IMG/VR virus record: IMGVR_UViG_3300046710_000506
Coordinates: 1-32,338 of that record
Length of the DNA: 32,338 bases
Strand: one strand, 5' to 3'
Origin: a virus
Taxonomy: Duplodnaviria > Caudoviricetes
Shown one piece after another: positions 1 through 32,338 of this stretch. The stretch's first letter is position 1, and every line of letters starts with the position of its first letter. The translations under genes and the position numbers were made by a program. The notes under the pieces are model-generated. The model was not told the origin of the DNA. It made no database searches and saw only the letters and a program-made list of their open reading frames with translations.

Positions 1-256
1 GGAGGTGAATCGCACAACCAATGCTTACAAGTTGTCTGCAGCAGGCTTGCCTATGAACAAAGATTCCTACGGACCAGGTACAGTGCTGATGGGTAATGAT
101 TACTGCTACTCATATATAGTACACTTCTTGGCGCCTCGTGGCTTTGGCTCTTGGTATAGCGTGAGCACTGCGGGGGTGGGCGCGCGCCATTGGGCTGGCG
201 ATCGCGCGGACGCTTCCAGGGATGTTTCGTTTCGGTCGGGCCTTTTAATTGGATAA
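1..256 (+). CDS. 3' end of the DGR1 target protein (C-type-lectin/FGE-like C-terminus, probably a tail fibre or receptor-binding protein); truncated by the window start
   Basis: Open frame ends ...RGFGSW...AGVGARHW...DVSFRSGLLIG*, resembling the CLec-type GGxW...G/SFR terminus. It contains VR1 and lies directly upstream of avd-TR-RT. Confidence 0.8.
   Translation, partial: EVNRTTNAYKLSAAGLPMNKDSYGPGTVLMGNDYCYSYIVHFLAPRGFGSWYSVSTAGVGARHWAGDRADASRDVSFRSGLLIG
128..241 (+). repeat. DGR1 variable repeat (VR1)
   Basis: 114-nt ungapped match to 709-822. By hand count there are 21 mismatches opposite TR adenines and 2 at non-A positions (138, 172). Confidence 0.95.
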
Positions 257-316
257 ATGTCGCCGCGAGCGATAGTGAGCGGCTACCATTATAGTTCTTT
301 GACATCTTGAAATAAG

Positions 317-348
317 TTTGCGCCTCAAAAGGAAATACCCTATTTTTG
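317..348 (+). promoter_or_regulatory. Bacteroidota housekeeping-type promoter for avd-TR-RT
   Basis: TTTG (317-320), 20 nt, TATTTTTG (341-348) matches the TTTG-N19-21-TAnnTTTG consensus. An ATG follows at 354. Confidence 0.7.
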
Positions 349-353
349 CCCGC

Positions 354-692
354 ATGTCAGAATACCTGCTCATCGAAAAGAAGATCCGGGACATGATCTT
401 GTACAACAATATCATGCTTCGGCAATTTCCAAAGTTCGAGAAGTTTCTGCTGGCAGCCAAGATCCGGGACCTCGGTTACGATATCCTGGAGTTGGCTGTT
501 GCAGCCAACAAGCGGTACATCAAAAAGACTTCGTTTTCGGAGTTTGATGTGAAACATGAAACGCTAAGGCAGTTGATCAATCTTTCGTTTGAGTTAAAGT
601 ATATTGACAGCCAGAAGCACCGGGTGAGCCAGCTTAATATTGATGAAGTTGGCCGTATGTTGGGTGCCTGGATGAAGGCTAATACAGGGTGA
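354..692 (+). CDS. avd: DGR accessory variability determinant (Avd, four-helix bundle)
   Basis: 112 aa with FPKFEKFLLAAKIR and IDEVGRMLGAW motifs typical of bAvd, located between VR and TR. ATG 354 is preferred over TTG 318. Confidence 0.92.
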   Translation: MSEYLLIEKKIRDMILYNNIMLRQFPKFEKFLLAAKIRDLGYDILELAVAANKRYIKKTSFSEFDVKHETLRQLINLSFELKYIDSQKHRVSQLNIDEVGRMLGAWMKANTG

Positions 693-708
693 TGCTTGAA
701 TATGTTTA

Positions 709-822
709 ATGGCGCCTCTTGGCTTTGGCAATTGGAATAACATGAACAATGCCGGGGTGGGCGCGCGCAATTGGAATAACAATCGCACGAACGCTAACAG
801 AAATGTTTCGTTTCGGTCGGGA
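709..822 (+). ncRNA. DGR1 template repeat (TR1), part of the DGR RNA
   Basis: Non-coding AAY-rich copy of VR1 (30 adenines) between avd and RT. Confidence 0.95.
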
Positions 823-973
823 CTCTTAACAAAAGCCGTAAGCCGGAATCTCAAGGGATACCGGAGTGGACACAGTTAAAAGGGAGCATCATCCTTGTCA
901 TTGCGACAGAAATTAAAGGGCGTGGCCATTCGAGTAGCAATAATGCGAAAGTCTGGCCACCTCGCTTTTTTAT

Positions 974-1981
974 ATGAGAAGAGTAGGGGAGTTAAAATCT
1001 CTGTGGTGTAATTACGAGGCTCTCCTTCAGGCATGGGGTGAGGTGAAAAGAAATAAAAGCTATTTCTTTTCGCTACTGGCCTACGAACAAAACCTGGCTG
1101 TTAACCTGAGTGGTGTGCTGATAAGACTTCAAGACGGAAGTTATCAGCCGCGAGAATTAAGGACATTTTACGTCCATGATCCTAAGACCAGGCTGATAGA
1201 AGCCCCTTACCTGGAAGATCGTATCGTTCAACATGCTCTACTGATTGTCATCCGGGATATCATCGAGCGGCATTTCATTCATCAAAACTATGCCTGTCGC
1301 CGCCAGCGCGGTACCCATGCAGCCAGCGACCAGTTAAAATCCTACTTGGTAAACTATAAGGGCGAAGGTTACTTTCTGAAGGTGGATATCGAAAAGTTCT
1401 TTTATTCGGTGGACCACCGGGTACTGGAGGGGCAGCTGGGCCGATTAATTAAATGTGCCCCGACACTGGATCTTCTCAAAAAGTTCTACGCTAACGATTC
1501 CGGACGAGGCCTACCCCTGGGAAATGTTACATCCCAGGTGCTGGCTAACCTTGCCCTTGACCCCATTGATCATTTCATCAAAAGGGAGTTGAAAATAAGG
1601 CATTACGTGCGGTATATGGATGACCTGGTACTTTTATCCAAGTCCAAAGAACAGCTGCAGAATGCAAAGCTGCGCATCAGTGAGCAGGTTGAAAGGCTCA
1701 ACCTGCATGTTAACAGAAAAACCATTATTTCTCAGATCAAAAGTGGGGTTGATTTTGTAGGATATCGCACCTGGTACAATCGCAGGGTAATCAGAAAGAG
1801 GACTCTTTATAAAATAAGGCGCAAACTAAAACAAGATGCGAATTTGAACCGCATAGCAAGCTATTTGAGTCATGCGAAGCGAACGAATTCATTAGTATAT
1901 GTCATTAAACAGATTCTTGGGGTTGTACCCGAGCGTAGAGACTGGATTATTAAATGGTATTATAAAAATCGAAAATCATGA
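974..1981 (+). CDS. DGR reverse transcriptase RT1
   Basis: 335 aa with EDRIVQHA, KVDIEKFF, the DGR-type GLPLGNVTSQ signature, catalytic YMDD and DFVGYR. No maturase or endonuclease extension. Confidence 0.95.
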   Translation: MRRVGELKSLWCNYEALLQAWGEVKRNKSYFFSLLAYEQNLAVNLSGVLIRLQDGSYQPRELRTFYVHDPKTRLIEAPYLEDRIVQHALLIVIRDIIERHFIHQNYACRRQRGTHAASDQLKSYLVNYKGEGYFLKVDIEKFFYSVDHRVLEGQLGRLIKCAPTLDLLKKFYANDSGRGLPLGNVTSQVLANLALDPIDHFIKRELKIRHYVRYMDDLVLLSKSKEQLQNAKLRISEQVERLNLHVNRKTIISQIKSGVDFVGYRTWYNRRVIRKRTLYKIRRKLKQDANLNRIASYLSHAKRTNSLVYVIKQILGVVPERRDWIIKWYYKNRKS

Positions 1982-2400
1982 AATATTTTAAAGCAAAAGT
2001 TGTAAAAGACGGCGATGAAATTCTCGCCTTCGTAGCACCCGTTCGGTCGATCACGGAAGAAAATCGCTCGATAATGTATGACCGTCAGGGTGGCATTGAG
2101 TATCACGGATTGCCTGATGATGTTGATACGGAAGAAGTCCTGGCAAAGCAGCACCCAGAGTGCGAAGTCATAGAGATGTCATTTGCCGACATGGAACCGA
2201 TCCTTAAAGGCTGTCGACTTTACAAAGAGATTAATGCCCAGGTAAATCAGCGCATCCGGGATCACTATTCGATCGGTGATGAGTTCGCGGTGATGAAGCT
2301 CACAAAGACCACTACCGAGTACAAGGCCTATAAGCAGAAAGTTGATGACTGCTGCCAGGGCGGCAATGATCAGAAGGTCGCACTTGGGTTAAAACAGTAA
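1978..2400 (+). CDS. Hypothetical protein, possibly tail-fibre assembly-associated
   Basis: 140-aa ORF with ATGA overlap on the RT1 stop. The C-terminal IRDHYSIGDEFAV helix resembles small phage tail-fibre accessory proteins. Confidence 0.5.
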   Translation: MKYFKAKVVKDGDEILAFVAPVRSITEENRSIMYDRQGGIEYHGLPDDVDTEEVLAKQHPECEVIEMSFADMEPILKGCRLYKEINAQVNQRIRDHYSIGDEFAVMKLTKTTTEYKAYKQKVDDCCQGGNDQKVALGLKQ

Positions 2401-2403
2401 AAA

Positions 2404-3099
2404 ATGATTGATCTATTAAAAAACAAAGCAGACTGGGTAAATGAATTTCCTTGGGGAACATCTATTGACCCGTTCATCACGAATTCCATGTCGGAGATGG
2501 TTATTTGGAAACCTGACGGTACTGTTGAGTTCAATGTCAGTGATAACTTCATGTACAAAGGATGGGTAATGGATGATAACTGGCAGCGAAAGGATTGCTA
2601 TACACCATATGTCAATGGAATGATCATTTCGAAGCAACAGTTTCTTTATGGTACTTTTCATTGGAAAATGAGATTGCCTGGGTTCAGGGGATCCTGGCCA
2701 GGGGGATGGCTGATTGATGTTACCAATAACATGGGATGTCCTCCGGAGGTAGATGCGTTTGAAGGAGGCTTTAAGGATTGTCTGCTGTCCTGGTTCCATC
2801 TGACCGCAACTTATAACGATGGACCCACTTATGAAAATAACCTAAACATCTCAAAGGTTAAACGGTATTGGTTGCCCATTACATGGTTTGATATTGATGT
2901 GGATTTCGTCTGGCGAACTGATTACTTGTCAATCATCATAGATGGTAAATTGGTTATGGAAATCCATAAATCGGACTATCATAAATTTCCGAATCAGCCG
3001 ATGAATTTCATATTCGGCTCAGGTATAGGAAACTGGAATCCTCAGAAGAACAAATTTAAGCCAGTTATTTTAAAGTCATTAACCTACGAATCCTTATAA
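2404..3099 (+). CDS. Glycoside hydrolase family 16-like protein
   Basis: FLYGTF...GSWPGGWL...PPEVDAFE matches the GH16 WPAxW motif and catalytic ExDxxE; Trp-rich beta-type sequence. Confidence 0.75.
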   Translation: MIDLLKNKADWVNEFPWGTSIDPFITNSMSEMVIWKPDGTVEFNVSDNFMYKGWVMDDNWQRKDCYTPYVNGMIISKQQFLYGTFHWKMRLPGFRGSWPGGWLIDVTNNMGCPPEVDAFEGGFKDCLLSWFHLTATYNDGPTYENNLNISKVKRYWLPITWFDIDVDFVWRTDYLSIIIDGKLVMEIHKSDYHKFPNQPMNFIFGSGIGNWNPQKNKFKPVILKSLTYESL

Positions 3100-3132
3100 A
3101 AAAAGGAAAATTCTCTTTTTTTTCATTAAAGT

Positions 3133-3166
3133 AAAAAAGACGGCTTAATGGGCCGTCTTTTTTTTT
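3133..3166. terminator. Intrinsic terminator, potentially bidirectional
   Basis: aaaaaaGACGGC-ttaatgg-GCCGTC followed by a long T run. Confidence 0.85.
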
Positions 3167-3173
3167 ATATTTG
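3166..3173 (+). promoter_or_regulatory. Bacteroidota -7 promoter box
   Basis: TATATTTG = TAnnTTTG directly upstream of a structured leader; no clear -33 TTTG. Confidence 0.5.
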
Positions 3174-3194
3174 CCTGTCGTACATTTTTAGAGA

Positions 3195-3309
3195 GATGCA
3201 TACAGAATTTCAATTGTCGGGCCGGGCTTGCCCCGGTATCGGTGGGAAGGAAGATCCCATATATAGGCCCCGCAAGGAGTTCTGTATGCATCAAGGTACC
3301 GGGTTTTTT
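3195..3309 (+). ncRNA. Candidate structured RNA or leader
   Basis: Outer stem 3195-3211/3276-3292 (13 perfect bp plus G-U pairs) encloses GC-rich hairpins and is followed by a T tract. Confidence 0.45.
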
Positions 3310-3311
3310 AA

Positions 3312-3614
3312 TTGATGCTTATGGAAAATATTTCAACAGTCCTTATCAGGTTTAAGAAGAAGTTTCCTCCGGTAGCCAGCGCCGAAGAATCAAACCTTTC
3401 ATTTACTACCGATGGGATATTTGATGCCATCCAGGCATTTAATCCAACCATTGTGATTATGAAGGAGGACCTGTGCGATGCGCTCTCGGGGCTTGGATAT
3501 ACCTATGAGCCGGATCTCGGAGGAGAGATGAGCATTTCCTTTAAATGGCTGGTCAAGGTGTCGGAGGATTATCTGGCGGCTTCGAAGAAGAAGATGACCG
3601 CGGAAGCAGGATAA
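3312..3614 (+). CDS. Hypothetical protein
   Basis: About 100-aa ORF (true start probably ATG 3315 or 3321); no recognised motif. Confidence 0.6.
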   Translation: MMLMENISTVLIRFKKKFPPVASAEESNLSFTTDGIFDAIQAFNPTIVIMKEDLCDALSGLGYTYEPDLGGEMSISFKWLVKVSEDYLAASKKKMTAEAG

Positions 3615-3627
3615 TTCCTGCTTGAAT

Positions 3628-4149
3628 TCATTCCGGATCCTTTTTGCCTACATTATCCAGGGTTAACCTAATTGCCGCTATTTCTTTCTGTTTTCGCTGC
3701 AGAAGCCGCATTTCCACATACTGTTTCTTTTTGTGCCGCAATTCAATCAGACCATCCATCCAACCAACCAGGCTGTCGATGATCATATAAAAATATTTGA
3801 AGGCAAAGTAATTCCCGTTGGCCCATCCGTTGCGATCGGACAGGAGATTGAATAGCCTGGTGAGCTCGGCATTATATTCATCAGATTTATGTAAAGTACG
3901 AAAGTGCTGGTTTTCAAGATAAAACCACAAACGACGGTATTCGGTAAAGCATAAGACGTAAGCATCGTTAATCTGATAAAGGATCCCGGTCAGATCCTCA
4001 TTAATATGGAACACTGCCGAGTTGAGCGCCCTTTTATTTGTATATGAGAGTTTTACACCGTTTCCAAGACTTAGGGTATGCCGTTGTGCGTTGGTATAAA
4101 TGCTTGATTTATCTGGTGTTTTCATCTGATTTAGTTTGATTCTTTTCAT
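3628..4149 (-). CDS. Hypothetical helical protein
   Basis: 173-aa ORF filling the gap, convergent with 3312-3614. Confidence 0.6.
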   Translation of the reverse strand: MKRIKLNQMKTPDKSSIYTNAQRHTLSLGNGVKLSYTNKRALNSAVFHINEDLTGILYQINDAYVLCFTEYRRLWFYLENQHFRTLHKSDEYNAELTRLFNLLSDRNGWANGNYFAFKYFYMIIDSLVGWMDGLIELRHKKKQYVEMRLLQRKQKEIAAIRLTLDNVGKKDPE

Positions 4150-4433
4150 GCACAGCTAATTTACGATGTTTTTTGAAATATGTATGTAGGTGGATATCAG
4201 TTGGTTTATTTTTATGGTTTGTCCTATAATTAATAGTATGGAAAAGGTTAATCAATTACAAATAAGAGGGGTGCAAAATAATCAGCAAAGCCGTATTACT
4301 CTAAGTTCAGGATATTGTTAAGCCCCGGAAGGAAAATCAGTTACAGAAAAAAAAGACATGCAGTTTACCCGGTGCTTTATTTTATACTTAATCTACTGTC
4401 TTATAATGGTTATGGTCTTTATGTAGACAACCT

Positions 4434-4817
4434 TCATCCACGGCTTTCTTTTTTCCCCTCAAGTTCGCTTACCCTTGCCTCAAGCATTTCAATGATTTTC
4501 TTCTTATCATCTATTTGTTCCCGCAACATTCTATTCTCTTCCCTTAATTGAGTGGGGCCAGATCTATTATAGGCAATAATACCCTCATTTACCTGCTCAT
4601 CCGCTAACCAGGGATCTCCATCTTCACAAATCAACCACCTGGCATTCAGATTTGGTAATGCATTTAAGATGGAAATGAAGAATTCCAGCCCGGGATCGTT
4701 TTTATCATTGATATAATTCGAGAGGCTTGTAGTTGTCACGCCGGATATTTTCGTGAATCCGGCTTGTGATAATTCCTTATCATGTAAAATTTTCCTAATC
4801 CTTTGACCTAACGTCAT
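4434..4817 (-). CDS. CI-like XRE-family repressor (N-terminal HTH, C-terminal coiled coil)
   Basis: LGQRIRKIL...LSQAGF...TTSLSNYIND...P...LNARWLICEDG is an HTH_3 pattern; divergent from a Cro-like gene. Confidence 0.85.
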   Translation of the reverse strand: MTLGQRIRKILHDKELSQAGFTKISGVTTTSLSNYINDKNDPGLEFFISILNALPNLNARWLICEDGDPWLADEQVNEGIIAYNRSGPTQLREENRMLREQIDDKKKIIEMLEARVSELEGKKESRG

Positions 4818-4896
4818 TTGTGATAAAATTAAATTAAAAATATTCTAAATTATGGTTATTTATTCACAATAGAGTACAATATTCATAATTCTATCC

Positions 4897-4945
4897 TATA
4901 TTTGCAACGTGTAACAACAAACCATTACAAACAACAACAAAGATA
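4897..4945. promoter_or_regulatory. Face-to-face promoter pair of the genetic switch
   Basis: TATATTTG on + (4897-4904) points to cro. TATCTTTG on - (4945-4938) points to the repressor. Confidence 0.6.
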
Positions 4946-4984
4946 TAAAAATAAATACTGGTTTGTAAATAGCATAAAAGCATT

Positions 4985-5239
4985 ATGAAAATAGAAGAAA
5001 AAAAACTCAAGAAGGCATTGAAGGAGATCAATAAAGTAAGATCATATGGTTTTGCCCGGGAGGTTCAGGAAAGGATCAAGGTATTGAGGGATGGAAATAA
5101 TGAATACACAATTTCCTATATTAATATGGTGCTTTCGGGAACACGTTCGAACGCTATTATTGTAATGATGGCCATCAGGGTGGCCCGGGAGCTAAAATCG
5201 TTAAAAAAAGAAATTGAGGAATCGATATCCTCATTATAA
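4985..5239 (+). CDS. Cro-like small DNA-binding protein
   Basis: 84 aa, basic, HTH-like YTISYINMVLSGTRSN; first gene of the rightward early operon. Confidence 0.6.
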   Translation: MKIEEKKLKKALKEINKVRSYGFAREVQERIKVLRDGNNEYTISYINMVLSGTRSNAIIVMMAIRVARELKSLKKEIEESISSL

Positions 5240-5243
5240 ACAT

Positions 5244-5333
5244 CGCGCGGTAGCTCAGAGGCAGAACGCTGGGGCAATTTCGTAAGTTGCTTTCATAACC
5301 CAGAGGTCGGTGGTTCGAATCCATCCCGCGCAA
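5244..5333 (+). tRNA. tRNA-fMet(CAT)-like gene with an 18-nt insertion in the anticodon loop (possibly a pseudo-tRNA)
   Basis: Acceptor stem GCGCGG/CCGCGC with C1:A72 mismatch, anticodon stem CTGGG/CCCAG, CAT at 5294-5296, variable loop AGGTC, T arm GGTGG-TTCGAAT-CCATC. No encoded CCA. Confidence 0.75.
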
Positions 5334-5355
5334 CAGGATACCAATAAAAAAAGAT

Positions 5356-5922
5356 ATGGAAAAACCAACAGCAAAATCAATCCCATCCGGGTTAACCGAT
5401 CATTCGGTTCAATTCTTCGTCGATAACGGGGATATTGTTTTCCTGCAGGACGGTCACATGCACCCATTTCATGAAATCGACGATTTCAACCTGGATCTTA
5501 TTAGGAGCGATATGGACAATCATCCTAAGGCTATTGAGGCAATGGTGCAACTGGGAATCACTTCTCCGGTGAAACAACTCGAAAGGTACATCTATTGCAA
5601 TTTCGGAGGGTTTTCTGATAAGGCAGACATCACACCTGATGGAATCCTCAGGTATGATTACTGGGATTGCTGTGAACATGGTACCTGTAAACATGAAGGT
5701 AAGCTCTGCCATCTGCCTGAAGGCATCAACGGCATGCTTACACGCAAGGAAATTGAAATAACTCAGCTTATCGGACAGGATTTATGTGATAAGGAGGTTG
5801 CTTCCAGGCTTGGGATATCACCTCATACAGTTGCCATTCACCGAACTCATATTGAACATAAAATCGGTGCCCATTCAAAGGTGGGTATCGCACTTTTCGC
5901 AAAGGATCAAAAAATCATCTGA
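5356..5922 (+). CDS. LuxR-type HTH transcriptional regulator with Cys-rich linker
   Basis: C-terminal LTRKEIEITQLIGQDLCDKEVASRLGISPHTVAIHRTHIEHKIG is GerE/LuxR-like. Confidence 0.85.
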   Translation: MEKPTAKSIPSGLTDHSVQFFVDNGDIVFLQDGHMHPFHEIDDFNLDLIRSDMDNHPKAIEAMVQLGITSPVKQLERYIYCNFGGFSDKADITPDGILRYDYWDCCEHGTCKHEGKLCHLPEGINGMLTRKEIEITQLIGQDLCDKEVASRLGISPHTVAIHRTHIEHKIGAHSKVGIALFAKDQKII

Positions 5923-5924
5923 AC

Positions 5925-6173
5925 ATGGACCAGGAACAACTCGATTTATTCGGACAAACTCCGAATGAAGATCCACCGACGGTAATCAATGAAGATAGTG
6001 GCGATACCGAGATTACCGATTCAGATCCCCACAACCGTTCGCCTACTGAAATCAACATGGAGTCTCCTAAAGAAAAGGGGCCGGCCGCAAGACGGCTCCT
6101 TTCTGCCAAAGAACTCCGGGAAATGTCATACCAATTAAAATTCAAGTCCCCCCCACCAGAACCCGAACAATGA
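5925..6173 (+). CDS. Hypothetical protein
   Basis: Tightly packed ORF in the early operon. Confidence 0.5.
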   Translation: MDQEQLDLFGQTPNEDPPTVINEDSGDTEITDSDPHNRSPTEINMESPKEKGPAARRLLSAKELREMSYQLKFKSPPPEPEQ

Positions 6174-6427
6174 CGGCATTCTCAAATTTTTCGACACCGG
6201 ATTTAAAACTTATCAGGTTTTCACTGGACCTGACAAGGGAAAAATATAAATCAATTATTAATGCGGATGGGCCGCAAGCGGTTGTTGAATCTAAAGTTAT
6301 CCTCTCTGCCCAATGCCAGTCGGTGATTGATGCCGGTCCTCTTTTTGGATTTATTTTCGGGATCACTGCCAGATCAATTGAATTAATTAACGCCATCGAC
6401 GATGAGCTCGGAAAAAGAACAACTTGA
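6170..6427 (+). CDS. Hypothetical protein
   Basis: ATGA overlap with the upstream ORF. Confidence 0.55.
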   Translation: MTAFSNFSTPDLKLIRFSLDLTREKYKSIINADGPQAVVESKVILSAQCQSVIDAGPLFGFIFGITARSIELINAIDDELGKRTT

Positions 6428-6587
6428 TATCGTTCGGGAAGCAGTTTTGACTGCAGCCCTGGACTCAACTCTTTCCATTTATGATCTTACGATCCGTGAT
6501 CTTGATTATATCGCATTCACAATTGACCAGGTAATGATTAATAAAGGATTTGTGATTATCAAAAAAGAAGTTTTAACACCACAGTAA
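6402..6587 (+). CDS. Hypothetical protein
   Basis: 61-aa ORF packed between its neighbours. Confidence 0.5.
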   Translation: MSSEKEQLDIVREAVLTAALDSTLSIYDLTIRDLDYIAFTIDQVMINKGFVIIKKEVLTPQ

Positions 6588-6588
6588 A

Positions 6589-6972
6589 ATGGATAAAATC
6601 GTCTTTTCATATAACTGGAACAATAAACTGGCCGGGATCTATTTCACATCCCTGCGACTCCGCAATGATCAGAAATATATCCTTGGAAAAACATACGAAA
6701 TCTGCATCAGGAAAAAGAAACAGGATATATTTTTCTGCTATGCCACGCTGATGGATCTCCGAAACCTGAAATTACCGGAAATCAATCAATTCATTGCCGG
6801 CATCGATACCGGGTACTCGACTGATGAATGCCGGAATATCATCAAAACCATGTATAAAAATTCGAAGATAAATTGGGATAAGCAACAAATGGCACTTCTT
6901 CTCTTTCGGAAGAATGATAAAAATACACCCGCTCCCAACCTTCAATTCGAATTAGACCAAGCATCTGCATAA
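6589..6972 (+). CDS. Hypothetical protein (possibly ASCH/PUA-like)
   Basis: 127 aa; FSYNWNNKL...FTSLRL N-terminus. Confidence 0.55.
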   Translation: MDKIVFSYNWNNKLAGIYFTSLRLRNDQKYILGKTYEICIRKKKQDIFFCYATLMDLRNLKLPEINQFIAGIDTGYSTDECRNIIKTMYKNSKINWDKQQMALLLFRKNDKNTPAPNLQFELDQASA

Positions 6973-6982
6973 CGAACCAATT

Positions 6983-9900
6983 ATGATTCCCCAGCAATTC
7001 ATTGACGACATTCTTTCTATTGATATCACAGAGGTAATCGGGAAATATATAAAGCTCACACGAAAAGGCACAAACCATCAGGGGAACTGCCCATTTCACG
7101 ATGAGAAAACTCCGAGCTTCTCAGTATCATCATCTAAGGGGATCTTCAAATGCTTCGGGTGCGGTAAAGCCGGCAACTCGATCGGGTTTGTGATGGCATA
7201 TAAGAAACTCGACTTCATCAGCGCCGTCAAGGCAATTGCCGGTGACCACAATATCATCATCCCACAGGAGGAAAAGAATGAAGAGAACGATAAAAAATAC
7301 AAGCACAGTGAATCCTTGTACCAGGTTAATGAACTCGCTGCCGGTTGGTTCCGGGATAACCTGAAAAAAGAGGAATATGCCAAGGCGCTGGAATATGTGA
7401 AAGGCCGGTGGAACGATGAAATGATAGCTGAGTTCAGGATAGGATTTGCTCCGGAAGGGTGGGATGGATTAAAAAAATGGTCTAAGGAGAACGGGATCCG
7501 CGAAGACATACTATTGGAGACCGGTCTTTTATCTGAAAGCAAGGGGAAGGTATTTGATTATTTCCGCAACCGGATCATCTTCCCAATATTTAACCGCTCA
7601 GGCAGGATCATCGGGTTCACCGGTCGGGACTTCTCCGGCAACGCAGATGCTCCAAAATATTTCAATACCAGGGAAACGGAGATCTTCACCAAGGGAAAGG
7701 TATTATATGGCTATCATTCTGCCTTCAGGTCCATCAGAGAAAAGCAATACGCTCACCTGGTCGAAGGCAATGCCGATGTGATAAGGTTGCATCAGATCGG
7801 AAAATTGAATAGTGTGGGATCCGGAGGAACCTCCCTTACACATGATCAGATCTACGAGCTGAAGAAATACACCAATTCAATTACTATCATCGGCGACAGT
7901 GACAAGGCTGGCCAGCTCGCGGTACTGAAGAGCGGGAAGATGATCATTGAGGCCGGGATGTTCTGTAACGTGATCCCGCTGCCAAACGAAGAAGGTAAAA
8001 AGTATGATCCGGACTCATTTTTTACGGACGGAGATCAGTTCGATGATTACGCAAAGGACCAGATCCGCGACTATATCATATTGCTTGCAAATGCCAGGCT
8101 TAATAAATCAAAGAGTCCGGACCTGAAATCAAAGCTCATAGACGAGTTATCCCTGCTGATCACACACCTTCCCGAATCATCACATCAACTCTATATCGAA
8201 CAGCTCGGATGCATCATTAAACCGAAAAAAGCCTGGCAGGATCGAATCAAGCAGATCCTCGGGGATATCCCAAAACAGGAAAAGAACCCGGAGGATGATG
8301 TTCCTTCTCATGTCAGCCTTTCGGATTGGGAAAAATACGGCTTCTATGCTGACAATAATCAATATTGGTTCCGGACCAAAGAAGGGAAGAAGCGCGGGTG
8401 TAACTTCATCATGGAACCATTATTCCACATCGCATCGGTGATCAATGCCAAGCGCCTTTATAAAATCACCAATGAATATGGGTTCAGCCAAGTAATCGAG
8501 CTGCAGCAGAAGGACCTGATATCGCTGGCAAATTTCAAATTAAGGGTTGAAAGCCTGGGTAATTTTCTGTTTGAGGCATCGGAGAACGAACTGAATAAGC
8601 TCAAGCGATATCTATATGAAAAGACGGAGAGTTGCTTTGAGATCACTCAGCTTGGGTGGCAGAAGTCGGGATTCTGGGCATGGTGCAACGGGATCTACAA
8701 CGGGAAATTTGTTGAAACAGATCATAACGGCATAGTGAGCAATGATGGCCAGAATTATTACCTGCCGGCATCCAGCGACATTTATAAGGGAGAGGATGGC
8801 CTTTTTATCAGTGAGCGCCGGTTCAGATACCGGACCGGGGAAATTACCCTGGTTGATTACAGTGCCAGGTTGATGGAAGTATTCGGTGAAAATGCCATGT
8901 TTGGGATCTGCTTCTATTTTGCATGCCTGTTCCGGGATCATATCGCCAGGCTGTTCGGGTTCTTTCCTATTATTAACCTTTTCGGACCAAAGGGAGCTGG
9001 GAAAACCGAACTTGCTATAAGCCTTCTCCAGTTCTTCGGGCACCAGTCAAAGGGCCCGAACATTACAAACACCACCAAGGCTGCCCTTGCCGATCATGTG
9101 GCAATTTTCAGTAACTCCTGCTGCCATATCGACGAATATAAGAACAATATGGAATATGAGAAGATTGAATTCCTGAAGGGATTGTGGGATGGCACCGGGC
9201 GCACCCGGATGAATATGGATAAGGATAAGAAGAAGGAGACCACTCATGTTGACTGTGGAATCATCGTCTCAGGACAGGAAATGCCAACGGCTGATATAGC
9301 GCTATTTTCACGCCTTATATTTCTTTCCTTCAATAAGGTTGAATACAGCGATAATGAAAAGATTTTATTTAATAACCTGAAGGAGATTGAGAAAACCGGT
9401 ATAACTCACATAACTCATCAGCTCCTGGCACACCGAAAATTCTTCATCGCAAACTTTCTTGACAATTACAAGGCGGCCTCGGATGAGTTGAATTTAGCAC
9501 TGGGTAATATGGTGATCGAGGACCGGATATTCAGGAACTGGCTTGTGATCATTTCCGCTTACCGGACCATTAAGGATCTGATTGAGGTACCATGGACCTA
9601 TAAAAATTTACTCGATAATGCAGCCCGGCTGATCACCAGGCAGAACCAGGAAACGAAGAAGAGTAATGAACTGTCAATTTTTTGGGGAATTGTTGAATTC
9701 CTTACCAATAATAATGAGATTCGGGAGGATGTCGACTTCAAGGTTGATTTTGTTTCATCGATCAAGACCGATAAGATCTTGGGTGAGGTTGAATGGAGCC
9801 AGCCTAAGAATGTTCTCCTGTTAAATCATAGCAGGATCTTCCAGCTTTACCGTGTGCATGGGCACCGGGCCAAGGAAAATATTCTTCCGCTGAAGACCCT

Positions 9901-10126
9901 TGAATACTACCTGATCAACTCCAAGGAATATCTCGGCAAGAAAAGCAGTGTGAGTTTCAAAGTAGAAGATAACAACCGGGTGATAGAAGATGTCAATGTA
10001 GGGATGGAATTGAATAAAACTACCCGCAGAATAACCACGGCTATGGTATTTGACTATGATTTACTGAACATATCTATTGTAAATAAGATAGTTAACAATA
10101 AAACAGATACAGACCTTCCATTCTGA
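6983..10126 (+). CDS. DnaG-type primase fused to a C-terminal P-loop NTPase/helicase
   Basis: CHC2 zinc finger CPFHDEKTPSF...FKCFGCG; FRNRIIFPI; TOPRIM VEGNADV and GDSDKAG; Walker A GPKGAGKT; Walker B HIDE. Confidence 0.93.
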   Translation: MIPQQFIDDILSIDITEVIGKYIKLTRKGTNHQGNCPFHDEKTPSFSVSSSKGIFKCFGCGKAGNSIGFVMAYKKLDFISAVKAIAGDHNIIIPQEEKNEENDKKYKHSESLYQVNELAAGWFRDNLKKEEYAKALEYVKGRWNDEMIAEFRIGFAPEGWDGLKKWSKENGIREDILLETGLLSESKGKVFDYFRNRIIFPIFNRSGRIIGFTGRDFSGNADAPKYFNTRETEIFTKGKVLYGYHSAFRSIREKQYAHLVEGNADVIRLHQIGKLNSVGSGGTSLTHDQIYELKKYTNSITIIGDSDKAGQLAVLKSGKMIIEAGMFCNVIPLPNEEGKKYDPDSFFTDGDQFDDYAKDQIRDYIILLANARLNKSKSPDLKSKLIDELSLLITHLPESSHQLYIEQLGCIIKPKKAWQDRIKQILGDIPKQEKNPEDDVPSHVSLSDWEKYGFYADNNQYWFRTKEGKKRGCNFIMEPLFHIASVINAKRLYKITNEYGFSQVIELQQKDLISLANFKLRVESLGNFLFEASENELNKLKRYLYEKTESCFEITQLGWQKSGFWAWCNGIYNGKFVETDHNGIVSNDGQNYYLPASSDIYKGEDGLFISERRFRYRTGEITLVDYSARLMEVFGENAMFGICFYFACLFRDHIARLFGFFPIINLFGPKGAGKTELAISLLQFFGHQSKGPNITNTTKAALADHVAIFSNSCCHIDEYKNNMEYEKIEFLKGLWDGTGRTRMNMDKDKKKETTHVDCGIIVSGQEMPTADIALFSRLIFLSFNKVEYSDNEKILFNNLKEIEKTGITHITHQLLAHRKFFIANFLDNYKAASDELNLALGNMVIEDRIFRNWLVIISAYRTIKDLIEVPWTYKNLLDNAARLITRQNQETKKSNELSIFWGIVEFLTNNNEIREDVDFKVDFVSSIKTDKILGEVEWSQPKNVLLLNHSRIFQLYRVHGHRAKENILPLKTLEYYLINSKEYLGKKSSVSFKVEDNNRVIEDVNVGMELNKTTRRITTAMVFDYDLLNISIVNKIVNNKTDTDLPF

Positions 10127-10161
10127 AAAATATTTTTTCACTCAGATAGGATTCAAAAGGC

Positions 10162-10378
10162 CAACTACATCAACTACATCAACTACAAATCTATAATAAT
10201 CTAAAAATCAGTAAAATAAATAAAATATAGGAGAATAAAACTCAACTACATCCAACTACATAAAACTACATCAACTACAAAAATCTAAAAAATGAAGATC
10301 AAAACTACAGGCTTGTTTTTGTTAAGTTCTAAAAATCAGTTATTTAAGTAAATGTAGTTGATGTAGTTGGCGTAGTTG
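10162..10378. repeat. Iteron array, probable replication origin
   Basis: Eight direct (C/A)AACTACA copies (10162, 10171, 10180, 10243, 10253, 10263, 10272, 10302) and three inverted copies (10352, 10361, 10370), with AT-rich spacers, directly after the primase-helicase. Confidence 0.8.
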
Positions 10379-10417
10379 CCAATATATATGTCCTACCTGG
10401 GGAAAAAAATAAAAAAA

Positions 10418-10672
10418 ATGCAGAAGAAGGTCGACACTTTAGGATTGGAATACTACCCGGAACTTCCGGAAGGCTATCGTCTGGCCACCATTGATGATTT
10501 CCATACCCGGGGAAGAAAGAAAATAGGGATGGAGTATCTGGTTCACACCTACCATTCTAATGTTTTTGAGGTTCGTATGGTATCTGAAGATCTGAAAGGG
10601 GAGATGCTGGTACCGTTTTTTAAAGAAGGTAGAATTTATATCAAAGTAAATGAGACTGTTTTACAAAATTGA
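10418..10672 (+). CDS. Hypothetical protein
   Basis: ORF after the origin; ATG 10418 is preferred over TTG 10376, which overlaps the iterons. Confidence 0.6.
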   Translation: MQKKVDTLGLEYYPELPEGYRLATIDDFHTRGRKKIGMEYLVHTYHSNVFEVRMVSEDLKGEMLVPFFKEGRIYIKVNETVLQN

Positions 10673-10820
10673 AAGCCTGTCAGGCACCCTGGTCAACATC
10701 GTGATTTTTGTGATCGCGGCTTATATGTTCATACTGGTGTTTTTCTATCCGGAGTATGCAGGTATGTTATTCGGAATAATGACAAAGGGGTTTATGTCGA
10801 TTGTAAAGGGGGTGAAATAA
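10650..10820 (+). CDS. Small membrane protein (56 aa, absent from the ORF track)
   Basis: Hand translation MRLFYKIESLSGTLVNIVIFVIAAYMFILVFFYPEYAGMLFGIMTKGFMSIVKGVK*; it fills the gap before the methylase. Confidence 0.55.
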   Translation: MRLFYKIESLSGTLVNIVIFVIAAYMFILVFFYPEYAGMLFGIMTKGFMSIVKGVK

Positions 10821-10828
10821 ATGGAATT

Positions 10829-11629
10829 ATGAGATCACCGATCATTTATTATGGTGGAAAAACATCGATGCTTCCCATTATCCTTCCGATGGTACCACAA
10901 CACAAAGTTTATACCGAGGTATTCTTCGGGGGTGGTGCGTTGTTCTTTGCCAAGTCGCCGGCGAAGAATGAAACCATAAATGACACTCTGGATATCGTTA
11001 TTAATTTCTATAACCAGCTAAAAAACAATTTTGAAGAGTTAAATCAAAAAATCCAGTCCACTTGTTTCTCGCGCACTCTTCACGACAGGGCGCTTCTTAT
11101 CATAAAGAATAAGAATTTATTTTCAGAAGTGGAACTGGCCTGGGCATTCTGGATGTGCAGCAATTCAAGTTACGGTAACAAGATTGGGGGGGGGCTTAAA
11201 TACTCAAACGATCAAGGCACATTGCCACCACAGGTAATGAAACGGAATAAGGATGCATTCACAATGGAATTGGTTAAAAGGATAGAGTTTGCAATTATTG
11301 AAAACAGGGATGCGCTCCAGGTGTTGGAATCCAGGAATGTTAAAGATGCCTTTCATTATATTGATCCGCCATATCCCGGTGCAGACCAGGGACATTACAA
11401 AGGATATTGCTTCAATGAATTTGAAAAGCTGCTTCAATGGTGTGAAACCTGTAAGGGGAAATTCCTTATGAGTAATTACAACAGCGAAATGCTGCAACAA
11501 TTTATCGAGAAAAACAAATGGCATAATTCTACCCACAAATTCAATAATAAAGGAATGCGGAAGAATGACCGGAAAAAATTTGAGGTTCTTATCTGGAATT
11601 ATGATTTACCACAAAAGACAATATTTTAA
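10829..11629 (+). CDS. DNA adenine methyltransferase, Dam/D12 class
   Basis: YYGGK, EVFFGGGAL (SAM binding), catalytic YIDPPY. Confidence 0.92.
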   Translation: MRSPIIYYGGKTSMLPIILPMVPQHKVYTEVFFGGGALFFAKSPAKNETINDTLDIVINFYNQLKNNFEELNQKIQSTCFSRTLHDRALLIIKNKNLFSEVELAWAFWMCSNSSYGNKIGGGLKYSNDQGTLPPQVMKRNKDAFTMELVKRIEFAIIENRDALQVLESRNVKDAFHYIDPPYPGADQGHYKGYCFNEFEKLLQWCETCKGKFLMSNYNSEMLQQFIEKNKWHNSTHKFNNKGMRKNDRKKFEVLIWNYDLPQKTIF

Positions 11630-11665
11630 GATACCAATTATTCATTAACAATTAAATCAAATATC

Positions 11666-12139
11666 ATGTTAGCAACAAACGGAAAAATCATCATCGAAAT
11701 TCCTGAAGGCAAGACGGCCAACCAGGAAAGTAAAAAAGGGAAACTGATAATCAGTTTCAAAGACAAACCAAAGGGGAAGATCACCGACCGGGTAAAAGAT
11801 TTTGTCGATGCTTGCATCGAAGATGGCATTAAACCGGCCGATGTTTATAATTCTTCCGAAACCGAGGATGAAATAGCTTATAAAAAGCTGAAGCGGATCG
11901 CTAAAGTCCTCAATGAAGGATGGGAGCCAAACTGGAATGATGGCAATGAGCGCAAATGGTGGCCATGGTTTAAATGGTCGGCCGGTTCCGGGTTCGACTT
12001 TTCGTATTCGGGTTACCTCTGCGATCATTCGCATGCGACTGTCGGTTCTCGCTTTTGCTTGAAAAGCGAAGAACTTGCCAACTATTTTGGGAAACAATTC
12101 CTTCCAATTCACAACGATTTATTAATCATCAAAAAGTAA
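11666..12139 (+). CDS. DGR2 target protein A (157 aa)
   Basis: Contains VR2a ending VGSRFC; paralogous to 12144-12560. Confidence 0.9.
   Translation: MLATNGKIIIEIPEGKTANQESKKGKLIISFKDKPKGKITDRVKDFVDACIEDGIKPADVYNSSETEDEIAYKKLKRIAKVLNEGWEPNWNDGNERKWWPWFKWSAGSGFDFSYSGYLCDHSHATVGSRFCLKSEELANYFGKQFLPIHNDLLIIKK
11978..12058 (+). repeat. DGR2 variable repeat VR2a
   Basis: 81-nt ungapped match to 12603-12683, with 16 mismatches at TR adenines and 1 at a non-A position near the 3' end. Confidence 0.93.
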
Positions 12140-12143
12140 AATC

Positions 12144-12560
12144 ATGAAAAAGGAAACAAAATCTACAAGGAAGGTCAACGAACCATTCGATTTCAGATCG
12201 ATAAAGACTGTTAATGATGCTTTCAAAAAGCAGAAACTTGAACGTCCAAAATTAAAGGACCTACTGGTAATGGTACCACCAAGGTTCCGGGCTGCATGGC
12301 TTTCAGTTTATGAACTGTTCGTCATTTTCGAAGCCATTAATGACGGATGGAAGGCGGATTTCACAAACAGTAGCCAGTGGAAATATTATCCCTGGGGAAA
12401 AGTTTTGTCGGCCGGTTCCGGGTTCGACTTTTCGGATTCGGATTTCGGCTACGGTGATACGGATACGGTTGTCGGTTCTCGCCTTTGCACCAACACTTCA
12501 GAAAAAGCGAAGTATATTTTTAAGCAGTTCAATGAACAATATAAAAAGTTCTTTCTGTAA
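12144..12560 (+). CDS. DGR2 target protein B (138 aa)
   Basis: Contains VR2b ending VGSRLC; shares N(E/D)GW...K(W/Y)(W/Y)PW with target A. Confidence 0.9.
   Translation: MKKETKSTRKVNEPFDFRSIKTVNDAFKKQKLERPKLKDLLVMVPPRFRAAWLSVYELFVIFEAINDGWKADFTNSSQWKYYPWGKVLSAGSGFDFSDSDFGYGDTDTVVGSRLCTNTSEKAKYIFKQFNEQYKKFFL
12401..12489 (+). repeat. DGR2 variable repeat VR2b
   Basis: 89-nt ungapped match to 12596-12684; all 15 mismatches lie opposite TR adenines. Confidence 0.95.
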
Positions 12561-12595
12561 ATGAAAACCACCGGTGGCATGCTGCATCAGCTGAT

Positions 12596-12684
12596 AGTTT
12601 TGTCGGCCAGTTCCAGGTTCGACTTTTCGAATTCGAATTACAACTACGATAATACGAATACGAATGTCAGTTCTCACCTATGCA
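12596..12684 (+). ncRNA. DGR2 template repeat (TR2)
   Basis: AAT/AAC-rich copy of both VRs directly upstream of RT2. Confidence 0.95.
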
Positions 12685-12782
12685 AGTTTAGCAGCACGGA
12701 CCCTGCCAACAAGGCAAAAAATCACGATAGTGAAAAGAGCGTTGGTACCGATGGGAAAACGATCTTCTAACAGCAAAGGCAA

Positions 12783-13733
12783 ATGAAAAGGAAAAGCAAT
12801 TTATACGAACAGATCTGCAACATCGAAAATCTCGAGCTGGCAGATTTGGTTGCCAGGAAAGGCAAATTGAAGCAACCAGGTGTTATTGCGCATGACAAGA
12901 ACCGGGAAGAGAACATCCATATGCTTCATGAAATGCTGAAGAAAAAAACCTACAGAACTTCTGAATACACAACCTTCCCGATCTATGAGCCGAAGGAAAG
13001 GATCATCTACCGGCTTCCATACTTCCCTGACCGCATCACACACCATGCTGTGATGAACATCCTGGAGCCATTATTCGTCTCCACTTTTACGGCCAACACC
13101 TACAGTTGTATAAAAGGTCGTGGGATCCATGCTGCAGCCAATGCCGTGAAATGCGCACTCAGGGATGTGGATGGAACCCAGTTTTGTTTAAAGATGGATG
13201 TGCGGAAGTTCTACCCATCAGTTGATCATGACATTTTAAAGCAGCTTCTGCGCCGTAAGATAAAAGACCAGGATCTCTTGTGGCTTCTTGATGAGATCAT
13301 CGACAGCACCGATGGCCTGCCGATAGGGAATTACCTGAGCCAGTATTTTGCAAACTTCTTTTTGACCTATTTCGATCATTGGATCAAGGAAGAGAAGAAA
13401 GTGAAGTATTACTTCCGGTATGCCGACGACCTGGTTATCCTGGCCGGGGATAAACCATACCTGCACCAGATCCTATCCGATATCACTAAATACCTGCAGG
13501 AAAGGCTCAAGTTGACGGTGAAGGATAACTACCAGGTGTTTCCGGTGGATGACCGAGGGATCTACTTTGTGGGTTACGTTTTCTTCCACACACATACGCG
13601 CCTGCGCAAAACCATCAAGCAGAACTTTGCCCGGATGCTGGCCCGGAGACCAAATCTTAAATCAATAGCATCCTACCAGGGATGGATCAAGCATTGTGAT
13701 GGCAGACACTTACTCAAAAAATTGTGCGCATGA
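12783..13733 (+). CDS. DGR reverse transcriptase RT2
   Basis: 316 aa with PDRITHHA, KMDVRKFYPS, GLPIGNYLSQ and catalytic YADD. Confidence 0.95.
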   Translation: MKRKSNLYEQICNIENLELADLVARKGKLKQPGVIAHDKNREENIHMLHEMLKKKTYRTSEYTTFPIYEPKERIIYRLPYFPDRITHHAVMNILEPLFVSTFTANTYSCIKGRGIHAAANAVKCALRDVDGTQFCLKMDVRKFYPSVDHDILKQLLRRKIKDQDLLWLLDEIIDSTDGLPIGNYLSQYFANFFLTYFDHWIKEEKKVKYYFRYADDLVILAGDKPYLHQILSDITKYLQERLKLTVKDNYQVFPVDDRGIYFVGYVFFHTHTRLRKTIKQNFARMLARRPNLKSIASYQGWIKHCDGRHLLKKLCA

Positions 13734-14041
13734 ACAACTTTAACCAATTCGGCATTACAGTGACAGCCAAGAGCTTTGTCGGTGACAAGATCAAGATTGC
13801 GAAGGTATTTGAGAAGGAGATCGTTGTTCATGATTTTAAAATAGAGGAATCAAAAGTACAATCATATAGGGAAAGGGGAGCTGATAAATGTCTGCATTTG
13901 CAGATCTCAATCAATGACGTTAAGCATATCCTGTTTACTTCTTCCGGACCATTGATTGAGGCGATTCAATTGGTTCCGGAGAATGGATTCCCCTTTACGA
14001 CCACTATTATTGAGGACAATGACAGATTTATATTCACATGA
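13730..14041 (+). CDS. Hypothetical protein translationally coupled to RT2
   Basis: ATG 13730 overlaps the RT2 stop (ATGA); beta-rich sequence, not Avd-like. Confidence 0.7.
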   Translation: MNNFNQFGITVTAKSFVGDKIKIAKVFEKEIVVHDFKIEESKVQSYRERGADKCLHLQISINDVKHILFTSSGPLIEAIQLVPENGFPFTTTIIEDNDRFIFT

Positions 14042-14511
14042 CGGATCTATTTGATAATAATGATGCAATTTTCTCAGATGATAGAAAATATAGATATCGT
14101 TTAACGAGAATTTGGGATCTTTCTCTCCCACTTATTGCATTCATTGGGTTAAACCCATCAACGGCAAATGAAGAATCCGATGATCCCACTATTCGCAGAT
14201 TAAAAGGATTCGTCAGGAAATGGGATTATGGTGGATTTTTTATGTACAATCTTTTTGCACTGGTAACTCCTTATCCACAGGATCTATTAAAATCCGATGA
14301 TCCTATCGGCAGGAATGATGAATATTTGAAACTTTTACAAGGTAAGTGCCCAGTTGTATTTGCATGGGGATCATTTAAAGAAGCCGAAAAAAGAGCGCCA
14401 AAGGTTATTAAATTATTTCCAATGGCATATTGCCTTGGTAAGAATGCGAATGGATCTCCGAAACACCCACTCTATTTACCCAGTGAAACTGAATTAATTT
14501 TTTATTCCTAA
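14038..14511 (+). CDS. DUF1643 family protein
   Basis: YRYRLTRIWD, FIGLNPSTA, DDPTIRR, NLFA, VFAWG and PKHPLY motifs. Confidence 0.88.
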   Translation: MTDLFDNNDAIFSDDRKYRYRLTRIWDLSLPLIAFIGLNPSTANEESDDPTIRRLKGFVRKWDYGGFFMYNLFALVTPYPQDLLKSDDPIGRNDEYLKLLQGKCPVVFAWGSFKEAEKRAPKVIKLFPMAYCLGKNANGSPKHPLYLPSETELIFYS

Positions 14512-14570
14512 TAAAATCATCATTAAATCTGACCTTTAAATAAACTCATAACCAAACTAACTTTACCACC

Positions 14571-15071
14571 ATGCCATCAGACGTTATAATTAAAATGGAA
14601 TGCCCATCTTATTTGATAAAATTTCTGGAATGCCTTTACGGTAATATGCCGATTGTCTTTCCTCGGAACAATGATCTGTCAAAATCATTAGATCATTTAT
14701 TGGATAGACCACCAAAAAGTTATACCGAAGATTCTAATTGTGAAGGCATGTTACTGATTAAACTTAATTATTTTGAAGATAAAAACATCCTTTATAATTG
14801 GTATTTATCGAAAAAATCGAAGGGATTATTCATTGAACGGGTAAATAAGTATTTTAAATGTAAGTTCCACGAAGATGTAAATACATCGCTTTTAAATGGG
14901 TATAACAGAAAAGACAGCATAGATATTTTTATTGAAAAATTTGATCTTTATGATGAGAAGGAGATTTATGATCTTCTTGAAAGAGACTATAGAAGATATT
15001 GGGAAAGGAAAGAGTATCGAAAAACGCATAAAAGAAAGCAGAAAAAAATAGAAAAGAATTTCGTCAGTTAG
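14571..15071 (+). CDS. Hypothetical protein, candidate late-transcription regulator
   Basis: Last gene before the morphogenesis block, with a basic helical C-terminus; function inferred from position only. Confidence 0.5.
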   Translation: MPSDVIIKMECPSYLIKFLECLYGNMPIVFPRNNDLSKSLDHLLDRPPKSYTEDSNCEGMLLIKLNYFEDKNILYNWYLSKKSKGLFIERVNKYFKCKFHEDVNTSLLNGYNRKDSIDIFIEKFDLYDEKEIYDLLERDYRRYWERKEYRKTHKRKQKKIEKNFVS

Positions 15072-15087
15072 AGCATCATTTTTGCAC

Positions 15088-15133
15088 TTTTTCCGTTTTT
15101 CCCGTTTTTTCCCGTTTTTCCCGTTTTTTTCCG
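15088..15133. repeat. Five tandem T5-7C2-3G units
   Basis: tttttccg tttttcccg ttttttcccg tttttcccg tttttttccg at the early/late junction. Confidence 0.85.
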
Positions 15134-15165
15134 ACAATATCTAATTTCTTATAATTATTATTATC

Positions 15166-15657
15166 ATGGAAAACATCAACATTCATTCAGGGATAAACAT
15201 CGGGGGTGTAACCCCTGTTCAATGGATCTATCAAAATGACATTGGCTCCATCACATTTTCACTTGCCACCTTAATTGCAGGCGTGACTTTAAAATCAGGA
15301 AAGGCATGGAATAATCTTTACGGATCTCCTGGCACCATTAATATCGAATCAGATCCAAAAGATTCTGATGCCGGTATGGTTCATACATATAAGATAAAGA
15401 TGCTGGTACCGAAGAACAGGATCGATGCCGAACAGCAATTGTTCCAGATGGATGGCCGCAAAATAGTGGTAAAGGTGAAAGACAAGAACGGGACGGTCCG
15501 GCTGTTCGGGACCACAGATGCCGCTTTCACCAAAACTCACAAACTATTGATGCCGGGCGAAGTTCCCGGGTTCAACGGATACGAAGTTATCTTCCTGGGT
15601 GATCTGACCCACCCGGCGCTTTTCATCCCATCAGAGGATGGGATAACCGGAATGTAG
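15166..15657 (+). CDS. Probable virion structural protein (tail-tube-like fold)
   Basis: NIGG...LKSGKAW...VKDKNGTVRLFG loosely parallels the mature part of 17878-18579. Confidence 0.45.
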   Translation: MENINIHSGINIGGVTPVQWIYQNDIGSITFSLATLIAGVTLKSGKAWNNLYGSPGTINIESDPKDSDAGMVHTYKIKMLVPKNRIDAEQQLFQMDGRKIVVKVKDKNGTVRLFGTTDAAFTKTHKLLMPGEVPGFNGYEVIFLGDLTHPALFIPSEDGITGM

Positions 15658-15668
15658 TGCCTTTTTCA

Positions 15669-15703
15669 GTCCTTTATTAAGGCGACACACCATTATAATA
15701 TTG
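15669..15703 (+). promoter_or_regulatory. Putative late promoter, copy 1
   Basis: GTCCTTT-N20-TAATATTG upstream of the ClpP gene. Confidence 0.6.
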
Positions 15704-15733
15704 TACCCTCATTCAAGGGTACAATATTATTTT

Positions 15734-16819
15734 ATGCACAAGCCTAAGAAATTCTGGAACATAAAAACAAGCGCAGCCACTCCCGGGGTCGTCGATATCT
15801 ACATTTATGGAATTATCGGAAGCTCCTGGTTCAATGAAGATGGCAGCGATACAACTGCTTTTGATTTTGTTCTTGAATTCAAGGCCCTTGAAGCCAAATA
15901 CGATCGCATCAATATCAGGATAAACTCTCCTGGCGGTTCAATCAATGAAGGATTGCCGATTTTCAATGCGATCCTGCAATCAAAAAAGGATGTTCATACC
16001 TATAATGATGGCATAGCCGCCTCAATGGCAGCTATCATCCTTGAGGCAGGCAAGACAAGGCATGCTGCAAAAAACTCCATCACCCTACTTCACTCGCCGA
16101 TGACCATTACGGCCGGGAATGTGAAAGATCATCAAGAATCAATCGATTTTCTGAATGTATATGAAGGATCCCTGATTCAGTCAATGACCGATAAAACAGG
16201 TTTGACTGCCGAAGAATTAAAAGCAACATATTTTGATTTTAAAGATCATTCCTTAACAGCCCAACAGGCCTTGGACGGAAAAATCATTGATGTGATCGAT
16301 AAAACCACAGCAAACCTTCCTGCCAATATCCAGAATATGAGTTATGCCCAGATGGTTCATTATTACTCAAATGGGCAGGACCAGGATAAAAAGAATTTTT
16401 TCGCAGAATTGGTCGATAGGATCAAGGACGCCATTACAAATAAATCAGAATCACAAAACGAAACCGACATAATCATGGAAAATCTTGGAAAATTTATTGC
16501 AGCGCTCAATTTGGCTCCTGGAGCAACAATTGATGATGTGCTGAATGCCATCAATGCATTAGCATTAGCAAAAAAGACAGCAGAAGATGCGTTGCAGGTG
16601 GCAACTGGCGATAAAACAAAGCTGAGCACCGATCTGCAAACCGCCCAAACCGATTTGACGGCAATGACCAAAAAATACAATGACCTGAAGGCAGAAGATG
16701 CCGCCGATGAAACAGTCGCAGGGAAGAAAAAAGATATCATTCCTGGCGACGGGGAAGATCCTTCGGCTGGCTTCAAACATAACCAGGTAGCCGACTCTGT
16801 GGCAACCGGTGCAAAATAA
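15734..16819 (+). CDS. ClpP-type head maturation protease with C-terminal scaffold-like region
   Basis: IYIYGIIG, RINSPGG, GIAASMA (catalytic Ser), LLHSP; coiled-coil C-terminus; directly upstream of the capsid gene. Confidence 0.9.
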   Translation: MHKPKKFWNIKTSAATPGVVDIYIYGIIGSSWFNEDGSDTTAFDFVLEFKALEAKYDRINIRINSPGGSINEGLPIFNAILQSKKDVHTYNDGIAASMAAIILEAGKTRHAAKNSITLLHSPMTITAGNVKDHQESIDFLNVYEGSLIQSMTDKTGLTAEELKATYFDFKDHSLTAQQALDGKIIDVIDKTTANLPANIQNMSYAQMVHYYSNGQDQDKKNFFAELVDRIKDAITNKSESQNETDIIMENLGKFIAALNLAPGATIDDVLNAINALALAKKTAEDALQVATGDKTKLSTDLQTAQTDLTAMTKKYNDLKAEDAADETVAGKKKDIIPGDGEDPSAGFKHNQVADSVATGAK

Positions 16820-16861
16820 CAAGCGCAAACCAACATAGTATTCATTATAAATCGAAATAAA

Positions 16862-17830
16862 ATGGCAGCTACAATCACAATTACCCAATTGGTTTCCGAA
16901 TTCGGAACCTGGTTAGGACAAAACCAGAACCAGATAAAAACCCTCCTGCTCCAGCCGACAGTGAGTACGCAGTACATGACCAGGGTTATGCAGGATGATG
17001 AATTCCGCGCCGCCAAGGCCGTGATCGATGATCTCGTTCAGGGATTCCAGAAAGAATGGACACCAAAGGGGACTGCTGTATTCACACCGATCACCATTAA
17101 CCAACGCAGGCATAAGGTGGATATGGAATTCTACCCCGACGAAGTCATGGGAAGTTGGCTCGGATTCCTGGCAGCCGAAAACCTGAACCGGACCGCATGG
17201 CCCATCACCAGGTATATCATCGAAAAACTGATGATGGCCAAGATCGCCGAGAACCGCGAGCTGAAAATGTACGGTACCGGTGAATATGAGATACCATCGG
17301 AAGGTGTTGCCCAGGCAGTCGGAAAATCAATGGATGGGTTCTGTACCACCCTGAAGACAAAATATCTTGCCGGGACCTCTAACATCAACTTCATTGGGGT
17401 AGGAACATTCACAAAGAATGACATCGTCGGCCAGGTTGATAATTTTGCCGATGGTATTGCCGAGGTATACCAGGGCATTTCAATGAATATTTTCATCAGC
17501 AACAAATGGTTCCGGGCCTACCTGCGCCGGCGCAAAGAATTGGAAGGAGGGAATATTGATTACAAAGGGATGAACAGCCTTTTGATCGATGGCACCAACC
17601 TTACCCTTTGTCCGCTTCCGAGCATGGCAGGAGAAGATCTGATCTTCGCCACACCGAAGGAAAACTTCATCTGGCTGACCAAGATCAATGATGGCCCCAG
17701 CTCGCTGACGATCGAAACATCGAAAAGAGAGGTCACCATCTATTGTGACTGGCACGAATCTGTTGGGTTCGCAATCGAAGAGGCAATCTTCTGCGCCATC
17801 TCCGGTGACGAAGCCAGCGCCAGCGCATAA
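16862..17830 (+). CDS. Major capsid protein
   Basis: 322 aa directly after the protease-scaffold; size and position fit an HK97-fold capsid. Confidence 0.75.
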   Translation: MAATITITQLVSEFGTWLGQNQNQIKTLLLQPTVSTQYMTRVMQDDEFRAAKAVIDDLVQGFQKEWTPKGTAVFTPITINQRRHKVDMEFYPDEVMGSWLGFLAAENLNRTAWPITRYIIEKLMMAKIAENRELKMYGTGEYEIPSEGVAQAVGKSMDGFCTTLKTKYLAGTSNINFIGVGTFTKNDIVGQVDNFADGIAEVYQGISMNIFISNKWFRAYLRRRKELEGGNIDYKGMNSLLIDGTNLTLCPLPSMAGEDLIFATPKENFIWLTKINDGPSSLTIETSKREVTIYCDWHESVGFAIEEAIFCAISGDEASASA

Positions 17831-17877
17831 AGACTGGTAAACGAATCAATTAATTTATAAACGTCAATAATACGACA

Positions 17878-18579
17878 ATGAAAATAGCACGAATTTTATC
17901 AGTCATGTTGATCGCGATGCTGGCCGGTGCCGGCATCTCGCTTGCCACCGGATGGGATCCTGGCATCACAATAGTGGGGCTTGCCCTGGCAAGTGTCATT
18001 TTCCCCGGTCCGGCCGGAATCCTGGCCATATCATTAATAGATCTTGGCAGGCCCAGTGGAGACAATCCCGGTAGCGGTGGTGGTATCGACTCGGAGATCA
18101 TCCTGATCCATAACGATGATATCGAATGGTCCACTTTTCCATCACGATCAGCCGATAATGTTACTATCATTTCAAACATACCGCTAAAAGCAGGTAAGTA
18201 TATGCACCGGTTTTATTTTACTCAAAAAACCATTAAACCCAGTCAGAAGAAGGTAAAGGGGTCTAATGATGATTCTGGCGGATGGGAAGTCGGCATTGAA
18301 GGGTTTTATCCTGGTATAGAAAAGGCCATTCAATCCTGGATGGCCAGTCATGGGATCTCATTCAAAGGACTGGTACTGGTTCAAAACTGCACCGGAAATA
18401 AGCGTTATCTCATGGGAGAACCCTGTAACCTGGTTGTGATTGATGCAATCGACACCGCATGGGGAGAGGATATCTCCAAGGATAAAGGAAGCAAGATCAC
18501 ATTCAAAAGCCTTCAATCGCTCCCCATGGCAATATATGAGGGAGCAATCACCTATGACCCCACTTCTGCCTCTTGGTAG
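17878..18579 (+). CDS. Probable major tail/structural protein with hydrophobic N-terminal extension
   Basis: Last gene of the protease-capsid operon before a terminator; the first ~52 aa form two hydrophobic segments. Confidence 0.5.
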   Translation: MKIARILSVMLIAMLAGAGISLATGWDPGITIVGLALASVIFPGPAGILAISLIDLGRPSGDNPGSGGGIDSEIILIHNDDIEWSTFPSRSADNVTIISNIPLKAGKYMHRFYFTQKTIKPSQKKVKGSNDDSGGWEVGIEGFYPGIEKAIQSWMASHGISFKGLVLVQNCTGNKRYLMGEPCNLVVIDAIDTAWGEDISKDKGSKITFKSLQSLPMAIYEGAITYDPTSASW

Positions 18580-18621
18580 ATTGTTTTCATGACCCCGACG
18601 TTAATTTGTCACTATTTATGT

Positions 18622-18648
18622 TCCCCGCCAACCCGGCGGGGATTTTTT
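18622..18648 (+). terminator. Intrinsic terminator
   Basis: TCCCCGCC-aaccc-GGCGGGGA-TTTTTT. Confidence 0.88.
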
Positions 18649-18650
18649 AT

Positions 18651-18685
18651 GTCCTTTTACAGGTGCAATTGCAGTAATACTTTCG
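18651..18685 (+). promoter_or_regulatory. Putative late promoter, copy 2
   Basis: GTCCTTT-N20-TACTTTCG; ATG at 18690. Confidence 0.6.
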
Positions 18686-18689
18686 CTTT

Positions 18690-19445
18690 ATGGTTGATGT
18701 TTACTATCCTTATTTTCATCGTGAAGCTGTCTGGGAAGAACTCCGATACTCGATCCGGTCATTGGAAAAACACCTGAAGGAAGAATTCAGGTTATGGATC
18801 GTTGGTGACCTTCCTGAATGGCTGGATCTTGATGCAATTTATTTCATGAATCACAAACGGTGCGAAGGTATGGATCAGAACACCGTCTTTGATGCTATAC
18901 AAAAACTCCTGCTTTACCTTAATCATCCGAATGCCGCCGAACAGTTCATCCGGATGTATGACGATATCTATCTTCTGGACGATGTTGATCTTTTGGAGAT
19001 CGGCAAGTTCAAAGCCATGTATCCCTATGACAAGATACCGAAACGTTATGAGAAATGGTGGGGCCAATTATACCGGTCGGTAGATGCAGTCAGGTTGAAA
19101 GGATATCCCGGATGGAATACAGAGACTCATCTTCCGGAACTATTCTACCGGGATAAGATGAAATGGATTATTGATACCTATAAAGCGTTGGAGCGGCGCC
19201 TTCTCACTTCGACACTCTATTTCAATGCGTTTTTTGCTGGTCAGGAGCCGATCTTATTCAAAGATTGCCGGGGAATCCAGTTTTATAATAACCAGGACAA
19301 TGAATATTATACTTCTTCAAAAGGGGATCTCGACGAAAAATGTAAGGGGATGCTCTATCTGAATCACAATAATGCAGGCCTGAATGACAATCTGAAATCA
19401 TTCCTGCAACACCGTTTTCCTGATAAATCAAGATTTGAGAAATGA
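18690..19445 (+). CDS. GT-A fold glycosyltransferase-like protein (Stealth-like N-terminus)
   Basis: ELRYSIRSLEKH...LWIVGDLPEWL...FIRMYDDIYL resembles Stealth CR2 (ELRYSLRS...P.WL...NDD). Confidence 0.6.
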   Translation: MVDVYYPYFHREAVWEELRYSIRSLEKHLKEEFRLWIVGDLPEWLDLDAIYFMNHKRCEGMDQNTVFDAIQKLLLYLNHPNAAEQFIRMYDDIYLLDDVDLLEIGKFKAMYPYDKIPKRYEKWWGQLYRSVDAVRLKGYPGWNTETHLPELFYRDKMKWIIDTYKALERRLLTSTLYFNAFFAGQEPILFKDCRGIQFYNNQDNEYYTSSKGDLDEKCKGMLYLNHNNAGLNDNLKSFLQHRFPDKSRFEK

Positions 19446-20836
19446 TAGTCGGCAAGCTAATACTGCACTATAATACCCCGGAGCTGACTAATGGTCTGTG
19501 CAAAAGCGTTCCCGATGCCATCGTGATCGATAACGGTTCCGAACCAGGCAAGGAATACACTGGCAGGAATGAATGCATCAGGCTCGATAAGAATTACGGC
19601 TTTACAATCGGATGGAACAAGGGCATCAAGGCTGTTTATGACCGGTTCGATGCCTTCTGGCTGATGAATTCTGATATTGAGATTACAGACAAGTCGATAA
19701 AAAGGATCTGTGAATTACTCCTTCGGCCTGAAATTTCAATGATAACGCCTTCCTATAATTGTTGGTTGAAGATGGTCCATAACCGGGGAACCAATAGCGT
19801 GCGGGAGGTTTCGTGCCTTGAATTCACGGCCCCTGTAATCAAAAAGAGTGTGTTTAAAAAGATCGGGTTCTTTGATGAGCGGTTCACAAGGGGCTATGGT
19901 GTTGACTTTGATTTCTGTTTAAGGATGCAGAAGGCCGGACTGAGGATATTCGTTGATGATCATTCCTCATTCATTCACAAGCAACATCAAACGATCAAGT
20001 TAGAAATGGAGGTAAGCGAATATTCCCGGCTCGCTGTTAATGAACTCCGATCAGTCATGTCGGAGAAATACGGGGAAAAATGGAGAGAAATGATAACACA
20101 AAAATTAAATGTACCAATAACAAAATTAGCCATGAGAAAGATTGCACTTTACACGACCATTTTTGGCGATTATGCCAAACTGCTCCCGGTCCCGGCCGAA
20201 ACCGAGCTGGATGCAGATCTGTTTTGCATCACCGATAATCCGGACATCGAAAATCCCGGTGGATGGAAGATCATCGTTCCGGATTATCCGCGCCTGGATC
20301 TGGCTCCCAGGATGCGGGCCAAGTTCTTCAAGATATTTCCCTGGGAAGCTGAAGGGATGTCAAAATATGAAGCCTTCATCTTCATCGACGGATCGATCGA
20401 GATCACGGATCCCGATTTCGTGAAATATTGCCTGAAACACCTGACCAGTGATATCCTGGTATTCAAACATCCGGCGAGAAATTGCATCTATGAGGAGCTG
20501 AAAACCTCTCTTCCATTGGTAAAATACAAGGATGAAAACATCGAGGCCCAGTGTAACTCCTACAAACCCATTTATCCTGTCAATGGCGGGTTATATGCAT
20601 GCGGGGTGATGATGGTAAAGAATAACGAGAGGGTAAAGCAGTTCATGGGTGCCTGGTGGTGGGAAAACATCAAATGGAGCTTTCAGGATCAACTTTCCTT
20701 CCCGGTGATCTGCAAATTATTGAAGGTTACACCGGCCATCTTCCCCGACAATCAAATGAAGAACAACTATTTCAAACACCACTGGAGGGATGATGATCCC
20801 AAGTCTGGTAAGGGTAAAAAAAAACTGAGCCAATGA
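19442..20836 (+). CDS. Two-domain glycosyltransferase: GT2 fused to a DUF616 (TOD1/MUCI70-like) domain
   Basis: N-terminal VIDNGS, NYGFTIGWN, LMNSD, FFDERF, DFDFCLR; C-terminal LYTTIFGDY, FIDGS, HPARNCIYEE, DQLSF. Confidence 0.8.
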   Translation: MIVGKLILHYNTPELTNGLCKSVPDAIVIDNGSEPGKEYTGRNECIRLDKNYGFTIGWNKGIKAVYDRFDAFWLMNSDIEITDKSIKRICELLLRPEISMITPSYNCWLKMVHNRGTNSVREVSCLEFTAPVIKKSVFKKIGFFDERFTRGYGVDFDFCLRMQKAGLRIFVDDHSSFIHKQHQTIKLEMEVSEYSRLAVNELRSVMSEKYGEKWREMITQKLNVPITKLAMRKIALYTTIFGDYAKLLPVPAETELDADLFCITDNPDIENPGGWKIIVPDYPRLDLAPRMRAKFFKIFPWEAEGMSKYEAFIFIDGSIEITDPDFVKYCLKHLTSDILVFKHPARNCIYEELKTSLPLVKYKDENIEAQCNSYKPIYPVNGGLYACGVMMVKNNERVKQFMGAWWWENIKWSFQDQLSFPVICKLLKVTPAIFPDNQMKNNYFKHHWRDDDPKSGKGKKKLSQ

Positions 20837-21576
20837 AGGTAGATGTTTTAATGCCAATTTATGGTACCCCGCTCGATCAGGTAAAGCTGGCATTTCAGTC
20901 TATTTTTGATCAGACCTATGCCAAATTTCAGATAGTGGTGGTGGATGATAACAACCCGAAAGGGGAGTTGCTGGACTATTTATATGGCGAATTATCTGAC
21001 CATAAGTGCTGTGTCAGCGTGGTGCGTACAAAGGAAAACAAGGGAATAGCTGCAGCTCTCAATTATGGGTTACAATATTGCAAAGGTGATCTGGTGCTCA
21101 GGATGGACTCGGATGATATTGCCCGGAAAGAATGGATCAGTAAGCAGGTTGATTTTTTCGAACAGCATCCGGGGGCAGCGATCTGTGGTTGCCAGATCAT
21201 GCTTTTCAATAAAGAGGGGAAAATGCGCGAGAGCAACCATCCACTCCAGGTGACCAGGGAGGATGCAAAGAATAACCACAAATTTTGGCTTTGTAACCAC
21301 CCCGGCATTGCCTTCAGGCGTAATGTTCTTATGTCGCTGGGTGGTTATGGAGATACGCCCGCTCGGTTTGCTGAAGATTATGCATTATGGATCAAATTTT
21401 TGGTAGCTGGACATATCATCTATAATTTACCTGATGTATTGATGGATTATCGGATGCCCGGAAATGTTCAGGGAAACAGGCAGCTTAACCGGCCTGCGGA
21501 AATGATTCAGGACCGGGAATCGGATGAATGGCTTAAATTTTTACAGGGCCAAAAACAACTGCTATATGAACACTGA
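20833..21576 (+). CDS. Glycosyltransferase family 2
   Basis: VLMPIY, VVVDD, NKGIAAALNYGL, RMDSDD (DxD), AEDYALW. Confidence 0.9.
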   Translation: MKVDVLMPIYGTPLDQVKLAFQSIFDQTYAKFQIVVVDDNNPKGELLDYLYGELSDHKCCVSVVRTKENKGIAAALNYGLQYCKGDLVLRMDSDDIARKEWISKQVDFFEQHPGAAICGCQIMLFNKEGKMRESNHPLQVTREDAKNNHKFWLCNHPGIAFRRNVLMSLGGYGDTPARFAEDYALWIKFLVAGHIIYNLPDVLMDYRMPGNVQGNRQLNRPAEMIQDRESDEWLKFLQGQKQLLYEH

Positions 21577-22297
21577 CAAATGGAATGAAGTGATTGAAAG
21601 AATTAACACCTGGCTTAATTCCGGAATGGAATTCTTTGTGGGAGTGGCAATATATAAGGAGTTCGGCACCAGCAAGAATGAAATGCGGTTGTTTGATAAA
21701 GGAGGCAACAGTCGGCGCAACCGGGAATTGCTGGAATATGAGCTGAGAAAGTTGCTTAAATCCAATATTGCACCACGGCAATCAACTTCGGTTCCGGTAA
21801 TCCGCAGGCCAATCCCGGTCCCGGGATCTGATGCCAAGATCCCGAAACCTGTATTTGAACCCAAGGTAGAACATACCGGCAGGCGACCACTCGAGGATGA
21901 AGCTAAAATCTTGTTTGAAGAGATCCGGATGAAGCTGAAAGTAAGGGATAACCTTCATGCCACCTTGGAATATATTCCAACAGATGAAATACGCCTGGGC
22001 AATGCATTGAAAATCCTTGATATTTCTGATGAGATAGCCGAAGGGTATGACCAGCTCCGGCATTATGATCAGCATGGGATCCTGCCACCGCCACCAAAGA
22101 AAGAAGAAAGAAAAAAGGTAAGTAAAATGGATATCGCCGAGATGATGACCCGCCGGCAAACCCTTCGTACCTACATCAGCAGGTATACCAGGTTAAGAGA
22201 TGATTCAGAAGATACGGTGATTCGCTCCCGGAACCAGGAGATCCTTGATAAGTACAAAATTGAGCTTGATGAAATTGATAATGCTTTAAAAAAATGA
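21566..22297 (+). CDS. Hypothetical phage protein
   Basis: Helical ORF overlapping both neighbours by a few bases; ATG 21566 preferred. Confidence 0.65.
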   Translation: MNTDKWNEVIERINTWLNSGMEFFVGVAIYKEFGTSKNEMRLFDKGGNSRRNRELLEYELRKLLKSNIAPRQSTSVPVIRRPIPVPGSDAKIPKPVFEPKVEHTGRRPLEDEAKILFEEIRMKLKVRDNLHATLEYIPTDEIRLGNALKILDISDEIAEGYDQLRHYDQHGILPPPPKKEERKKVSKMDIAEMMTRRQTLRTYISRYTRLRDDSEDTVIRSRNQEILDKYKIELDEIDNALKK

Positions 22298-23532
22298 CAG
22301 AACAGCCACTCGAATGGAAAACAGAACAGCGGAAGGTTGATGACCTGGTGCCGTTTGCTTACAATCCAAGGGTATTGACCGATAAAAAGCGGGACCAGCT
22401 GCAGCGGTCATTGGAGAAATTTAACCTGGTTGAAATTCCGGCCATCAACCTGGACAATATGATCATCGCCGGTCACCAGAGAATCACCGTCCTTAAACTC
22501 CTCGGGCGTGGCGAAGAAATGATCGATATCCGGGTTCCAAACCGTATGCTCACTGAAAAAGAGCTGAAGGAATATAATATAACATCAAACGTTCAGGTGG
22601 GATTATGGGATGTAGAGGTGTTAAATGATATATTCGATGATATCGACCTTAAAGGACTCGGATTGAATGTTCATGACCTGCCGAGTTCATTAAAATACGT
22701 TGAGATTCCGGATCTCTCTCCGGATGAAGATCTGCCGGATGTAAATTCAATACAAACCGATATCGTTCCAGGGGATCTGTTCGAATTGACAGGCAAAGGA
22801 CTCAGGCACCGGTTGATTTGTGGTGATAGCACCCTGTCTGATGTAGTTCAAAAATTACTTGGGACCGTTATCCCCATCTTAATGGTCACGGATCCTCCTT
22901 ACGGAGTGAATTATGATCCCACCTGGCGCGACAAGATAAATGCGGTCCATGGTAAACGGAACGGCGCCGTGACCAACGACGACATCCCCAGCTGGATCGG
23001 CGCCTATTCATTGTTCACCGGTGATGTGATGTATATCTGGCATGCTTCCCGGTTCCAGGATATCATTATGAAGGATATTTCCGACTGTGGATTTGAATTG
23101 CGTAGCCAGATCATCTGGGTCAAATCCACCTTCGTTCTATCCCGGGGAGATTATCACTGGCAGCATGAACCCTGCCTCTATGCAGTCAGGAAAGGAAAGA
23201 ACAGCAACTGGTATGGAGGCCGGGATCAGAGTACGGTGTGGGAGATCCGGGGACTGAATGTTTTCAATTCCAATGAAGACACCATGACTTCGCATGGCAC
23301 CCAGAAACCCATTGAAGCCATGGCAAAGCCGATCATAAATAATACCCGCAAGGGAGAGAGTATATATGATCCGTTTGGAGGATCCGGTACCTCCATGGTG
23401 GCATCACACCAGCTCGGGCGTAATTGTTATATGGGGGAGATCGATCCCCGTTACTGCCAGATGATCATCGACAGGATGAAAAAGTTTGATCCGGAGTTAA
23501 AAGTGGAAAGGATAAGTGATGAGCAACATTGA
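22294..23532 (+). CDS. ParB-like N-terminal domain fused to an N6/N4 DNA methyltransferase
   Basis: YNPR, IIAGHQR (ParB/Srx); VTDPPY, HGTQKP, DPFGGSGT; upstream of the terminases. Confidence 0.9.
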   Translation: MTEQPLEWKTEQRKVDDLVPFAYNPRVLTDKKRDQLQRSLEKFNLVEIPAINLDNMIIAGHQRITVLKLLGRGEEMIDIRVPNRMLTEKELKEYNITSNVQVGLWDVEVLNDIFDDIDLKGLGLNVHDLPSSLKYVEIPDLSPDEDLPDVNSIQTDIVPGDLFELTGKGLRHRLICGDSTLSDVVQKLLGTVIPILMVTDPPYGVNYDPTWRDKINAVHGKRNGAVTNDDIPSWIGAYSLFTGDVMYIWHASRFQDIIMKDISDCGFELRSQIIWVKSTFVLSRGDYHWQHEPCLYAVRKGKNSNWYGGRDQSTVWEIRGLNVFNSNEDTMTSHGTQKPIEAMAKPIINNTRKGESIYDPFGGSGTSMVASHQLGRNCYMGEIDPRYCQMIIDRMKKFDPELKVERISDEQH

Positions 23533-24142
23533 CAAATATACCAACCCCAAGAAATTTGATAGTAAACTGGAGAAGATCCAGGGATATTATGATGACGAGA
23601 AGATCAAGTTGAGTCCTACAGAAGATGAATTAAGGGTTCGGCTCGAGGCGGCCTTCACGCTTTTATGTAAATACCACTCAAACGAACAGGCCAAGGACCG
23701 CCTGATGAGCCAGTTTGGTTATTCACAGGCACAGGCTTACCGGGATCTCCGCGCAGCTGTTGAGTTGTTCGGGGATATCATAAAGACAAAAAAAGAAGCC
23801 TCAAGGTATATCCTTTATGAGCTGGCCATGAAGAACTATCAACTGGCAGCATCTAAATCCGATATTGACCAGATGAATAAAGCGGTTGCAAACCTGATCA
23901 AGATCACCGGTGTCGACCGCGATGACTTCGACCTTCCGGATCCTTCGAAAATACAACCCCCGATGCAGATGCTTTCTATCACCTATAATTTTATCAATGG
24001 CCCACATTTTAAGCAGATTGATAAGAAGGCACAGGATGTACTTCTTGATCTGCAAGCAAAAATCAATGCCTTAATTGATAAATCTCCAGCCAAGGAATAC
24101 CTTGATATTCTCACAATACAAGATGCTGAAATTATAGAATGA
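23516..24142 (+). CDS. Probable terminase small subunit
   Basis: HTH-like FGYSQAQAYRDL; directly upstream of and overlapping the large subunit gene. Confidence 0.55.
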   Translation: MMSNIDKYTNPKKFDSKLEKIQGYYDDEKIKLSPTEDELRVRLEAAFTLLCKYHSNEQAKDRLMSQFGYSQAQAYRDLRAAVELFGDIIKTKKEASRYILYELAMKNYQLAASKSDIDQMNKAVANLIKITGVDRDDFDLPDPSKIQPPMQMLSITYNFINGPHFKQIDKKAQDVLLDLQAKINALIDKSPAKEYLDILTIQDAEIIE

Positions 24143-25647
24143 TGGAGATTAAACCGGCACCATATTACAACGATCCTCAGATTTCTGTTAAACTCTCCTC
24201 TAAACCGTATAAGACTCTTTTATGGGGAAGAGCCACAGGTAAGACCACCATACTCGCTGATATTATTATTCTTGCTTTAACCTATTTGCCAAGAGGGAAG
24301 ATTGTGTTTGGCGGTCTTACCTATTTCCATATCCGTAATAAATCGATGGGCCCTATTATTGCACATTGGGAACGCAGGGGGTTGTATCGTAACATTCATT
24401 ATTTCATTGGGTCAAGGGCGCCAAAGAAATGGGGGTGGCCAGAGCCATATCAGCCACCTTTGGATTATTCCAATTGCATTCACTTCTTTAATGGATTTGT
24501 GGTTGAATTCTGTTCATTTGACCGTCCGGAGATGGCCCGGTCAGGATCCTATGACGGAATGCTACTGGATGAATGTACTAAATTGAAGAAATCAGCCATA
24601 GACTCTGACCTTCGTCCTGCTATCCGTGGAAACAAAGAACACTTTGATCATGTGCGTATCCATCACTTCGAAGTATTAATGGGATCTCAGCCACTTACCT
24701 CAGACGGTGACTGGGTATTTGAATTTGAAAAGCTGGCATTGGACCATCCTGATGATTATATGTTCGATGAAGCATCGGCAAAGGAAAACATAAAGGTGCT
24801 CGGAGAGAAGTGGTTCCGCAATGAGAAGAGGAACCTGCCCCAGATCGTATATGATATTGAGATCGAGAATAAGAGAAGGAGACGTAATATCAGCGGGTTC
24901 TATCCTGAATTGTCATCAGAGAGGCATTGCTACTATGACAGTTATGACTACTCTTATTATGACTCCCAGAAGATTGATCCTAAATCAATGCCCATAACTG
25001 ATAGCAGGGGTGATAAGGACTGCCTGAAAGATCAGCCACTCTATCTATCCTTTGACTTTGGGTCTACTCAGAACTGCTGCATCGTTGGCCAGTGGCATAA
25101 GTCAATCAATAGGTTTCCGATCATCAAGAACTTCTATGTTGAGAACGAGACACTGCCTACCCTGGTTAAGAAGTTCATTGATTACTATGAGTATCACAGG
25201 GATAAGACTGTCTATCTATATGGTGGCAGTGATGGCACCCGGAAGAATGATGCCGCATCGAGGCAGACATACTTCGATGATGTAACTGCTCAACTATCCA
25301 AGGTAGGATGGACAGTGTACAATCGTGCCCAACTGTTCGAGGCATCGCACATGGATAAGTTCCAGTTCTGGCATAAGTTTCTCTCCGGCGCCTACCCAGA
25401 GGTACCCGACTTCGCTATCAATATGAACAATGCAATGGAGTCCTATGTATCAATGGACAATGCCCCCGTACTACCACAGGAATTCAAGAAGGATAAATCA
25501 TCTGAACGTAAAACAGATCAGCCAAGATGGAAGGCAACCGACCTGAGTGATGCTGTTGACAACCTTTACTTCTGGATTTTCTCTTCCAGCCTGGCCAACG
25601 ACCAAGGGCCATCCTTTGACATGTTCATTCTCAAAGGCAATCATTAA
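24139..25647 (+). CDS. terL: Terminase large subunit
   Basis: Walker A GRATGKT, Walker B MLLDE, nuclease SFDFG and DLSDAVD. Confidence 0.88.
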   Translation: MMEIKPAPYYNDPQISVKLSSKPYKTLLWGRATGKTTILADIIILALTYLPRGKIVFGGLTYFHIRNKSMGPIIAHWERRGLYRNIHYFIGSRAPKKWGWPEPYQPPLDYSNCIHFFNGFVVEFCSFDRPEMARSGSYDGMLLDECTKLKKSAIDSDLRPAIRGNKEHFDHVRIHHFEVLMGSQPLTSDGDWVFEFEKLALDHPDDYMFDEASAKENIKVLGEKWFRNEKRNLPQIVYDIEIENKRRRRNISGFYPELSSERHCYYDSYDYSYYDSQKIDPKSMPITDSRGDKDCLKDQPLYLSFDFGSTQNCCIVGQWHKSINRFPIIKNFYVENETLPTLVKKFIDYYEYHRDKTVYLYGGSDGTRKNDAASRQTYFDDVTAQLSKVGWTVYNRAQLFEASHMDKFQFWHKFLSGAYPEVPDFAINMNNAMESYVSMDNAPVLPQEFKKDKSSERKTDQPRWKATDLSDAVDNLYFWIFSSSLANDQGPSFDMFILKGNH

Positions 25648-25917
25648 AACATCATTGAATCAATGAGTTACGCAGGCATAGGCATGCCTGCCCCGTTTCA
25701 TATATCCCCTTGCAGAGGGGGTGCAATTGTTTTCACGCGACAGGGCGTGGCGAGGACTCGCGTGAGATTTTTGATAATAAAAGGCACTTTGTCAGTAGTA
25801 AATGACAAAAAGACAGAATTATAGAGAAAAAAAATTGAGAATAATAAACAGGCGGGTTTTATACGGGTTATAACCATAATGGTCCGGACCGAGCAAAAAA
25901 ATACCATCTATTTTTTT

Positions 25918-25952
25918 GTCCTTTAATTAAGAGAGCAGAGAATATATACTTG
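25918..25952 (+). promoter_or_regulatory. Putative late promoter, copy 3
   Basis: GTCCTTT-N20-TATACTTG; ATG at 25957. Confidence 0.6.
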
Positions 25953-25956
25953 CACC

Positions 25957-26289
25957 ATGATTCGATTATCTAATGTGCTTGAGCAGATGGATCAACTGGA
26001 CGGTAATGAAAAGCCGGTTAAGTTCGATATCAAGTTTGTGACGGCTGACAGGATAAGGAAAACGGGCGGGGAGATCATTGAAATAAAGCAGGGATGCAAA
26101 TGTGTGGGGAAGAAGAACGGAAAAGTGGTGTTTGATACCCGCAAGGCATCCACTGATATTCCGAAGATCCCGAAGGATCCTAATCATTGGGTTAATTCTA
26201 CGCGAAATATATTATTACCAAACGGCCTGATACGCAAGGTTCACATAAGATTGATCATTGAGTTCAATGGCCAGAAAGTTTGTTTCTAA
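25957..26289 (+). CDS. Hypothetical phage protein preceding the portal
   Basis: 110 aa; PNHWVNSTRNI...IEFNGQKV. Confidence 0.7.
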   Translation: MIRLSNVLEQMDQLDGNEKPVKFDIKFVTADRIRKTGGEIIEIKQGCKCVGKKNGKVVFDTRKASTDIPKIPKDPNHWVNSTRNILLPNGLIRKVHIRLIIEFNGQKVCF

Positions 26290-27650
26290 TGAAAAACAGA
26301 GCTACAATAGTTGAAGAGGGTTATGCAATACTTCCCGGAGCTAAAGGCAAAGGGGCCCTCGTTATTGGCAAGGGACTTGTAAAACCTGATGTTGCCAAAG
26401 ATAAACCGGCTGTTCCTTATGACCAGACAGGGCTGCCATTTTCCATCTGGGGGGATGATAATCTTTTTCCCCAGAATGTTCTAACTGATCTTGGAAAGAG
26501 TCATGTGGCCAGTAAGGCAATAGAAAAACGACAGACGATTCATTTTGGACGCGGGATCATCGCTTACAGGAATATGAAAGATGCAACCGGCGTGATGAAC
26601 CAGGAGGTTGTCAATGACCAGGAGATCATGGATTTTTTTGAAATCAATACCATAAATTTTCAATGGCCGAAACTGATCCTGGGACTTGAAACATTATATA
26701 ATGCATGGATTGAGGTGATCCTGAACAAGGGAAGGGACCGCATCAACCGGTTTTACGTGAAGGATTCTGCCTATTGCCGGATGGCAAAGATGGATCCCGT
26801 TACCCGCAAGATCCCTTATCTCTATTATTCTGCTCAATGGGAGATGGCTCCGGATGCTGAATCGGAAGTGGTTGAAAAGATACCGATGTGGGATCCTTCG
26901 AAACTCGACCCGGTTACCGGAGTATACCCGGATGGGAAATTTGCCATCCAGCTTACCTACCAGACGCTCAACACAACCTTCTATTCGCTGGCTCCATGGA
27001 ACGCAGTACGCGTTAACAAGTGGATGGATATAGCAGCGAAGGTACCGGCCCTGAAATATGCCATCATGAAGAACCAGATGACAATCAAATATCATGTTCA
27101 GATCCCGGATTTTTATTTCGACAATAAATACCCTTCTCCTGATTATACAAAGGAACAGAGAACGAAAGGGATACAGGAGACTCTGGATGAGTTGAACGAT
27201 TTTTTATCAGACGTGGAGAACTCGGGGAAGAGCTTTGTATCAATGCTCACCTGGGATAAGATTGAGAAGAAACTCAAGGATGGATGGAAGATAGAGGTAA
27301 TCGATAATAAGCTCGTCGATGGAGCTTATCTTCCCGATACACAGGCAGCCAACTCGGAGATCCTCTTTGGGATGGGAGTGGACCCCTGCCTGATCGGAAG
27401 CTCGGGAGTACCGGGTGGCGGCGGCAAGCTGGGAGCAGGATCCGGATCTGACAAACGGGAAGCCTACTGGATGCTGAATGCCGACATGGGCATTTCACGG
27501 CAGAGTTCACTCTGGCCGCTTTACTTCGTGAAGAGGTTCAACAAATGGGATCCGGCCATCCAGTTCGATTATGTGACTGTGGATACCAGCCAGACTCAGG
27601 ACCAACACCCGACAAAAACAGAAAAACGTATTGACATAAATCAAGCATAA
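26289..27650 (+). CDS. Portal protein
   Basis: About 453 aa after the terminase; WGDDNLFP, ENSGKSF, GVDPCLIG, GSDKREA. Confidence 0.75.
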   Translation: MKNRATIVEEGYAILPGAKGKGALVIGKGLVKPDVAKDKPAVPYDQTGLPFSIWGDDNLFPQNVLTDLGKSHVASKAIEKRQTIHFGRGIIAYRNMKDATGVMNQEVVNDQEIMDFFEINTINFQWPKLILGLETLYNAWIEVILNKGRDRINRFYVKDSAYCRMAKMDPVTRKIPYLYYSAQWEMAPDAESEVVEKIPMWDPSKLDPVTGVYPDGKFAIQLTYQTLNTTFYSLAPWNAVRVNKWMDIAAKVPALKYAIMKNQMTIKYHVQIPDFYFDNKYPSPDYTKEQRTKGIQETLDELNDFLSDVENSGKSFVSMLTWDKIEKKLKDGWKIEVIDNKLVDGAYLPDTQAANSEILFGMGVDPCLIGSSGVPGGGGKLGAGSGSDKREAYWMLNADMGISRQSSLWPLYFVKRFNKWDPAIQFDYVTVDTSQTQDQHPTKTEKRIDINQA

Positions 27651-28651
27651 TGTCACTCATCACAGATATTTCCCAGGTAAGATCGGCTTCGACAATCAAT
27701 ATAAGTAATGTTCTCACTAATTATGAGCCATATATTGATGAAGCTGAGCAGCGTTTTATCAAACCCTATATCGGGGAAGCATTCTATGATCTGCTCGAAG
27801 AGGTTGTGAACGGGAGCGGATCGGGAGATAATTCCCAATATGATATTATTTTGATGCGTATCCGGATCCCGTTGGCATTATATGCTCTGTGGATCGGCAC
27901 CGACGAACTTGCTTTGAGCGTTGGGGCACAGGGAATTCAGACCATTCAGACGGATTCACACCGTCCGGCGATGCAATACCAAATCATGAACCTGAAGGAG
28001 TCATGGATCGCCAGGGCAAACCTGAACATGGACCTGCTTTTGAAATACCTGGAGGATCACCGCTCAGATTTCCCGGAATATATCCCGGTTGACAATGATC
28101 TGTTTATTCATAATGCAAAGGAATTCCAGAAGGTAATCGATATTCGCGAAAGCAGGCGTGTATTCATCTCTTTGAAGCCGGTCATCGCCAGCATTGAGAA
28201 AAAATATATCCGTCCTACTCTCGGAAGCGATTATTTTGATGAACTGAAGGGGATCCTGAATGGTAGCGGAAGCTCTGATATCTCAAATGATGACCAGACA
28301 ATACTGGATCTGATTCGTCCTGCACTGGCCCACCTTACCCTGGAGCGGGCGCTGCAGGAGATATCCATCGACGTTCTGGACTGGGGAGTATTTGAGACAG
28401 CCTCGAATACTTTCGACAAGGTTCAGGGTAAAGCCAATGCCAACAGGGAAAGGATCGGGGTAATGGTTGACGCCTGCCAGAGGGATGGAGAGGCTGAGCT
28501 AAAGGAGCTGCAGGAATATCTCGACACCAATGCTTCCGCATCCAAATACACAACTTATTACAATTCTGATCGCAGGATCACCCCGGGAACGGCGCCGGAA
28601 GACCGGGTAAAATTCGTGAACGACAAAGACAAAGGAATTTTTGTAGCATAA
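27650..28651 (+). CDS. DUF6712-like protein with two internal repeats (possible head-tail adaptor)
   Basis: The halves align: EQRFIKPYIGEAFYDLL..NGSGSGD vs EKKYIRPTLGSDYFDEL..NGSGSSD; follows the portal. Confidence 0.6.
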   Translation: MSLITDISQVRSASTINISNVLTNYEPYIDEAEQRFIKPYIGEAFYDLLEEVVNGSGSGDNSQYDIILMRIRIPLALYALWIGTDELALSVGAQGIQTIQTDSHRPAMQYQIMNLKESWIARANLNMDLLLKYLEDHRSDFPEYIPVDNDLFIHNAKEFQKVIDIRESRRVFISLKPVIASIEKKYIRPTLGSDYFDELKGILNGSGSSDISNDDQTILDLIRPALAHLTLERALQEISIDVLDWGVFETASNTFDKVQGKANANRERIGVMVDACQRDGEAELKELQEYLDTNASASKYTTYYNSDRRITPGTAPEDRVKFVNDKDKGIFVA

Positions 28652-28678
28652 TATATAAACAACCAATCCTTCCTCGAA

Positions 28679-29011
28679 ATGGACATCCTGAAACTTCCAG
28701 TACATGAACCGATATGGAAATCGATTTGTAAATCTGCTGCCGGTATTGCTTTAATTATTTCTATTCTTGGATTTGTAGTTGCCGTGAGCACTAATCATGG
28801 GGCTTCGGGTGCAAAACAGGATGCTATGCAGAAGGAACTTGATGCTCTTGAAGTGAAAAAGGTGGATCGGACTGAGTTCAATTTACTTTTTCAACTTATG
28901 AAAGATATACAAACTGATGTTAGAGCGGCAAGCGATAAGATAGATACCGCGAATTTAAGAATCTGGATGCACATTAATTCTGATAAAAATAGCAGATGGA
29001 GATCAAGGTGA
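28679..29011 (+). CDS. Single-TM plus coiled-coil membrane protein (lysis cassette)
   Basis: Hydrophobic AAGIALIISILGFVVAV followed by a coiled coil. Confidence 0.55.
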   Translation: MDILKLPVHEPIWKSICKSAAGIALIISILGFVVAVSTNHGASGAKQDAMQKELDALEVKKVDRTEFNLLFQLMKDIQTDVRAASDKIDTANLRIWMHINSDKNSRWRSR

Positions 29012-29047
29012 GTAGTTTGAATTTTAATTTTTGTAACACATAAAACC

Positions 29048-29350
29048 ATGAAAAACATATTCAATGTATCTGATGAACACAAGAAGGCAGTGAAATACAC
29101 GTTAACATTGGTTTTTTTTTTAATGGCCTTGGGAATTACTATTTTCTCGGTAGATCAGTTTGTGCAATACTCAAGTTTGCCTATCGGTTTGGCAAAAGCA
29201 ACGTTAGGGATATTTGTACTTTCAATGGTTGACGACGTGATATTTCATTCAGTGGATACGATTGCAGAAATCCGAAATAAAAACACCGCTTATGCGCTCA
29301 TTTATCTTGGCAATGCTATTATCATTGCTGCCTGTATTGGCCTCTCATAG
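29048..29350 (+). CDS. Probable holin (three TM segments)
   Basis: 100 aa with three hydrophobic helices, overlapping the endolysin start. Confidence 0.6.
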   Translation: MKNIFNVSDEHKKAVKYTLTLVFFLMALGITIFSVDQFVQYSSLPIGLAKATLGIFVLSMVDDVIFHSVDTIAEIRNKNTAYALIYLGNAIIIAACIGLS

Positions 29351-29834
29351 TCAGGACCCGAAACATCTGGTAATAGCAAAATCTTATGTGGGTACTGTTG
29401 AGGCCACAGGTAATAATGACGGGCCGAAGATTGAATACATAATAAGAAGAGGGCATGGATCCCCGCACTCTTCTTATTGCGCTTATTTTGTGACACTTTG
29501 TATTGACTCAGCCAAGGTAAAAACTCCAATTGTGAGATCCGGACTGGCCAGAAGTTTCAAACTCAGAACCAGTATCCCCGCCAAAGACGTAATGTCGGGT
29601 AAAATCAAAATACCACCGGGGTCAATCCTGGTGTGGCAGCGCGGCAATACCATCAATGGCCATACCGGGTTTGTGCGGAAATGGTACACTCAATATGGTT
29701 TAACGGTTGAAGGGAATACATCTGGGGGCAATACCGGATCGCAATCCAATGGAGATGGAATATGGCTCAAGTCGCGCGGAATAGAACCTTTAAATTATTT
29801 CAGGATAACAGCATTCACACTTGTAACCTATTAA
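29292..29834 (+). CDS. CHAP-domain endolysin with N-terminal signal-like peptide
   Basis: SYCAYFV (Cys), GHTGFV (His), TVEGNT; N-terminal MRSFILAMLLSLLPVLASHS. Confidence 0.8.
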   Translation: MRSFILAMLLSLLPVLASHSQDPKHLVIAKSYVGTVEATGNNDGPKIEYIIRRGHGSPHSSYCAYFVTLCIDSAKVKTPIVRSGLARSFKLRTSIPAKDVMSGKIKIPPGSILVWQRGNTINGHTGFVRKWYTQYGLTVEGNTSGGNTGSQSNGDGIWLKSRGIEPLNYFRITAFTLVTY

Positions 29835-29926
29835 GGTATGAAAAAACACGTCCCCGATTTCTGCGTAGTCGCGCTGTTCGTTGTTTTTTATCTGATATTG
29901 ACATTCTTAAAGTAAAATCAAAGATC

Positions 29927-30127
29927 ATGACAAAAGAACAAATTTGTGCAAAATGTAGAGAGGATTATCCCGTTCCATTTTGCGAAACAAGTGAATGCAA
30001 TCAATTAAAATATGAAAAACCAAAATTTGAAGAAGCGAAGGGTTTTTCATTTATTCAAAGAACACTAAATTCGGCAACCAATACTAAAGTATGTTTACAA
30101 TGTAGTGGATGTCATGGATGTAGATGA
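29927..30127 (+). CDS. Small Cys-rich hypothetical protein
   Basis: MTKEQICAKC...CETSEC...CLQCSGCHGCR; the longer upstream extension in the ORF track overlaps the endolysin. Confidence 0.4.
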   Translation: MTKEQICAKCREDYPVPFCETSECNQLKYEKPKFEEAKGFSFIQRTLNSATNTKVCLQCSGCHGCR

Positions 30128-30834
30128 AAGACGGTAATATAATTAATCAAAACAAAATGAAACCCTGGAAGTATATAGTAATCATTGTGGCATTGGTGAT
30201 CATCTCCGGCATCTTCCTGGCATTGTTCATCCAGAAAAACAATCAGCTGAAACAAAGTCAACAGGCATTTGGCAATGTTCAGTTGGCTAATACGGTCTTA
30301 ACGAAAACCCGGGATAAACTTAACAGGGAGGTTTCTACCTTCAAAGCCTATCAGTTCACTATGCAGCAATTAAACAGCATGAACGATAGCAATATAGCCA
30401 ACCTTAAACGTGACCTATCCTATTGGAAAAACCTGGTAAGTCATACTTCAGTGGGATCTACCACACGTGATACCCTGAAGGTGCCGGTTCATGATACAGT
30501 TTTCCGTCAGGGAGACAGCACAATGACCGCCCGGGTTTTTAAATGGAATGACCGATGGATGGGTCTGCATGGATTTGTGTTCAATACTTATGCGGAAATA
30601 GACTATTCCATCCGTAATAATACTACGATAGACTATTACTGGAAGCGGGATCACTGGTATAGTAAACAATATTTTGCCGGATCCATCATCCAGGATAACC
30701 CACATACCACAACCGGGAAGGTGGTTCAGTTTACAATCGTCTCACCGCAGACAAAATGGTATGAAAAATGGTGGTTATATCTGATTGCTGGAGCCGGTGG
30801 AGGCATTATCATTGATCATTATCTGTTGAAATAA
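30124..30834 (+). CDS. Membrane-anchored coiled-coil protein, spanin-like
   Basis: N-terminal TM, coiled coil, DT repeats, C-terminal hydrophobic tail; follows the endolysin. Confidence 0.55.
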   Translation: MKDGNIINQNKMKPWKYIVIIVALVIISGIFLALFIQKNNQLKQSQQAFGNVQLANTVLTKTRDKLNREVSTFKAYQFTMQQLNSMNDSNIANLKRDLSYWKNLVSHTSVGSTTRDTLKVPVHDTVFRQGDSTMTARVFKWNDRWMGLHGFVFNTYAEIDYSIRNNTTIDYYWKRDHWYSKQYFAGSIIQDNPHTTTGKVVQFTIVSPQTKWYEKWWLYLIAGAGGGIIIDHYLLK

Positions 30835-30835
30835 T

Positions 30836-31648
30836 ATGAACACAGTCGAAATCGGTAAATTAAAGCGGCTGCTTCCATCCTCATGGAATGAACTAAGCTA
30901 TGATCAACTCATCTATGTTGCGGGATTGTTTGCTGATAAATTGACCATTGTCGATTTTAAGGCCAAGGTTCTGTTGACGTTCCTGAATATGAAAAGAGGG
31001 ATCCTTCTTAAAATTGGCAATGAAGACATTTATTTCATGGCAGAAACCCTGGATTTCCTTTTAAAGGATGTTAATCTGACCGTGAACCGAATTAAGAAGA
31101 TCCGCATGGGATTCGGCCGGTGGCTTTATGGCCCGGATGATGCGATGGGATACTGCACCTTCGGGGAGTTTGTCAAGGCCCAGGTTCGTTATGATGCATA
31201 TACATCGACCAAAGAAGAGAAATACCTGGACGAGTTGACGGCAATATTGTACCGGCCACGGAAATTCTTGTGGTTCCTACGTAAACACTTCACGGCTTCC
31301 ACAGATCCCCGGGTAGAATTCCTGGACCGTACGCTCGAAAAACGAAGTGCGCGTATTGGCAGGCTGAACCATGGTATTAAATATGGTGTATTTTTATTTG
31401 TCTCGGGGATCCTCGGAACCCTGCCAAAGAAGTTCCCGAATATTTACCGGCAGAAGGGCGATGATAATACAGAGAATCCTCAAGGGTGGGCCGGACTGAT
31501 CATCGGCCTGGCTGATGGAAAGACCGACGACGAAAGTCTTGACCGGGTGATGAACAGCAACCTCTATAATGTCTTCATGGGCCTGGAGCAAAAGGCCATA
31601 GAATATTTCAGGTTTACCGAAGAAATGGAAAAAAGAAAAACGAAATGA
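30836..31648 (+). CDS. Hypothetical phage protein (possible tail assembly chaperone)
   Basis: LPSSWNELS...Q N-terminus; TFGEF; AILYRP; lies before the tail genes. Confidence 0.5.
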   Translation: MNTVEIGKLKRLLPSSWNELSYDQLIYVAGLFADKLTIVDFKAKVLLTFLNMKRGILLKIGNEDIYFMAETLDFLLKDVNLTVNRIKKIRMGFGRWLYGPDDAMGYCTFGEFVKAQVRYDAYTSTKEEKYLDELTAILYRPRKFLWFLRKHFTASTDPRVEFLDRTLEKRSARIGRLNHGIKYGVFLFVSGILGTLPKKFPNIYRQKGDDNTENPQGWAGLIIGLADGKTDDESLDRVMNSNLYNVFMGLEQKAIEYFRFTEEMEKRKTK

Positions 31649-32157
31649 AAGATTTTAGCGTTTCAGATTATATCGAATACTTCCTGGATGTTGCCGGCAA
31701 GCATAAGGATATCAATGGTTTTTATATCATGGATATCAACGAGCTGGAGACAAGCATCCGCAATGATCTTAAATACCCGGCCATGGTGCTGGTATCCATC
31801 ACCGGTGGCATCGATGCTGAGAACGAGGATAATATACTGAACCGGCCAAAGGCGGGATTTATCATTATTGATCATGTAACTGAGGTTGATGATTTCGCCA
31901 GTGAGATACTGGCCATGGATAATACCTTCAAGATTGCCCAGCAGGTGCTGGCCAGGATCAAGAAGGATGCTGAATGCGATGGGGAGCTGGCGGATATCGA
32001 TCCATCTACCATTAAATATGAGATGATGGGGCCTGTGTTTGACAATGACTGGGGATGGCTTTTCTCTTTTGATACGCTCTATTCGATTGGCGGCCTTGCG
32101 GTGGATCCTGATGTGTGGCTCGAGGAACCGAAGGCGGGGATGAGTGGACATAAATAA
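31645..32157 (+). CDS. Hypothetical acidic phage protein (possible tail terminator)
   Basis: 170 aa with LKYPAM and GPVFDNDWGW; size and position fit. Confidence 0.5.
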   Translation: MKDFSVSDYIEYFLDVAGKHKDINGFYIMDINELETSIRNDLKYPAMVLVSITGGIDAENEDNILNRPKAGFIIIDHVTEVDDFASEILAMDNTFKIAQQVLARIKKDAECDGELADIDPSTIKYEMMGPVFDNDWGWLFSFDTLYSIGGLAVDPDVWLEEPKAGMSGHK

Positions 32158-32241
32158 AAATTTGCTTCATTATCTTCGCTATAACAAACGATCTCTCCCC
32201 GGGCGGATATATCCTATACCCTGGATTGGACAAAATTTGTC

Positions 32242-32272
32242 AAAAAAAAGCCCCCCGGTTTCCCGGGAGGCT
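32242..32272 (-). terminator. Intrinsic terminator for a minus-strand transcript entering from the right
   Basis: On the minus strand a GC-rich stem-loop (one G-U pair) is followed by a T run. Confidence 0.65.
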
Positions 32273-32338
32273 CATCAGAATCTGACCTGCGTTGTCACGA
32301 CTGATGAAACAAATCATATTGATTGTTGAATTCGTTCT

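Follow-up and report, generated by a model that had tools for sequence, protein, structure and literature searches.

A phage tRNA-Met-like gene carrying a second, threonine-type anticodon arm

The phage and its early operon

The DNA analyzed here, called the window throughout, is the whole 32,338-base virus record IMGVR_UViG_3300046710_000506. Judged from its gene content, it represents a temperate phage, probably with a host in the phylum Bacteroidota. In searches with PHROGs and Pfam, a repressor, a DnaG primase, and head genes were identified, along with two reverse transcriptases, the first of which belongs with an Avd gene to a DGR. The features of the early region, which contains the tRNA-like gene studied here, are listed in Table 1.

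Table 1. Features of the early region and parts of the tRNA-like gene in the window
Feature	Position	Strand	Evidence and remarks
Repressor-type HTH gene	4434..4817	-	PHROGs repressor/regulator families, Pfam HTH_3; divergent from the tRNA-bearing operon
Promoter-like -7 element, Bacteroidota-type	4897..4904	+	Sole + strand match within 4100-5400
Cro-position ORF, 84 aa	4985..5239	+	Stops 4 nt before the tRNA-like gene; without family match
tRNA-like gene, tRNA-Met body with nested Thr anticodon arm	5244..5333	+	Rfam RF00005, ARAGORN, position table; CCA not encoded
Acceptor 5' strand	5244..5250	+	Pairs with 5326-5332: C1xA72, G2-C71, C3-G70, G4-C69; A73 is 5333
D arm, elongator type	5253..5267	+	C11, U12-A23, C11xA24; canonical A14, G15, G18, G19, A21
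Met anticodon stem	5269..5303	+	5/5 pairs (5269-5273 with 5299-5303), enclosing a 25-nt segment; pair probabilities 0.86-0.92
Nested second anticodon arm	5274..5290	+	5-bp stem, loop UU-CGU-AA, Thr anticodon 5281-5283; pair probabilities 0.98-0.99
Spacer U and displaced Met loop UU-CAU-AA	5291..5298	+	CAT 5294-5296; predicted 8-nt bulge
Variable region and T arm	5304..5325	+	T arm agrees with L082's plain tRNA-Met at 17/17 positions
LuxR/GerE-type regulator	5356..5922	+	Pfam GerE; start 22 nt past the tRNA end

The repressor shows 43% identity to the gene in the matching position of the related viral record L082. The promoter-like element was assigned by the consensus of Bacteroidota -7 elements, and the repressor/cro gap of L082 holds such matches at 2062 (+) and 2102 (-). 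The element is likely the start of the rightward early transcript, and its occurrence together with a counterpart in L082 suggests transcription early in lytic growth. The Cro-position ORF has weak similarity to the ORF in the same place of the viral record L120, and stretches of DNA about 90% identical to it were found in contigs of the sequencing runs X1 and X2. In X1 they point to a second strain, with 20 differences in 194 nt (about 90% identity) across window positions 4992-5185. The LuxR-type protein is 66% identical to that of L082 and has distant relatives in the Flavobacterium phages 1H, 6H, and laban6-1 (Duneviridae) as well as in Bacteroidota genomes. Minus-strand ORFs overlap the tRNA-like gene.

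Several cassettes outside the early region were also observed. The first DGR has its variable repeat at 129-248 and its template at 710-829, with 23 differing sites, 20 of which are A in the template. Avd and the reverse transcriptase lie downstream (318-692 and 974-1981), accompanied by a sub-threshold RT-14 RNA match at 823-963, and a GH16-like gene (2404-3099) follows. A second DGR-like cassette (11666-13733) has a template near 12595-12690, a reverse transcriptase at 12783-13733, and two variable repeats whose differences are A-biased and which lie at the ends of two tandem ORFs (11666-12139 and 12144-12560). It shows a sub-threshold RT-17 match at 12699-12786 and no Avd match nearby, and the repeat layout in the record L004 is identical. 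Between 18690 and 22297, a Stealth-like gene and two glycosyltransferase-family genes lie amid the head genes.

A second anticodon arm inside a tRNA-Met body

The preliminary description of this DNA had reported an initiator-tRNA-like gene with an anticodon loop of 25 nt in place of 7. The same long loop was recovered by the RF00005 match, which spans the whole gene (41.9 bits, E 8.5e-6). In initiator tRNA-fMet, the anticodon stem is closed by three G-C pairs. In the position table all of the initiator hallmarks named earlier were present, namely C1xA72, the three G-C pairs (5271-5273/5299-5301), and the CAT triplet; the relative in run X3, described below, probably has two such pairs only. 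C1xA72, G2-C71, C3-G70, G4-C69, and A73 are determinants of the formyltransferase (PMC9976931), and the window carries them all. The single D-stem mismatch reported before is C11xA24. What had been overlooked is that the R11:Y24 pair, a feature of initiator tRNAs (PMC9976931), is thereby absent. Y24 and a plain 7-nt loop occur together in 27 of 27 distinct tRNA-Met genes used for comparison (from 38 matches, mostly in other phage groups). Positions 8-15 of the D arm agree with host and phage tRNA-Thr genes. Altogether 19 of the 21 stem pairs are intact, the exceptions being the hallmark C1xA72 and the break at C11xA24, and the core tertiary bases are all kept.

The gene conforms neither to a plain initiator tRNA nor to a tRNA-Thr. 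CAU is not centered in a 7-nt loop and lies instead in the 25-nt segment. The acceptor stem has C1xA72 and G2-C71, compared with G1-C72 and C2-G71 in four host tRNA-Thr genes; such acceptor pairs are identity elements of tRNA-Thr that vary among species. None of the four host genes has a CGU anticodon, and all begin with G1,C2. Two pattern searches for host tRNA-Thr gave mostly chance matches.

The preliminary description had taken the insert for a hairpin. It is a canonical anticodon stem-loop with 5 bp, 7 nt, and a Thr anticodon, and it begins precisely after G31. In the window and in X3 the nested arm agrees with the tRNA-Thr loop pattern Y32 U33 N G35 U36 A37 A38. The fold of 5274-5291 has an energy of -4.6 kcal/mol (z -3.65), which was reached by 0 of 200 shuffles, and only 324 of 200000 shuffles formed an anticodon arm by a loose definition and 16 of 200000 by a strict one. 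ARAGORN, which had been proposed as a check, called a tRNA-Thr(cgt) when introns were disallowed and a tRNA-Met with an 18-nt intron when they were allowed, so gene callers will label the gene Thr or Met-with-intron according to their settings. In a search of IMG/VR with an insert pattern that fixed the anticodon, 58 matches were obtained; in 4 of them (3 distinct) the identical 17-nt arm was the gene's own anticodon arm, and these 4 are all tRNA-Thr genes. A search of the stem blind to the anticodon gave 16 matches with 6 called tRNAs, of which 5 were distinct: two Thr, two Arg, and one Gly. Because two of these five are Thr, the stem is a natural phage anticodon stem but is not Thr-specific. 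The tRNA gene has gained an entire second anticodon arm.

Two folds were considered. In the favored prediction, fold A, the Thr arm is stacked on the Met stem to give 10 bp, CAU lies in an 8-nt bulge, and the stems have probabilities of 0.86-0.99. In fold B the Thr arm lies beneath a re-paired D stem (D', 5254-5258 with 5269-5273) and CAU is moved to the variable region. Pairs of fold B had probabilities of 0.06-0.07, and a fold-B structure was found 1 kcal/mol above the minimum. The canonical D stem was unpopulated in the folding model, as it often is in models without tertiary contacts. With five extra pairs, the nested arm of fold A exceeds the canonical arm length directly below the D stem. 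According to this model, the Met loop would be disrupted, and the Thr loop would stand 5 bp further out than decoding permits.

If 5274-5291 is excised precisely, a stem of 5 bp with a CAU loop of 7 nt results. This raises the reading of a shielded or latent initiator, in which the insert would keep nucleases that cut fMet tRNA away from the CAU loop, or be excised as a mini-intron to give tRNA-fMet. The formylation determinants and the three G-C pairs are retained, CAU is preserved in X3, and MetRS depends mainly on the anticodon (PMC9976931). However, among the scanned window proteins no ligase or nuclease family was found, R11:Y24 is lost, and what is conserved of the insert are anticodon-arm features and not splice signals. 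A 17-nt hairpin at position 31/32 would also likely clash in the P site. Group I introns have a core of some hundred nucleotides, a 5' exon ending in U, and an intron ending in G. Here the insert measures 18 nt, the exon ends in G, the insert ends in U, and no Rfam group I match was found in the window; the earlier judgment that the insert is too short for a group I intron therefore stands. In BHB introns, the splice sites lie in two 3-nt bulges that flank a central helix of 4 bp. At the restoring excision 0 of 4 central-helix pairs were present, and no start from 5270 to 5295 gave 4 of 4. Without a BHB motif or group I ends, the unusual mini-intron once suggested finds no support, and we regard the latent initiator as improbable.

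Second copies, plain relatives, and the origin of the insert

The insert was recovered from contigs of two runs. X1, which may be the source sample, yielded a Logan contig of 6851 nt that spans 5156-6000; it shows 0 differences and 0 gaps there, and no joint bypasses the insert. In X3, which belongs to a different study, a related 151-nt Logan contig from soil covers 5272-5422 with 8 differences and no gap; it is a single partial contig at depth 2.6, without the 5' half, and its insert was revealed as a loose end in alignment to the insert-free L082. The two contigs rule out an assembly artifact and show that the insert is not peculiar to this assembly, the eventuality that the preliminary description had named as fatal to its reading. 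From X2 only cro-region pieces were obtained, with one loose end that begins like the L082 tRNA.

Within the insert, X3 differs at 5279, 5281, and 5286, which changes U32 to C32, CGU to UGU, and a U.G pair to U-A. The resulting loop, CU-UGU-AA, is still that of a tRNA-Thr and is identical to the loop of the host tRNA-Thr(UGU) L299; the five outer pairs survive, and CAU is retained. All three changes are compatible with a Thr arm. The insert indeed folds on itself as described, but since the change at 5279 breaks an inner pair of the 7-bp hairpin given in the preliminary description, the fold that has been kept is the 5-bp arm with its 7-nt loop. Random trios of changes retained the Thr arm in 78 of 680 cases when only transitions were allowed, as observed, and in 258 of 18360 when any change was allowed. 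As drift by transitions alone would keep the arm at p 0.11, its conservation in X3 is suggestive and not proof. Across the 151 nt, 4 of the 8 differences seen lie within the 32-nt arm (p 0.063), or 5 of 8 if one deduced change is included (p 0.011), and none of the differences listed falls within 5304-5392. The mismatch count (13 expected, 11 reported, 5303 known) implies that the 3' Met strand of X3 equals that of L082; position 5301 of X3 is deduced in this way, and its 5' strand lies beyond the contig. The 3' Met strand of the window has two changes from that of L082 and yet is fully paired, which points to compensation or exchange after insertion. Taken from one partial relative, the evidence for selection on the nested arm is modest.

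No further copies of the insert were found in IMG/VR, GTDB samples, phages, or plasmids. In IMG/VR, the long-loop pattern had one match, an unrelated tRNA-Met with a 21-nt insert; the clade-type 3'-half pattern had 38, none with an insert; the insert pattern had its 58 matches, none inside a Met gene; and the generic double-arm pattern had one, a tRNA-Met with a decayed 5' half. The unrelated gene with the 21-nt anticodon-loop insert (L001:2983-3076, minus strand, on an 85-kb viral contig) has this insert flanked by a 4-nt direct repeat. In BLAST searches of phages and plasmids, the matches listed (40 of 171 and 8 of 325, respectively) covered the 3' half only. In 401 Bacteroidota genomes the arm pattern had 4 matches, compared with 7 for a control, and 0 lay in a tRNA; in 401 genomes of the order of G005 the clade 3' end had 0 matches. 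Scans for LuxR loci gave none with a single protein, and with an alignment 38 loci in viruses, 8 in metagenomes, and 3 in genomes. Among the open-access and bioRxiv papers listed, no title or abstract opening described a naturally occurring tRNA in which one anticodon arm is nested in another, although a subscription journal or a supplementary tRNA table could contain such a report. The architecture is real and odd, and only two copies of it are known, one of them partial.

Related temperate phages of Bacteroidota carry plain genes. L082, the closest relative of full length and a 99% complete record with one tRNA, has its tRNA-Met where the window has the tRNA-like gene, after the Cro-position ORF and before LuxR, whereas in L002, L004, L120, and L121 the tRNA-Met lies further along the operon, shortly before the primase. 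The slot of the tRNA-Met in the early operon thus varies. L082 and the window agree fully in the T arm and in the 3' strand of the acceptor, and neither gene encodes CCA. The tRNA-Met(CAU) genes of L082, L004, L120, and L121, which belong to the same operon as the window gene, have a 7-nt CAU loop and R11:Y24, where the window has the 18-nt Thr-arm insert and an elongator-type D arm. Relative to L082, the pairs 12-23, 27-43, and 29-41 are changed on both sides in the window, and 11-24 is broken. Other irregular genes were noticed as well. The tRNA-Met of L002 (4638-4712) has a 9-nt anticodon loop, or a stem closed by A.C, with G32 and G38. L235:1501-1596 is a 95-nt irregular Phe-like gene, L227 holds a tRNA-Met that has lost its 5' half, and L264 has a Cys-like arm without a called tRNA. 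In L131-L168, the 27 distinct viral tRNA-Met genes have 18 distinct anticodon stems and only two forms of the loop.

These comparisons bear on the possibility that the locus is a relic, i.e. the scar of a capture or self-duplication in a dispensable tRNA-Met gene, whose RNA would be inert or a mere processing site of the early transcript and whose Thr-like arm would be incidental. We consider it a real possibility, if not a probable one, and nearly as likely as the bait function discussed below. Calls of tRNAs were made in only 3 of 49 LuxR loci and 2 of 80 primase loci (many of them incomplete), which suggests that phages of this group can do without the tRNA gene. In the tRNA-Met of L082, positions 23-29 read C-U-CGU-U-A, one change short of the Thr(CGU) loop. 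Window positions 5272-5293 resemble Met positions 18-33, a likeness at which 18 of 1000 shuffles reached the best of 22 scores, and the changes in X3 fit drift under the transitions-only null. However, without the flanking anchors the likeness to a duplication is not significant (255 of 3000 shuffles for the best of 6, and 452 of 3000 against L082), although the interior-only score is still above the raw scores of 14 control arms that were not chosen for their loop. The duplicate also has no stem, so that five pairs in the exact 7-nt register must have arisen later. A loop partly obtainable by self-duplication weakens the argument from chance for the loop and leaves the stem unexplained. The window's pairing at two sites where X3 probably follows L082 is a further point against a relic. 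The decaying gene of the preliminary description remains a close rival in that one D pair (11-24) is broken, while the acceptor and T arms are undamaged. From the sequences, the arm may either have been captured from another phage tRNA gene, or Met positions 19-33 may have been duplicated and reshaped. A DGR or another source within the window was rejected, as other matches in the window carry at least 5 mismatches in 18. As a relic, the locus would be no more than a small curiosity in the turnover of phage tRNAs.

Possible roles of the RNA

tRNA-Thr is a recurrent target of proteins that attack tRNAs. tRNA-Thr(UGU) is a main target of P2-OLD and AriB (PMC12445682; bioRxiv 2025.02.04.636281), AriB cuts Thr(CGU) weakly (bioRxiv 2025.02.04.636281), and a T6SS toxin modifies tRNA-Thr(GGU). 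Competitive inhibition by viral tRNAs has been raised as a possibility (bioRxiv 2025.02.04.636281), and a hairpin in place of the anticodon loop was reported to give a stable, processed RNA in E. coli (PMC3753655). Because tRNA-Thr is so often targeted and hairpin-bearing tRNA cores are stable, we chose a bait on a tRNA scaffold as the best, still tentative, reading: the gene may encode a non-translating tRNA-shaped carrier whose Thr anticodon loop serves as bait for host proteins that recognize tRNA-Thr, such as defense tRNases and toxins. The more specific version, an initiator tRNA turned into a ribosome-inert scaffold with the Thr arm as a decoy against tRNA-Thr-targeting immunity, is conceivable and somewhat more doubtful. 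The RNA would be transcribed with the cro-LuxR operon at an early stage of lytic growth, cut out and stabilized in the manner of an engineered tRNA scaffold, kept off the ribosome by its overlong arm and C1xA72, and would then compete for a tRNA-Thr-reading protein. A tRNA mimic or decoy had already been suggested, with fMet-cutting VapC as the target. The mimic survives as the best reading, but as the exposed loop is that of Thr, proteins that read tRNA-Thr are the likelier target. If correct, the phage would counter host defense by way of an RNA decoy, a route separate from the replacement of a cut tRNA.

Several results weigh against the bait. P2-OLD cuts a paired CNG in a stem with A37 (PMC12445682), and the sequence of the AriB cut site is U36AAUC (bioRxiv 2025.02.04.636281). 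The nested arm has neither the paired CNG nor U36AAUC, whereas host Thr(UGU) arms have both, and it would therefore be a poor bait for these two enzymes. The outer Met stem of the window does contain a paired CUG/CAG, which X3 probably lacks. As reported in PMC12445682, a resistant phage tRNA-Thr gave the host tRNA no protection from OLD by competition. No Bacteroidota nuclease for tRNA-Thr was identified, and we count this against the bait. A search for a neighboring toxin or nuclease yielded one weak and implausible PADLOC match among 22 proteins, and ORF 3628-4149 had no usable Atlas match.

The missing OLD and AriB motifs fit a resistant tRNA-Thr better than a bait. The gene could accordingly be a working or half-evolved tRNA-Thr, whose nuclease-resistant Thr arm would replace the cleaved host tRNA-Thr by adopting fold B. 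Rescuing phage tRNA-Thr genes likewise have an arm without these motifs (PMC12445682; bioRxiv 2025.02.04.636281). The synonymous change between CGU and UGU is as expected under selection for decoding, the D arm is of the elongator type, and a fold-B structure lies close to the minimum. Acceptor stem and geometry oppose decoding, however. The stem is of the fMet type, in contrast to G1,C2 in 4 of 4 host tRNA-Thr genes, and a C1xA72 mismatch hinders use by the elongation factor EF-Tu. Fold B has low pair probabilities and loses the G18G19 spacing and the pairs 10:25 and 26:44, and the arm of fold A is 5 bp too long for a tRNA-Thr. We therefore consider a working tRNA-Thr unlikely, though slightly less so than the latent initiator. 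The phage tRNAs tested so far are reported to defeat tRNA-cutting immunity by replacing the cut tRNA (PMC12445682; bioRxiv 2025.02.04.636281). As the 90-nt RNA is probably unable to decode and yet bears a Thr loop, it could tell bait from replacement.

The closest known systems each share a part of this architecture. Nuclease-evading phage tRNAs include a phage tRNA-Thr that rescues from P2-OLD (PMC12445682) and T5 tRNAs that act against PARIS/AriB (bioRxiv 2025.02.04.636281); mutation of the anticodon loop has been hypothesized as a means of nuclease evasion by phages (PMC10264068). With these systems the window shares a phage gene, a Thr anticodon, the absence of OLD and AriB cut motifs, and a concentration of variation in the anticodon arm. 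As described in those sources, however, they are normal cloverleaves that rescue by decoding, whereas the window gene combines a Met body with two loops and an arm of 10 bp. The engineered tRNA scaffold (PMC3753655) likewise displays a hairpin from the anticodon stem with the acceptor/D/T core intact. The window gene differs from it in being natural, in having an anticodon arm itself as the passenger, and in retaining the old loop as a bulge.

A third likeness is that to the E. coli thrS operator, which contains a mimic of the tRNA-Thr anticodon arm together with another stem that resembles an anticodon arm, and whose control can be made to respond to MetRS (PMC9976931). In the window, too, a mimic of this arm and a further anticodon-like element precede a gene. 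In an operator-like reading, the two anticodon-like loops 22 nt before LuxR would bind ThrRS or MetRS and couple LuxR translation to the state of the host tRNAs. The thrS operator, as presented in PMC9976931, has no acceptor arm and precedes thrS, whereas in the window a LuxR-type gene follows a complete tRNA gene, whose second loop is that of Met. With its full acceptor and T arms the element should be cut from the mRNA, L082 has a plain tRNA at this site, and four relatives have their tRNA before the primase. We consider such an operator highly unlikely.

The two loops would also permit a recoding adaptor, in which one loop serves the synthetase and the other the ribosome, placing Met at ACG or ACA (or starting there) or Thr at AUG. 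E. coli MetRS is reported to mischarge tRNA-Thr(CGU) (PMC9976931). Comparison with homologues makes this the least credible of the readings. Start ATGs of homologues align to ATG in the window, and no ORF requires an ACG start. At ACG codons the majority residue of the homologues was Thr in 33 of 53 cases and Met in 0; at ACA it was Thr in 54 of 101, and at internal ATG it was Met in 107 of 179 and Thr in 6. Codon reassignment and ACG starts are contradicted by this comparison, and genome-wide recoding is largely refuted.
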